Assembly (NCBI GenBank): GCA_050331235.1
Contig: JBHJHA010000050.1
Coordinates: 1 to 58,808, forward strand
Origin: Leptolyngbyaceae cyanobacterium
GTDB taxonomy: Bacteria > Cyanobacteriota > Cyanobacteriia > Phormidesmidales > Phormidesmidaceae
Reading direction: 5' to 3'
DNA length: 58,808 nt
Under the pieces are notes generated by a model that worked only from the letters and a program-made list of their open reading frames with translations, was not told the DNA's origin and did no database searches. The position numbers were made by a program, and so were the translations under genes. Below are positions 1 through 58,808 of this stretch, piece after piece. Every line of letters begins with the position of its first letter. Positions within the stretch are counted from its first letter, which is position 1.

Positions 1-2
1 GC

Positions 3-308
3 GTCGCCTGTCTCTACCAGGGCGTACTGTTATGAGCCGTGAGGTTGGACGATATATTGGGCTCCTCCTGTCGCTATCGCGTCTCTGGGCGCGGCGGCAG
101 TCTTGAGGTCTTAGAAAAATGGGTCTCAGATTTGCAATTCCACCAGGGACTATGGCACGGATTTTTGAATGGTGAACCTTATGATTTTCTATCGAGCTTA
201 CGGGGAATGGGTGGAACCATCGTTGACTTGAAACTGGCACGTCCCACCCTTGAGGGATTCTTCTAAGAACAGGTTGAACAAAGTCAACAGCAAAGGGGCA
301 AGTCTTAA
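3..308 (+). pseudogene. 3' end of an ABC transporter ATP-binding protein, running off the window start, with in-frame TGA (33-35) and TAA (264-266)
   Basis: Frame 3 reads VACLYQGVLL*AVRLDDILG...DFLSSLRGMGGTIVDLKLARPTLEGFF*EQVEQSQQQRGKS*. This matches the typical ABC ATPase C-terminus (DRVAIL.QG.L...G.LDELLG...R.SLEEFF). The stops may be sequencing errors. Confidence 0.65.
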
Positions 309-649
309 CTTGATCGTTGAAAATACTTACTTATTCACGGCCATTCTGTGTAATAAATGTTTTAACTCATACTGATCGTTTTGCCAGATCGGCGGGGTAT
401 CTTAGCTTTAACGTTGCCTTACAAAGAGTGGCGTTTTGTAAAATAATCGCTAAAATCTTCAGGGTTTTAAGCTTTGCGGTGTGTTGTTAACCCAACGTGC
501 CGTCAACATCATCTACAGGTCTTCTATTACGCGAGTCAGTCAGGTCGTTTTCTGCAGGGTTAGCTACCATTGTGGCTGCCCTTGTATTGACTGCAAATAG
601 CTTTTGTTGTTGATTTCTGTCTCGGACTTGCTAACTGGGGTGAGCCACT

Positions 650-3600
650 ATGCTTCCTAATCGTCGTCATACTCGCAAATCTGGTAAATCACGCCGACCG
701 TTGCGGCGGTTGATGCAGACAGTGTTTCGCTGGCTGCTGTGGATCACAGGGCGGCGATCGCCTCAAGCGGGTTTTGTTTTCCCGACGACGTTGCTGTTGA
801 TCTTGATGGTAGTGCTCACCGCTAGCGCGTTAACGTTCCGTTCTTTTACCCGCAGCACTCAGGTAATCAGTCAGCGCGAGCAGCAGGTTATTTACAACGC
901 GGCCACGCCGGCCATTGACCGAGCTAAAGCCAAGCTGGAGTTTCTATTTCGCGAAGATGACCGACTGATTGGGGTACCTTCCAGTGACTATCTGGCCAAC
1001 ATGATGCTGCCAGATACCGACCGCATTCTGAACACAGCCGGCGATGACTTGCGCCTGTTGACCGGCACCACCGACCCATACACCCTGCCGGATGAACCCC
1101 GCATCGACATTAATGGCGACGGTCGATTAGACAATGCTTGGTCGTTTGATGCTGACGTCAACGCCAACGGTCAGATTGAGTCGGGAGAAACCGCGGTTTA
1201 CTCAATTTTGGTTGACCATCAGGCAGACACGCCTGGTGGCACAGCCGTCGATCTCTTTGCTAAAGCCGATGACGACAAGGCCGATGCCTTAGTGACTCGG
1301 ACTGGCCCCCTAGCTACCACCGAGGCGATCGGTGCTTGCCCCAGTGCGGCAGTGGTTGAGGAAGGCTGGCAAGCAGTCGAAACTAGCACTTCTTCTGATA
1401 TTCAGAAGAATTTCCAGGTAACTGCTTTTGTTGGTAACAACACTGGTGGCCCTAATCAAACCTTTGAGAGTTTAGAGTTTCAGCAGTCGCGCATCGCCTC
1501 GGCCGCCAACAAGTGGGGAGCATGGTTCCGCTACGACCTCGATGTCTTTCCAGGTGCGGCCTTCAAGTGGAATGGGGCTATGCACACAGATGGCAGCCTC
1601 ATCGTCAACGATGCGCTAGTCTCCTACATGCTGACCTCCCACAAATCTTGCCTGTACAACGACACGTCTTCTGAGATTACCCTGGGTGAGATTGAGTACG
1701 ACGACGACAATGACGGCACCCCCGATGTCACTTTCCAGGGACAAGCCATCAAGGGCCGCATGAAGGAAAACGATTACGGCGGCCCTGACGTGGAGTTTCA
1801 CCTCTTTAATGGCGATCGCGTTGTCCCCACGCTGGGTACAGCTCTCACCAACGGCAACGACTCAGTAAACGGGGGTGCGCCGGGCGATGTGGCGATGAAC
1901 CCGATTAAGCTATACCTGCGGGACCGCTCAGAACACGTCGACGACAGCACCTGGAACCGACCGGCGGCTTGGGAGGCTAGTAACTTTGTCGTCACAGGCC
2001 GCATCGTTTATGACCCCACCGCTCGGCCCTATGTTGACGACTTTTATCGGGCTTATAATCGCTGGGGACCTAAGCCGCGCTACGACGCCAACGATGACGA
2101 TTTGAGTCTAGAACAGGGTCCGGGCCCTGGCGATGATAAAAGCGTTGGCGATGCTATTACGACGTTTACCGACGACTTAATCGAAGATGAGAATGGCTTA
2201 GACGGTTACTGGGAACGACAGGCCATCAAAGGGGGATTGCGATTAGTCGTTGGCCAGCGCCTAGAGTTAGGTGATGAAAACGGTTGGGGCTATGACCCTA
2301 GCGGCATCACCACGGGCACCTCTGCGGGGGAAGCACTTTATCCCCCTGCTGCTGCACTCACCGGAGATGGCGATGCGGGTAAAGGTATCCATGAGTATCG
2401 TCAGCAAACCTCCCTGCGGGATAATTTGGCGGCTGTACAGGGTATGGCCGTCTACCACTACGAAGGGCCGGGTTCAATGGCCTCTAATGGTGAATTTCCG
2501 GCGGCTTGCATGGCGTTGACAGCCCATCCTGGCACTGAGCAAACCGTAATTGATAGTCGCACCTTTGAAACCTACCCTAGCGGAGCACTCAAGCTGGATT
2601 TCCTGCATGGAAAAGGTACTAACGGCTGGGAATCGAGTTTTCCAACTGATATGACGAGTGGCTTTGATGATGCTGGCAAATTCGCTACAGCAGTTGGCTC
2701 GACCAATACTCTTGGTAAAGCTCTTCGTAACTGGGCTTATTTTGCCGGTGATCCAGAAGGCGGCGCTCCTTCGTTTGCCCCAGTACAGGAAATCGGTGGG
2801 ACAGTTGTTCATCCCTACCCTGAGATGAACATGTGGGGAGATGTTTCAAAGTTGCGCCGTATTTTTGATAGCGGTACTGCTTACAACGCACTCAGCTTTG
2901 CTGATCAATCAACGCTGCACAGTGCTGCCTGCACGATGAGCTTGCTAGCCTACAATCTGGATAATATTTATGACGAATACGTTGCGATTACTGCAGCCCA
3001 GTGGTTTGAAGACACCACAACGCCAGGAACTCCTCCAGTAGCGTCACCTGACGGTATCAGCGATAGCGGATTGGCCAAGCTATTGTTTGACCGAGTTGGT
3101 GCTGCAACTAATGGGATTGCACCAGCAGATGCTGATGGTACATCCATTGATCAATGGATTGAAGCGATTACAGCGGCTGAGCCTTTGACTGAAGCCGATG
3201 ACGATATTAAGCGACTGCGAATAGCTAATGATTATTGGCAAATCGAGCGAGATCGCCTGTATGGATTTGAATCTGTCCGTGGTCTGCCTGCTGCTGCCAC
3301 TAATTCGTTTTCTACTTTCGGTACTTATGATCCAATAGCTGGCAACTTCACACTTGCAGCTTCTCCAGCTCCGGCACCTTCCGTTTACGCTGCCAGTGCC
3401 ACTTATTCAGTCAAATGTGATCCTAACGAGTTTGCTAGCAAGAGTGCTAATCCTGAGGAAGCGCTGACATTAGCTCTAGCGCTATGTCCTAGCCAGCCTA
3501 ACGCAGCTGACACGAGTACAATTAGGGCCGTCAAGTATCCATCTTTGTACTACCTCTTCCCAACTGTTAATCACGATCATGATGGTCAAGACGAAGGGGC

Positions 3601-5347
3601 CCCTACTAACTACAACCATACTCAGCCTGCAACTGAGCCTTATGTAGCTAGTACCGATATCAGTAATGCAAACGGTGGAAATACCAACTCTGTAGCGGCC
3701 GAAGTTTTCAAAGCCATCACCAACCTTGAGATTGACTCAATGAAGGCAGTTTTAGGGGCGACTAATGCATCGTGGATAATACCGGCTGCGACAAACGCAA
3801 GCGGCTTGACTGACCCAGATGATTCAGCACAAGCCTTTCGGATCCAGGTGCCGGCCGGCTCAGGCATTGATGTGCCCTTTTTGGATAAAGGAGTCTTCAA
3901 TGGTCGAGAGCAGCTCGCTGTTCGGGTGCTTGACATCGATATCGAGGCTATTACTCAAACTAAAACCAGTGGAACTGGTGACTATTGGCTGCCGTCTAAG
4001 CCCGATGACCCGGCCATTGACACTGACTTCGCGACGGAAGGTATCCTTTATGCTGCCCGCGAAGATGCCATGCGCGAAGACTCTATCGTGCGTCCCCAGG
4101 ATGCGAGTAGTCCCACAACGTGTGCTGGTTTAGCCGCTTCGGGGGGAACTTACAACATCGAAACAGTTGCGGCCTGCCGGATGAATGTAGAGCCAGGCAC
4201 TGAGATGCAGGATCCGCCTTTACAAACTTCCAAGGTCAACATCAAACCGGTCGACTTCGCCCCCGACCCCGATCGCCGTCCCCATGGCTTCCGGTTTAGA
4301 ACGAGGACTGGGGCTCCGGCTGACTTTAGTGGTGGCAATCCATCCAGCGGTTGACAAAATGGCACGACCTTTGTCTCCCCTGACTCAGCCTACATTTTGG
4401 GCAACTTCAACCTGCATAGCTCCACGGGTGACACCGATGGTTTCCTAGAGGAGTTTACCTATACCCTCCAGGACAAAGACTTCACCACCAACGACTTTTA
4501 CGACAGCCGTACCGAAAACCTGCTCAATTTAGACTCGTTTTCTGATCTGCAGGTTGACCATTGGCGGCCTGTCGAGATTTTGTCCGATGCGTTGACGGTG
4601 CTATCAGGTGAGTTTCAAGATGGTGCGATCGAGGATGCCTTCCAGGCGGCTAATGCCACTGATTCGTCCTTTGCCTCGTTTAACCGACCGTTAAGCGATG
4701 GCCCCTGGGTCCGAGGAAATGGTGATGTCGCTGACTATAGCAACTCCACTTCGCCCATCTGGGTAGATCGCAACGGCACTTTTTACATGGATGATGGCAC
4801 CGGCACCATCAATGAGTATTTTGACGTTCTAACCGACGCTGCTGACTATCTCGCAATGGGCGAGCGAGATCCGCGCCGAGCTAACATGCCGGCTCCTAGC
4901 ACTAACTACTATGTCAACGCGACTTTTGTTTGTGGTATCGTGCCCGAGCGCCCCAATGAGTCCTATGGCGGTTTGCATAACTATCCTCGATTCCTAGAAA
5001 ACTGGGGGGGGCAAAATGGACAAGCTTTATACATTAGCGGTTCGTTCATTCAGCTCAACTTCTCCACGACAGCGACCGGGCCTTACGACCAAGAGGCCTG
5101 GGAACCTGGGACAACACCCGCAGCGGCAGAGTGGCTCTACCACTATCGACCGCCCAACCGTCGTTGGGGTTTTGATGTGGGTCTGCTCTATAACCCGCCG
5201 GCCCCGGCAGCTCGCCGATTTACTGAGGTAGGGCGCGATCGCAGTGAATACTATCGCGAGGTTGCCGCCGATGACCCCTATGTGGAAAACCTCAAGTGTG
5301 CCACCACCAAGGCCGGTGCCAAGATCTTCCCCAACTACTGTCCTTAA
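650..5347 (+). CDS. hpsA: HpsA-like hormogonium polysaccharide/motility protein (giant PilX-like protein), interrupted by one in-frame TGA at 4352-4354
   Basis: N-terminal pilin-like segment AGFVFPTTLLLILMVVLT followed by NAATPAIDRAKAKLEFLF. Other recognisable blocks are GYWERQA..GGLRLVVGQRLELG, YGGLHNYPRFLENW and YYREVAADDPYV. ORFs 650-4354 and 4397-5347 share a frame and join as SSG*QNGTTFVSPDSAYILGNFNLHS. Confidence 0.8.
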
Positions 5348-5404
5348 TGTCTGCTGTATTCGTATTGCCCAAGTCCTGTATCTGCCCGATAAGGGAAATG
5401 ACCC

Positions 5405-6091
5405 ATGAGCGCTAACTTGACTCCATCCCACTCCCGATCGCCAGCCGCGCGTCCCCTAGTCAAGGCCGCTGGCCACTCGACCGAAGCCGGACTGACGTTG
5501 GTGGAATGCATCATGGCGATCGTGGTGGTGGGCATCACGGGAGCAGCCATTGCCCCAATGATGGTAGCCTCTGTGGCGACTCGGGTGCAGAGTCAGCGGT
5601 CAGAGCAGGCCCTAGAGCTGGCCCAAAGCGAGATTGACCGCGTTAGAGTTCAGTTTGAGCAGCAGAACAATTTTGCTAACTTAACGAACCTGCCCGAAAT
5701 CGTCACGGTTGCCGGCGATCGTGCCCCCAGCGTAGCGGGACCCACTGGCCTGAGTGATACGGCTACCACTTTGCGCGAGGTTGATATTGATCAAGACAGC
5801 GATTTCGACTTTGTGGTGCAAAGTTATTTAGTGCAGAAAGGCAACATTAATCGGGCCTACGAAATGGGCGTTCGGGTCTATCAGCATGATGCCGTCGACG
5901 GTGCCACCGGCGCGCTCGCAACGGATGAAGCTCAGCTGGGCATGAGCAATAGCACTGGCGAGCGACGCGAAAAACCCCTGGCAGCGCTTTACTCTAATTT
6001 GTCGCTGATTGAAAATTCGGAATCTTTGTGTAACCTCATCGATTACACAGACACTAGCGGAACGCCGGTTAAACCGCCGGCTTGCAATTAG
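5405..6091 (+). CDS. Prepilin-type minor pilin/pseudopilin (HpsB-like)
   Basis: Class III signal AG|LTLVECIMAIVVVGI. Lies directly downstream of hpsA. Confidence 0.85.
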   Translation: MSANLTPSHSRSPAARPLVKAAGHSTEAGLTLVECIMAIVVVGITGAAIAPMMVASVATRVQSQRSEQALELAQSEIDRVRVQFEQQNNFANLTNLPEIVTVAGDRAPSVAGPTGLSDTATTLREVDIDQDSDFDFVVQSYLVQKGNINRAYEMGVRVYQHDAVDGATGALATDEAQLGMSNSTGERREKPLAALYSNLSLIENSESLCNLIDYTDTSGTPVKPPACN

Positions 6092-6141
6092 GATGGCTCG
6101 CTGTTTTTTGTCACTGTCAGTCAATCGGTAGGGTCAAGCCC

Positions 6142-7128
6142 ATGTTTACAGTATTCTCAACCAAACTGGTCCGAAGGTTAAAGCCCCATGGTCAGAGCCA
6201 AGGTGGCTTTACCCTGCTTGAGCTACTGGTGGCCATTCTGATCGGTGGCATTATCGTCAGTAGCCTGCTCTTTTTAGTTGTTGAGATGCTGACCGTCAAC
6301 ACTCGGGAAGAAAAGCTCACCCAGACCCAGCAAAGTATGCGGCGGGCGATCGATTACATTACTCGCGATTTAAGCGAGTCAGTCTTTGTTTACAGTGACT
6401 TCACCAGTAGCTACAACCTGATGGCTCAGCTTGATGACGAGCCAGCGGGTGCAACGCCAGTACTGGCCTTTTGGCGGTTAGATCCAATTTCCGACGATAA
6501 TATTGATGATTTAACCACCTACTGCAACAACCAAACAGCTGGCAGTACGGCGAAAGATGAGTGCGAAACTCTGCTGGTGCGGCAAAGCACCTACACATTA
6601 GTCGTTTACTTTTTACAGAACAATGCAGCAGGCGATATTTGGGAAGGCCCTTCGCGGATTATCCGGTATGAGCTACCAGCCTATTCATCCATTGCAACCA
6701 ACGCCTTGACCCCCACTGCTGGATATGCTGATCCAACCGATTTGGTACCAGGGACAACCCCGCCCGAGTTTAATTCTTTTGCGAACTGGCGTAAGGCCGC
6801 CGGGGGGGCTTCTACTAGTGGCAACAGCAATGTTCTGACTGATTTTGTAGGGACGGTGACAACCGCAAATACCACAGCCTGTCCAACCTTGGCGGCGACT
6901 GGTGTTACCTACGCAAGAACTCCGACGGCGTCCGATAGCTTTTATGTCTGCGTAGCTCAGCCGGATGGTGTCAATAGTGAAGACCTGAACAAATCGGTCA
7001 TTGTTTATCTACAGGGTGATGCGCTCAGCGACAGTAATGTGATTGATGGATTTAGTAACTCTAGCAACTTGCCCAAGCTAGAGTCTCAGGTTTTGATCCG
7101 CGGCGTTATCCAAAACGACCCTACTTAG
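6142..7128 (+). CDS. Prepilin-type minor pilin/pseudopilin (HpsC/PilW-like); ATG at 6142 preferred over 6082
   Basis: Class III signal GG|FTLLELLVAILIGGII, followed by MRRAIDYITRDLSESVFVY and PVLAFWR motifs. Confidence 0.85.
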   Translation: MFTVFSTKLVRRLKPHGQSQGGFTLLELLVAILIGGIIVSSLLFLVVEMLTVNTREEKLTQTQQSMRRAIDYITRDLSESVFVYSDFTSSYNLMAQLDDEPAGATPVLAFWRLDPISDDNIDDLTTYCNNQTAGSTAKDECETLLVRQSTYTLVVYFLQNNAAGDIWEGPSRIIRYELPAYSSIATNALTPTAGYADPTDLVPGTTPPEFNSFANWRKAAGGASTSGNSNVLTDFVGTVTTANTTACPTLAATGVTYARTPTASDSFYVCVAQPDGVNSEDLNKSVIVYLQGDALSDSNVIDGFSNSSNLPKLESQVLIRGVIQNDPT

Positions 7129-7173
7129 TCAAGTCACTCAAGTCTCTGGTAAAAGCTACCCTTACTCGTCACT

Positions 7174-7731
7174 ATGATTCCTCCGACCATAGATCAAAAA
7201 CAGCAGTCAAATGCCGGCTTTACACTCATTGAAGTACTCGCGGTTGTCGTCATCGTAGCGATATTGGCGGCGATCGCAGCACCGAGCTGGCTCTCTTATG
7301 TCGCCCGTCAGCGCGTCAGCGCAGTGGAAAATGACCTTGAGCAAGTACTGAAATCGGCTCAACAAGAGGCGATCGCGCAACGGAGTAACGTCACCGTCAC
7401 CATTGATGAAACGGCTGACCTACCGACAATTGACGTAGACGGTTTTGTGGAGACTTTGGGGCCGAGCGGCCTGAGGGCAGGCATGGTAACGCTCGACGCG
7501 ATCTCCCCCACCTCAGGCACGCCTAACATCACAAAGATCTCGTTCAACTATCAAGGGATGGTACGCGACGATCAAGACTTGCCAATTGTCGTAAAAATTA
7601 GCCCGGAGAATACCCCAGACAACAGTTCCCTACGACAGTGCGTGGTGGTGACAACGCTGTTAGGAAACATCAAAACGTTCAAAGACCCTGAGTGCAGCGG
7701 GGATGCTAACTTTTGGAACAATGCACTGTAG
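7174..7731 (+). CDS. Prepilin-type minor pilin (FimT/GspH-like, HpsD-like)
   Basis: AG|FTLIEVLAVVVIVAILAAIAAPSW at the N-terminus and a C-terminal Cys pair (RQCVVVTTLLG...C). Confidence 0.88.
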   Translation: MIPPTIDQKQQSNAGFTLIEVLAVVVIVAILAAIAAPSWLSYVARQRVSAVENDLEQVLKSAQQEAIAQRSNVTVTIDETADLPTIDVDGFVETLGPSGLRAGMVTLDAISPTSGTPNITKISFNYQGMVRDDQDLPIVVKISPENTPDNSSLRQCVVVTTLLGNIKTFKDPECSGDANFWNNAL

Positions 7732-7787
7732 GCAAATCGTGACATGGGTTGGCCAGCGCCCTTTACATTTCAGATAAGACAATAACT

Positions 7788-8633
7788 CTAAGTTGACTCG
7801 GATTTGAGCTGTACTAACCCAAACCGCTGCTTCAACAACCGATCAAGTATCGGAGTCGGTAGCCAGCGTTTAAGCCACGGCAACTGAGAGCTTTTATTGC
7901 CGAGCCACAGTTCTGGAGGGAGAATCGAGCGATCAACTGCTTTGACCAGTTCCCGAGCGAAGCCCTGGGTCGGCGTGGCATTTTGCTGCGACAGCGTTGC
8001 CCGCATTTGCACCTTATCGGCAATGGCGACATACCAGGAGTTCTGGGCAGCCAGTGTAGACTGAGGCAGCTTGGCATTGTGGCCAAAGCCTGAGGCGATC
8101 GCCCCTGGATGTACGGTCACTACTCGAATTCCGAAAGGTGCTAGCTCCATTCTCAAGGCATCAGACATCATGCGGAGAGCCGCTTTAGAACCACAGTAAG
8201 CCCCCGCAAAGGGTGTAACGAAAATACTGGAAACGCTGGCAATATTGAGGATCAGTCCACTGCCCTGACTTTTCATCAAAGGAGCGATCGCCTGAACCAT
8301 GGCTACCGGCGCGACGACGTTGGTAGCAAGCTGATGTGAAATTTCGTCGGGCGTCAGATCCATTAGGGGACCAAACAAGCCATAACCGGCATTGTTCACC
8401 AGAATATCGATCGCGACCTGCTCCCTTTTTAAGGTGGCAGCCAACGACTGAATGGCGTCAGTCTGCGTCACGTCAAGTTGTTGTGTCTGCATCCCAGCCG
8501 CTCTGAGCTCAGCCAGTGACGCTAGCTGACGAGCGGTGGCGATCACCGCATATCCTCGATGATGAAATTCCCAACAGAGCGATCGTCCAATACCCGACGA
8601 GCAACCGGTAATTAAGACCGTTGATGTAGCCAT
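7788..8633 (-). CDS. SDR family NAD(P)-dependent oxidoreductase
   Basis: TGCSSGIG Rossmann motif, NNAG, and YCGSK (YxxxK) catalytic motif. Confidence 0.95.
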   Translation of the reverse strand: MATSTVLITGCSSGIGRSLCWEFHHRGYAVIATARQLASLAELRAAGMQTQQLDVTQTDAIQSLAATLKREQVAIDILVNNAGYGLFGPLMDLTPDEISHQLATNVVAPVAMVQAIAPLMKSQGSGLILNIASVSSIFVTPFAGAYCGSKAALRMMSDALRMELAPFGIRVVTVHPGAIASGFGHNAKLPQSTLAAQNSWYVAIADKVQMRATLSQQNATPTQGFARELVKAVDRSILPPELWLGNKSSQLPWLKRWLPTPILDRLLKQRFGLVQLKSEST

Positions 8634-8769
8634 GTGCCGTTTACTGACGCTTCACTGCCCTATACTGCCGGGTCTTGAGCGATTTGCCAATCTTTACCCG
8701 AAAATCAGCTACGCCTAAGTGGACCGAGGGCGGTAGAGTAAGGAGCACAGTGATCGGTGCTGAGGGGTT

Positions 8770-10341
8770 GTGGTAATGTCTCAATCGGCTAACCGTAGCG
8801 GAGTCGTCGCAGCGGGTCATCCACTAACGGCGGCGGCAGGAGCTGAGATATTGCGCCAGGGGGGAAACGCATTTGACGCGGCGATCGCCGCAGTGATGAC
8901 TGCCTGGGTCACTGAGTCAGTGCTGACCTCAGCCGGGGGCGGGGGCTTTTTGCTGGCCCATACGCAGTCAGGTAAAAACCGGCTGTTTGACTTTTTCACT
9001 CAAACCCCGAAAAATAATCGCCTATCAATTAAGCCAGATTTCTATCCGATTCACGCAAATTTTGGTGACACGGTTCAAGAGTTTCACATTGGCCTCGGCT
9101 CAATTGCCGTCCCCGGAATGGTCGCTGGACTACTGCACGTGCATCAACAATTGGGGCGGCTGCCATTGACCACGATCTCTCAACCCGCAATCAAACAGGC
9201 GCAGCAGGGGGTTACGGTCAGTCCTTTTTTAGCTTATTTATTTGACTTGCTGACCCCAATTTTGACAGCGACCCCAGCTGCGCAGACCCTTTATACAACG
9301 CAAAACGGACGGGTATTGCAGACGGGCGATACATTGCAAATGCCTGAGTTGGCCGACATGTTGCAGTTAATCGCTGAGCAGGGTGCCACGGCCTTCTACC
9401 GAGGGGCGATCGCCCACCAAATTGTGCATGATTGTCAGACCTTGGGTGGGTACCTGACTCTAGAAGACTTTCAGCAGTACCAGGTAATTGAACGAGAACC
9501 GCTCAGTGTGCAGTACCGCGACACGGTACTGCTGACTAATCCGCCCCCGAGTTCAGGAGGAATGCTGATTGCCTTTGCCCTTGAGCTATTAGAAAGCCTC
9601 GACCTATCGCAATTGGCCCACGGCGGTGATGAGCATCTTAGCTGCTTAGCTCAGGTGATGGCGATTACCAACGGCGCGCGCCGGCAAAGGTTGGATCACG
9701 CGATAATGGACGACAGGATCACCCAAAAGTTTTTGTCGTCGGAGTGTCTGTCAACCTATCGTCAGTTGCTGGCTGACCGGATCAACCGTTTGGGCAGCAC
9801 GACACATGTCAGCGTGATTGATGCGGAAGGGAATGCTGCTAGTGTCACCACCTCCAATGGCGAAGGGTCCTCCTACGTGGTGCCTCAAACCGGCATCATG
9901 ATGAACAATATGCTGGGCGAGGAAGATTTGCATCCCCAGGGCTTTCATCAGTGGCAGCCTGACCAACGCATTTCATCGATGATGGCACCAACCATGATCC
10001 TTAGAGAAGGCAAGCCATATATTGTGCTGGGTTCAGGTGGGTCTAATCGCATCCGGACGGCCATATTGCAGGTCATCTCTAACGTCGTCGACTTTCATCT
10101 ACCGTTGGCGGCGGCGATTGAGGCACCCCGGATTCACTGGGAACGAGGCACTTTACAGGGTGAGCCACAGGAGACAGGATCCGTGGAAACGCTTTTACCC
10201 CTACCAGATACAAAGGCAGCCATTGCTTGGGGACAGCCCAATCTCTATTTTGGCGGCGTCCACGCTGTGGGTATAGGTGGATATGGCACTTTCCAGGGAG
10301 CGGGTGATCCGCGTCGTGGTGGGGCTGTGGCGATCGCCTGA
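8770..10341 (+). CDS. ggt: Gamma-glutamyltransferase
   Basis: GGNAFDAAIAA, autoprocessing Thr in GSTTHVSVID, RISSMMAPT, LGSGGSNRI and C-terminal GDPRRGG. Confidence 0.93.
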   Translation: MVMSQSANRSGVVAAGHPLTAAAGAEILRQGGNAFDAAIAAVMTAWVTESVLTSAGGGGFLLAHTQSGKNRLFDFFTQTPKNNRLSIKPDFYPIHANFGDTVQEFHIGLGSIAVPGMVAGLLHVHQQLGRLPLTTISQPAIKQAQQGVTVSPFLAYLFDLLTPILTATPAAQTLYTTQNGRVLQTGDTLQMPELADMLQLIAEQGATAFYRGAIAHQIVHDCQTLGGYLTLEDFQQYQVIEREPLSVQYRDTVLLTNPPPSSGGMLIAFALELLESLDLSQLAHGGDEHLSCLAQVMAITNGARRQRLDHAIMDDRITQKFLSSECLSTYRQLLADRINRLGSTTHVSVIDAEGNAASVTTSNGEGSSYVVPQTGIMMNNMLGEEDLHPQGFHQWQPDQRISSMMAPTMILREGKPYIVLGSGGSNRIRTAILQVISNVVDFHLPLAAAIEAPRIHWERGTLQGEPQETGSVETLLPLPDTKAAIAWGQPNLYFGGVHAVGIGGYGTFQGAGDPRRGGAVAIA

Positions 10342-10763
10342 GGACATTTTTGTTGAGCACCGTAGATGCTGTTCGCGGCGAGGAACCGGCATAGTTCAAG
10401 TTAGCCGATGGCTGCGGGTGATTTCCGCAACATCTACATCTGGGCTTCACAGTCAACGCGGAATTTTCTGATAAGCCACAGCCCTAACTGGGCACGATTT
10501 GGCAGGGCAGTTATCTTGAGGAACTGTATCTTCACTGGTATTGATGCAGACGCTTAAGTCGAAGATTGTGAACCAAGGGTTAGAAACGACTCGGCCACAC
10601 CTTACTTGAGGGCAACGGAGTGGGCTGTGCATCGGTTACTTATGGCGATTGCAATACCTTTGTGACCCTGGTACGTGCCCAATCCACAGGTCAAACAAAC
10701 GATGAACAGCACTCACAAAGGCGTGACATACGATTAGAGTTGATGTCGTAGACGAGTAAATTT

Positions 10764-12677
10764 ATGCAGCTAGAACGGGTAGTTGGACAACAGTGGACTC
10801 GGCGACGACAGCGTCAAGCTCTGGCAGTGTTGCTAGGGGGAATGTTTTTAGGGAGTATGGCGATCGCGCCTAATCTGCTACCGGCAATTAACTGGCCCTT
10901 ATCGTCATTAGCTTGGCAAGGCTGGCTGACATTGGCAGTCACTGTGATGGCATTTGTGCTCAATGCAGTCACTACCTTGCCAGCAGAAATTGTGTTTTTG
11001 GGGGCGCTGGCTGTTCTATATGTCACTGGGGTGCTCTCCACGGCTGAAGCTCTAAAAGGATTTAGCAATGATGGCATGGTGACCGTTGGAGTCCTCTACT
11101 TTGTGGTAACAGGGCTCCAGCAGACTGGGGCACTGGATTGGATCTCGCAGCAGGTATTGGGGTTGCCCAAGCGGCGCTCAACCACCTTCGCGCGACTGAC
11201 GATCCCGGTGATGGTGCTGAGTGCCTTTCTCAACAACACGCCAGTGGTAGCGATGTTTATCCCGGTGGTAGGGGACTGGTGCCGCAAGCTCCGGATTAGC
11301 CCGTCTAAATTAATGATCCCTCTGAGTTACGCTTCAATCTTTGGGGGACTGTGTACGCTTATTGGCACCAGCACCAACCTCGTGGTGAGTGGCCTTTTGG
11401 TCGAGGCCATAGATAACCCGGGCTTGAGGCTGTTTGACATTACCCCGGTAGGTTTACCCTGCGCGATCGCGGGATTGATATTTCTGTTTTTAGGTCAGCG
11501 ATGGCTACTGCCCAATCGCAAACCGGTGATGGGCAACCCGGAAGACATGCGCCAATACACGGTCGAAATGTTCATCGAGCCGCGTAGCCCCTTGGCGGGT
11601 AAGACAGTAGAACAAGCGGGCCTCCGACACCTACCAGGTCTTTATCTGGCAGAAATTGCGCGGGGGCGACAGATTATTCCAGCGGTAAGCCCCCAGGAAA
11701 CCTTACGGGAGAATGATCAGTTGGTGTTTGTAGGGATTGTTGATTCAATCATCGATTTGAACCGTATTCGCGGATTGTCTCCGGCAACGGATCAAGTGTT
11801 TAAGTTGGATACCCCTCGTACCGAGCGACGACTTATTGAGGCGGTCGTTTCCAACACGTTTTCATTGGTGGGTAAAACCATTCGGGAAGGCCAATTTCGT
11901 TCTCGGTATAATGCCGTAGTGTTGGCCGTGGCGAGGAACGGTGAACGTTTGCAGGGAAAAATTGGTGACATCCGCTTACGGCCTGGCGATACCTTGCTAT
12001 TAGAAACCCACCCACAATTTTTGGAACGGCAGCGCGTTTCCAGTGATTTTTACCTGGTCAGTGATTTGCCCGACTCAGAACCGCTACGCCATAACAAAGC
12101 ACCCGTCGCAATCGCCGCCCTCATCCTGATGGTAGTGCTGGCAGGCTTAGGATGGCTCAGCATGCTCAAAGCGGCAGTGCTGGCCGCTATTCTGATGTTG
12201 GTAACGGGCTGCTGTGCACCGGCCCGCGCCTTGCAAAGTATTGAATGGTCTGTCCTATTGGTGATTGCAGCGGCCCTTGGCATTAGCGAAGCCATGCAGG
12301 TGACCGGAGCGGCGGGAGCGATCGCCAGCACGTTTTTGAATATTGCGGGTAGCAATCCTTTTATTGCCTTAGCGGTGGTGTATGGTGTAACCACTCTCCT
12401 CACAGAAACTATCACTAACAATGCCGCAGCGGCTCTAATGTTTCCTATTGCGCTCTCAGTTTCTGAGGCCTTAGAGGTCAGTTACATGCCGTTTATTATC
12501 GCGATTATGATTGGGGCGTCTGCTAGCTTTTCCACCCCGATTGGCTATCAAACTAATCTAATGGTGTATGGCCCTGGCGGTTATAAATTCACAGATTTTA
12601 TGCGCATTGGCATTCCCCTCAATCTGCTGTTTTGGGCACTGACGGTGTGTTTAGCCCCACGCATTTACGCCTTTTGA
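10764..12677 (+). CDS. SLC13/DASS family permease with two TrkA-C domains
   Basis: SAFLNNTPVVA, GGLCTLIGTSTNL, ITNNAAAA and STPIGYQTNLMVYGPGGYKF motifs, with central soluble TrkA-C repeats. Confidence 0.93.
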   Translation: MQLERVVGQQWTRRRQRQALAVLLGGMFLGSMAIAPNLLPAINWPLSSLAWQGWLTLAVTVMAFVLNAVTTLPAEIVFLGALAVLYVTGVLSTAEALKGFSNDGMVTVGVLYFVVTGLQQTGALDWISQQVLGLPKRRSTTFARLTIPVMVLSAFLNNTPVVAMFIPVVGDWCRKLRISPSKLMIPLSYASIFGGLCTLIGTSTNLVVSGLLVEAIDNPGLRLFDITPVGLPCAIAGLIFLFLGQRWLLPNRKPVMGNPEDMRQYTVEMFIEPRSPLAGKTVEQAGLRHLPGLYLAEIARGRQIIPAVSPQETLRENDQLVFVGIVDSIIDLNRIRGLSPATDQVFKLDTPRTERRLIEAVVSNTFSLVGKTIREGQFRSRYNAVVLAVARNGERLQGKIGDIRLRPGDTLLLETHPQFLERQRVSSDFYLVSDLPDSEPLRHNKAPVAIAALILMVVLAGLGWLSMLKAAVLAAILMLVTGCCAPARALQSIEWSVLLVIAAALGISEAMQVTGAAGAIASTFLNIAGSNPFIALAVVYGVTTLLTETITNNAAAALMFPIALSVSEALEVSYMPFIIAIMIGASASFSTPIGYQTNLMVYGPGGYKFTDFMRIGIPLNLLFWALTVCLAPRIYAF

Positions 12678-12766
12678 AAAAGCCTTACAGTTAGAGAATC
12701 AGTCGTAAGTCGCATACTGCCTGCGTCCATCACTATGACCGTAATTGCTTATCCCCTTTCCCCAGC

Positions 12767-13510
12767 CTAAAGCGCTAGCAACACGAGAGAATAGCAGACG
12801 GCCCCAACCAAAAATAGACCAAAATGGCTTTCTTCTTCTGCGGGGAGTTCCTCTTTCAGTACATTCAGAAAGAGGCTGCCCGATACCAATGCCCAAACAG
12901 CTAAAATACTCGCTTCTTCTAAATGAAAAACTTCTCCTAAAGCCCAACCTAATACGATGAAACCGGCCAACATCCAGCGGCCCACTCGGTCATACATTTG
13001 CTTGTGATGTTCTCTCAGACCGCCATCATTGACCGCAAAATGAAGTGCCAGGGCAACGAAGAGAGTAACGCAGGCGATGAAGCCATGGTCTTCTGACTCT
13101 CGGAGCAGATAGCCCAATATCAGGTTATAGCTGGCAAAAAAGAGAATGTGCACCCAAAATACGCCAGGGTGCGTCGTATCTTCACCTTGAGAGGTCTCCC
13201 GTTGGGAGCGCGATCGCCGGGCTAGTTTCTCAAGACCATAAAAAATTGCGAGCCCTAACAACGCTAAGAGGTATACATGGTGCTCTAAATAGACAATCAT
13301 ACCTACTCGACTATGCTCGATCTCGTCTTGGGCGCGACTGAGTTCGGGCAAGATGTCGAGGAAGATGTAGGCGATTGAAACGCCACCAGCAACGGAAATC
13401 CACCACTGCTGAGGAATGCTACTCAGCCATTGAGTACGGCTGGCAAAGATGTGAACCCATGCTAAACAGATGGCCAATACAAGGCCGACAATGTTGATGC
13501 CAATTTCCAT
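12767..13510 (-). CDS. Conserved multi-pass membrane protein (ZIP-transporter-like)
   Basis: About 8 hydrophobic segments, with SVAGGVSIAYIFLDILPEL, ALHF and NVLKEELP motifs reminiscent of the ZIP family. Confidence 0.7.
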   Translation of the reverse strand: MEIGINIVGLVLAICLAWVHIFASRTQWLSSIPQQWWISVAGGVSIAYIFLDILPELSRAQDEIEHSRVGMIVYLEHHVYLLALLGLAIFYGLEKLARRSRSQRETSQGEDTTHPGVFWVHILFFASYNLILGYLLRESEDHGFIACVTLFVALALHFAVNDGGLREHHKQMYDRVGRWMLAGFIVLGWALGEVFHLEEASILAVWALVSGSLFLNVLKEELPAEEESHFGLFLVGAVCYSLVLLAL

Positions 13511-13872
13511 CAGTTCTCTCGTTCAAAGGGCGCCGGTTTCCAATTCGCAAACAAGTGTCATCTCATATTGCGGCTGTCTATAAACAGCCTGAGAAAATCA
13601 GGTTTCTACACTGGGATCAAACTTTAAAAGCGATATAAATTCTGCCGATTTTGCCTCATCTGCCAGACTCCTGCGACCTAAAAACATCAGTTTAAGCTCA
13701 GTTTTGAGGGTTACAGTATGAGAGCAGTGGTCGGCAGATTATGGGCGATCGCCCCCTAATGATTGGCTGCCGCATCAACCCAAGGGGGGGCAGGGCCATT
13801 GCTTACAACAAACAGTTGAACTTTAGCATGGTGGCAAAAATAACTGGCATGGGTCGTCTTGGAGCGCCCACC

Positions 13873-14478
13873 CTATTGTGGCTGCACAGGTATTTGCACC
13901 TCGCTGCGCTTGAAGGGGGTCGGTACAAACGGCCCATCGTAAAACAACCTTCGGGGGGTACCAGCCACACGATAGTCAGGATGAGCGAGCAACCAATCCT
14001 GAAGCTTTTGTAGACTTTCGGTGTACATCTCATAGCGGTAGCTGCCTCGCATCACCAAACTCACAACTAAAGTGGGTGGCATATCTTCGATTTGAATATT
14101 GGGGGTCACCGACTCTGGGACAACATCGAGACTCTGGTATAGAAAGGAGACTACAGCTTTGCCTTCCGAAAAGTCAGCATCTAAAGTGGTTGTCGGATAT
14201 CGGGTCTCAACGGGAGCCGTCATAGAAATTTGATTGCTGCTGATGTGCTCATAAAGCGGAGAAAATGCCTGCGCTGGTGCACTATCAAGATCACCACTAA
14301 TGGCAATCGTGGCGGCCCGGTACGCCGGATATTGTTTCAGTTCAATTACGTGCTGAGCAGTTGGTGGCGGAAAGCCATCCGGCACTGGGGCGGAGGCTGC
14401 ACTATAAGCACCTAAAAACAGCCCTCCCGCCAAAATCGCGCCAATCCCGAATAGAACGACTCCTGGTCTCCACCTCAT
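13873..14478 (-). CDS. SOUL heme-binding family protein with N-terminal membrane anchor/signal
   Basis: ELKQYPAYRAA, ISMTAPVE and YDGPFVPTPFKRSEVQIPV motifs. Confidence 0.85.
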   Translation of the reverse strand: MRWRPGVVLFGIGAILAGGLFLGAYSAASAPVPDGFPPPTAQHVIELKQYPAYRAATIAISGDLDSAPAQAFSPLYEHISSNQISMTAPVETRYPTTTLDADFSEGKAVVSFLYQSLDVVPESVTPNIQIEDMPPTLVVSLVMRGSYRYEMYTESLQKLQDWLLAHPDYRVAGTPRRLFYDGPFVPTPFKRSEVQIPVQPQ

Positions 14479-14563
14479 AAAGAAGTTCCTAAAAGCTCAC
14501 GGGTCTAGTGTAGCGATGGAGGCACACACCTCAGCTCAGCAGGGGGAGAGGCCAATCGCTCAT

Positions 14564-17407
14564 TCAAATCGCTTTGAAAGCCGTATGAAACTGAGACAGT
14601 TCATGGCGTAGGCGCTCGCCCTCAGTTGAGCTGATTGGGGATTGATCGCGACCAGCTTTTTCTAACGCTACACAGAGCTGAGAAACTCTGGCGGCACCAA
14701 AAACAGCGCTACTGGACTTGAGGGAATGGGCGGCGATTTCCAGCTGTTGAAAATCGTGAGTTGCGATCGCCTGTTGCACTTTGTCAACTAAGGATTCAGA
14801 TTCGGTCAGGAAGATACTTCTGAGGGTTTCCATTGCTTCCGAATGAATGCCACCTAATGGATCCAAATAATCGGCCAGAACAGCCTGATCGAGCACTTGT
14901 GCCTCGGTAGCGATGACAAATTCATCAGAAGTATTGAGGGGACTCGATTGCGACAAAGACTGTTCTGCTGGAGTTTCGGATGGAGAAGGGGAGGAAGGCA
15001 TTGAATGGGTCATTTTGGGTTGCACTTTTTCTAAAACACTAATCAGTTTTTCTAAGTTGATCGGCTTGCTGACATAGTCATCCATGCCAACCGACAAAAA
15101 TCGTTCGCGATCGCCCTCCATCACACTGGCAGTCAGCGCCACAATATAAGGACGCTGCAAGGCTCCCCACTGTTCACAGATTCTGGCTGTGGCGGTCAGA
15201 CCATCCATCTCAGGCATATGCACATCCATTAAGACGACATCGTAAGGTTGTCTTTCGAGGGCATCTAGTACCTCACATCCGTTGCCCACAATGTCCGGGC
15301 GATATCCCATCTTTTCTAACCAGGTGGCGATAAGCTTTTGATTAACCAGATTATCCTCAGCGACCAAAATACTCAACGGATAAATTTGGGCAAAAGTGGC
15401 TTCTAACTCGAAGACTTTTTTGATGGGTGAATCACCTATTTTGACTGGCTGGTTAGTCAAGATTATGGTCAGAGCTTCTAATAGTTGGTGATATCTGATC
15501 GGTTTGGTAAGCACTGCCTCAAAACCAAGCTGCTGAAAAGTATCGGATGATAACTCCGCCTGATTAACTGATGTCAGCATGATTAGTGGTAGCGACTGCC
15601 CCTTCGGATGCTGTCGAATTTTCTGCGCCAGCCTAAGGCCATCAACGTCAGGCATTTGCATATCCAAGATGGCCGCATCGAATTCATCCATCTCCGCCAG
15701 CTGCATTAGGGCTGCCGCGGCCGACTCAACGGCGACTGCCTGAATTCCCCAAGTTTGAGCTTGGAGGCTCAAAATTCTGCGGTTAGTAGCATTGTCATCC
15801 ACGATTAAAACGCGCTTGTCTGATAGGTTGCCATCTGAAATTTCAGTGGCATGACTAGATGTAGGAACCGTCTTGATTGCCTCAGCAATAATAGAAAATG
15901 AGAAGCATGACCCTTTACCAACCTCACTTGTGACCGATAAATCACCCCCCATCAACTGACTCAGTTGCTTGCTAATCGTCAGGCCAAGGCCAGTACCACC
16001 ATATTTGCGGGTAATCGATGAATCAACCTGACTAAAGGCCTTAAAAAGACGATTGTGCTTATCTGCAGGTATGCCAATCCCGGTATCTTGCACATCGATA
16101 TTTATTTTGATTTTCGAGCGATCGCCTGTTCGAGACGACAGCTCCTGGCTGCTAACTCGAACAGAAACCTCCCCTTCATGGGTAAATTTGATGGCATTGC
16201 CAACCAGATTCACCAATATTTGCCGTAGTCGGGTGACATCTCCTAATAGGTAGTTGGGAACTGTAGGCTCGACATAATAAGTGAGTTCTAATCTTTTATC
16301 GGTTGCGCTCTTAGCAAATAATTCCAATGTTTGTTCTAAGCATTGCCGCAGCTCAAAGGGATACTCTTCCAGCTCAAATTGACCAGCCTCAATCTTTGAA
16401 AAATCCAAGATATCGTTAATGATAGTAAGCAATGAATTTCCACAATTGCGAATCGTTTCCGTATAGTCTTTTTGAGTTGCTGTAAGACTAGTATTTAACA
16501 ATAGACTAGTCATACCAATCACGCCATTCATCGGAGTTCTTATTTCATGGCTCATGGTGGCTAGAAAATCACTTTTCGCTTGTGCTGCTGCCAAAGCTTC
16601 ATCCCTTGCATGAGCAAGCTCTTGCTCTCGCTCCTCTAATAGCTGAATTTCGTTATCTTTAAGACGAGTAATATTTTGAGAGACTTGGCCGAGCATAATA
16701 TTGAAAGCCGCCATCACCTCTCCAAGTTCATCCTTTCGCTGCACTGAGAGAGAGTAGAATTCAGCTGTTTTAGGTGCATCTTCAGCAACTTTGCTAGCTG
16801 CCAGTAATAAATCATCGCGTAGCCGTAATATTGGCTTGATCACCGCTGGTCCTAAGGCCAACATTGTCGCGCTAGTCACAAATATACAGATAACAAAGAT
16901 AAAAAACATCATGCGCCAAAAGTAGTCGATGATCTCCGCATTGACGCTAGAGTCATCTAATCTGACGATAAGCGTATAGTCCTGTTGCAGAGTGTCGCCC
17001 GACCAGCCAATATCGTAGCGCTGCAACTTCCGAGTCCGTTTACGCACAATTTGCCCGTCTTGAGTTTGGGTAAACGTAATTGCGGGCAGCTCACCAAATT
17101 GGGTAATGATTTCGCCACTAGGGCGATATAGTCGCGCCCCCTTGATGTTTGCAGGCAGCGTCACATTGTCTTGGACAGACTGTAGGTTTAGGGACTCATC
17201 TTCGGCTGCGGCAAGACTAGCCCAGGGCAGAAGTGACGCAAAGCTAATTTCCTCTAAGTCCTGCAACAAATCATGTTCTCTTTTTTGCCAAGAGGGAATC
17301 ACGATCACCGCTTCAATCAATAGAATGCTGCCAAATACCCACAGAGCAATATGTCTCGAGAGACGAGCCTTAAAAGGGCTTACAACAGACTTTAACCAGG
17401 TAGACAT
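14564..17407 (-). CDS. Hybrid sensor histidine kinase (2 TM-HAMP-HisKA-HATPase-REC-REC-Hpt); start 17407 (ATG) or 17425
   Basis: H-box [16 protein letters not shown]-box [23 protein letters not shown], two receivers (ILDMQMP, LMDVHMP) and Hpt AHSLKSSS. Confidence 0.95.
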
Positions 17408-17908
17408 GAGAGCCAACCAGAGCAATCTCTGGACAGTGTAGGGAAGGGAATTGCCGTGTTGATATTTTGCTCAGGCCATGGCAGCCGCTATCAAAACAAT
17501 CTTTGACAACTATGCTGATAGATCGACCAGGATGAAAGTCCAAAGCTCTGCAACCACACTGAAGGAAAAAAGCGATCGCATTAAAGTGGGCCTTTGAACC
17601 TGAAGAGCAGTGCGATTTTATATTGCCCATTTGTTAAAACCGGCTATCAGGTCAAACGGTTTAGCCCGTGCAATAACTGTGGAGATTGCACCACTTCAGC
17701 CAATGATCAAAATATAAAGAAATCATATTTTTATTTTCTATGGACTCAGTGATCTTTGCAGGGCAATCTGCCAGTTCCGCTTGTAAAGCGCTGCCTTTGC
17801 CGAAAGATCAGAGGTTTTGTAGACATTAAGGGCGTACAGGTGCTTGGATGAGAAGCGGATGCCAACCGATACAATGGGTTCCTGATGGAAGCGATCGCAC
17901 CTTACTTT

Positions 17909-18679
17909 ATGGAAGTCATTCCTGCTATTGATTTGCTAGAAGGCCGTTGTGTCCGTCTGTATCAGGGCGACTATAACCAATCTCAGGTATTTAATGAAAA
18001 TCCAGTCGATGTTGCTCGGCGCTGGGCCGATGAGGGTGCGACCCGGCTACACCTTGTCGATCTAGATGGGGCCAAAGCAGGTAAACCAGAAAACGTCCAG
18101 GCCATCGAGGCGATCGCCGCGGCAGTTGACATTCCCATCGAGGTCGGCGGCGGTTTGCGCAATCGAGATCGTGTGGCGGTGCTCTTTAATATCGGTGTGC
18201 GATATGCCATTCTCGGCACCGCCGCGGTTGAAAATCCAAACCTTGTGAGCACCTTAAGTGTTGAGTTTCCAGGGCAAATCATCGTCGGGATCGATGCCCG
18301 TGACAGCAAAGTCGCCACTCGCGGCTGGCTAGAAACGTCTGAATTAGATGCGATCGCCCTGGCGCAAGACATGGCTCAGCGGGGTGCGGCCGCAGTCATC
18401 TACACTGACATCAAACGCGATGGTACCCTCAAAGGCCCAAATCTAGAAGCGTTACGAGCGATCGCCGAAGCGACATCGGTCCCAATCATTGCCTCTGGGG
18501 GAGTAAGCTCAGTAACCGACTTGCTAAGCTTGCTAACACTCGAAAGACTGGGTGTGAGCGGCGTCATTATCGGGAAAGCACTTTACACCGGTGACGTCAA
18601 CCTCACAGAAGCCTTACGAGCGATCGGGCCCGGGCGCTGGCAAGACGTTCCCCCCGATTTGGGTTCCTCCTTTGCGTAG
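17909..18679 (+). CDS. hisA: ProFAR isomerase (HisA); upstream in-frame ATG at 17885
   Basis: [49 protein letters not shown] and IASGGV. Confidence 0.97.
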
Positions 18680-18715
18680 GCGACCAAATACCTAGCTTAA
18701 ATATGTAAATTTAAA

Positions 18716-18750
18716 CAGCCAGGATTGAGAGAATATCTCAATCCTGGCTG
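18716..18750. terminator. Perfect 15-bp hairpin between convergent genes (probable bidirectional terminator)
   Basis: cagccaggattgaga-gaata-tctcaatcctggctg lies between the stop codons of hisA and the 18780 ORF. Confidence 0.7.
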
Positions 18751-18779
18751 GCCTGATACTTTAATTTGGCGAATCGGGG

Positions 18780-19166
18780 TCAATCCGGCTGCGCCTTGAG
18801 CGACTCTAGCTCTTGACGTAGAGTTGACAACTCCGCCGTGAGCAACTCCAGCTCAGACTGTACAGACGCATCTGCTACTGGGCTGGCGTAGGTGTCTACG
18901 GTTGCCTCCGAAGCGGGGGGTTGAGCAAATGGATTGGGCATCTGACCCACTTGACTCATCATCGAATCCATGACAGCACGGGCTTCCCGTTCCGTATCGG
19001 TGCCCTTGGCTTCGAGTTCGCGCGCGAGCACCTCAAAATCAGAGATGTTGCCAAACTTTTCTTGGGAAGCCTCTGGATCTCGGAGCGCATCCACTAACGA
19101 GGCGGTGGCCCCCAGCGTGACGCGAAACCCTTTTTGAATTGTTTCAGTGATCGTGTCTGGGTTCAT
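18780..19166 (-). CDS. Conserved cyanobacterial hypothetical protein (coiled-coil)
   Basis: 128-aa ORF with a strong AAGGAGG RBS upstream, QKGFRVTLGATASL..KG..TE.EAR motif and C-terminal heptads. Confidence 0.8.
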   Translation of the reverse strand: MNPDTITETIQKGFRVTLGATASLVDALRDPEASQEKFGNISDFEVLARELEAKGTDTEREARAVMDSMMSQVGQMPNPFAQPPASEATVDTYASPVADASVQSELELLTAELSTLRQELESLKAQPD

Positions 19167-19922
19167 AGAAACCGTTAAACCTCCTTAAGAATCTAACCGC
19201 CTTTGATCGGGCCTGTCTACTGACACGCATAGATTCTAACGCGGACTGGTCTAACGAAATGCAGCGATCGCAGGCATCGCCGAGAAGGCAACATGGTTCC
19301 ACAATTGCAGTGAAGCCTCCAACCATGGCAAATGCAGACACAGCCAACCGCTGAACGCTGGGCATGCACGGCATGAACTTCTTTGACTTGCTGCGCAAGA
19401 GTAAAACTGCAAAAAAGCCGTCAACCCACCTTACGAATAACAATTATTGATACGTAAATATTTTAATTATAAGTTCTTTGTAATTCGACATCTTCCCCCT
19501 CGATCAAGACAAAAGCAGGGCCAAGCCTACAAATTCAAGCTTTCGGTAGATGCAAGAAAACAGCAAAACCGGACTTTTTAGTACAGAACAACTATATAAA
19601 ATCAGCGTGTTCGCATGAACTTCTTCAGGATTTTGTGGAAAAGGAGTGGTAGTCAGCTTGTTAGTGCGGCTACAATCGTGTGAGGCAGGTCACAAAACCA
19701 AAACTGCATGGCTGACTTGCTGTACATCCAAAGGTCTTAACTACTTAACAGAAGAATGAACACTCGTTTTTAAGGGCTCAAGCCTTTCCGAAATTTCGGT
19801 ACGGGCGTCAAAACGTATTTTTTTGACAATCCCACCCTGAGGTAGCGGCAAAAATGAGGTGTTAAGCTGAACAGACCTTTGATTTAGAAGCATCACGCAC
19901 AAAGGAGCACGAGGAACGCAGC

Positions 19923-21047
19923 ATGACTCAAGCGAAAGAATTGCTCGGAGCAATCAAACCACAGAACGAGTTGGAAGTTTTAATTGACGGCGACAGCAAC
20001 TCGTCTAAGTTTGATGATTCTGGTGACACTGCTGCAGAAAAGACTCCAGCAAAGGCCGCTAAAGGTAAGACAACTCGTCGTAGCCAGACTAAGAAAAAGC
20101 ACTATACCGAGGACTCCATTCGCCTTTATCTGCAAGAGATTGGCCGGATCCGACTTCTGCGTGCAGAAGAAGAGATTGAATTGGCCCGTAAGATTGCTGA
20201 TTTGCTGGAGCTAGAGCGAATTCGTGATGAGCTGATGGACGGCATTGACAACGAACCCACCGACGCTGAGTGGGCAGAAGCAGTTGATATGCCCTTACCG
20301 GCTTTCCAAAAGCGCTTACATCTAGGGCGTCGGGCCAAAGACAAGATGGTGCAGTCCAATCTCCGGTTGGTTGTCTCCATTGCCAAGAAATATATGAACC
20401 GTGGCCTGTCTTTCCAAGATCTCATCCAAGAAGGCAGCTTGGGACTTATTCGTGCCGCCGAGAAATTTGACCATGAGAAAGGCTACAAATTTTCAACTTA
20501 TGCTACTTGGTGGATTCGTCAGGCAATTACCCGGGCGATCGCTGACCAGTCCCGGACGATTCGCCTACCCGTTCACTTATATGAAACCATCTCTCGGATC
20601 AAGAAGACTACGAAGCTGCTGTCTCAAGAGTTGGGTCGTAAGCCCACTGAGGAAGAAATTGCGACCAGTATGGAGATGACCATTGAAAAGCTGCGGTTCA
20701 TCGCTAAGTCAGCCCAGCTCCCCATCTCTTTAGAGACGCCCATTGGTAAAGAAGAAGATTCTCGCTTGGGTGACTTTATTGAATCCGATGGTGAAACCCC
20801 AGAAGATGAAGTATCCAAGAGCCTACTTCGTGAAGACCTCGAAGGTGTGCTGGGTACCCTGAGCCCCCGTGAGCGGGATGTCCTGCGATTGCGCTACGGC
20901 CTCGATGACGGACGCATGAAGACTCTCGAAGAAATTGGTCAGACCTTTAATGTGACTCGCGAGCGCATCCGCCAAATCGAAGCAAAAGCTCTCCGGAAGT
21001 TGCGTCACCCCAATCGCAACAGTGTTCTCAAAGAATACATCCGCTAA
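19923..21047 (+). CDS. rpoD: Principal RNA polymerase sigma factor SigA/RpoD
   Basis: [61 protein letters not shown] and region 4 [20 protein letters not shown]. Confidence 0.97.
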
Positions 21048-21072
21048 ACTATCAGCGAATTAATTGAACAAG

Positions 21073-21105
21073 AAAGCTCCGAATTTAAGATTCGGGGCTT
21101 TTTTT
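21073..21105 (+). terminator. Rho-independent terminator of rpoD
   Basis: aaagctccgaat-ttaag-attcggggcttt hairpin followed by a T run, about 25 nt after the stop. Confidence 0.85.
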
Positions 21106-21528
21106 GGTGGTTATGGCAGATGCGCTTAAGGAGCAGGCAACAGTCTTTGTTATTGCATGTGAACAGGTAGTTCGGACAATATAGTGGCAGCCGAGTTGGT
21201 TGAGAATGATGGGAGCCGCCTATCCAGTGGAGATGCATCAAAAAGCCCTAGCTGCCATTGATCGGGGTGCAAGGAAACTGCATGTCTGGCATCAGCCGTA
21301 ACACATTAGACGAATGGTTAAAACGCTGAGCTATCACAGGTCACGTCGCCGCAACAGCGTATTGCCGTCGCAGGCCAATCCCAAAGATTGCCGATTTGGA
21401 TGAATTTCAACGTTTTGCCGAAACTCGCGGTCATCTCAGCCAACAGCAAATGGCGGATGAATGGTCTGAACCCGTGAGCAACCGTACGATCAGCAAAGAC
21501 TTGAAAGCGATTGGGTACACGAGGAAAA

Positions 21529-21578
21529 GGGGTGCGACCCCGCGTCGGCTTCCGGCGCTAGGGAACGCGCACCAAGAC
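21529..21578. repeat. 50-bp hairpin-forming insertion (small dispersed repeat-like) inside IS630
   Basis: ggggtgcgaccccgcgtcggcttccggcgctagggaacgcgcaccaagac interrupts the usual TRKK/KTYGY junction. caagac is tandemly duplicated at the right edge. Confidence 0.6.
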
Positions 21579-21579
21579 C

Positions 21580-22119
21580 AAGACCTATGGGTACCGCGAA
21601 CGCGATGAAGGCAAGCGCCAAGCGTTTCTCAAAGAACTGGCTCGGTTTGACCCCTCACAGGTGGTGTATCTCGATGAAGCTGGAGTTGATGATACCGAAG
21701 ATTACCCTCACGGCTATTGCCATCATTCAGAGCGCTTTTATGCTCTCAAACTCGGGCATCGCACGGAGCGCATCAGGATGGTGGCAGCTTGGCGTGAGGG
21801 TCAAGTGCTCGCGCCGATGACGTTTAAGGGACACTACAACACCGCTTTATTCGAGGCCTGGGTCGAACAGTTTTTGGTTCCGGAACTGCAACCCGGGCAG
21901 GTCGTCGTATTAGACAATGCGAGCTTTCACCAATCAGCTCGGACCCAGCGGTTGATTGAGCAAGCCGGATGCCGAGTCCTCTTCCTCGCGCCCTACTCTC
22001 CAGACCTGAACCAGATTGAGAAGTTCTGGGCGCGTTTGAAGCACCACTTGCGAAAGACGCTCTATCTATTCGCAACCTTGTGGGATGCTGTTGATAATGT
22101 CTTCAGAAAACTGTCCTAA
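21580..22119 (+). pseudogene. IS630 transposase catalytic (DDE) half
   Basis: The frame reads KTYGYRERDE...VYLDEAGVDD...LDNASFHQS...LAPYSPDLNQIEKFWARLK. Confidence 0.85.
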
Positions 22120-22269
22120 CTAATTCTTTAGATGCAATAGATTCATGGCGGATGATGCATAGACCAACCACGATAAAGCTCCGCGTTTCTCCATTTTAGC
22201 CTCCTCTACGCGAACGACCATAGCCGCACAGCTCTGGAGCTAAAGCATCACTCGCCCCAGCGATCGCCC

Positions 22270-23937
22270 TTAGATTGAACAGGTCAGGGCTTGGGTTTGC
22301 TGGCTAAACATGAGATTTTCACGGTAGTCAACGGGGCAGTCGATGACCGTGGGTACGGACTGATCTAAGGCTTCTTTAAGGGTGGGCAAGAGGTCTTCGG
22401 CTGACTCGACTCGATAGCCTTTTAACCCCATGGCCTCGGCGAATTTCACAAAGTCGGGGTTGGTGAAATGCACAAAGTTGGACTCGCCATATTGGCTTTG
22501 CTGCTTCCACTCAATTAGGCCGTAACCGCCGTCATTAAAAATCAGTGTAACAAAGGCAACACCCAATCGCAGTGCTGTCTCCAGCTCTTGACAATTCATC
22601 ATGAAGCCGCCATCGCCCGTGGCTGCAATTACCCGTCGTGACGGATAGACCAGCTTAGCCGCCAGCCCCCCGGGAATGGCAATACCCATGGAGGCAAAGC
22701 CGTTCGAAATGAGACAAGTATTGGGGCGATCGCAGTGGTAATTGCGGGCAATCCACATCTTGTGGGCTCCTACGTCGGAAATCAAGATATCCTCGGGGGC
22801 TAGCACCTGACGCAGGTCATAGATCAACTTTTGGGGCTTGATCGGAAAACCAAAATCATCGCCGTAACGCTCGTAGTCGGCGCGAATTTCGTCGCGGAGC
22901 TGAACATTGATGGGCTCCGGACGACCATCCCGGTTAATACGCTTCAGGATTTCTTTCAAAGAGTCGGCAATGTCGCCTACCACCTCGGCCCGGGGGATGT
23001 AGCTGCTGTCGATTTCCGCTGGGGTGGCGTTGATGTGCAGAATGGGCAGCTCACCGTCGGGATTCCACTTTTTGGGAGAATATTCCACCAGGTCATACCC
23101 TACGGCGATAATCAAGTCAGCCCGTTCAATGCCGCAGGTGATAAAGTCGCGCTGCTGGAGCCCAAAGGTCCATAACGCGAGGGGATGAGTGTAAGGAATC
23201 ACGCCCTTACCCATGAAGGTGTTGACCACAGGAATGTTGAGCTCTGTGGCGAACTGAATTAGAGACTCGCTGGCCTGGGCTCGGATGGCCCCATTACCGA
23301 CCAAGATCAGTGGGTTTGTGGATTGAGAAATGGCGATCGCCGCCTGCTGAATGCTTTGAAAAGAAGCGTAGGATTTTTCGCGACTGTCGCGCTGTAGTGG
23401 CTTACCCTCAACGTTCATATCGGCAATGTTTTCGGGCAAATCGATGTGGACTGCACCGGGCTTTTCGGTTTGGGCCAGTTTGAACGCTTTGCGCACAATT
23501 TCCGGGGTGATACTGGGGCGTACGATTTGGGCGTTCCATTTCGTCACAGGGGAGAACATGGCGACTAAGTCGAGATATTGATGCGACTCGATGTGCATGC
23601 GATCAGTGCCGACTTGGCCGGTAATGGCGACCAGCGGCGCGCGATCAAGGTTGGCGTCGGCTACCCCCGTCATGAGATTAGTCGCGCCTGGCCCCAGGGT
23701 GGATAAACAGACGCCCGCTTTGCCAGTTAGGCGACCGTAAACGTCGGCCATAAATGCAGCTCCCTGCTCATGGCGCGTCGTCACAAACTGAATCGAGGAT
23801 TTCTTGAGCGCCTGCAAAACCGCCAGGTTTTCTTCTCCCGGTACACCAAAAATGTATTCGACGCCCTCATTTTCCAAGCAGTGCACCAGTAGCTCAGCTG
23901 TGTTCATATCCTGTGATTCCTTGCGTGATTGCGTCAT
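22270..23937 (-). CDS. ogdA: ThDP-dependent acetolactate-synthase-like enzyme, most likely 2-oxoglutarate decarboxylase (start 23937 or 23907)
   Basis: FGVPGEEN, RHEQGAAFMADVYGRLTGK and ThDP motif GDGGFMMN..N. Overlaps ssaD by ATGA, the known cyanobacterial ssaD-ogdA arrangement. Confidence 0.8.
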   Translation of the reverse strand: MTQSRKESQDMNTAELLVHCLENEGVEYIFGVPGEENLAVLQALKKSSIQFVTTRHEQGAAFMADVYGRLTGKAGVCLSTLGPGATNLMTGVADANLDRAPLVAITGQVGTDRMHIESHQYLDLVAMFSPVTKWNAQIVRPSITPEIVRKAFKLAQTEKPGAVHIDLPENIADMNVEGKPLQRDSREKSYASFQSIQQAAIAISQSTNPLILVGNGAIRAQASESLIQFATELNIPVVNTFMGKGVIPYTHPLALWTFGLQQRDFITCGIERADLIIAVGYDLVEYSPKKWNPDGELPILHINATPAEIDSSYIPRAEVVGDIADSLKEILKRINRDGRPEPINVQLRDEIRADYERYGDDFGFPIKPQKLIYDLRQVLAPEDILISDVGAHKMWIARNYHCDRPNTCLISNGFASMGIAIPGGLAAKLVYPSRRVIAATGDGGFMMNCQELETALRLGVAFVTLIFNDGGYGLIEWKQQSQYGESNFVHFTNPDFVKFAEAMGLKGYRVESAEDLLPTLKEALDQSVPTVIDCPVDYRENLMFSQQTQALTCSI

Positions 23938-25337
23938 TTAATCCAGACGGTTTTTTTATTAACGAAGGCTAAGATGCCTTCGCGACCCAGTTCTCGCCCA
24001 TAGCCAGAGTGCTTGATGCCGCCAAAGGGCAATCGAGGGTCCGATTTCACCAGGCCGTTGATAAAGACCGCACCCGCTGCTAGCTCATTAATACAGCGAT
24101 CGCACTCGTCGGCATTTTGGGTCCAGGCGCTGGCTCCGAGGCCCAGGGTCGTACCGTTGGCTAGGGCGATCGCCGCGTTCAAATCGGGGACCCGAAAGGT
24201 CAGCGCCACCGGGCCAAAAAACTCCTCTTGATCGGCGGGCGTGCCGGGGGGAATGTCGGTCAAAATCGTCGGCGGGTAAAAAGTGCCCTGCTGGAGCTCC
24301 GGGGGCAGCGTTGCCATGAGGGCGTCGATATCGCCCCCAGCCAGGATCGTCGCCCCCTGCTGTCGGCAGGTTTCCACCTGCTCGATCAGTTCGTCGCGGA
24401 TGCTGGGGGTCGCCAAGGGGCCGATATCGACCTCGATATCGTAGGGATCGCCTACCTTGAGTGTCTGAAATTTAGCTTGTAAGGCTTGGAGAAAATCATC
24501 GGCGATCGTCTCATGGAGGATAAATCGCTTAGCTGCAATGCAAGATTGACCACTATTGAGCATCCGGGCGGTGACGGCGGTGGTGACGGCTTCCTCGAGA
24601 TCGGCACTGGGCATCACGATAAACGGATCGGTCCCCCCCAGTTCCAGGACCGTTGGCTTGATGTACTGACCAGCTGTGGAGGCGAGCGCTGACCCAGCGG
24701 CCTCACTGCCAGTCAGTGTCGCGGCCTGAATACGATTGTCAGCCAAGAGATCGGCGATCGCCTCAGCGCCAATCAACAACGCTTGAAACGCATATTGAGG
24801 AAAGCCCGCCAGGCGCAGGATCTCCTCAATCAGCAGGGCGCACTGAGGCACATTGGAGGCATGTTTAAGTAGGCAGACATTGCCTGCCATGAGAGTCGGG
24901 GCAGCAAAACGGAACACTTGCCAAAAGGGAAAGTTCCACGGCATGACGGCGAGCACCGTGCCCACCGGCTGATATCGCACAAAGCTTTGACTGGCGTCAG
25001 TTAGGGCAGTCGCATCTTGCAAAAAATCAGCCCCATGGTCGGCGTAGTAGCGGCAGACCCAGGCACATTTAGAAACTTCCGAAATCGCGCTTTTGAGTGG
25101 TTTGCCCATTTCCAGGGTCATAACCCGGCCGTAGTTTTCTTTATTGCCTTCAAGCAGGTCAGCTGTCGCCCGTAGCCAGCCAGCGCGCTGTTGCAAGGTG
25201 GTCTGACGATAACTCTGAAAAGCAACCTGGGACTGACCAAGACAGCTATCGAGGGCGGCTTTGCTCAAAGCGGGAAAGGTTTTGAGTTGTTGCCCATTGG
25301 TAGGGTTAATCGTTGCGATCGCCATGGGACTGCCCAT
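23934..25337 (-). CDS. ssaD: Succinate-semialdehyde dehydrogenase
   Basis: [29 protein letters not shown], catalytic [16 protein letters not shown] and [13 protein letters not shown]. Confidence 0.9.
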
Positions 25338-25745
25338 TACCGGTAAGACTTCACCTTTCTACTCTGGCAAGGGAAGCCGACAGCCCGGTCTAATCGTATT
25401 GATTGTTTATCGATGACGATGTTTGTTTGCGAAGCTGAGACCGCTGCGGAGTGTTGACCCCAGCCTTGCAAACATATTCTGTGATGAAGAAATTTTCCTG
25501 CACTGCATTGAGTGCGAGCGGTGCAGGAGCATTGCCGGGCATCCCTGCCGCTGGGGTGATACCCATATTTTTGCGTGAATGGGGAATTGCTCCTCGGTTA
25601 GATCCGCAAAAGCTTCACCCAGCCCGACGTTTCAATGAAGTTGACGATCGCGATTATGAATATTTGCAACCGTTTATTTGACCAGTTCTTAAATTGGTCT
25701 TAAATAGTTGCCACAGATTCTCATCTTGCCTCTATCTTTGAAGCC

Positions 25746-25800
25746 AAGATACCTCCTAACTGCGTCTCCAGCCCTGTCAGCGATGGTGGGGCTGCTTTTT
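25746..25800 (+). ncRNA. Candidate small regulatory RNA with anti-SD motif and intrinsic terminator
   Basis: -10-like TATCTT (25733-25738), then ACCTCCT (25751-25757), an 11-bp stem with a GCGA tetraloop (25769-25794) and T5. Both flanking genes are on the minus strand. Confidence 0.5.
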
Positions 25801-25836
25801 GTGGCTAGGGTGTGGTGACGGCTCAGAACTCAGTCC

Positions 25837-26289
25837 TTAGGCTAGCGCTAGCTCATGTCCCCGCTCCTGAATGAACCGGAGCAGCAGCGTCCGGTGAGGT
25901 TGACCCAGGGGGCGTGCTTGATTAGCCTTGGCCGAAAACTTTTCGCCCTTCTCGATGTCCTCTACTGTCCAGAGTCCCAGGTCCCATCCTTCGTTGAGCT
26001 CTAGCTGCTCAGGGGGGACCCCCAAGGGACCATAAAAGACATGGCGCACAATGTTGTCATGCTCCCACCGGACAAAGTGATGAAGCTTCGGCGGCTGGTA
26101 ATTAATTTCTTCCTTTAGTTCCCGCCACACGCCCTGCTCCGGCGTTTCGCCCGGTTCAATGTGGCCTCCAAAGAAGGCCCAATGACCGGGATATACAATT
26201 GTCGGGATATCGTCTCGCAGCTGTAGCAGGAACTGCCCTTCGCGAATGAGCAGGGCGATCGCAACATGAATGGTTGGCTTTATCGTCAT
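25837..26289 (-). CDS. NUDIX hydrolase (start 26289, MTIKPT)
   Basis: LQLRDD...YPGHW and Nudix box GGHIEPGETPEQGVWRELKEE. Confidence 0.92.
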   Translation of the reverse strand: MTIKPTIHVAIALLIREGQFLLQLRDDIPTIVYPGHWAFFGGHIEPGETPEQGVWRELKEEINYQPPKLHHFVRWEHDNIVRHVFYGPLGVPPEQLELNEGWDLGLWTVEDIEKGEKFSAKANQARPLGQPHRTLLLRFIQERGHELALA

Positions 26290-26447
26290 CGCGGCACCTC
26301 GATGGTCACGCCTCCGACTATAAAGCCTGGGAAGAAAATCCGTCTGTGGTCTGCCACTGAACTTAAGTGCTACCGAGGTCATCGCGCTACTGCAAGTCCG
26401 AGCCGATGACCGCGTGCCAGCTACTCTAGAGGCCTCTCCCACTGAGT

Positions 26448-27179
26448 CTAACTGTGAATGCCGCATTCTGTTTTGGCTGAGCCGCGCCAGCGCCCAGCCC
26501 GCTCGTGCTCACCTGCCTGGACAGGGGTCGTCAGGGGCTCATCCCCGATGCTGCCATAGCCTTGGTCATGTAGCGGATTGTAGATGACAGCTTGCTTAAA
26601 GACATAGCGCCAGACATCCTTACGAGTCCAGTTAGCCAGCGGATTAATCTTAAGGCGACCGTCAGTATCACGCTCTAAAATGGGCATGGCGCGGCGGCTG
26701 TCTGACTGATCCCGACGGCGACCTGTAACCCAAACCTGAACGTCGATAGCTTGCAGAGCTCTCTGTAGCGGCTCTACCTTTGTCAAATAGTGGTATTGCT
26801 CAATATCGCGTTCCCACAAGCGATCGCCATAGCGAGCAGCAAACCCCTCGCGGCTGTCCACGCCTGCAGCTCGATAAACGTGGAGATCCAAATCATAGCG
26901 AGCGTGGGCTCGCTGCACGGTTTGCAGCGTCTCAGGAAAGTGATGTAGCGTATCCAAAAAGATCACCGGCACCGCCCGAGTCGGCTTGAGCTCTTCGTAG
27001 AGCAAGTGAATAGTAATCGGAATGCTAAATGCGTTAGTTTGGGCGAGGCCTTGAGGAAAAGCTGCAATCGCCCAGCCGAGAATCTCTTGGGGGGTGGCTA
27101 GCTCAAACTGCTGATTGAGCGCGGTTAGATCGAGCTCAGCTGAGAGAGGGGCAACACCTCGGGTCATGCACTGAACCAT
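26448..27179 (-). CDS. cysH: Phosphoadenylyl-sulfate (PAPS) reductase
   Basis: FLDTLHHFPET, KVEPL, TGRRRDQS, YNPLHDQGYGSIGD and C-terminal ERAGRW..KTECGIH. It lacks the CC/CxxC cysteines of FeS-containing APS reductases. Confidence 0.93.
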   Translation of the reverse strand: MVQCMTRGVAPLSAELDLTALNQQFELATPQEILGWAIAAFPQGLAQTNAFSIPITIHLLYEELKPTRAVPVIFLDTLHHFPETLQTVQRAHARYDLDLHVYRAAGVDSREGFAARYGDRLWERDIEQYHYLTKVEPLQRALQAIDVQVWVTGRRRDQSDSRRAMPILERDTDGRLKINPLANWTRKDVWRYVFKQAVIYNPLHDQGYGSIGDEPLTTPVQAGEHERAGRWRGSAKTECGIHS

Positions 27180-27250
27180 CGGTTTTCACCTGCTGTTTTG
27201 ACTACGGTGCTTCACCTACTTATACACCCTCAGGCCCCAACAATCACGCG

Positions 27251-27276
27251 TAATCCGGTCGGGATTCCGGTGTTTA
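27251..27276. promoter_or_regulatory. Imperfect palindrome upstream of cysH (candidate Rrf2/CymR-like operator)
   Basis: taatccggtcgggattccggtgttta lies about 70 nt upstream of the cysH start. Confidence 0.4.
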
Positions 27277-27444
27277 TTGGTTCGGTTATGGAGAAAGCGC
27301 TCTGTATGAAAGGCTTTGGGAATATTCTGAAGAATGCTTATGAAAGGTATCGCTGGGCGTTAAGTCGTTGGCCCCCGATGACATAACCTGCCATAGTAAA
27401 ACAGTGCTCGGCAGTAGCATGGCCGAGCAACTGAGGAGGGCAGT

Positions 27445-27729
27445 GTGAAACTTGTGCTGTATAGCAAACCTGGCTGTCACCTGTGTGAGGGACTAGAAGA
27501 GAAGCTGGCGGCCCTTGCCCATTTAGACTTTGTCCTAGAGATTCGCGATATTACGACCCAGGATGATTGGTTTCAGCGATATCGGTATGAGATTCCCGTT
27601 TTGTGTCGAGTGCTAGAAACCCCCGACGGTCCCCGTGAGCAGCCGTTGCCCCGGTTATCGCCACGGGCTCCGATCGCCCGAGTGGAGCAAATGTTACAGA
27701 CATATTTGGCACCCAATACGGCAAAATAA
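27445..27729 (+). CDS. Glutaredoxin-like protein (DUF836)
   Basis: LYSKPGCHLCEGL CxxC motif and RYRYEIPVL. Confidence 0.9.
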   Translation: MKLVLYSKPGCHLCEGLEEKLAALAHLDFVLEIRDITTQDDWFQRYRYEIPVLCRVLETPDGPREQPLPRLSPRAPIARVEQMLQTYLAPNTAK

Positions 27730-27760
27730 GCCCAATCAGCTTTTGTGAGAGGTTGCTGAC

Positions 27761-29278
27761 ATGGATTTGCAGACGTTGTTAGCACAATTAGCCCTGGCGG
27801 GCATTACCCCCACGCTGCCGCTGCCGTCCGAGCATCCGGCGTTAAATCAGCCAATCAAGCGATTGTGCACCAACTCCCAAGCCTGTCAGCCGGGCGATTT
27901 ATTCATTGGGATGCCGGGCACTCGGGTAGATGGCGGCGACTTTTGGCCTGGGGCGATCGCCGCTGGGGCGATCGCGGCCTTGGTGTCTCCCGCCGCATAT
28001 GAGCAGCGATCGCCAGCCTCACAACAATCCTCAGCCCTTGTACTCCCCTTTGCCGATATGGCTACGGTGTGTGCCCAAGCCGCAGTGACGTTCTATGGTT
28101 CACCGGGACAGGCCATGCAGCTAGTGGGCGTTACGGGCACTAATGGGAAGACGACCACAACGCATCTGATCGAGGCCCTCCTGCAACAGGCCAATCAGCC
28201 CACAGGGCTACTCGGGACGCTCTATGCGCGCTGGCCAGGTCACGATGCCGTAGCCACCTATACTACCCCCTTTGCCGTAGATCTTCAGGCAGATCTAGCG
28301 GCCGCCCAGGCCGCTGGCTGTGAGGCGGTCGTCATGGAGGTCAGCTCCCATGCGCTAGAGCAAAAGCGCGTCTTGGGTTGCCCGTTTGAGGTGGCGGTGT
28401 TTACTAACCTCACCCAAGATCATTTGGATTATCACCAGACTATGGCGGCCTACTTTGAGGCCAAGGCGCTGTTGTTCAGCGAGGAATATTTGCGCGGTCG
28501 GGCGATTGTCAATCGCGATGACGCCTATGGTCAGCAGCTTCTACAGCGGCTGGGCAACCAGGCCTGGAGCTACAGCGTGGAAAATCCCGACGCTGATTTA
28601 TACACCGCTGATTTGACCTACCAGTCCAATGGTGTGACCGGACAGCTGCATACCCCCCATGGCCAAGTGGCGTTTCAGCTACCACTGGTAGGGCAGTTTA
28701 ACCTGGCTAACATGTTGGCGGCGGTGGGGGCGGCACTCCATCTCGGAGTCACGCTCGAGCAGGTGCGAACCTGTCTGGCTCAGTTTGGCGGCGTGCCCGG
28801 TCGCATGGAACGCGTGGTCGTGAGCTCCAATCAGGCAATCAGTGTCATCGTCGATTACGCCCACACCCCTGATAGCTTACAAAACGCCCTGACCGCAGCG
28901 CGTCCCTTTGTTGAGGGCCGACTGATTTGTGTTTTTGGCTGCGGAGGCGATCGCGATCGCACCAAACGCCCTCGAATGGGCAAGATTGCCTACGATTTAG
29001 CTGATTACGCCATCGTGACTTCTGACAATCCACGGACTGAAGACCCCCAGCGAATTTTGGCTGATATCTTAGAGGGGATTCCCGCTCAACTGCCGGATGG
29101 GCAAGTTGTTTGCGATCGAGCTGAGGCTATCCGGGCGGCAATCGATCAAGCGCAACCCGGCGATTGTGTTCTCATTGCGGGTAAAGGCCACGAGGATTAC
29201 CAAATCCTTGGGACAGAAAAAATCCACTTCGACGATCGCGAACAAGCCCGCGACGCCCTATCCACTAAAATCGGTTGA
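27761..29278 (+). CDS. murE: UDP-MurNAc-Ala-Glu--meso-DAP ligase
   Basis: GVTGTNGKTT, MEVSSH, TNLTQDHLDYH, DYAHTPD, DAP-specific SDNPR and AGKGHEDYQ. Confidence 0.97.
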   Translation: MDLQTLLAQLALAGITPTLPLPSEHPALNQPIKRLCTNSQACQPGDLFIGMPGTRVDGGDFWPGAIAAGAIAALVSPAAYEQRSPASQQSSALVLPFADMATVCAQAAVTFYGSPGQAMQLVGVTGTNGKTTTTHLIEALLQQANQPTGLLGTLYARWPGHDAVATYTTPFAVDLQADLAAAQAAGCEAVVMEVSSHALEQKRVLGCPFEVAVFTNLTQDHLDYHQTMAAYFEAKALLFSEEYLRGRAIVNRDDAYGQQLLQRLGNQAWSYSVENPDADLYTADLTYQSNGVTGQLHTPHGQVAFQLPLVGQFNLANMLAAVGAALHLGVTLEQVRTCLAQFGGVPGRMERVVVSSNQAISVIVDYAHTPDSLQNALTAARPFVEGRLICVFGCGGDRDRTKRPRMGKIAYDLADYAIVTSDNPRTEDPQRILADILEGIPAQLPDGQVVCDRAEAIRAAIDQAQPGDCVLIAGKGHEDYQILGTEKIHFDDREQARDALSTKIG

Positions 29279-29297
29279 GTCCTTAGCTCCTTCAAAC

Positions 29298-29933
29298 TCA
29301 TGTAGCTAGCGTGGCGGCGATCGCGACTAACTTAGCTGGCTCGTCAATTAGCCAGTCTGGGACAGCAGTGGCGAGCACGGCTCGACTGTTAAAGCCCCAA
29401 GCGACGGCGACCGATCTCACTCCAGCTGCTCGCGCTGCTTCGACATCGCGTACCTCATCACCGACATAAACTGTCTGCGTCGGAGAGAGCCGATGCTCAT
29501 TGAGATAGTGAGTGATGAGCCGGCCTTTGCGAAATAAGGTTCCCTTGCCGGTAACGCTGCTAAAGCATGCTTCCAACTGGTGGGCTTGCAAAAAGGCCTG
29601 CACTGTCTCTGCCGTATTTGAGGTAATGATGCCTAACTGATGCTGTTGGCCATGCAGCTCTCGAATCACCTCCGGCACTCCCAGGCAAGGAGGAATCTCC
29701 GCCCCTTGTAGGCGCAGTTCCATCCGTACTCGCCGCAACAAAGCCGGCACCTTGAGTACCGGAATGCCAGAGTAACGAATAAGCTGTCGTGCGGTCATCC
29801 CCTTCAACCCCTCGACCTCGCTTAATGGGGTCGGGCGATAGCCAAACTCTGGAGATAAACGATTGGTAATTGTCACGATCGCCGATAGGCTATCTGCCAG
29901 CGTACCGTCAAAGTCAAACAACAGCGTGGTCAA
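29298..29933 (-). CDS. HAD family hydrolase (phosphoglycolate-phosphatase-like)
   Basis: FDFDGTLADS, ITSN and YVGDEVRDVEAA motifs. Confidence 0.92.
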   Translation of the reverse strand: MTTLLFDFDGTLADSLSAIVTITNRLSPEFGYRPTPLSEVEGLKGMTARQLIRYSGIPVLKVPALLRRVRMELRLQGAEIPPCLGVPEVIRELHGQQHQLGIITSNTAETVQAFLQAHQLEACFSSVTGKGTLFRKGRLITHYLNEHRLSPTQTVYVGDEVRDVEAARAAGVRSVAVAWGFNSRAVLATAVPDWLIDEPAKLVAIAATLAT

Positions 29934-29939
29934 AGTGCC

Positions 29940-32012
29940 TTACCAGGGACGCCATTCCTCCCAGTCTTCGTTAAAGATTGAGGTTTCAGGAAACTGGGTG
30001 GGATTGCCACTCAGCTCCAGTTCACGCCTCAGCTCATACATCAGCGGATCAAGGGTGGGGAGGTTATCCACCAAATCATACGGCAGAATGCCTTTGCGTA
30101 GGGCAAAATCTGCCGTGGCGGCGGCCCCTACCCCTACCGACCATTCGTAGGAGTGCACTCGATAGGCAGCCGCAGCGATCGTGCTAAAGGCAGGCCCCTT
30201 ACCCGTGACCAGCAGATTGTCAATTTTTTGGGGAATGAGCGCTCGCAGCGGAATTTGGGTGGGATATGCCTGGCCGTGGGCCTGTCGTACGCCCGGCCGC
30301 TCGATATTACCGGGTTTCTCAGGGGGACTTTCTAACATGCAGGGATGAAAATCGATCGCGTATTGAGCAATGCCTACCGAGTCAGGGTAAATTCGTGCCC
30401 GCTGTCGCTGGGGAATGTCATCCGGGGCCGTTTCATTCACCAGTGCATCAATCGCGCCTTGACCAGCGACCTCTACCCGGAGGCGCTCGTAGGTCGCTGG
30501 GTCTAAATTTTCCCGATAAAAGGGATCGTTGAAATCAATCCAAGTAAAGTCAACCTCATTGATTTCAAACCCGTCCTCATAGCCGTAAGATGGCCGGCCA
30601 ATAATGCGTCTAGCTTCGCGGATGTAGGGATATTTGGAGAGGCCATGGGCAGTTCCCATGGGGGAGTCATACCCTGTCAACAAGCGGCTGTTGGGGATTG
30701 GCTCTTTCAAGCTGTCGTCCAGTTGCGAGTCGCTATCACCAATCAAAAACCAATAGTAAAAACTCAGGGCGTTTTCTTCGCCACGGCGCAGCGTTTCCTG
30801 ACGCAGGCCGCCCATCCAGCCGCCAGGGAGCAACTGCCCCATTGACTCCAACTGATCGTGGGAATAAATCAGGTTGTCGACAGCGTTACCGGGGCGGTAG
30901 TCATTGCCCCACGTCCAGTTCTGCATGGAGATATCGCCAGGGCGAGGCCGGGGTACGCCGGCGATCGTTTCATCACGTTCGGGTTCTGCCGCCCAGATCC
31001 GCCGGTAGGTAAAGACATAGTCGTAGTAGTCCTGAGCATTGTAATCACGCACCTGCTCCCAGCTAAAGTAGGGCTCGTACTCTAGGTAGTAGCTAGGAAT
31101 AAATTGGGCCTGCGGCGACTCGGTTTTCTCCATCGCAAAGGTGTAGGTAAATCCCTGAGTGCAGTAGGGATCTTGGGTAATGACTGGAGAAGATGGGTTG
31201 AGGTAGGATTTGGGGTCAAGACCGAGACGATAGGGTACATCAGCCATGGCAATGAGTTCGCCTGTTTCCGTAGCCTCAATCACGTACCAGTCTGCAGGGC
31301 CCTCGGGAGCCGTTTCTGGCGGCACAAACTGAATAATGGTTTTCTCAAACCGGGCCGAGTCTTCGTAGGTGTAAAAATCTTCAATGACTACTGAGAGCGG
31401 TTCCGTGTTCAAAGGCGGCGTATTGGGCTGAGGATTGTGCTGAATGCCGATCAGGCTAACGATTTGACGACCGTCTGCGCTGAATTCTAAATCTTTAGGG
31501 ACGGTAGTAGGAAACCATTTCAAGTCGCCATCGCCTTCGTCAGCGGCGTCTTCTAACATATCGAACAGGATCCCGTGGGCATCATAGGGCAAAAAGCAGG
31601 TAGCGCTGACCCAGCAGCGACCCGGGTCAAGCTCGTCATACTGATCGGCCACCCGTTCCCGGAGCTCGTTGTAGCCCTCAGAGTAAAACAGGAGTTCCCG
31701 CTGGCGTCTAGATTCATCAAGGGCGGTGGTACCTTGGGAGGAAATTTGGCCGCCGACCCAGTCGGTGAGTTCGGTAAGGCAAACGGTATGGCCCGCCTTC
31801 AGCGCGTGGTAAGCCGCCGCCGTACCTGAGAGACCGCCGCCGACAATCAATAGATCACACTGAACGACTATATCGGGAGTGCGGGGCACCGCCGCGATCG
31901 CCGGGCTATCAGCTCGCACCGGAGCGGCGATCGCCAGCAAGGGGGGAACGATGACCGCGATCGCCGCTCCAGAAGTGACTCCAACGCGACTGAGACGACC
32001 GAACTGACGCAT
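29940..32012 (-). CDS. Secreted/periplasmic FAD-dependent oxidoreductase
   Basis: Signal-like N-terminus, DLLIVGGGLSG dinucleotide-binding motif, WVGGQISSQG, YPYIREARRI and QIPLRALIP. Confidence 0.85.
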   Translation of the reverse strand: MRQFGRLSRVGVTSGAAIAVIVPPLLAIAAPVRADSPAIAAVPRTPDIVVQCDLLIVGGGLSGTAAAYHALKAGHTVCLTELTDWVGGQISSQGTTALDESRRQRELLFYSEGYNELRERVADQYDELDPGRCWVSATCFLPYDAHGILFDMLEDAADEGDGDLKWFPTTVPKDLEFSADGRQIVSLIGIQHNPQPNTPPLNTEPLSVVIEDFYTYEDSARFEKTIIQFVPPETAPEGPADWYVIEATETGELIAMADVPYRLGLDPKSYLNPSSPVITQDPYCTQGFTYTFAMEKTESPQAQFIPSYYLEYEPYFSWEQVRDYNAQDYYDYVFTYRRIWAAEPERDETIAGVPRPRPGDISMQNWTWGNDYRPGNAVDNLIYSHDQLESMGQLLPGGWMGGLRQETLRRGEENALSFYYWFLIGDSDSQLDDSLKEPIPNSRLLTGYDSPMGTAHGLSKYPYIREARRIIGRPSYGYEDGFEINEVDFTWIDFNDPFYRENLDPATYERLRVEVAGQGAIDALVNETAPDDIPQRQRARIYPDSVGIAQYAIDFHPCMLESPPEKPGNIERPGVRQAHGQAYPTQIPLRALIPQKIDNLLVTGKGPAFSTIAAAAYRVHSYEWSVGVGAAATADFALRKGILPYDLVDNLPTLDPLMYELRRELELSGNPTQFPETSIFNEDWEEWRPW

Positions 32013-32208
32013 ATGAGCTTCCTTTTGGCAAAATCTGACTCTTATTTTTCAAAGCTTAGAAGAAATCTTTGACCTTTTGTGCAGATTTTAAGGCCAGTCT
32101 TGGAAATAGGCTCCACAGACCCCTTGAGTTCGTCGCCATCACTCAGATGATGACGGCGATAGGGCTCACGATGGTGATGCTAAAACCGGTTGGGCTGGCG
32201 GACGGGAT

Positions 32209-33012
32209 TTAATCTCCAACAGGGCCAGACTCCACGACTAGCCGCAGGCGATCGCTCCAGCGAGTGGCCATGTCAGTGCCTACAGCGTCGGCTATGTCTG
32301 CGAGATCGAGCAACAAATCGCGACGGAGCCGTTGCTCACCGGCGGTTTCTCCCGCGTATACCTGAGCGATCGCATCGTACCAATATCCGGCCTGGGCCAG
32401 CCGGATGCCCTTTTGTTCCGGCGTTGGCGCGACCTCATCTAGCAGTGCTATTCCCCGTGGCGGCTCAACCACGCTGATTTCGGCTGCTATCCAGCGGCCC
32501 TTGATATTAGTATTGCCGTCACAGTAGATAATGGCTTCCCAGCGATAGGTTTCGCCCGGCTGCAGGGCCTCAGCGGCAGCGGGCAGCGCCACGGCTTGAT
32601 AGCCCGAGGCAGTGGGCGTCAGCTCTTGGCGATAGATCACCTCATCAGCGGCGGCTGGATGGTAAAGCTCAAAGACAATTTGCTCTGGGCTATCGCCCCG
32701 GAGATACCAGACAAACGTGGGGCGAGTGGCATAGGTTTGTCCCGGAGTGTCGAACAGGGGCGCAATGGCAATGAGCTCCTCATCACCACAACCGCGAACC
32801 CCCCCACCGGTACTGGCCCCACCTGACCCATGGGAGCCTGCAGGGGGATTGTATGCTCGGGAGCTGATGAGCCGGTGGTCAGCCGTTGGCTGTACGGCAA
32901 TGGGCCCTTGGGCAATGGCGGGCAAGCTCAAGACCAGTAACCAGCTAAGGCTCCTGCCTAACTGCCGAATTCCCTGACGGAGAGAGGGATACTGGTGCAA
33001 TCGGATAGGCAT
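32209..33012 (-). CDS. DUF928 domain protein (secreted)
   Basis: Signal peptide, GGGVRGC, GQT.ATRPTFVWY, L..GETYRW and AQAGYWYDA motifs. Confidence 0.88.
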   Translation of the reverse strand: MPIRLHQYPSLRQGIRQLGRSLSWLLVLSLPAIAQGPIAVQPTADHRLISSRAYNPPAGSHGSGGASTGGGVRGCGDEELIAIAPLFDTPGQTYATRPTFVWYLRGDSPEQIVFELYHPAAADEVIYRQELTPTASGYQAVALPAAAEALQPGETYRWEAIIYCDGNTNIKGRWIAAEISVVEPPRGIALLDEVAPTPEQKGIRLAQAGYWYDAIAQVYAGETAGEQRLRRDLLLDLADIADAVGTDMATRWSDRLRLVVESGPVGD

Positions 33013-33159
33013 AGCGATATCCTGAGGAGCTAAATAAGGGCAACAAAAGTTAGATGCATTAAACCTGAAACCGAGTCGTAAAGAAAGCGGCCTCAGAGGC
33101 CCAAATCCATGAAGAATGTGGGTGTCGGCTCAAGCCGCTTGCCCCGAGCGTTGGAGACA

Positions 33160-33366
33160 CTAGCGGCGATACCAAAATCGCCATAGCCGACAAAGCCAAA
33201 ACAAGATCGTGCAAGTGAGTAGGGCAGTGCTCAACCATGACAGTCCCGGTACGGGGATGCCGAGCTTACCGAGTGCGAAGATTACGACATCATCAAGGCA
33301 GCTCAACATCAGAACGGCACTCTTTTGCATCAGGGTGGAGAGACTGGCAGCAAGGGGGCTTTGCAT
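33160..33366 (-). CDS. Possible small membrane protein (68 aa)
   Basis: Co-oriented between the CHASE2 kinase and DUF928. Hydrophobic C-terminal helix followed by a basic/aromatic tail. No family recognised. Confidence 0.35.
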   Translation of the reverse strand: MQSPLAASLSTLMQKSAVLMLSCLDDVVIFALGKLGIPVPGLSWLSTALLTCTILFWLCRLWRFWYRR

Positions 33367-33498
33367 TGCTTTGGCGATCGCTTGAGTTCTTCTTCACAGT
33401 AAGTAGTACCGTTTCGGGAAACACCTAAGGTTTCGGACAGGCGCTTGGCGATTTGGCGACAGCTCCATTGCACTTTTCGGCAATGGCCAGTGCATGGT

Positions 33499-35472
33499 CT
33501 ACGGTTTGCTAGGTAGAGGTCGGGCAGCTGGCCAAAGCTGCCACCAGGGTCGCTGCCGTTGTCGGGGCCACCGCAACTGGCAGCGAGCCCCTTTTGGGGT
33601 AATTTCCCGCTCGTAATGGCCGCCGAGGCGATGGGCCAGATCATGGGCCTGTTGCGTGCCCCGCCCGCTATCGGCGAGGGGTTGAGTCTCAGCAGGTGCC
33701 ATAGTTTCAGGGTTGCCCTGACCGTTGTCTTCAACCCGAATAATATTTTCGACCTCGTTGGCAAAACAGGTGACTGTGAGCCGTTTGGCATTCACCGCAT
33801 GTTTCCCCACATTGCACAGCATTTCCTCAAGGAGGCGGCAAAGGGACTGGCGATCGCCAGTATTGAGGCCGGTTTCCTCCATGGGTTCAAACTTCACCAC
33901 CTGAAACTTAATCGAGGCAAAGCCGGGAAAGTCGCGTTTGAGAGTGGACGTATAGACCTCGTACAGGATTTCATGCAGTTCACTCCGCAGGTCGACGACA
34001 TGACCACTCCCCAGATGGAGCTGCTCGTCAATGGGCAAAGATTCCTGCTGGAGGCGATTGTAAACCGCGCGCAGTTCCTGGTTGAGGTGAGTGAGCTGAG
34101 TTTGTACGGCAGGAGACAGGGCGTCCTGCTGTTTCAGCAGGAGAGCTAGTGACTGCAACGGTCCGTTGTGAATGGCATCGTAGGTTTCTTCGATGACGCG
34201 CTGGCGAGCGGCAATGCGCGATCGCAAGGTTTGATCGTAGAGATAAAAACCCGGTAAAACGAGGCCATTGAGCGTTAGGGCGATCAAGGTCGGCATCACT
34301 GGGAGCCACCAACCTCCGAGCCACAGGGCAACGAAACTCCCCACAAACAGCCCCGCACTGATCCCGCCAATAGCGAGCAAATACCAAACGGGACGAGTGA
34401 CGTAACTGACGAGCAGCATGCCCACTGCCCCCCAGATCGCAATCCAGGTATATTCCCACGGATCTGGCCAAGTATTAATCAGCGGGCGATCGCTGAGCAC
34501 GGCGTTGATTACTTGACTCGTGAGGTGGGCGTGCATCTCCACCCCATAGACTAAGCCCGGATTGAGCGTGTTGACTGCGCCAGAGTTAACCAAATCCTTT
34601 TGGCTCAGGGACATGATGCCGATTAATACTACCCGGTCGCGAATTAAGGCCGGATCAACGTCCCCTGCCAATACCGCTGATAGGGAAACGATGTCGAAGG
34701 GTGAGTGGCCGCTGCGAACGTTGATGAGCATTTGCACGCCAGAGGCATCGGCATTAACATAGCCCCCCATGTTAGGGAGAAACCGACTAAGCTCGGTCTC
34801 TCCTAACCGCATGTTGCCGGGGTTGCGCCGCCCGTTTTCAATAAAAATCCCTTCTTCAGACAGGTAAGCCTCAGCCAGCAGCAGCGCAAAAGCCAGCCGA
34901 AATCGCTCGGCCTCTGGGTGGGTCGGCGGGGGGAACGCGCCCAAAAAAGTGCGACGGACAAAGCCATCGGCATCTAACGGAAAGTCATTGAATCCGACTC
35001 GCTCGGGGGGGAGGGCCGCTGGGGGAAAAATCGGTGAGGTCGACATGGCTTGCTCAATGCCATAGAGCTGTGACGACTGGGCAAAGAGCTGAGCGAGCAC
35101 CTCGGCTCCGGGCGCAACGGGCAAATCTCGGAAAACATCGAGCCCGATTACCCGTGGCCTATGTTGCTGGAGCTCACGGATGAGCTGGGCTAGCACGGCA
35201 TCAGGGATCGGGTAGGTGCCTACCTGCTGAATGTCGGCCTCGTTAATCCCCACAATGAGCAAGCGACTGTCGGTTGCCTCCGCCGGTCGCCACCGCAAAA
35301 AATTGTCTAACGCCTGCCACTCTAATTCCTGAAGGACGCCGAGCAGCCTCAATATCCCTATCACAACGATGACTGTCAGCCCGGGGACTACACGCCGTTG
35401 CCAACTAGTCCGGGATAATCGCTGCCAAATTTCAGAAGAAGCGGGGGATAAGGTCACAGCAGGCGCGATCAC
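33499..35472 (-). CDS. CHASE2-domain sensor histidine kinase (HisKA_3-type)
   Basis: CHASE2 motifs (LLIVGINEADI, PRVIGLDVFRD, DADGFVRR, YGVEMHAH), 3 TM segments, H-box IHNGPLQ, EMLCNVGKHA, EDNGQG and GRGT. Confidence 0.9.
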   Translation of the reverse strand: MIAPAVTLSPASSEIWQRLSRTSWQRRVVPGLTVIVVIGILRLLGVLQELEWQALDNFLRWRPAEATDSRLLIVGINEADIQQVGTYPIPDAVLAQLIRELQQHRPRVIGLDVFRDLPVAPGAEVLAQLFAQSSQLYGIEQAMSTSPIFPPAALPPERVGFNDFPLDADGFVRRTFLGAFPPPTHPEAERFRLAFALLLAEAYLSEEGIFIENGRRNPGNMRLGETELSRFLPNMGGYVNADASGVQMLINVRSGHSPFDIVSLSAVLAGDVDPALIRDRVVLIGIMSLSQKDLVNSGAVNTLNPGLVYGVEMHAHLTSQVINAVLSDRPLINTWPDPWEYTWIAIWGAVGMLLVSYVTRPVWYLLAIGGISAGLFVGSFVALWLGGWWLPVMPTLIALTLNGLVLPGFYLYDQTLRSRIAARQRVIEETYDAIHNGPLQSLALLLKQQDALSPAVQTQLTHLNQELRAVYNRLQQESLPIDEQLHLGSGHVVDLRSELHEILYEVYTSTLKRDFPGFASIKFQVVKFEPMEETGLNTGDRQSLCRLLEEMLCNVGKHAVNAKRLTVTCFANEVENIIRVEDNGQGNPETMAPAETQPLADSGRGTQQAHDLAHRLGGHYEREITPKGARCQLRWPRQRQRPWWQLWPAARPLPSKP

Positions 35473-35554
35473 AAAACGGGTCGTCTCAAATCTACAACCA
35501 GTTCGCCCAAAACTGCCCGCGACAACTTAGCCGCCTCTTGCTGGCGGCTGCGCC

Positions 35555-36211
35555 TCAGTCGATCAAGCCTTCTTCCCGCGCCCGAATTTCGGTTTGAATA
35601 CGAATGTTTTTTCCGGCCTCAGGGTAAACCTCTAAAGCATCCTGCACCTTGGTCCAGTAGTGACGAACGGTGCGCTCTGCGACGTTGATTTCCTCGGCGA
35701 TCGCTTTATCTTGCAGACCTTCCTTAAAGGCGAGGCGCAGCACTTCTAGCCACTCAGGTTTGACTTCGATGCCGGTGCGCATATCTCGTGGGGTGTAGAT
35801 CAACCCTTTCAAGGACCAATCCACTTTGGTTAACATTTCCTGCATCGGCAAATTTTTATCGGCAATGGTAAATCCGGCCTGGTGGGCATCGATGGCGGGT
35901 TTGAGCCGTACCAGTGACTTGACGTGGGCACTTTGGACCACAATATTTAGCTCGGCATGGGTCGCCAGCAGCGATCGCAAAAACTCAATACCGGTATCGA
36001 TTTCTGACGGCTGACCGGGGGCCGCGGGAATCGACAAATCCGTCATGAGTAAGTCTGGTAAGCCGTAACCGAGCTCTTCCCAAGCCGCTTGGGCACAGTT
36101 CGCTGTGCGAATACGGGCGGCGGAATATGTCTTTTCAAGGGCCGCGACGGTACCCCCCAAGACGGCTTCATGGTCATCGACAACAAGGAGCTTGAGGGAG
36201 TCGGAGGTCAT
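35555..36211 (-). CDS. NarL/LuxR-type DNA-binding response regulator
   Basis: LVVDDHE, phospho-acceptor TDLSIP and C-terminal HTH GLQDKAIAEEINVAERTVRHY. Confidence 0.92.
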   Translation of the reverse strand: MTSDSLKLLVVDDHEAVLGGTVAALEKTYSAARIRTANCAQAAWEELGYGLPDLLMTDLSIPAAPGQPSEIDTGIEFLRSLLATHAELNIVVQSAHVKSLVRLKPAIDAHQAGFTIADKNLPMQEMLTKVDWSLKGLIYTPRDMRTGIEVKPEWLEVLRLAFKEGLQDKAIAEEINVAERTVRHYWTKVQDALEVYPEAGKNIRIQTEIRAREEGLID

Positions 36212-36891
36212 AGCGATAGATCAGAAGAGGGCGAAAGGGCTGCGGCGGATGTCTGCCACTCCAATTTTAAGGAAAACTTATCGGTCTGAAACTGAAGTTG
36301 AGAGTTGGTTTCAGAGAGCAAGCGCAAGGTTTCGCAAAATGGCCGCAAGGTTGTTTCAATCTGCTCTGTCAGCGATCGCTCAGGCACTAGGGCGTAGTAA
36401 GCCTCAAACCCCAAAGATTTACCGAGATTATTTTCTGCGATCGCTAGTTTGGCCTGAGTCGGGAGATGTTTGGTTTCTGCCAATAGAGGCAGCAGTGATT
36501 TGAAGAGCAGCACTAATAGTTGAGATTGCTCCAATGACTCAAAACTCCAGCTAGAAGGTAGCTGGAGTGCCAGATTAAGACGGGTTTGCCAAGGCCGAAC
36601 GACTTGCTGCAGCGCCAGCGGCATTGAGTCTCGCATAAAGGGCGAATGCAGGCGATCGCAAACTCCCTCCAGCAGGCTGTACAGGCGGGAGAGGTCAGCG
36701 ACCTGAGGGGCACCAGCTGACTCGTCTGAGTGAGGGCTAAGGGGACAAGCCAGCTCCAGTCGGCGACGCATCGCGATAATTTCTTGCAGTAATCCATTGC
36801 GGATAAAGTCGGTTTCCCGCAGCAGCATCTGTGCTTGATATTGATGCCACCAGCGCAAAAGTTCCGTCTGATCTATGCATTTGGGTGCCAA
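36208..36891 (-). CDS. Hypothetical protein resembling a degenerate HisKA_3 kinase core lacking the His
   Basis: IRNGLLQEI aligns with the neighbour's IHNGPLQSL. LHSPFMRDSMPLALQ resembles the HisKA_3 LRP..L...L..AL motif. Overlaps the response regulator by ATGA. Confidence 0.65.
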   Translation of the reverse strand: MAPKCIDQTELLRWWHQYQAQMLLRETDFIRNGLLQEIIAMRRRLELACPLSPHSDESAGAPQVADLSRLYSLLEGVCDRLHSPFMRDSMPLALQQVVRPWQTRLNLALQLPSSWSFESLEQSQLLVLLFKSLLPLLAETKHLPTQAKLAIAENNLGKSLGFEAYYALVPERSLTEQIETTLRPFCETLRLLSETNSQLQFQTDKFSLKLEWQTSAAALSPSSDLSL

Positions 36892-37073
36892 GCCGCTACG
36901 AGCTCCTCAATTGCTGAAATTTAATGTATCCCCTCTTGCGGCCACGGCGGTGGCTAATTCCTGTGATAAAAGTTGCTGTTTTCGGCCACTCAATCGAGAC
37001 GGCAAGCTTCCCACGAGCTATAGGAATTTCCAAACTTCGCGATATGCTACCTACGCAGGTTCCCAAACGACAT

Positions 37074-38486
37074 ATGGATAAAGCCGACCTCGCATTCACC
37101 CCCGCCCTTGAACAAGCCCAGTTGATCCGCCACAAGGTGGTTTCTCCTCTGGAGTTGACCGAGCTATACATAGAGCGAATTGAGCGCCTGAACCCATTAC
37201 TGGGGAGCTATTTTACGGTGATGCAAGAAGCGGCGATCGCCGATGCCCAAGCCAAAACGGAGCAGCTCGCCACAGCTGATCCGGCAGCGCTGCCGCCGTT
37301 TTTTGGCGTACCACTCTCCGTCAAAGATCTCAATCCGATCGCCGGAGTACCTTGTTCCTACGGGGTCGCAGCGGCTAAAACTCGCCTGGCTGAACAGGAC
37401 GATAGGTTAGTGTCGCGCCTCCGGGCCGCCGGGTTTGTCATGCTCGGTAAGACGGCTACCTCGCAACTGGGGTCGTTTCCCTATACGGAGCCGCCGGGCT
37501 TTTTGCCCACTCGCAATCCGTGGAATTTGGCCCACACAGCGGGTGGTTCAACCGGGGGCGGAGCGGCGGCTTTAGCCGCTGGACTCTGCGCGATCGCCCA
37601 AGGGTCTGATGGCGGCGGTTCGCTCCGCGGACCGGCCTTTTGCTGTGGCCTTGTGGGCATGAAGCCCTCCCGTGGGCGGGTGAGCTTTGCGCCGGTAGGC
37701 GAGCGGTTACATGGATTGGCTACCAATGGTCCCCTAGGGCGCACGGTAGCTGACACTGCTGCTTTTTTAGACGTGATGGCGGGGTATGTCGTCGGCGATC
37801 CCTATTGGTTGCCGCCGCCGCCAACGAGCTTCCTGTCGGTGACGCAAAGCGATCCAGCGCCATTGAGAGTGGGGCTAATGACCGAAGTGTTGCCCATCGG
37901 GGAACCGACCGCTGAGTGCAAACAGGCCGTTGTGCAAACGGCACAGCATCTGGCAGCTTTGGGCCATGAAGTTGAGCCACTCCCCCCCCCCGACCTGACA
38001 GAACTGATCGAGCCATTTACGGTGGTGTGGCAGTGTGTCATTGCTGAAGCTAACATCCCCTTCTTTGTCCTAGAGCGGATGAATCGCTGGCTACTGTGGC
38101 GAGCTTGGCAAATCCGCAGCGGGGCTTACCTGCGGGCAGTGACCAAACTGCAGCGGGTGGCACGCCAGATTGTGGCTCAGTTTTACGATTACGATTTAGT
38201 CTTAGCCCCGGTATATATGCAGCCAGCAATTCGAGTAGGAGAGTGGCAGTCACTCCGATGCCAACAAATTTTAGACAACATCATTAATTGGATTGCGCCT
38301 TGTCCGCCATTCAACGCGAGCGGTCAGCCGGCGATCGCCCTGCCAACGGGGTTTACCACTACGGGGTTGCCCATCGGCGTGCAATTAATTGGGCGTCCGG
38401 GGGCTGATGATCTGGTATTGGCTGCCGCTGCCCAACTCGAGCGCACATACTTTAAAAATCGAGAACGTCCAGCCCTTACCCGATAA
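37074..38486 (+). CDS. Amidase-signature family amidase (start 37074, MDKADLAF)
   Basis: GVPLSVKDL, RNPWN..TAGGSTGG and GSDGGGSLRGPA catalytic signature. Confidence 0.93.
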   Translation: MDKADLAFTPALEQAQLIRHKVVSPLELTELYIERIERLNPLLGSYFTVMQEAAIADAQAKTEQLATADPAALPPFFGVPLSVKDLNPIAGVPCSYGVAAAKTRLAEQDDRLVSRLRAAGFVMLGKTATSQLGSFPYTEPPGFLPTRNPWNLAHTAGGSTGGGAAALAAGLCAIAQGSDGGGSLRGPAFCCGLVGMKPSRGRVSFAPVGERLHGLATNGPLGRTVADTAAFLDVMAGYVVGDPYWLPPPPTSFLSVTQSDPAPLRVGLMTEVLPIGEPTAECKQAVVQTAQHLAALGHEVEPLPPPDLTELIEPFTVVWQCVIAEANIPFFVLERMNRWLLWRAWQIRSGAYLRAVTKLQRVARQIVAQFYDYDLVLAPVYMQPAIRVGEWQSLRCQQILDNIINWIAPCPPFNASGQPAIALPTGFTTTGLPIGVQLIGRPGADDLVLAAAAQLERTYFKNRERPALTR

Positions 38487-38491
38487 AGAGC

Positions 38492-39001
38492 TTAGCTGAG
38501 TTCCGTCGCTGTCGTTGCAGATGATTGCCGCCGCTGGGCAAACCACTCCTGGAGTTGCGTTTGGCAAGGCCCCGCCAAAATTCCTGTCAACACCGTCAAC
38601 CGATGATTAGACGCCGCACTATCTGGCAGGTTGAGAACGGTGCGGATGGCACCGGCCTTGGAATCATCCGTTCCATAAACGAGGCGACTCACGCGACTGA
38701 GAATGATGGCCCCTGCACACATGGGACAGGGTTCTAACGTGACATAGAGTGTGCAGCCTGATAAATTCCAGTTTTGACGTACCTGCCCTGCCCGTCTAAG
38801 GGCGATCGCCTCAGCATGACCCGTTGGGTCATGTTGGCGTTCCCGACAGTTGCCAGCCTCTGCAATCAAGCCATTGTGCTCATCGACGACCACGGCCCCC
38901 ACCGGAACGTCACCTGCCCCTCCGGCGATCGCTGCCAATTCCAAAGCGCGAAGCATCCACTGGCAATGTCGCTCATAACTTGTATCAACGGGGGTAGGCA
39001 T
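38492..39001 (-). CDS. tadA: tRNA adenosine(34) deaminase (start 39001 likely)
   Basis: DVPVGAVVV, HDPTGHAE, LYVTLEPCPMCAGAI and NH..V..GIL...C...LQEWF..RR. Confidence 0.9.
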   Translation of the reverse strand: MPTPVDTSYERHCQWMLRALELAAIAGGAGDVPVGAVVVDEHNGLIAEAGNCRERQHDPTGHAEAIALRRAGQVRQNWNLSGCTLYVTLEPCPMCAGAIILSRVSRLVYGTDDSKAGAIRTVLNLPDSAASNHRLTVLTGILAGPCQTQLQEWFAQRRQSSATTATELS

Positions 39002-39095
39002 CGGCTGTACTGAAAGTAAAGGAAATATAGTGAACCGAGTGGCTGGCCCCCAAATATTGTGGGCTCCTGGCATTCGTGATAGATATCATTAGGCG

Positions 39096-40565
39096 CTAGT
39101 CCGGCCAATCAAGAGGCTGTTCCGCAGCTTTGGGCGCTGGGGCGGTTTGCGATGGGTAGGACTGCGGTGGCGATAGGAGCTGCAACTGGCCCGAGGCAGT
39201 GGGGCGAGCGCGACGGCGACGGGAAATACCCTCTTCTGCGGTTTCTTCTGCGATCACCTCATAGAGGATGGCCCGTTTTCCGCCAGCACCCTTACGAAGA
39301 ATTCGCCCCAAGCGCTGAATATATTCACGGGTTGAGCCTGTACCGGATAGCATGATCGCGATGCGCGCATCGGGTACATCAACCCCCTCATTCAGAACTT
39401 GAGAGACCACTAGCGTTGGATAGGCCCCGCTGCGGAATTTTTCCAAAATCGCCTGGCGCTCTTTGACCGCAGTTTGATGGGTAATAGCGGGAATCAAGAG
39501 GTCTTCAGAAATGCGGTACACCGTGGCATTGTCGGCTGTGAAAATCAAACATCGATCCGGAAAATGACGCTCCAAAAGGTCTCCTAAAACCTTTAATTTA
39601 CCTTCGGTGCCTAAGGCGATCGCCCGTGACTCTCGGTGGGCCAGCATTGCTCGCCGACCAGCGGGGGATTTGGCGCTAGCCTGCACAAATCGCTGCCAGC
39701 CATCTAAGCTGCCAAGCCAAAGGTTGGCCCCCTGCAAGAAGTCGTTGCGTTGCTGAATGAGACTTTGATAGCGCTCTTGCTCGGCAGCACTTAAAGTCAC
39801 TTTGATTTGGACCACTTCGTAGTCAGCCAAAGTGCTGCCGGCGAGCTCTTCGGGGTGTTTTTGATAAACAACCGGGCCGAGCAGCTGTACCAGATCTTCG
39901 TGGCGGCCGTCAGCCCGCTCAGGGGTCGCGGTTAGCCCCAGCCGGTAGGGAGCAATGGAATACTCAGCAATGACTCGATTAAAATCGCTGGGTAAATGAT
40001 GACATTCGTCACAGATTAACAGGCCGTACTGGTTGCCCAAGGTCTCTGCCTGGATTGCGGCGCTGTCGTAGGTGGCGACCAGAATAGGTGTGAGATCGCG
40101 CGAGCCCCCGCCAAGTAGGCCAATTTCAACCGTAGGAAACGTCCGTAAAAGTTGGTCGTACCATTGGTGCATCAAATCCAACGTTGGCACTGTAATCAGA
40201 GTGCTGCGGGGCGTTGCCTGCATGGCGAGATAAGCGAGGTAAGTTTTGCCCGCCGCGGTTGGTAAAACGACTACCCCCTGGCGATCGTGGCTTTTCCATG
40301 CACTAAGCGCCTCTTGCTGATGCAAGTAAGGAGAAAATGGGGTTTTAAGCGTGAGGGATAAAGTCTCAAACTTGGCGACGTGGTCGGTAAAGTTGACCTG
40401 TTCCTGGCGCAGCGCCTCGACTAAAGGGCGATACCGGTGGGCGGGAATCCGAAAGCGCTCGATGCGATCGTCCCAAACGACAAAGTCGACCCAGGCTTTG
40501 CCCCGCGGGGGGGGATGCAAAATCAGGGTGCCACGATCAAAAGTCAAGTGAGGAGTGCGGGCCAT
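39096..40565 (-). CDS. SF2 DNA helicase, XPB/Rad25-like
   Basis: LPTAAGKT, DECHH, LGLTATPER, NEGVDVPDA and YIQRLGRILR motifs. Confidence 0.9.
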   Translation of the reverse strand: MARTPHLTFDRGTLILHPPPRGKAWVDFVVWDDRIERFRIPAHRYRPLVEALRQEQVNFTDHVAKFETLSLTLKTPFSPYLHQQEALSAWKSHDRQGVVVLPTAAGKTYLAYLAMQATPRSTLITVPTLDLMHQWYDQLLRTFPTVEIGLLGGGSRDLTPILVATYDSAAIQAETLGNQYGLLICDECHHLPSDFNRVIAEYSIAPYRLGLTATPERADGRHEDLVQLLGPVVYQKHPEELAGSTLADYEVVQIKVTLSAAEQERYQSLIQQRNDFLQGANLWLGSLDGWQRFVQASAKSPAGRRAMLAHRESRAIALGTEGKLKVLGDLLERHFPDRCLIFTADNATVYRISEDLLIPAITHQTAVKERQAILEKFRSGAYPTLVVSQVLNEGVDVPDARIAIMLSGTGSTREYIQRLGRILRKGAGGKRAILYEVIAEETAEEGISRRRRARPTASGQLQLLSPPQSYPSQTAPAPKAAEQPLDWPD

Positions 40566-41505
40566 CTACCGGCAAAGGATACTCCCGATATTCTAAAGAA
40601 TCATGGGTGAGGTTTTCCGGTTTGCTGCCGTGGCGGAGCACCGTCTGAATTTCTGGGCTGTCGAGGACAACGCTGAAGTTGGAGTCGGTTTTGACCATGA
40701 TCCGATACAAATTGGGATTGACCGCGATCGCATTGCGTAACCATCGGGCTGCAGCCTCAGACTTACCCTGGAGTGCAAAGGTCGAAGCCTTGCCATACCA
40801 AGCATTAGGATTGGGAACTCGGCATCCTAACGACCGATCGAAGCTGATCAGAGCATCCCGAAACCGGTGAAGCTTGTTAAGAATCACTCCCCGATATGTC
40901 CAGGCATAATGGCAGTCAGGCTTGATGGCAACGGTTGTATCCACACAACTCAACGCATCATGCAATCGCCGCATTGCCCCCAAAGCAATGGCCCGGTCAT
41001 ACCAGGCGTAATAATTATCCGGCTGCTTTTGGATTAACTCATTAAAACAATCAGCCGCTTCGGGATAGCGGTGTAGCCTTAGCAGCGCATTGCCTCGATT
41101 GTGCCAAGCTTTGAGGTCGTCTGGGTTAAGGCTAATCGTCTGCTCAAAGCTCTTGAGGGCCGCGATAAAATCTTGCAACTTGGCTTGCGCTATTCCTAGG
41201 CCGTGCCAAGCACGAGGCTGTTGGGGATTTAAGCGGACGGCCTCTTCAAAACTGTGTAGAGCTAATTCATGCTGACCTAGCTCATACAGCGCCGAGCCCT
41301 TGTCTATCCATGCGATGCAGTCTGCCGGGTTGTCGCTGAGCGCCCGCTCGCATCGCGCTAGGGCTGAGCGATATCGACCCGCATCGAATAGCGCGATCGC
41401 CTGGCTATGCCAGATTTGAGTAGCCTGTTGATGGGAGACAGTCACAGTATTAACCGAGTTGCACCGTAGTTGAGTGAAATCTTTAGACCTGATCAAATTC
41501 AACAA
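40537..41505 (-). CDS. Tetratricopeptide repeat protein (start uncertain)
   Basis: About seven 34-aa TPR units (AWIDKGSAL, AWHGLG, AWHNRGNAL, AWYDRA, AWTYRG, AWYGKA). Confidence 0.88.
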   Translation of the reverse strand: MLNLIRSKDFTQLRCNSVNTVTVSHQQATQIWHSQAIALFDAGRYRSALARCERALSDNPADCIAWIDKGSALYELGQHELALHSFEEAVRLNPQQPRAWHGLGIAQAKLQDFIAALKSFEQTISLNPDDLKAWHNRGNALLRLHRYPEAADCFNELIQKQPDNYYAWYDRAIALGAMRRLHDALSCVDTTVAIKPDCHYAWTYRGVILNKLHRFRDALISFDRSLGCRVPNPNAWYGKASTFALQGKSEAAARWLRNAIAVNPNLYRIMVKTDSNFSVVLDSPEIQTVLRHGSKPENLTHDSLEYREYPLPVDGPHSSLDF

Positions 41506-42146
41506 CCTTCATCTATCCAGGTTGGGCAGGCTGTAGTAGATATACGGACTAAAAGATTGGGGTGAAGGTTATTAATTAACCCTGACAACTTAAGTTATCC
41601 CAACGGGTAGAGATTGTGAGCGTTGAGATCGAGTCTTCTTGAAGAATTTATATGGATAAGCGGATATTTAAGAAGCTTGAAATGAGTCTGAAAAGGCTAT
41701 GGGATAGCGGTCAAAGTATTTCTGCTCGATAACCGCTAGAACATCACTCATGGCAGCATGCCAGTCGATGCAGCCGAGATTTTGGAGTCGCGTTTCAAGG
41801 GGGCAAATTCTGGGGGCAGGCGGCCTTCAACAATCTGCAAGATGCTATATCAAGGCTAACTCAGTAAAAATGATGAGGCGAGTCAAAGGGGGTAAGAAGC
41901 TAAGTAAAGCTTTGGTTTTCATGAATTGCTAGACTTGAAGCTAGTTTTCTCAGTTATGAAACCCTCTACAGGGAGTTTTTTCCAAGGGCGGATATGACTA
42001 TAAAAACTATTCTGCTCTATGTAGATAGTGTGAATAAATATCCTGTTTGCGTTAAATATTCAATCTAATAAGTGTGAAGAAAGTCAGAAAAGATTCTGGT
42101 CTGGATAATACGGATCTCTCAAGAAACTGAGTTGAAAAGTTTGCTA

Positions 42147-43544
42147 TTAGGACGAAATTGAGGCGTTATGGTTTTTGACTTCAGTTTCGCTAGCTTCTCG
42201 CAACGATAGTGGTTTGGCTGATAGAGAAATTCTGAGCCAACCGCCGCCCGTTTCAGGATGATTGAGCGCCTGCATAGTTCCCCCATGGGCTTCGGTGATT
42301 TGCTGGGCGATCGCCAGGCCTAAACCAGTGCCGTTATTGCTGGTTCCTGTTAAGTGTCCGTGGACATTACGCGATTTTGTCTGGGCTTTGCTATCGGCAA
42401 GTCGTGAACGAGAGGGGTCAGCTCGATAAAACCGATTGAAAATATAGGGCAAGTCACTTTCCCTAAAGCCACTGCCCTCATCGATGAAATCAATATGGAG
42501 TTTTTGAGGAAGAGCGGACGTGACTTCTGGGGCAATGGGCTCAAATCCCGCGCGGATGAATATGGTGCCTTCGCGTGGGCTGTACTTAATCGCATTGTCA
42601 ATGAGGTTAATAAAGACTCGATGCATCAAGGCTTCGTCAAGTTGCACAATCAAATCTGAGGTCCCTTCATAGGCAATTTGCACCTGCTTGATGTCAGCCA
42701 ATGGCTCCAAGCTTTGCCAAGCCGCCAAAATCAAGTGAGGTAATTCCACTGGTTTTAAGGTTAACCCAGTGCCGCCACTGCGCTCTAGACGGCTCAGGTT
42801 AAGAAGATCTTCTACCAAGTTACCTAACCGCAAAATTTCATTGAGCAGTCGATCAAGCCATTTTTGAGAAGTCGGATCGACTTTCTCCCTGAGTGTTTCA
42901 GCGACTAGGCGAATCGAAGTTAGCGGTGTTTTCAGCTCATGGGCTACATCTGAAGTCCAGCGATCGCGCTGCCGCATTAGCATTTCTGCCTCTTGGCGGT
43001 TCTCCAAAAAAATCCCAACGTGGTTGTTTTCTAAAGGGATGCCATATCCCCTGAGAGGATAGGCAACGCCCCCATCTGGATTGATCGGATCAGGTGTGAC
43101 AAGGTTTAATTCCCAATCGCGCTCACAAGGTTGACGGGCTGCACGGGTATTCTCAATTAGCTGGTCCAGCTCAAACGAACGCACAAGCTCTAACAGCAGT
43201 CGCGGTGTCGATAAAGTTGGGTTTTGAGTCTGGGCTGCTTCCGGAATGCCCAGCATGCCACCAGCTAAGGGATTGATCCAAGTGAGTTGGTTCTCGTCAT
43301 CAACTTCTAAATAGCCGATGGGTGCCCTTTGCAGCAGCGAGTAATCAGTCGTTATCAGGCCGCGGCTCTGCTGTTTGCCGGGCAGTTCCCATTTCAGGGC
43401 CTCAGCAGGCCCAAAATCATTTGAGTTCGATGGCTGATGGGCAGGGGTTGCACCAGTTTTGAAAACCGTTCCTTTTGCGAGCCAACCTAGCCCAAAGCCT
43501 GCGATCGCACTAGAAAAAAGGAATAGCCCTGTCATCGTAGTCAT
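42147..43544 (-). CDS. sphS: PhoR/SphS-like phosphate sensor histidine kinase
   Basis: N-terminal [19 protein letters not shown]-like region, [50 protein letters not shown] and GTGLGLAIA. Confidence 0.8.
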
Positions 43545-43644
43545 GGCTTTCGGGTGCTCCCCGTTACAGAGCCGCTGCCGGCCATAAGCAGCAGAACTGC
43601 AAGCTGATAAACAACACCACTCACCTTAGCAATAAATGGTTAAG

Positions 43645-43668
43645 AAAAAAGGCACCCGTAGGTGCCTC
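43645..43668 (-). terminator. Rho-independent terminator of the DUF4278 cassette
   Basis: Minus strand reads aggcacc-tacg-ggtgcct followed by a T run. Confidence 0.85.
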
Positions 43669-43725
43669 TTCATTTCCAGTAATTGCGCTTAAAACAGTTT
43701 GCGCTAAAGCTTTAAAGGTAATTGC

Positions 43726-43896
43726 TTACTTAACTTTTGCGCCACGATAAACCAAGCCATCAACCCGATTTGCGGTCTGGTCTTGGGCCACGCGTCGAGT
43801 TAGAGTCGCCCCGCGATACTGACCGATGACCTCTTCGACAAACTGAATCTGAGTATTAGGTGCGCTGTATTCTGCACCGCGATAACGTAAAGTCAT
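43726..43896 (-). CDS. DUF4278 small protein B (56 aa)
   Basis: MTLRYRGAEY...GQYRGA...LVYRGAKVK with three YRG motifs and a GGAGG RBS. The ORF track's longer start runs into the riboswitch. Confidence 0.9.
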   Translation of the reverse strand: MTLRYRGAEYSAPNTQIQFVEEVIGQYRGATLTRRVAQDQTANRVDGLVYRGAKVK

Positions 43897-43933
43897 TGGA
43901 TCCGCCTCCAGTAGTGAATAGTAGAGATATAGA

Positions 43934-44000
43934 GGCGCGTTCCTTCGGAGCATCAGCCCCTACTTCCGTTCAGACGGCATGACCAATCTGAATGAACGAT
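43934..44000 (-). promoter_or_regulatory. Glutamine riboswitch (glnA RNA motif, class I), copy B
   Basis: Minus strand reads AUCGUUCA-[UUCAGA..UCUGAA]-CGGAAGUA-[GGGGC UGAU GCUCC]-GAAGGAACGCGCC, matching the glnA-motif consensus. Confidence 0.92.
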
Positions 44001-44021
44001 TGACAGACAAAAACGGTCAAA

Positions 44022-44192
44022 TTAACGGACCTTTGCGCCACGGTAGGTTAAACCTTCAATGTGCTGGTCAGGGGCATTAGTTGCAACTCGACGAGTTACC
44101 GCTGCTCCGCGATATTGACCGATTACTTCTTCAAAGTAGTTGAAGTTTTTCTTGCGGGTTTCGTATTCCGCACCACGATAACGTAAGCTCAT
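44022..44192 (-). CDS. DUF4278 small protein A (56 aa)
   Basis: MSLRYRGAEY...GQYRGA...LTYRGAKVR with a GGAGG RBS. Paralog of 43726-43896. Confidence 0.9.
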   Translation of the reverse strand: MSLRYRGAEYETRKKNFNYFEEVIGQYRGAAVTRRVATNAPDQHIEGLTYRGAKVR

Positions 44193-44239
44193 ATTTCGCC
44201 TCCAATTGACAACAAGGATGTTGATCGTGTAGTGAAAGA

Positions 44240-44306
44240 GGCGCGTTCCTTCAGAGCAATAACTCTTACTTCCGTCCTTTCCAGATTGTCTGGTCGGATG
44301 AACGAT
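44240..44306 (-). promoter_or_regulatory. Glutamine riboswitch (glnA RNA motif, class I), copy A
   Basis: Minus strand reads AUCGUUCA-[UCC..CCAGA CAA UCUGG..GGA]-CGGAAGUA-[AGAG..CUCU]-GAAGGAACGCGCC. Confidence 0.92.
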
Positions 44307-44315
44307 TTGCTTTCT

Positions 44316-44351
44316 GTATTCAATAATACGGTTTTCTCCTGGGATTGTCAA
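44316..44351 (-). promoter_or_regulatory. Sigma70-type promoter with an NtcA box overlapping the -10 element
   Basis: Minus strand TTGACA (44351-44346), 17-nt spacer, TATTAT (44328-44323). GTA-N8-TAC (GTAttattgaaTAC) spans 44316-44329. Confidence 0.8.
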
Positions 44352-44488
44352 GTGCCGTCCAGCTTTTCTGGACGGGATGGCTCGACCGCTAGTGGTGAGT
44401 TCTTCGCTATAGCTGAACTGCTCGGGTCTGCCACTCGTGTTGTGATCGCTCCTGTGAGAGGCTGAGCAAAGCTGACCGGGCCACAGAT

Positions 44489-46318
44489 CTAGCGCTTGCC
44501 ACAGAGAAAGTGGATATATAGATAGCCTCCTTTATTGCCCTGGGGCATATTATCGGCCAGCTTACAAGTATTTGGCTTTGCCGTGATCAACGGATCGGCT
44601 GGGTCAATTTCCGAGCGAATCACCCAGAGGTCGACCGATGTCTCAAGTTGCTTCACCATCTGGGCAAAGCTTTCGGCGACCGGCTTCTCAACATCGTATC
44701 CCTGTTGAATAGCGAAAAATTTAGGCGGCGTTTGCCAGCTACTAGCGGCATCAGCGGGATGAAAATTGCGATCGATTTCCCACCCGAGACTGAGAAATTT
44801 GGCCCCAATGACCGTTGGCTGGGCAAAGATTCTTTCCGTTGAAGCGATGACGATGGGCTGGGTCGAATGGGTCTGGATGAAAGGAACAAAGCGGTCTGGC
44901 GCGTAATATTTGGGAAAGGCTAAATTATGCACAATCATCAGGGCACTCAGCAGCCCTACGAACCAGGTGAGCTGTACAAACCGACGGCCAGATAGTCGCC
45001 ATTGCCGGATTGGTAGGCGGATGCTGGCTGGGCTTTGGGGCGAGTTGCCGCGCCAGTAATGGGCGAAAACACCGCCTGCTAGAACCATGACAGCTGGATA
45101 ATAGCTAAACATGTAGCGTAATCCGCGGGTGATATCGGACCCTTGGACATAGCATATCAGGGCAAAAAGAGCCAGCATCGCGACCCAGAAGCCGCCGACA
45201 ATGATGATGCCGGTATGGCCTTCTGGTTCTTGATTGAGGCGTTTTGCCCCACGCCACATTGCCGGCACAAAAACTGTGATGAACAGTAGCGTCGATAGGA
45301 TGGTGAAGCCGATCAGAATAAAATGGATTGGCTTTTGGGCAAAAAAGTTGGCCGGTGTGATGAAACTCGTGATGACCGCTGCAAAAGACTGAGCAACGGG
45401 ATTGATCCACTTCATCAAAGAGGCGTTTTCTTCCCTGAGGAATGTAGTTTGAGGGCTGCCATAAAAGTTCAGCAGTACTGGCAGCCATACGAGAATACTG
45501 AGGGCAGTGGCGATCGCTACTCCGTAGATCGGCCACCAGTAGGTTCGTCTCAGGATGGCAAGACCTTGCTGCCTAGCCTGGCGAGCGGCGATCGCGGCCA
45601 AGACAATTCCCTGGGCTATGAAGGTAAGGGCTGAAAAATAGTGATTGGCAAATGCCAATGCGTTAATCGTTGCCCAAGCGAGACTGACTAACCAATTTGA
45701 CTGCTGACCCACTAGCACCGCTCGGGTCACCGTAGCAAAGCAGGCGAGCGATAAGCTGACCATAGTAATGGCTAGCCCGTAATGCCGTGCCTCCTGGGAG
45801 AGAAAAATGCTAAAGGGCGATACGGCTAAAAAAGCAGCGCTCAGGACCCCGGCCAAGGGAGAGCGAAACGTACTTTTAGCTGCCCAAAAAATTGCTGGAA
45901 TTGAGAGCGATCCCCAAAAGGCAGAAAAGGCTCTAGATTTAGCCAAAGAGGCCGTTGCCCCACTGCTGGAAAACAAATCCATCCAGGGGTGGGCCAGCAT
46001 GAAGTAAAGCGGCGGATGATTGTTTTCCTGGAGCAGGTATCGGGCTGAGTCCCAAGGTGTGTTAGCGGCGTTTGTCGTGATGGGTGCGAGTAGTGCCTCT
46101 AGATCCACAATTTGATTGACCGGCAACAAATAGCTGCTGTTGCCCAAACTAAAAATGACGGTACTGACCTCATCCATCCATGCAGTTTTGAGATCCAGTC
46201 GGGTCATTCTCAAAGCTAAGCCCAGCAGCCAAAATATAAGGACCCAAACCCCTGCATTTTGCAGTTTTTGGGATGAAATGGACTGCAACTGTTTAGGGAG
46301 ACGCAACACTGAGCTCAA
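44489..46318 (-). CDS. GT-C fold membrane glycosyltransferase (GT39/PMT-like)
   Basis: WMDEV catalytic loop, NHPPLYF, SQEARHY and many TM helices. Confidence 0.88.
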   Translation of the reverse strand: MSSVLRLPKQLQSISSQKLQNAGVWVLIFWLLGLALRMTRLDLKTAWMDEVSTVIFSLGNSSYLLPVNQIVDLEALLAPITTNAANTPWDSARYLLQENNHPPLYFMLAHPWMDLFSSSGATASLAKSRAFSAFWGSLSIPAIFWAAKSTFRSPLAGVLSAAFLAVSPFSIFLSQEARHYGLAITMVSLSLACFATVTRAVLVGQQSNWLVSLAWATINALAFANHYFSALTFIAQGIVLAAIAARQARQQGLAILRRTYWWPIYGVAIATALSILVWLPVLLNFYGSPQTTFLREENASLMKWINPVAQSFAAVITSFITPANFFAQKPIHFILIGFTILSTLLFITVFVPAMWRGAKRLNQEPEGHTGIIIVGGFWVAMLALFALICYVQGSDITRGLRYMFSYYPAVMVLAGGVFAHYWRGNSPQSPASIRLPIRQWRLSGRRFVQLTWFVGLLSALMIVHNLAFPKYYAPDRFVPFIQTHSTQPIVIASTERIFAQPTVIGAKFLSLGWEIDRNFHPADAASSWQTPPKFFAIQQGYDVEKPVAESFAQMVKQLETSVDLWVIRSEIDPADPLITAKPNTCKLADNMPQGNKGGYLYIHFLCGKR

Positions 46319-46583
46319 AGCCGATGTCCTCTCTGGAAAACTAAATGAATTGTTAAATCATCATAGTAACTGCAAAGAGACGTAGGTTTTTTGTCAGGGC
46401 GCTGGGGCCGCTGACATCAATGTTGTCGCTGATTTAGAAGTCCAGACTTAGTGACGTGGCTGCCATCGGCAGAATTCTGCTTGGTCGAAATTAATTAGAT
46501 TAAGCTAGGGTTAAGCCTGGAAGATGATTTGACGAGAAACTGCGTTTGTCTTATGGGCAAGCCGTTCTCTTTTTAGGAGAAGT

Positions 46584-47687
46584 TTGACAATGAAAACAGC
46601 GGCAAAGGAAACGGTTGGCGGATTAGTAGCAGAAACTTTTGAGGACTGTCTGCGCCAGGTGGCGAAGTACGAAAAGACGGTGCGTAAGCGGCAAGATCCT
46701 GTGAGCTTGCACCAGATGCGAGTACAGCTGCGGCGATTGAGAACGGCGATGCAGGTGTTTGCGCCTAACGTGCAGCTGCCCCAGGGGGGAAGCGAGCGGC
46801 AGGTTGCCAAAGTTGCTCGGCAGTTGGGTAAGCTGCGTGATTTAGATGTGATTAAGACTACTCTAAGAGACCAATACGCGCCTGATTTGCCCGATGAAGA
46901 GCGCCTCAAGCTAGAGATGGCGGTGGAAAAGCTGGGGAAGCGACAGAGAAAGGTGCATAAAGGGGTCAAACAAGAACTGAAAGGTGATCGCTACCGCCAG
47001 CTCAAATCGAGACTAGCGCAATGGACTACGACACCTGATTGCAATGCTACGGCGCAGCTGAGTCTCGAGATGGTGCTACCCGATTTGCTATTGCCGCTGC
47101 TCAGTCGACTCTGGCTACATCCGGGATGGCTGCTTGGGACAAAGGTGACGCGGGGGGCCTTTAAACCCGACTCGCAGATTAAGGCTGAGGCCATAGATGC
47201 CACTGTGCTTGAAAATGACGAAACTTTGCATAGCTTAAGAAAGCAAATCAAACGGGTACGCTATCAGCTCAAGCTGGTTTCCGGCTATTACGGCGATCGC
47301 CTGACGGCGGATTTAACTCGATTTGTAGAGCTGCAAGATATTCTCGGTGCTTTGCAAGATGGTCTCCTAATAGAGGAGTTTTTGGCCACTAATGTGCCCA
47401 ACTGGCAAACGACCATGCCAACGATGAAATCACTGCTGTGCGATCGTCGATATCGAGCTTGGCAGCAGTGGCAAACGCATCAGCAATACTTTCTCAACCC
47501 TAAGAACCGCACATCCCTGCATGAGACCTTGCTGTACCCAACCGGGGCGTCAACACCCAAGCAATCTACTAAAACTGCTAAAGCCAACAGCAAATCCAAA
47601 GCGTCTACTAAAGCGACCTCGACTCAAAGAAAATCTCGCTCAGCAGCTAAATCTAAGGACGCTGAACCACCCAGGGATCGCGGTTAA
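46584..47687 (+). CDS. CHAD domain protein (polyphosphate-binding fold) with basic low-complexity tail
   Basis: LHQMRVQLRRLR, LG.LRDLDV, LHSLRKQIKRVRY and LQDILGALQD motifs. Confidence 0.92.
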   Translation: MTMKTAAKETVGGLVAETFEDCLRQVAKYEKTVRKRQDPVSLHQMRVQLRRLRTAMQVFAPNVQLPQGGSERQVAKVARQLGKLRDLDVIKTTLRDQYAPDLPDEERLKLEMAVEKLGKRQRKVHKGVKQELKGDRYRQLKSRLAQWTTTPDCNATAQLSLEMVLPDLLLPLLSRLWLHPGWLLGTKVTRGAFKPDSQIKAEAIDATVLENDETLHSLRKQIKRVRYQLKLVSGYYGDRLTADLTRFVELQDILGALQDGLLIEEFLATNVPNWQTTMPTMKSLLCDRRYRAWQQWQTHQQYFLNPKNRTSLHETLLYPTGASTPKQSTKTAKANSKSKASTKATSTQRKSRSAAKSKDAEPPRDRG

Positions 47688-47981
47688 TATGGGCTGCAAA
47701 GTCGCAACCCTTGGCTGGGAAGTCGCGATCTGCGACTACAGCAGGAGGCAATATATCTCGAAGGGTAGGGGGTTTGTGAGTCGAAATTTCATAGCTTGAA
47801 GTGAGAACGTTACCGGCTGGCCTCCTGAAATCTCTTGAGATTGTAGAAACGCGAGCGCAGCTGTTTGCCGGAGGAACCGGAAGAGCTGCGCTCGACGGCG
47901 AACTCGCTTCGGCATATTGTCTGGATAGGGAGCTGAGGAAGCCAACGCAACGGATTGTAGACGAACCACCCTTTACCCACC

Positions 47982-48380
47982 ATGACAAATCAGCAGATTC
48001 CTGGCCATCCTTATCAAAATCGCGACCAATACGATCAGGACCTGAATCCTAATCCTACCGCTGGCTTTAATGTGGGCCAAGAAGGGGAAAAGCCGGGTCG
48101 GTTTGAACGAACGGCTGCTGATATTGAGCAATTGCGATCGCAGCTCACTGGCTGGTCTGAGGCAGATTTGCAACGCATTCCGGTGTTAAAGTCGGGTGCG
48201 CGGCTGGAGCAAGGGGCGACGTATGTCAATCTCCAAGATGCTACCCGGCAGGCATACACTGGCATGGCCAATGACTCGGTCGCAGCAGATGACTACATCG
48301 TGCCCAAAGCAGAAGTTGCCTATGACCTGTGGAACCGCTTGGTTGATACGAGTGAGACTAGTCGCTCAACTAGTCATTAG
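47982..48380 (+). CDS. Conserved hypothetical protein (132 aa)
   Basis: Protein-like ORF (IPVLKSGARLEQGATYVNL...VPKAEVAYDLWNRL) co-oriented with the downstream transporter. Confidence 0.75.
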   Translation: MTNQQIPGHPYQNRDQYDQDLNPNPTAGFNVGQEGEKPGRFERTAADIEQLRSQLTGWSEADLQRIPVLKSGARLEQGATYVNLQDATRQAYTGMANDSVAADDYIVPKAEVAYDLWNRLVDTSETSRSTSH

Positions 48381-48442
48381 CACCTTGATGGGGTGTTGGA
48401 GCAGACCTAGCTCTAGACACCGGAGAGTTGACTTTTTTCCTT

Positions 48443-49492
48443 ATGCCCATTGACCGCACTCAGCTAACTCAAGCCCAAAGCAAACTGATTCCAGTTTCGC
48501 TAATGATTATGGCCGTGATTTTGATGGTTCGGGCGTTACAACTTACTCGTCCGTTCACCATGCCCTTAGCTTTTGCTTTCTTTATTGCGGTACTGGTTAA
48601 CCCCTTGCAGCGCTGGCTAGATCAACGGTTACCGCGCTGGCTGAGTTTGATCATTGTGCTGCTCTTGCTAGGGAGCATCTTGGCACTTTTTGCTGGGGTC
48701 ATTGAGCTGAGTCTCGAACTGATTGAACCGCAAGTGCCGCAATATATAGAGCAGGCTCAACAGCTAGCGCAGACGGTGCAGACTTGGCTCCGCAATCACG
48801 GTTTACCCACCGGACAAAATGGGGAAAGCAACGGTGCTCTTTCGCAAGTGTTTCAGCAGGCACTTGGCAGTGCCAGGATGGCCTTAGGGGTTGTTAGCGC
48901 ATTCGTCATGATTGCCTCCTTCTTATCTCTGCTGCTGCTAGAGGTCGCTCAATATCGAGATCGCACCTTGCAGGCATTTCCTGGCGACACCGGCGAGCGA
49001 ATTATCAATGCCGTGTCTCAGATGGGTACGAAGTTACGACGTTACTTTTTGGTCGTGGCTTTTACCAGTCTATTGACGGGGATTTTCACCGGGGCTTGGT
49101 GCTTGATGGTGGGTGTTGAGCTGGCATTTGTCTGGGCTTTGCTGGCGTTTATTTTGAACTTTATTCCAACCCTCGGGTCTTTGGTCGCAGCGGTTGTACC
49201 TGCCATCGTGGCAACGCTGTTCCAAGGTCCGGTGACAGGTATCATTACTCTGCTCGGGCTTGGGGTCATCCAAACGATTCTCGGAAATTTTGTTGATCCC
49301 AAGCTTCAGGGTAAGTATTTGCAGCTCTCGCCCTTCATATCGCTGTTGTCGATTGTGTTTTGGGGGTGGGTCTGGGGGATCCCTGGCGCGTTTATCGGGG
49401 TGCCCATGACTGCCGCGATCGCCCTCCTGGCTAACGAATTCAAGGCCGGGCGACCCATCGCCATTATGCTGGGATATGTGGATGTTTCTTGA
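48443..49492 (+). CDS. AI-2E family transporter
   Basis: PLAFAFFIAVLVNPL, AFILNFIPTLGS, GNFVDPKLQGK.L.LSP and FWGWVWGIPGAFIGVP motifs. Confidence 0.93.
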   Translation: MPIDRTQLTQAQSKLIPVSLMIMAVILMVRALQLTRPFTMPLAFAFFIAVLVNPLQRWLDQRLPRWLSLIIVLLLLGSILALFAGVIELSLELIEPQVPQYIEQAQQLAQTVQTWLRNHGLPTGQNGESNGALSQVFQQALGSARMALGVVSAFVMIASFLSLLLLEVAQYRDRTLQAFPGDTGERIINAVSQMGTKLRRYFLVVAFTSLLTGIFTGAWCLMVGVELAFVWALLAFILNFIPTLGSLVAAVVPAIVATLFQGPVTGIITLLGLGVIQTILGNFVDPKLQGKYLQLSPFISLLSIVFWGWVWGIPGAFIGVPMTAAIALLANEFKAGRPIAIMLGYVDVS

Positions 49493-49530
49493 TCGACCAT
49501 AGACGGCTGTATTTCCAAAAGCCTAAGAGC

Positions 49531-52500
49531 CTAGAGCAGGCTACAGCAGCGTTCAAAATAGTTGCGAGCAACTTTGTCACCGGGACAAATTTCTAGACAG
49601 AGCTGAAACCGCTGCCGTGATTCCTCAAACCGCTCTTGGTAGAAAAAGGCCAACCCCGTTTCAAACAAGGTACGGCTTTTGAGTTTGCCCTCGCGAATTT
49701 CTGTGGGATCTGGATCAAAGACTTCATAAACGCTCACATGGGCAACTTTCCCCTTGACCTGTACCCGATCAATCACTCGCATTGCATAGGCGTTGGAATC
49801 GCTCAGTTCCAAAAAGGTATGGTTGGAAATCAGCAGATTGGCACTGTAAATGCGGGTCATGCGCTCGATACGAGAAGCTACATTCACTGTGTCGCTGATA
49901 GCGGTGCTATCCATCCGATTTTGGCCACCGACGGTTCCTAGCATGACGGCACCGGTATTGATGCCAATGCCAAATTCGATGATAGATTTTCCATACTGAA
50001 TGCGCTGCCGGTTATAGACGGCTAATCGCTTGAGCATGTCGATACTTGCCTGTAGCGCATCATCAGCCCCCCGGCTAAAGAGGGCCATAATGGCATCGCC
50101 AATATACTTGTCTACAAAGCCATTATTTTCGGCGATTGCGGGCTCCATCCTGGATAAAAAGGCATTGAGGAATTTGAAGTTTTCCTCTGGGGTCATCTGC
50201 TCTGAGAGACTAGTGAAATCACGAATGTCGCCAAATAACACCGACATTTGCCGTTTTACCTGGTGGCCCAGCTCGACCTCGACGATACTTTCCTTGTTGA
50301 GAAACTGAAGAAACTGACGAGGGACAAAACGACCATAGGCTTGGTTGATTTTTGAGAGATAGAGATGGGTTTTTAGCCTGGCTAGTAATTCACTCTTGGA
50401 AATAGGTTTAGTGAAGTAGTCATTAGCCCCGGCAGACAGGCCCATCACCAAGTCGCCTACCTGATTTTTGGCCGTTAACATCATGATGGGCAACGCATGG
50501 GCTGGATATTGCTCACGGAGTTTGCGGCAGACTTCAAAGCCGGTCATCTGCGGCATCATAATGTCGAGCAAAACGGCATCGGGGCGCAGCCCTTCCTCCA
50601 GTAGCGATAGGGCTTCGGGACCACTGGCTGCGGAGACGACCCGATAGTTTTTGACTGCCAAATGATTCCGAATGACTTGCCGATTAATCGGTTCATCATC
50701 GACCACTAAAATGAGGAACTGACTGCGAGCTAAAACTGCATCTGCCCGGTCATAGCTGGAAAAATTACTGTCAAGGTCAGATTCTGCCGACGATTCTCCG
50801 GCGGGTGCTTCAGTCGAGAGGACTCGATTGATAGGGTCAGCAAAGTTACTGATTTTGTTGAGGGGCGCTGCTGTAGGCGGCGACTCGCTGCGCCAGACTG
50901 CTTGGGTGGTAATGGGCAACGTAAAGGTGAATTGGGAGCCGACACCCACCGCAGACAGCACTTGAAAGGTGCCTCCGTGCAGCTCAACCAATTTTTTTGA
51001 GACGGCTAACCCAATGCCCATACCACCGTAGACTCGAGCGGTGGAACCATCGGCTTGCTCAAAGGGCTCAAAGATCCGTTCTAGCTTGTCTTCAGGGATG
51101 CCGATGCCAGTATCTGACACCGTTACAGCCAGATAGTACGTGGCTGTGGTCGAAGGGGGCGGCGTTCCCTCGATCGCTAGTGGCTGAATGGTAGGGCCAG
51201 GCGCGACTGCGATCGCCCCACCCGGGTCTGCTGAATTTTGAGAAATTTTCTGCACAGTCTCAGTGACTGGTGCTTGCTTTCGCCGTTCCTTGCCGGCAGC
51301 GGATGCCCGTTGTGATTGAAATATCAGAGGTAATGAAGGCTGCAGACTCTCAGCCTCCCCTGCCGGTTGTCGAATGATTTGTGCTGAGATGCCCACCATC
51401 CCGTACTGGGTAAACTTCACTGCATTGCCGACAAGGTTGTGCAGTATTTGCTGCAAGCGATTTTCATCGGCTAGCACTGGGGGCAGCTTGGGAGAGACGG
51501 CGTTGATCAGCTGCACCTTTTTCTCCCGGGCTAAGGGCCGACTCAGGGTCAGGACGACTTCAGCTGCCTCGCGCACCCCGACCGGACGGAGGTTAATATC
51601 AACTCGATTTTGCTGTAGCTGAGAAAAATCGAGAATATCGTCTACCAGAGAAGACAATCGTCGGCCGCTAGCTGCAATCATGGCGAGGTTGCCCTTGGTC
51701 TGTCGAGTTTGTGGACCGCTGGCCCCGTCAATCAAAGATTCCGCTAGCCCGATAATTCCATTGAGGGGAGTTCTCAGCTCATGGGACGTGTTAGCCAAAA
51801 ATTCATCTTTGAGCTTAGCGAGCCGCTGGAGCTCTTGGTTATGCCCCTCGAGCTGCTCAAAGGACTGTTGGAGCTGTTTGGCCATGCGCTCAAACGAGTT
51901 AGACAGCTCAGCTAATTCGCTAAATCGACCGTCGGGCAATGGATGATCCCAGGTGCCCACCGCTAACCTTTTGGACGCTTCGCTAAGGCGATGGATAGGC
52001 TGAGCAATCCAACGGGCAGTAATGCCAGCAATCAAGCTAGCCACGATTAAAGACAGCAGACAAAGAAGCAGGGTGTTGCGAGTATTTTTGACAATTTGTC
52101 CTTTGAAATCGGCATCTGGAATCACGGTCACGATTAGCCAATCCAGTCCTCGCCCATCTCGGAAAGGCACGATTTGTACCAGCTGGGCTTTACCCTCTAG
52201 TTTGTAAGTGAACTGCTCAGCGGTGCTGATCTGTTCCAGACTGCCGAATTTTTCAATCAAATATTGAGCCGTCTCGCGAATCACGGGCTGACGACTGGCG
52301 GTGGCGCGTAAGCGGGTCTGCTCGCCACTGGCGAGCGTCATGAAAGGCAATTCCTCAGCTGAGGTGGCGACGATATCACCAGTGCGCTCAATAATGAAGG
52401 CTTGGCCATTAGGGCTAATATTAAGCGTCCGGAGATAGCTGCTGATTTGTTCTAGGGTCAGATCAAGGGCTAAGACTCCGCGCAGCTTGCCGCGATCGCT

Positions 52501-53175
52501 GTGAATCGGAGCCGCCAGGGTAATGCCTAAAACGGGATAGTCGTCCGAGGCAAACTCGTAAATCGGGCTCCAGCTAGCGTGACGACTATCAAGGACAGCT
52601 TGATACCATGGTCGCCCTCGAGGGTCGTAATACTGCGAGCTCAACTGTTCCCGACGCTGCCCAGCTTCATTCAGACGATAAGTAAGCCTTTCGGGGGCTG
52701 TCTCAGGGGTGACTTCCCAAAGAACAGTTTGACCATTGGCGCGCTCCTGAATACCGAGAAAAGACCCATCAGGGTAGCCCAGATAGATGCTGGTGATACC
52801 GTCAGAGGCACGAATTTGATGCCAAAAGTGACGGGCCAGAATTTGGTTGTCCGACAGGGGTAAGTCGCCATAGAACAAGTTGCTGCGGCTATCGCGCTGC
52901 AATAGATTGGGCTGCAGTAAATAGGTTTGTAGATGCTCTCGGATACGGCTGGTGGCTTCTTCACTTAGCTGTGCTGCCAGGTCATCCACAGCTTGTTGAC
53001 CGTTTTGCCATGACAAGGCCGTGGTGAGCCCAACTGCCGTCGCGATTTGCAACACAAAAGAGACCACCAAAACTGAACGTAATGGCAGCTTTCGGCCCGG
53101 AGGCAGCACGATCCGTGAGCGAGATTTGGAAGGGGACATCGAGTGCTGTAGTCGCGTGCGAGCTTGAGGAAGCAA
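49531..53175 (-). CDS. Multidomain sensor: Cache-HAMP-HisKA-HATPase-REC-class III nucleotidyl cyclase
   Basis: YDPRGRPWY (dCache), ANTSHELRTPLNG, NLVGNAVKFT, DTGIGI, LLDIMMP, and cyclase motifs FGDIRDFTSLSE, DKYIGDAIM and TAISDTVNVASR. Confidence 0.93.
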   Translation of the reverse strand: MLPQARTRLQHSMSPSKSRSRIVLPPGRKLPLRSVLVVSFVLQIATAVGLTTALSWQNGQQAVDDLAAQLSEEATSRIREHLQTYLLQPNLLQRDSRSNLFYGDLPLSDNQILARHFWHQIRASDGITSIYLGYPDGSFLGIQERANGQTVLWEVTPETAPERLTYRLNEAGQRREQLSSQYYDPRGRPWYQAVLDSRHASWSPIYEFASDDYPVLGITLAAPIHSDRGKLRGVLALDLTLEQISSYLRTLNISPNGQAFIIERTGDIVATSAEELPFMTLASGEQTRLRATASRQPVIRETAQYLIEKFGSLEQISTAEQFTYKLEGKAQLVQIVPFRDGRGLDWLIVTVIPDADFKGQIVKNTRNTLLLCLLSLIVASLIAGITARWIAQPIHRLSEASKRLAVGTWDHPLPDGRFSELAELSNSFERMAKQLQQSFEQLEGHNQELQRLAKLKDEFLANTSHELRTPLNGIIGLAESLIDGASGPQTRQTKGNLAMIAASGRRLSSLVDDILDFSQLQQNRVDINLRPVGVREAAEVVLTLSRPLAREKKVQLINAVSPKLPPVLADENRLQQILHNLVGNAVKFTQYGMVGISAQIIRQPAGEAESLQPSLPLIFQSQRASAAGKERRKQAPVTETVQKISQNSADPGGAIAVAPGPTIQPLAIEGTPPPSTTATYYLAVTVSDTGIGIPEDKLERIFEPFEQADGSTARVYGGMGIGLAVSKKLVELHGGTFQVLSAVGVGSQFTFTLPITTQAVWRSESPPTAAPLNKISNFADPINRVLSTEAPAGESSAESDLDSNFSSYDRADAVLARSQFLILVVDDEPINRQVIRNHLAVKNYRVVSAASGPEALSLLEEGLRPDAVLLDIMMPQMTGFEVCRKLREQYPAHALPIMMLTAKNQVGDLVMGLSAGANDYFTKPISKSELLARLKTHLYLSKINQAYGRFVPRQFLQFLNKESIVEVELGHQVKRQMSVLFGDIRDFTSLSEQMTPEENFKFLNAFLSRMEPAIAENNGFVDKYIGDAIMALFSRGADDALQASIDMLKRLAVYNRQRIQYGKSIIEFGIGINTGAVMLGTVGGQNRMDSTAISDTVNVASRIERMTRIYSANLLISNHTFLELSDSNAYAMRVIDRVQVKGKVAHVSVYEVFDPDPTEIREGKLKSRTLFETGLAFFYQERFEESRQRFQLCLEICPGDKVARNYFERCCSLL

Positions 53176-53640
53176 TCTAGCTAGGAGCTAGACCACTTGG
53201 CAAAGATCACAGATTGCCGGAATGGTGAACATCGGTCGTGGTTGTAGTTGATGCACCTGCACTAAAAACAAGAGGTTTGAGAAAACGCTTAGTTCCAACA
53301 GGGGAGAACACCATGGTTTCATCGGTGGTTGATAGGCGGGGATAGCGGCCCATAAACTGATTTCGCGGGTTAGCTTCAGTGGCAAAAAAGGGAAACCCTG
53401 GCCTATCCAAAAGGATCACTAGCCAATCCCGAATCCAAGGGGCTATTCAGACATGTTAGACCTACCTATGGGTGCGGGGGGACATTCTATTCTTCGTTTA
53501 GTTATTCCCAGATTCATGGTGATTTCACTGAAATTCTGATTAAGTTTCTGTGGTTTTCCGGTAGCGGTGCAGAGATTCTATACTGTCTAAAGAGTGAATG
53601 TTCGTCATCGCTTCATCGTTATTCCTTTCCTTCGTTTGCC

Positions 53641-56184
53641 TTGATTCAATCTGAAGCGCTTTCTCTGCTGGAGTGGTCCCGTCTTTGTCAGCATTTATCG
53701 ACCTTTGCTGCCACTAAATTAGGCGCGATCGCCGCCCGCCAGTTGACCTTGCCATCAACCCAGGCAGACAGTGAGCGGTTGTTGGCCGAAACCACCGAAG
53801 TACTCCTACTAGAGCAGCATCCACCGGGGCTTGCGTTTGCCGGTATTCAAGACATTAGCGAACCGCTAGAGCGAGCACAGCGTCAAGGTCTCTTACAGCC
53901 TGATGAGTTGCTTGACATCGCCACTACCTTGGCGGGAGCTCGACAACTCAGACGAGCCATCGATGGCTTCGAAGCCGAAGAATTGCCAACCTTAACCCGG
54001 CTAGTATCATCGCTCCGCACCTATCCCGATCTCGAAAAAGAGATTCATTACTGCGTCGATGATCGCGGTAAAATCACTGATCGGGCAACCCCTAAGCTCG
54101 GCGGCATTCGGGAACAACTAAAATCCCAGCGCAGCGAAATTTATCAAAAACTTAACAACATTATCCAGCAACACAGTGGGGCTGTTCAAGAGGCGGTCAT
54201 CACCCAGCGAGGGGATCGCTTTGTCATCCCGGTCAAAGCGCCCCAGAAAGATACCATTTCGGGAATTGTGCACGATGCTTCAACGAGTGGGGCGACGCTT
54301 TACATCGAGCCCAACAGCATCGTGCAGATGGGCAACCGACTACGACAACTCCAGCGTCAAGAGCAGGTCGAAGAAGAAGCCATTTGTCGCGCGCTAACGG
54401 CCAAAGTAGCTGACGTACATGATGACCTAGCCGACCTGCTGTATGTTGTCACCGTATTGGATCTAGCTGCCGCTCGGGCTCGCTACAGCGACTGGCTGGG
54501 CGCTAACGCTCCTCGTTTTGTCACTGAGGGTGAACAGACAACGTTACGTAAACTCCGCCATCCGCTGCTGGTCTGGCAACAGCACCACGAAGCTGGGCAA
54601 GCCGTTGTTCCCATCGATGTCATTGTCAATCCTCGAACGCGGGTAGTAGCGATCACTGGTCCTAACACCGGCGGTAAAACTGTGACGCTTAAAACCCTTG
54701 GCTTAGCAGCGCTGATGGCCAAAGCGGGGCTATATGTCCCCGCCAAGGAACCGGTGGAACTGCCTTGGTTTGAGCAGATTTTGGCTGACATTGGCGACGA
54801 ACAGTCTATTGAGCAGAGCCTATCCACTTTTTCGGGACATATTAAACGGATCAGCCGGATTCTAGCCGCCATTCGGTCTCCGATCGCGACAACGGCTGAG
54901 GACATAACCCGGAGGGGGTTGGATAACCAGCCCGACGGCGAACTGTCCGACACTTTGGTAGCTCCGCAAGCAAACAACGATATCGATATTGACCACTCGC
55001 CAACGGTCGGGCCTCTAGACGCAGCAAGTGCCGTTGAGTCATTGACTAATGCTCTGGTTTTACTAGATGAGATCGGTGCTGGCACCGATCCTTCTGAAGG
55101 TAGCGCCTTAGCGATCGCCCTGCTGTGGTTTTTAGCCGGGCAGGTGCGGTTTACGATGGCAACGACTCACTACGGAGAGCTCAAGGCACTCAAGTATGAA
55201 GACGAGCGGTTTGAAAATGCGTCGGTAGAATTCGACGATGTCAGCCTGTCGCCCACCTATCGTTTACTCTGGGGCATCCCTGGGCGCTCCAACGCGCTCA
55301 CCATTGCCCAGCGTCTGGGGCTTGACTCCGATATCGTCGGCGAAGCCCGAAACCTGATTGGGGTAACTCATCAGCAAGATGTCAATCAGGTCATTGCGGG
55401 GTTAGAGGCTCAGCGTAAACAGCAGGAACAAAAAGCCGATGAGGCGGCAAAGCTCTTAACCGAAACGGAAAAGCTTCATCGAGAGGTATCTCGCAAAGCG
55501 GCATTTCTCGCTGACCGAGAACGCGATCTTAAGCAGCAACAGGAACAGGTGGTTCAGGCGGCGATCGCCGATGCCCGCAAAGAAATTGCCCATGTGATTC
55601 GTCGTCTGCAGCAGGGGGAACCCACCGCCCAAGCGGCTCAAAAAGCGACCGAAACCGTTAATAAAATCGCGGCTGACCACCGCCCGGCTCCCCCACCCCA
55701 AAAATCAAAGCCTGGATACAAACCCCAAGCAGGCGATCGCGTCCGCATTCCTAGCTTGGGGCAAACGGCTGAGGTGTTGGCTGATCCCGACGCTGATGGC
55801 AAACTGATGGTGCGCTTTGGGCTGATGAAAATGGCTGTGGGACTTGAAGACATTGAGTCACTACAGGGCGAAAAAGCCGAGGTGCCGCCGCCCAAGGTTT
55901 CCGTGTCCGTTTCGGCCCCTGCTCCCGCTGTCCCGGCTGCTCCTGCCGTGAGAACATCTAAAAACACGTTTGACCTGCGCGGTTTGCGAGTGACTGAGGC
56001 TGAGGACAAGTTAGAAAATGCGATTGCGATCGCCAACGGTCCGATTTGGATTATTCACGGTCACGGGACGGGTAAACTAAAGCGCGGCGTCCAAGAGTAT
56101 CTAAAGCGACACCCGCAGGTGCAAAAATTTGAAGCCGCCGCCCAGTCTGATGGCGGGACCGGCGTCACCATTGCCTACCTGTAA
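53641..56184 (+). CDS. mutS2: Endonuclease MutS2
   Basis: ITGPNTGGKT, DIGDEQSIEQSLSTFSGH, LLDEIGAGTDP, TTHYGELK, a KOW-like region and Smr domain IIHGHGTGKL. Confidence 0.96.
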   Translation: MIQSEALSLLEWSRLCQHLSTFAATKLGAIAARQLTLPSTQADSERLLAETTEVLLLEQHPPGLAFAGIQDISEPLERAQRQGLLQPDELLDIATTLAGARQLRRAIDGFEAEELPTLTRLVSSLRTYPDLEKEIHYCVDDRGKITDRATPKLGGIREQLKSQRSEIYQKLNNIIQQHSGAVQEAVITQRGDRFVIPVKAPQKDTISGIVHDASTSGATLYIEPNSIVQMGNRLRQLQRQEQVEEEAICRALTAKVADVHDDLADLLYVVTVLDLAAARARYSDWLGANAPRFVTEGEQTTLRKLRHPLLVWQQHHEAGQAVVPIDVIVNPRTRVVAITGPNTGGKTVTLKTLGLAALMAKAGLYVPAKEPVELPWFEQILADIGDEQSIEQSLSTFSGHIKRISRILAAIRSPIATTAEDITRRGLDNQPDGELSDTLVAPQANNDIDIDHSPTVGPLDAASAVESLTNALVLLDEIGAGTDPSEGSALAIALLWFLAGQVRFTMATTHYGELKALKYEDERFENASVEFDDVSLSPTYRLLWGIPGRSNALTIAQRLGLDSDIVGEARNLIGVTHQQDVNQVIAGLEAQRKQQEQKADEAAKLLTETEKLHREVSRKAAFLADRERDLKQQQEQVVQAAIADARKEIAHVIRRLQQGEPTAQAAQKATETVNKIAADHRPAPPPQKSKPGYKPQAGDRVRIPSLGQTAEVLADPDADGKLMVRFGLMKMAVGLEDIESLQGEKAEVPPPKVSVSVSAPAPAVPAAPAVRTSKNTFDLRGLRVTEAEDKLENAIAIANGPIWIIHGHGTGKLKRGVQEYLKRHPQVQKFEAAAQSDGGTGVTIAYL

Positions 56185-56591
56185 ACTTCCCGCCAGGCTG
56201 CCTACGCTCCCTCTGCACTTCATTAAGATTTGGCAGAGAGTGACTGTACGCCGAGGTAATTTATTGGCGATCGCACTAAGGTCAGAAAGAGACGACTGAT
56301 ACCCTGATAAATGGGGTGAGCCAGCCCAGCGGTCATGTCGTTTATCAGTAAAGGTGCCCCCGATCAGGTTGGAAATTTAATCGAATATGGCCTGCCAAAG
56401 TAATAACGATAGGCATTGCGGTGAGCCCTAAAAAAACTTATTGTCTATAGCAAAGTTCGTGAATATGTTTTTGTGCAGTCGCCCTTTCATATTATGAAAA
56501 TTCTATTTAATCGATATTCATCAGCCTCCTCAACAATTGATTTGATAGTGAGAAATTGTTTAACTAGCCGCATTTACATCAGCGTTTGCGA

Positions 56592-58220
56592 ATGAGCCCA
56601 TCTTCCCCTAAAAATTCTTCTGCAGCGATGTCCCGTGGGACTAGGCGCACTAGTGGCCTTAGCTTAAAGACCAAGATTACGGGGGCCATGCTCCTGACCG
56701 TGAGCGCCATTGCTGCGATTGTGCACTTTCCGTGGGCTTACACTTCGCGGCAAAACGTTAACGATATGGTGCGACAGCTCAATAATGAGTTGATGAACAG
56801 CACTAAAAATGAAGTAGATAACCTTTTTGAAAATGTCTTGTCATCTAAGCAACTGATTGAAAGTAGTTTAGATGAAAATCTTTTTCAGCTCGATGATGCG
56901 GAAACCCAAGGCCGTTTCTATCTCAATCTATTGAGAGCAAACGAAAATTTTACTTGGGTTCAATTTGCTTTTGAAAATGGTGACTACTTGGGAGTCAAAC
57001 GACGCTCTGACGGTTTTTATGACCTTATCAAACGACAGTGGGATGATACCCTAGGTGCTCAAGCTGACGCAGGTTCGGAACTGGCAATGATACAGGCTGA
57101 ACGCGCTCAAATTGCCGAAGCCTACGCCCAAGGTCGACCGCTATCTGAAGATTCAATAACGGCGGAAAAAACCGTTGAAACCTACGAATTTGATGCTGGT
57201 GGAGATTGGGAAAAGGTAGAGGAAGTCACTGGTCGCGAATTCTACTATGCACCAATTCGGCCATTTTATCGAGCTGCCTTTGATAATCCAGGCCAAAACG
57301 TCTGGACAGACTTATACGTGTTCCGGACGGATAATGCAGTGGGGATTGATGCGGCAAATACTTATCGAGTGGCAGATGATGCCCCTATCAGAGGTGTCAT
57401 TAGTATTTCCTTTGAGCTTCAGCAGATTTCACAGTACTTAGATGATCTCAAAGACGAAGGTGAGGGAGTTGTCTTTATTGTTGACCCAGAAGGGTTTCTC
57501 ATTGCCTCGAGTGAGCCGCAATTTCTGATGGAAACCTTTACCGGTGAGGCATCCAATGCAGCAGCTGAACTCATGCCCATAGCAAAGGTTGAGGACCCTT
57601 GGATACAGGTTGCCGAACGAGCGCTGAAATCGAATAATGTAGAGCTCAGCAAGGTGATTGGCTTGCAAGAGATTCCCTTCTACGACCCGGAGACTCGTAA
57701 GCGATATTACGTTGCCCTCAAACCCCTCGGACAACTCAACTGGGTAGTCGGCACGGTAACGCCAGAGTCCTTTTTTTTGACGGGCATCAATCGCAACAAA
57801 AATCGCATGCTTATTGTAATTGCCCTGTTTTTAGGTATTGGGGCGGTCACCGTGGTTTGGCTCAGCGATCGCGCCATTGCTCGCCCCATTTTGAACATTA
57901 GCGATGCGGCAGAAGCCGTTGAAACCGGCTCATTTTCAGAGGCTAAGCTAGATGCCACGACTCAGCGTAATGACGAGTTGGGCAAATTGGCTCGTGTATT
58001 TGAAAAGATGGCTAAAGAAGTATACGCGCGCGAGCAGCAGCTCAAGCGCCAATTACAGGCCCTCAAAATTGAAATTGATGAGTCTCGAAAAAGTCGAGAA
58101 GTTCGTGACATCGTTGAAACCGATTTCTTTAAAGACCTAAAAATGAAAGCACAAAACCTTCGAGAACTTCGTCACCGGAGTCGCGCTGAACAGCCGGATT
58201 CTAATGAAGATGTGACCTAA
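56592..58220 (+). CDS. Membrane sensor with Cache and HAMP domains but no enzymatic output domain (start 56586-56628 uncertain)
   Basis: TM1, dCache motifs (YYAPIRPFY, WTDLYVF), TM2, HAMP (RPI...RNDELGKLARVFEKMA) and a short coiled-coil tail. Confidence 0.85.
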   Translation: MSPSSPKNSSAAMSRGTRRTSGLSLKTKITGAMLLTVSAIAAIVHFPWAYTSRQNVNDMVRQLNNELMNSTKNEVDNLFENVLSSKQLIESSLDENLFQLDDAETQGRFYLNLLRANENFTWVQFAFENGDYLGVKRRSDGFYDLIKRQWDDTLGAQADAGSELAMIQAERAQIAEAYAQGRPLSEDSITAEKTVETYEFDAGGDWEKVEEVTGREFYYAPIRPFYRAAFDNPGQNVWTDLYVFRTDNAVGIDAANTYRVADDAPIRGVISISFELQQISQYLDDLKDEGEGVVFIVDPEGFLIASSEPQFLMETFTGEASNAAAELMPIAKVEDPWIQVAERALKSNNVELSKVIGLQEIPFYDPETRKRYYVALKPLGQLNWVVGTVTPESFFLTGINRNKNRMLIVIALFLGIGAVTVVWLSDRAIARPILNISDAAEAVETGSFSEAKLDATTQRNDELGKLARVFEKMAKEVYAREQQLKRQLQALKIEIDESRKSREVRDIVETDFFKDLKMKAQNLRELRHRSRAEQPDSNEDVT

Positions 58221-58242
58221 TTTTAGGTCCGATTCGTTTAGG

Positions 58243-58722
58243 CTAATAAGCTTGACTGTTCGGTTGATTTTGCCATTCTTCAAAGGCTTTAACTGCTGAC
58301 TCAGTCATGTAAGAAACCATTTGAATGGTGCGATCGCCGATAGGTTTGGCAATTTCCGTATAAAAGATTTGACTGTTGAAACCAAACTGGGCTGCAACTT
58401 CTTTGGTGTTGCCAAAATAAACCGTATCTAACCGGGCCCAATAGATGGCACCTAGACACATCGGGCAAGGCTCACAACTGGTAAAGAGTTCACACCCGAC
58501 TAGGCTCCAACTACCTAAGTGTTGACAGGCTTGACGAATGGCAATCATTTCAGCGTGGGCTGTGGGATCCTTTGTTGAAGTGACTTCATTCATCCCTTGA
58601 CCAATAATCTCATTATCTTTGACAACAACGGCACCATAAGGGCCGCCACGATTGGTCCGGATGGCCTCAAAGGAGAGCGCGATCGCCGCTTCCATATGCT
58701 GTTGATTTCTAGTGTTTGTCAT
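58243..58722 (-). CDS. Cytidine-deaminase-fold guanine/nucleoside deaminase (GuaD-like)
   Basis: GGPYGAVVVK, DPTAHAEMIAIR, FTSCEPCPMCLGAIYWAR and AF.EW motifs. Confidence 0.88.
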   Translation of the reverse strand: MTNTRNQQHMEAAIALSFEAIRTNRGGPYGAVVVKDNEIIGQGMNEVTSTKDPTAHAEMIAIRQACQHLGSWSLVGCELFTSCEPCPMCLGAIYWARLDTVYFGNTKEVAAQFGFNSQIFYTEIAKPIGDRTIQMVSYMTESAVKAFEEWQNQPNSQAY

Positions 58723-58808
58723 AAATTTGTAGCGACCAATATTGCCGCTATTCTATCGGGAATTCTCGATGGCGGTGAGGTTCTACACCTGTGGTGGTAG
58801 TCCTAAGA

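Follow-up and report, generated by a model that had tools for sequence, protein, structure and literature searches.

In Synechocystis sp. PCC 6803, gifB (sll1515, encoding IF17) has an RF01739 aptamer with an anti-RBS platform, an NtcA box before the leader start and a gene that begins with DUF4278 (PMC6212724). Glutamine binding and translation switched ON are established for this leader, and in the model presented for it the first C after P1 forms a ligand-induced long-range pair (PMC6212724). The combination of a riboswitch, NtcA and a short DUF4278 gene is likewise already published, for PMM1846/yfr6 of Prochlorococcus MED4, where a glutamine-ON switch precedes a DUF4278-only microprotein (PMC6212724, PMC6316151). 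Glutamine aptamers also occur two to three in series as pseudo-cooperative tandem riboswitches (Weinberg 2010, PMC2864571; Sherlock 2022, PMC9481103), of which Sherlock 2022 catalogues 157 doublets and 4 triplets, accepting gaps of up to 300 nt and cautioning about missed ORFs (PMC9481103).

The locus analysed here, an array of repeated switch-gene units, resembles each of these systems and differs from each. While gifB is one switch with one gene, whose product IF17 carries a C-terminal IF7-like GS-inhibiting domain, the array places a DUF4278-only gene behind each of its switches. PMM1846 uses a type-2 aptamer (Downstream-peptide, RF01704) in dispersed single units, in a host described in those sources as lacking full-length IFs and PirA, whereas the array has type-1 aptamers in one predicted transcript and lies in a genome with intact gifA, gifB and PirA. 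The tandems, as characterized by Sherlock 2022 (PMC9481103), have no intervening ORF and a single output, whereas here a conserved 56-codon gene follows every aptamer; with such a gene (dN/dS 0.15) between the aptamers, a pseudo-cooperative tandem was rejected as a description of the array. Since the aptamer gaps here (226-239 nt) fall under the 300-nt limit, overlap with the catalogued tandems is possible, and annotation-based surveys could miscount such arrays as tandem riboswitches. No genome among the 60 in Table S1 of PMC6212724 has two RF01739 matches within 1 kb, and no description of switch-gene-switch-gene glutamine arrays was found in the open-access literature searched. The array is a real, conserved element built of known parts in an apparently undescribed arrangement, and it offers a natural design for metabolite gating of every cistron in an mRNA.

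Within the window, meaning the whole 58,808-nucleotide stretch of DNA that was analysed, every part named in the original prediction (promoter, switch A, gene A, 21-nt gap, switch B, gene B and terminator) is present on the minus strand:

44346..44351, minus strand: -35 hexamer TTGACA, in the identical position in 13/13 first units of the genus
44323..44328, minus strand: -10 hexamer TATTAT, with TAnnnT in 13/13 first units
44316..44329, minus strand: NtcA box GTA-N8-TAC over the -10; its centre, near -7.5, is repressive by the positional rule given in PMC6316151
44315, minus strand: transcription start as predicted from homology with the 5' end of Synechocystis gifB
44240..44306, minus strand: glutamine riboswitch aptamer A (RF01739), 49.3 bits, E 8e-8
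44237..44243, minus strand: anti-Shine-Dalgarno strand of unit A (CGCCUCU), from predicted folding
44197..44203, minus strand: Shine-Dalgarno sequence of gene A (GGAGGCG), predicted to be paired without ligand, pair probability 0.90-0.94
44022..44192, minus strand: gene A, whose 56-aa DUF4278-only product contains three YRG repeats, from translation, Pfam and dN/dS
44163..44183, minus strand: codons 4-10 of gene A, RYRGAEY, a match to RYRGSEY at the tip of the PII T-loop
44001..44021, minus strand: 21-nt spacer from stop A to aptamer B, without conserved promoter, NtcA box or terminator
43934..44000, minus strand: glutamine riboswitch aptamer B (RF01739), 52.3 bits, E 1e-8, with P2/P3 diverged through compensatory changes
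43931..43937, minus strand: anti-Shine-Dalgarno strand of unit B, from predicted folding
43903..43909, minus strand: Shine-Dalgarno sequence of gene B (GGAGGCG), predicted to be paired without ligand, pair probability 0.99-1.00
43726..43896, minus strand: gene B, for a 56-aa DUF4278-only paralogue, from translation, Pfam and dN/dS
43867..43887, minus strand: codons 4-10 of gene B, RYRGAEY, from a motif search
43645..43671, minus strand: intrinsic terminator hairpin and U-run, z -5.19, recurring behind the final unit in 8 relatives, while 2 have a different hairpin there

The automatic ORF track starts both genes wrongly, as the prediction had also noted: TTG 44351 and ATG 43953 are longest-ORF starts, and the Shine-Dalgarno positions together with homologues fix the ATGs. 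Nearly all of the 52 aligned homologues of proteins A and B are 55-58 aa long, and longer N-terminal starts are excluded by these lengths and the Shine-Dalgarno positions.

A single sigma70-like promoter was found between 43300 and 44800 (TTGACA, 17 nt, TATTAT; 11/12 consensus matches), a scan that is not significant alone since shuffled sequence averages 1.3 such sites. The combined pattern TTGACA-N16-GTA-N8-TAC occurs once in the 4.8-Mb genome, and every one of the 13 first units known from the genus keeps TTGACA, TAnnnT and GTA-N8-TAC at identical offsets. The proposed overlap of promoter and NtcA site holds, with GTA-N8-TAC at 44329-44316 covering the -10. Because the bases flanking the box and the leader start are those of the Synechocystis gifB 5' end (supplement primers of PMC6212724), we assign the start to 44315, which sets the box at -7.5. 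Like gifB, the array thus combines an NtcA box in repressive position with a glutamine switch, and by this homology it would be induced in nitrogen-replete cells. Upstream of internal units, neither TTGACA nor GTA-N8-TAC was found within 60 nt (0/11 in the genus, a count that omits one further unit truncated by a contig end), which agrees with the single promoter proposed for both units and disfavours a separate one in front of copy B. TTGACC sits just past stop A, and the promoter scan found no -10 at 16-18 nt from it. The terminator hairpin (43671-43645) was listed on the plus strand only by one hairpin scan, and its folding z of -5.2 is for the minus strand. Units A and B likely share one NtcA-repressed dicistronic mRNA.

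The glnA-motif identity stood up to an Rfam check, in which both aptamers exceeded the RF01739 cut-off of 35 bits and were the sole Rfam matches in the window; that A and B bind glutamine is inferred from gifB homology. P1 and the core are invariant across 24 genus units, and 6 P2/P3 pairs are altered on both sides. The alignment therefore bears out two aptamers that share a core, differ in P2 and P3 and still pair, and the compensatory pairs support selection on both. Across the 24 leaders 98.2% of cells pair, against 31-53% in slid controls, over which the consensus structure has an advantage because it was drawn from the same sequences, and the relatedness of the leaders inflates the shuffle control. 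The folding z-scores of the leaders are modest (-2.0 and -1.9).

Downstream of P1, the strand CGCCUCU pairs with the RBS at a probability above 0.5 in 22/24 units, and an anti-RBS helix is predicted in each unit of the array, in keeping with the claim that every gene has its own translational gate; the helix is invariant and so gains no support from covariation. In what is a crude model, opening the RBS costs 7.6-9.7 kcal/mol, of which removal of the first C after P1 saves just 1-2, and P1 of unit B is missing from the ligand-free minimum-energy fold. The minimum-energy fold of the whole transcript cross-pairs both leaders. An interlocked fold enclosing gene A is not favoured, the ensemble having 3.1 cross pairs versus 26 within each leader. 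In unit A, the leader between the anti-RBS strand and the RBS (44236-44204, minus strand) is nearly invariant in first units and contains a small extra hairpin that has no counterpart in internal units; this stretch is a possible candidate site for a further regulator.

The subfamily is present in 13/14 genus genomes and an array of 2-3 units in 9/14. Complete units on one contig were found in seven genomes, two in G000, G008, G009 and G013 and three in G001, G010 and G011; the second aptamer lies at a contig end in G006 and G007, one unit each is found in G003, G005 and G012, in G002 two genes are split between two short contigs, and G004 lacks the subfamily. The G012 copy (L054, C87:8190-8357) has an in-frame TAG at codon 42, with loss of the third repeat, and is either a pseudogene or an assembly error. 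Spacers measure 14-21 nt across 11 junctions, perhaps about the minimum that keeps a terminating ribosome clear of the next aptamer. First and internal genes form separate clades (support 98 and 97, 24 rows), and three-unit arrays read A-B-B by gene clade. Mean dN/dS is 0.15 for gene A and 0.12 for gene B, so that purifying selection acts on both genes. A recent neutral duplication was rejected, with pS between A and B near saturation at 0.73 and the clades separate. The aptamers do not sort into the A and B clades (3 changes), and the near identity of aptamers 1 and 2 in G010 suggests occasional gene conversion.

In the family as a whole the subfamily was found in 77/151 genomes, commonly as a single unit; counts outside the genus are lower bounds, taken among the matches listed. 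At 36 loci picked from the family matches, 36/37 genes have a switch and 35/37 an NtcA-type box, the exceptions being a gene lying at the edge of a contig and an internal unit. The switch-gene-switch-gene arrangement also occurs in two other families. A genome of another genus (G043) shows a recent duplication that lacks an internal box, and G293 (L152) is a counter-example that keeps promoter and NtcA box at each unit. A DUF4278-only gene precedes gifB in at least 4 of 57 genomes of another order and in G309, from a third family; in G263 and G264 such loci still show remnants of an internal promoter. At L148-L151 and L153, such a gene with its own switch lies immediately upstream of gifB, which has a second switch, and the f16 versions of this tandem have two YRG repeats only.

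Downstream of the array terminator the window encodes a PhoR-like histidine kinase (42147-43544, minus strand), and a gene of this type follows the array at 7 of the 13 other loci tested in the genus, several of them cut short, and in one locus of another genus. A functional link was rejected: because the terminator stands between them and two three-unit arrays sit elsewhere, the adjacency is taken as synteny only. Table S2 of PMC6212724 assigns 4 cyanobacterial glutamine switches upstream of phoR_proteo, which may perhaps be such loci with unannotated microproteins.

The identity of the products as DUF4278 proteins was upheld by Pfam, proteins A and B, 57% identical to each other, matching PF14105 over their full length (42.8 and 41.3 bits; cut-off 25.3). 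Their named relatives are cyanobacteria, one of them a Leptolyngbya. Neither protein matches the IF7-like GS-inhibiting domain (NF052599), which GifB and GifA of the host genome match at 90.9 and 81.8, and the two were rejected as IF17 (GifB) for want of this C-terminal domain with its GS-binding arginines. Nor does either match the PirA helical domain (NF050139), on which ground a PirA identity was rejected, and no NCBIfam family was found for A or B. A PDB sequence search gave 3 weak matches, none credible, Foldseek with a low-confidence monomer returned nothing at E 0.001, matches in the ESM Atlas were confined to DUF4278 clusters (below 0.9), and PII is not among the PDB matches by sequence or fold.

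Elsewhere, the host genome encodes gifA, gifB (C28), one GS, one amt and PII, and in all it holds 5 RF01739 matches and 8 DUF4278 genes. PirA occurs in it just once, as a 136-aa DUF4278-PirA fusion (L007:1501-1908, plus strand; G000 C20:69366), whose gene has an NtcA box and no RF01739 match; orthologues with an intact switch occur at L019, L036, L039, L041 and L042, and the host gene likely has a decayed riboswitch. The N-terminal extension of PirA (Ssr0692), treated in PMC8092223 as possibly a false annotation, is DUF4278 in the host's only PirA and in 17 of the 35 DUF4278 representatives longer than 100 aa; A and B, in contrast, have no PirA domain. Those 17 end PirA-like (8 over the cut-off) and 2 others end in IF7A, while several other long representatives have hydrophobic N-termini. 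In P0072, P0115, P0125 and P0188 DUF4278 follows a hydrophobic N-terminus and is likely membrane-anchored. P0097, an IF17, has at least six YRG repeats. Because DUF4278 is also found on PirA and on membrane anchors, it is best regarded as a general portable module, and since it sits on PirA as well as IF7, DUF4278 matches are not readable as gifB homologues, the way PMC6212724 and PMC11288750 take them.

DUF4278 forms the N-terminus of IF17 and makes up many picocyanobacterial peptides entirely; its role matters to cyanobacterial nitrogen control, and the clearest clue to that role found here is the array subfamily, a stand-alone conserved protein with three YRG repeats at fixed spacing and a near-exact PII tip in repeat 1. 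Exactly three repeats are present in 182/200 proteins, with a spacing of 22-24 aa in 380/400 cases; repeat number and spacing are thus fixed and the linkers variable, which suggests that the partner has multiple equivalent sites. In the AlphaFold models, both of low confidence (pTM 0.29 and 0.35), RG lies at the turns of hairpins and a packed core is lacking, and packing of DUF4278 on PirA within one chain was not seen (pTM 0.35).

Repeat 1 of both proteins reads RYRGAEY, against RYRGSEY at the tip of the host PII. RYRGxEY, a motif picked after being seen, occurs 3 times in 3.98 M open-frame residues, in PII, A and B. In a comparison less prone to circularity, with a motif built from 142 distant DUF4278 representatives, the PII tip ranks 14th-16th of 1.9 M positions over six columns, and third among non-DUF4278 sites in the best such ranking; over eight columns it falls to 26-44 because the family has Leu or Gly at PII Glu44. 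Across the DUF4278 family just 9% have Glu at +4 and 58% Tyr at +5, and in A and B the full tip motif is confined to repeat 1, repeats 2 and 3 being without a Tyr51 equivalent. Alignment of DUF4278 to PII by hhalign gave 13% probability over 12 columns and, with no PII among the PDB matches, membership of the PII superfamily was rejected. By sequence comparison, the likeness is a short-motif resemblance and not homology. A and B share with the PII/GlnK T-loop (GlnK-AmtB, PMC3198391; PII-Amt1, PMC6603209) the YRG[S/A]EY tip, a predicted hairpin with an Arg-Gly apex and threefold presentation; unlike PII they have no PII fold and no ATP/ADP/2-oxoglutarate site, carry three loops on one 56-aa chain and would be controlled by synthesis rather than allostery. 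No report linking YRG repeats to the PII loop was found in the open-access literature searched. Weinberg 2010 remarks that a conserved motif in such peptides hints at mechanism (PMC2864571), and may perhaps already state the PII resemblance.

The Arg47 tips of GlnK bound to AmtB are separated by 31.3 A (PMC3198391); 23 residues are enough to bridge that distance. Cyanobacterial PII binds Amt1, as reported for Synechocystis, and S49D weakens this binding (PMC6603209), while PipX and PirA bind PII away from the T-loop tip (PMC8092223). Because PipX and PirA avoid the tip, Amt takes Arg47 and PII-Amt1 binding is known, we rank Amt1 first, GS second and a protease decoy third. In the explanation that we favour, low 2-oxoglutarate would release NtcA from the array promoter, and bound glutamine would engage the C after P1 and melt the anti-RBS helix, both steps being carried over from gifB. 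Each riboswitch would unmask the RBS of its own 56-residue gene, the result being a double nitrogen-replete gate per gene. The peptides would then imitate PII T-loops and, under nitrogen excess, plug or clamp a PII target that has several sites, most likely the Amt1 trimer. More tentatively, RG-tipped hairpins may insert as Arg47 of GlnK does, and Ala at the Ser49 position could make the mimic non-phosphorylatable. The regulatory half of this explanation is highly probable and the mimicry half close to an even call; the two together, as a full account, fall somewhat short of that, and Amt1 specifically is a rather doubtful target. An Amt plug gives no obvious reason for the fusion of DUF4278 to IF7 and PirA, which counts against Amt1.

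The alternative that survives best, though we think it fairly unlikely, keeps the same regulation and has the peptides behave like IF17, binding GS through their DUF4278 repeats and tuning its inactivation, as Klahn 2018 (PMC6212724) reads the Prochlorococcus case. DUF4278 is the N-terminus of IF17, a part that apparently makes the inactivation of GS more effective and yet is dispensable for IF17 function (PMC6316151). The regulation is identical to that of gifB, but gifA and gifB are already in the genome and A and B are without the IF7A domain. In at least five genomes of two other families gifB is immediately preceded by a DUF4278-only gene and an intact internal NtcA box is lacking, the peptides have a positive net charge, and the fixed repeat spacing would suit a GS ring no less than a trimer; the prevalence of PirA-like over IF7A ends (17 against 2 of 35 long representatives) argues, however, that the module is not GS-specific. 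The original prediction had named GS as a first target to test, a suggestion that retains its place among the candidates and is weakened by the missing IF7-like domain and by the fusion of DUF4278 to PirA and membrane anchors.

DUF4278 could instead be a module for stability or degradation control, whose free copies titrate a protease or an adaptor as decoys and thereby keep IF17 and DUF4278-PirA stable in ammonium excess, which strikes us as unlikely. The IF17 N-terminus confers stability that is transferable to IF7, and the factor for nitrogen-dependent IF17 degradation is still unnamed in the account given in PMC6316151. The same module fronts two unrelated inhibitors in the host genome, and expansion in copy number suits titration. 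Marine picocyanobacteria without full-length IFs and PirA nevertheless keep several DUF4278-only genes, and a decoy leaves the PII-tip match and the three-repeat geometry unexplained.

We regard as very improbable a mimic of the PII tip that acts on an enzyme modifying, or activated by, the T-loop, with Ala in place of Ser49 making a pseudosubstrate of a PII kinase (to our knowledge, none has been identified) or with PphA or NAGK as the target. RYRGAEY differs from RYRGSEY by Ser to Ala at the phosphorylated residue (the S49 site, PMC8042125), and induction in nitrogen excess suits keeping PII unphosphorylated. However, PII of Prochlorococcus is unphosphorylated and such peptides are kept there, Ala or Val stands at the Ser49 position family-wide, and three repeats would be unnecessary. 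Least probable of all is that B has its own unrecognised promoter or is a passive tandem copy adding dosage only, for although the L152 tandem keeps promoter and NtcA box per unit, G003 and G005 have single units (as does G012, with its in-frame stop) and G004 none, and TTGACC follows stop A, none of the 11 internal units has TTGACA or GTA-N8-TAC in the 60 nt upstream, TTGACC has no -10 at 16-18 nt, and A and B are old, separate and constrained clades with synonymous divergence near saturation.

Returning to T-loop mimicry, a bolder form of it, which we offer as speculation and hold to be on balance improbable, would make DUF4278 a single-chain copy of the three tips of the PII trimer, with free copies, produced solely upon NtcA release and at high glutamine, plugging the three pores of Amt1, IF7 (as IF17) and PirA tethered there through the module, the dose raised by repeated in-transcript duplication, and some of the catalogued tandem switches being such arrays. 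If true, it would amount to a glutamine-driven ammonium shut-off independent of 2-oxoglutarate sensing by PII.

Other short genes of the host genome and its relatives touch on the same regulon. Behind host glutamine switches lie two hydrophobic microproteins of 41 and 55 aa (L002:1627-1749 and L003:1605-1769, both plus strand), which carry a P[IV]xCW motif and match nothing in Pfam or NCBIfam. Relatives stand behind switches at L021, L023, L028, L029, L033, L056, L057 and L062, and this type is an unnamed membrane-peptide family in the glutamine-switch regulon. Two distant genomes each encode an 89-aa protein downstream of an NtcA box and a glutamine switch (L014:1180-1446, minus strand; L061:3104-3370, plus strand), the L061 copy having no Pfam or NCBIfam match. 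Four further short DUF4278 genes (57-61 aa) have no glutamine switch (L008, L011, L012 and L013, on G000 C2, C46, C54 and C18), and the one on C2 has a GTA-N8-TAC box 64 nt upstream.
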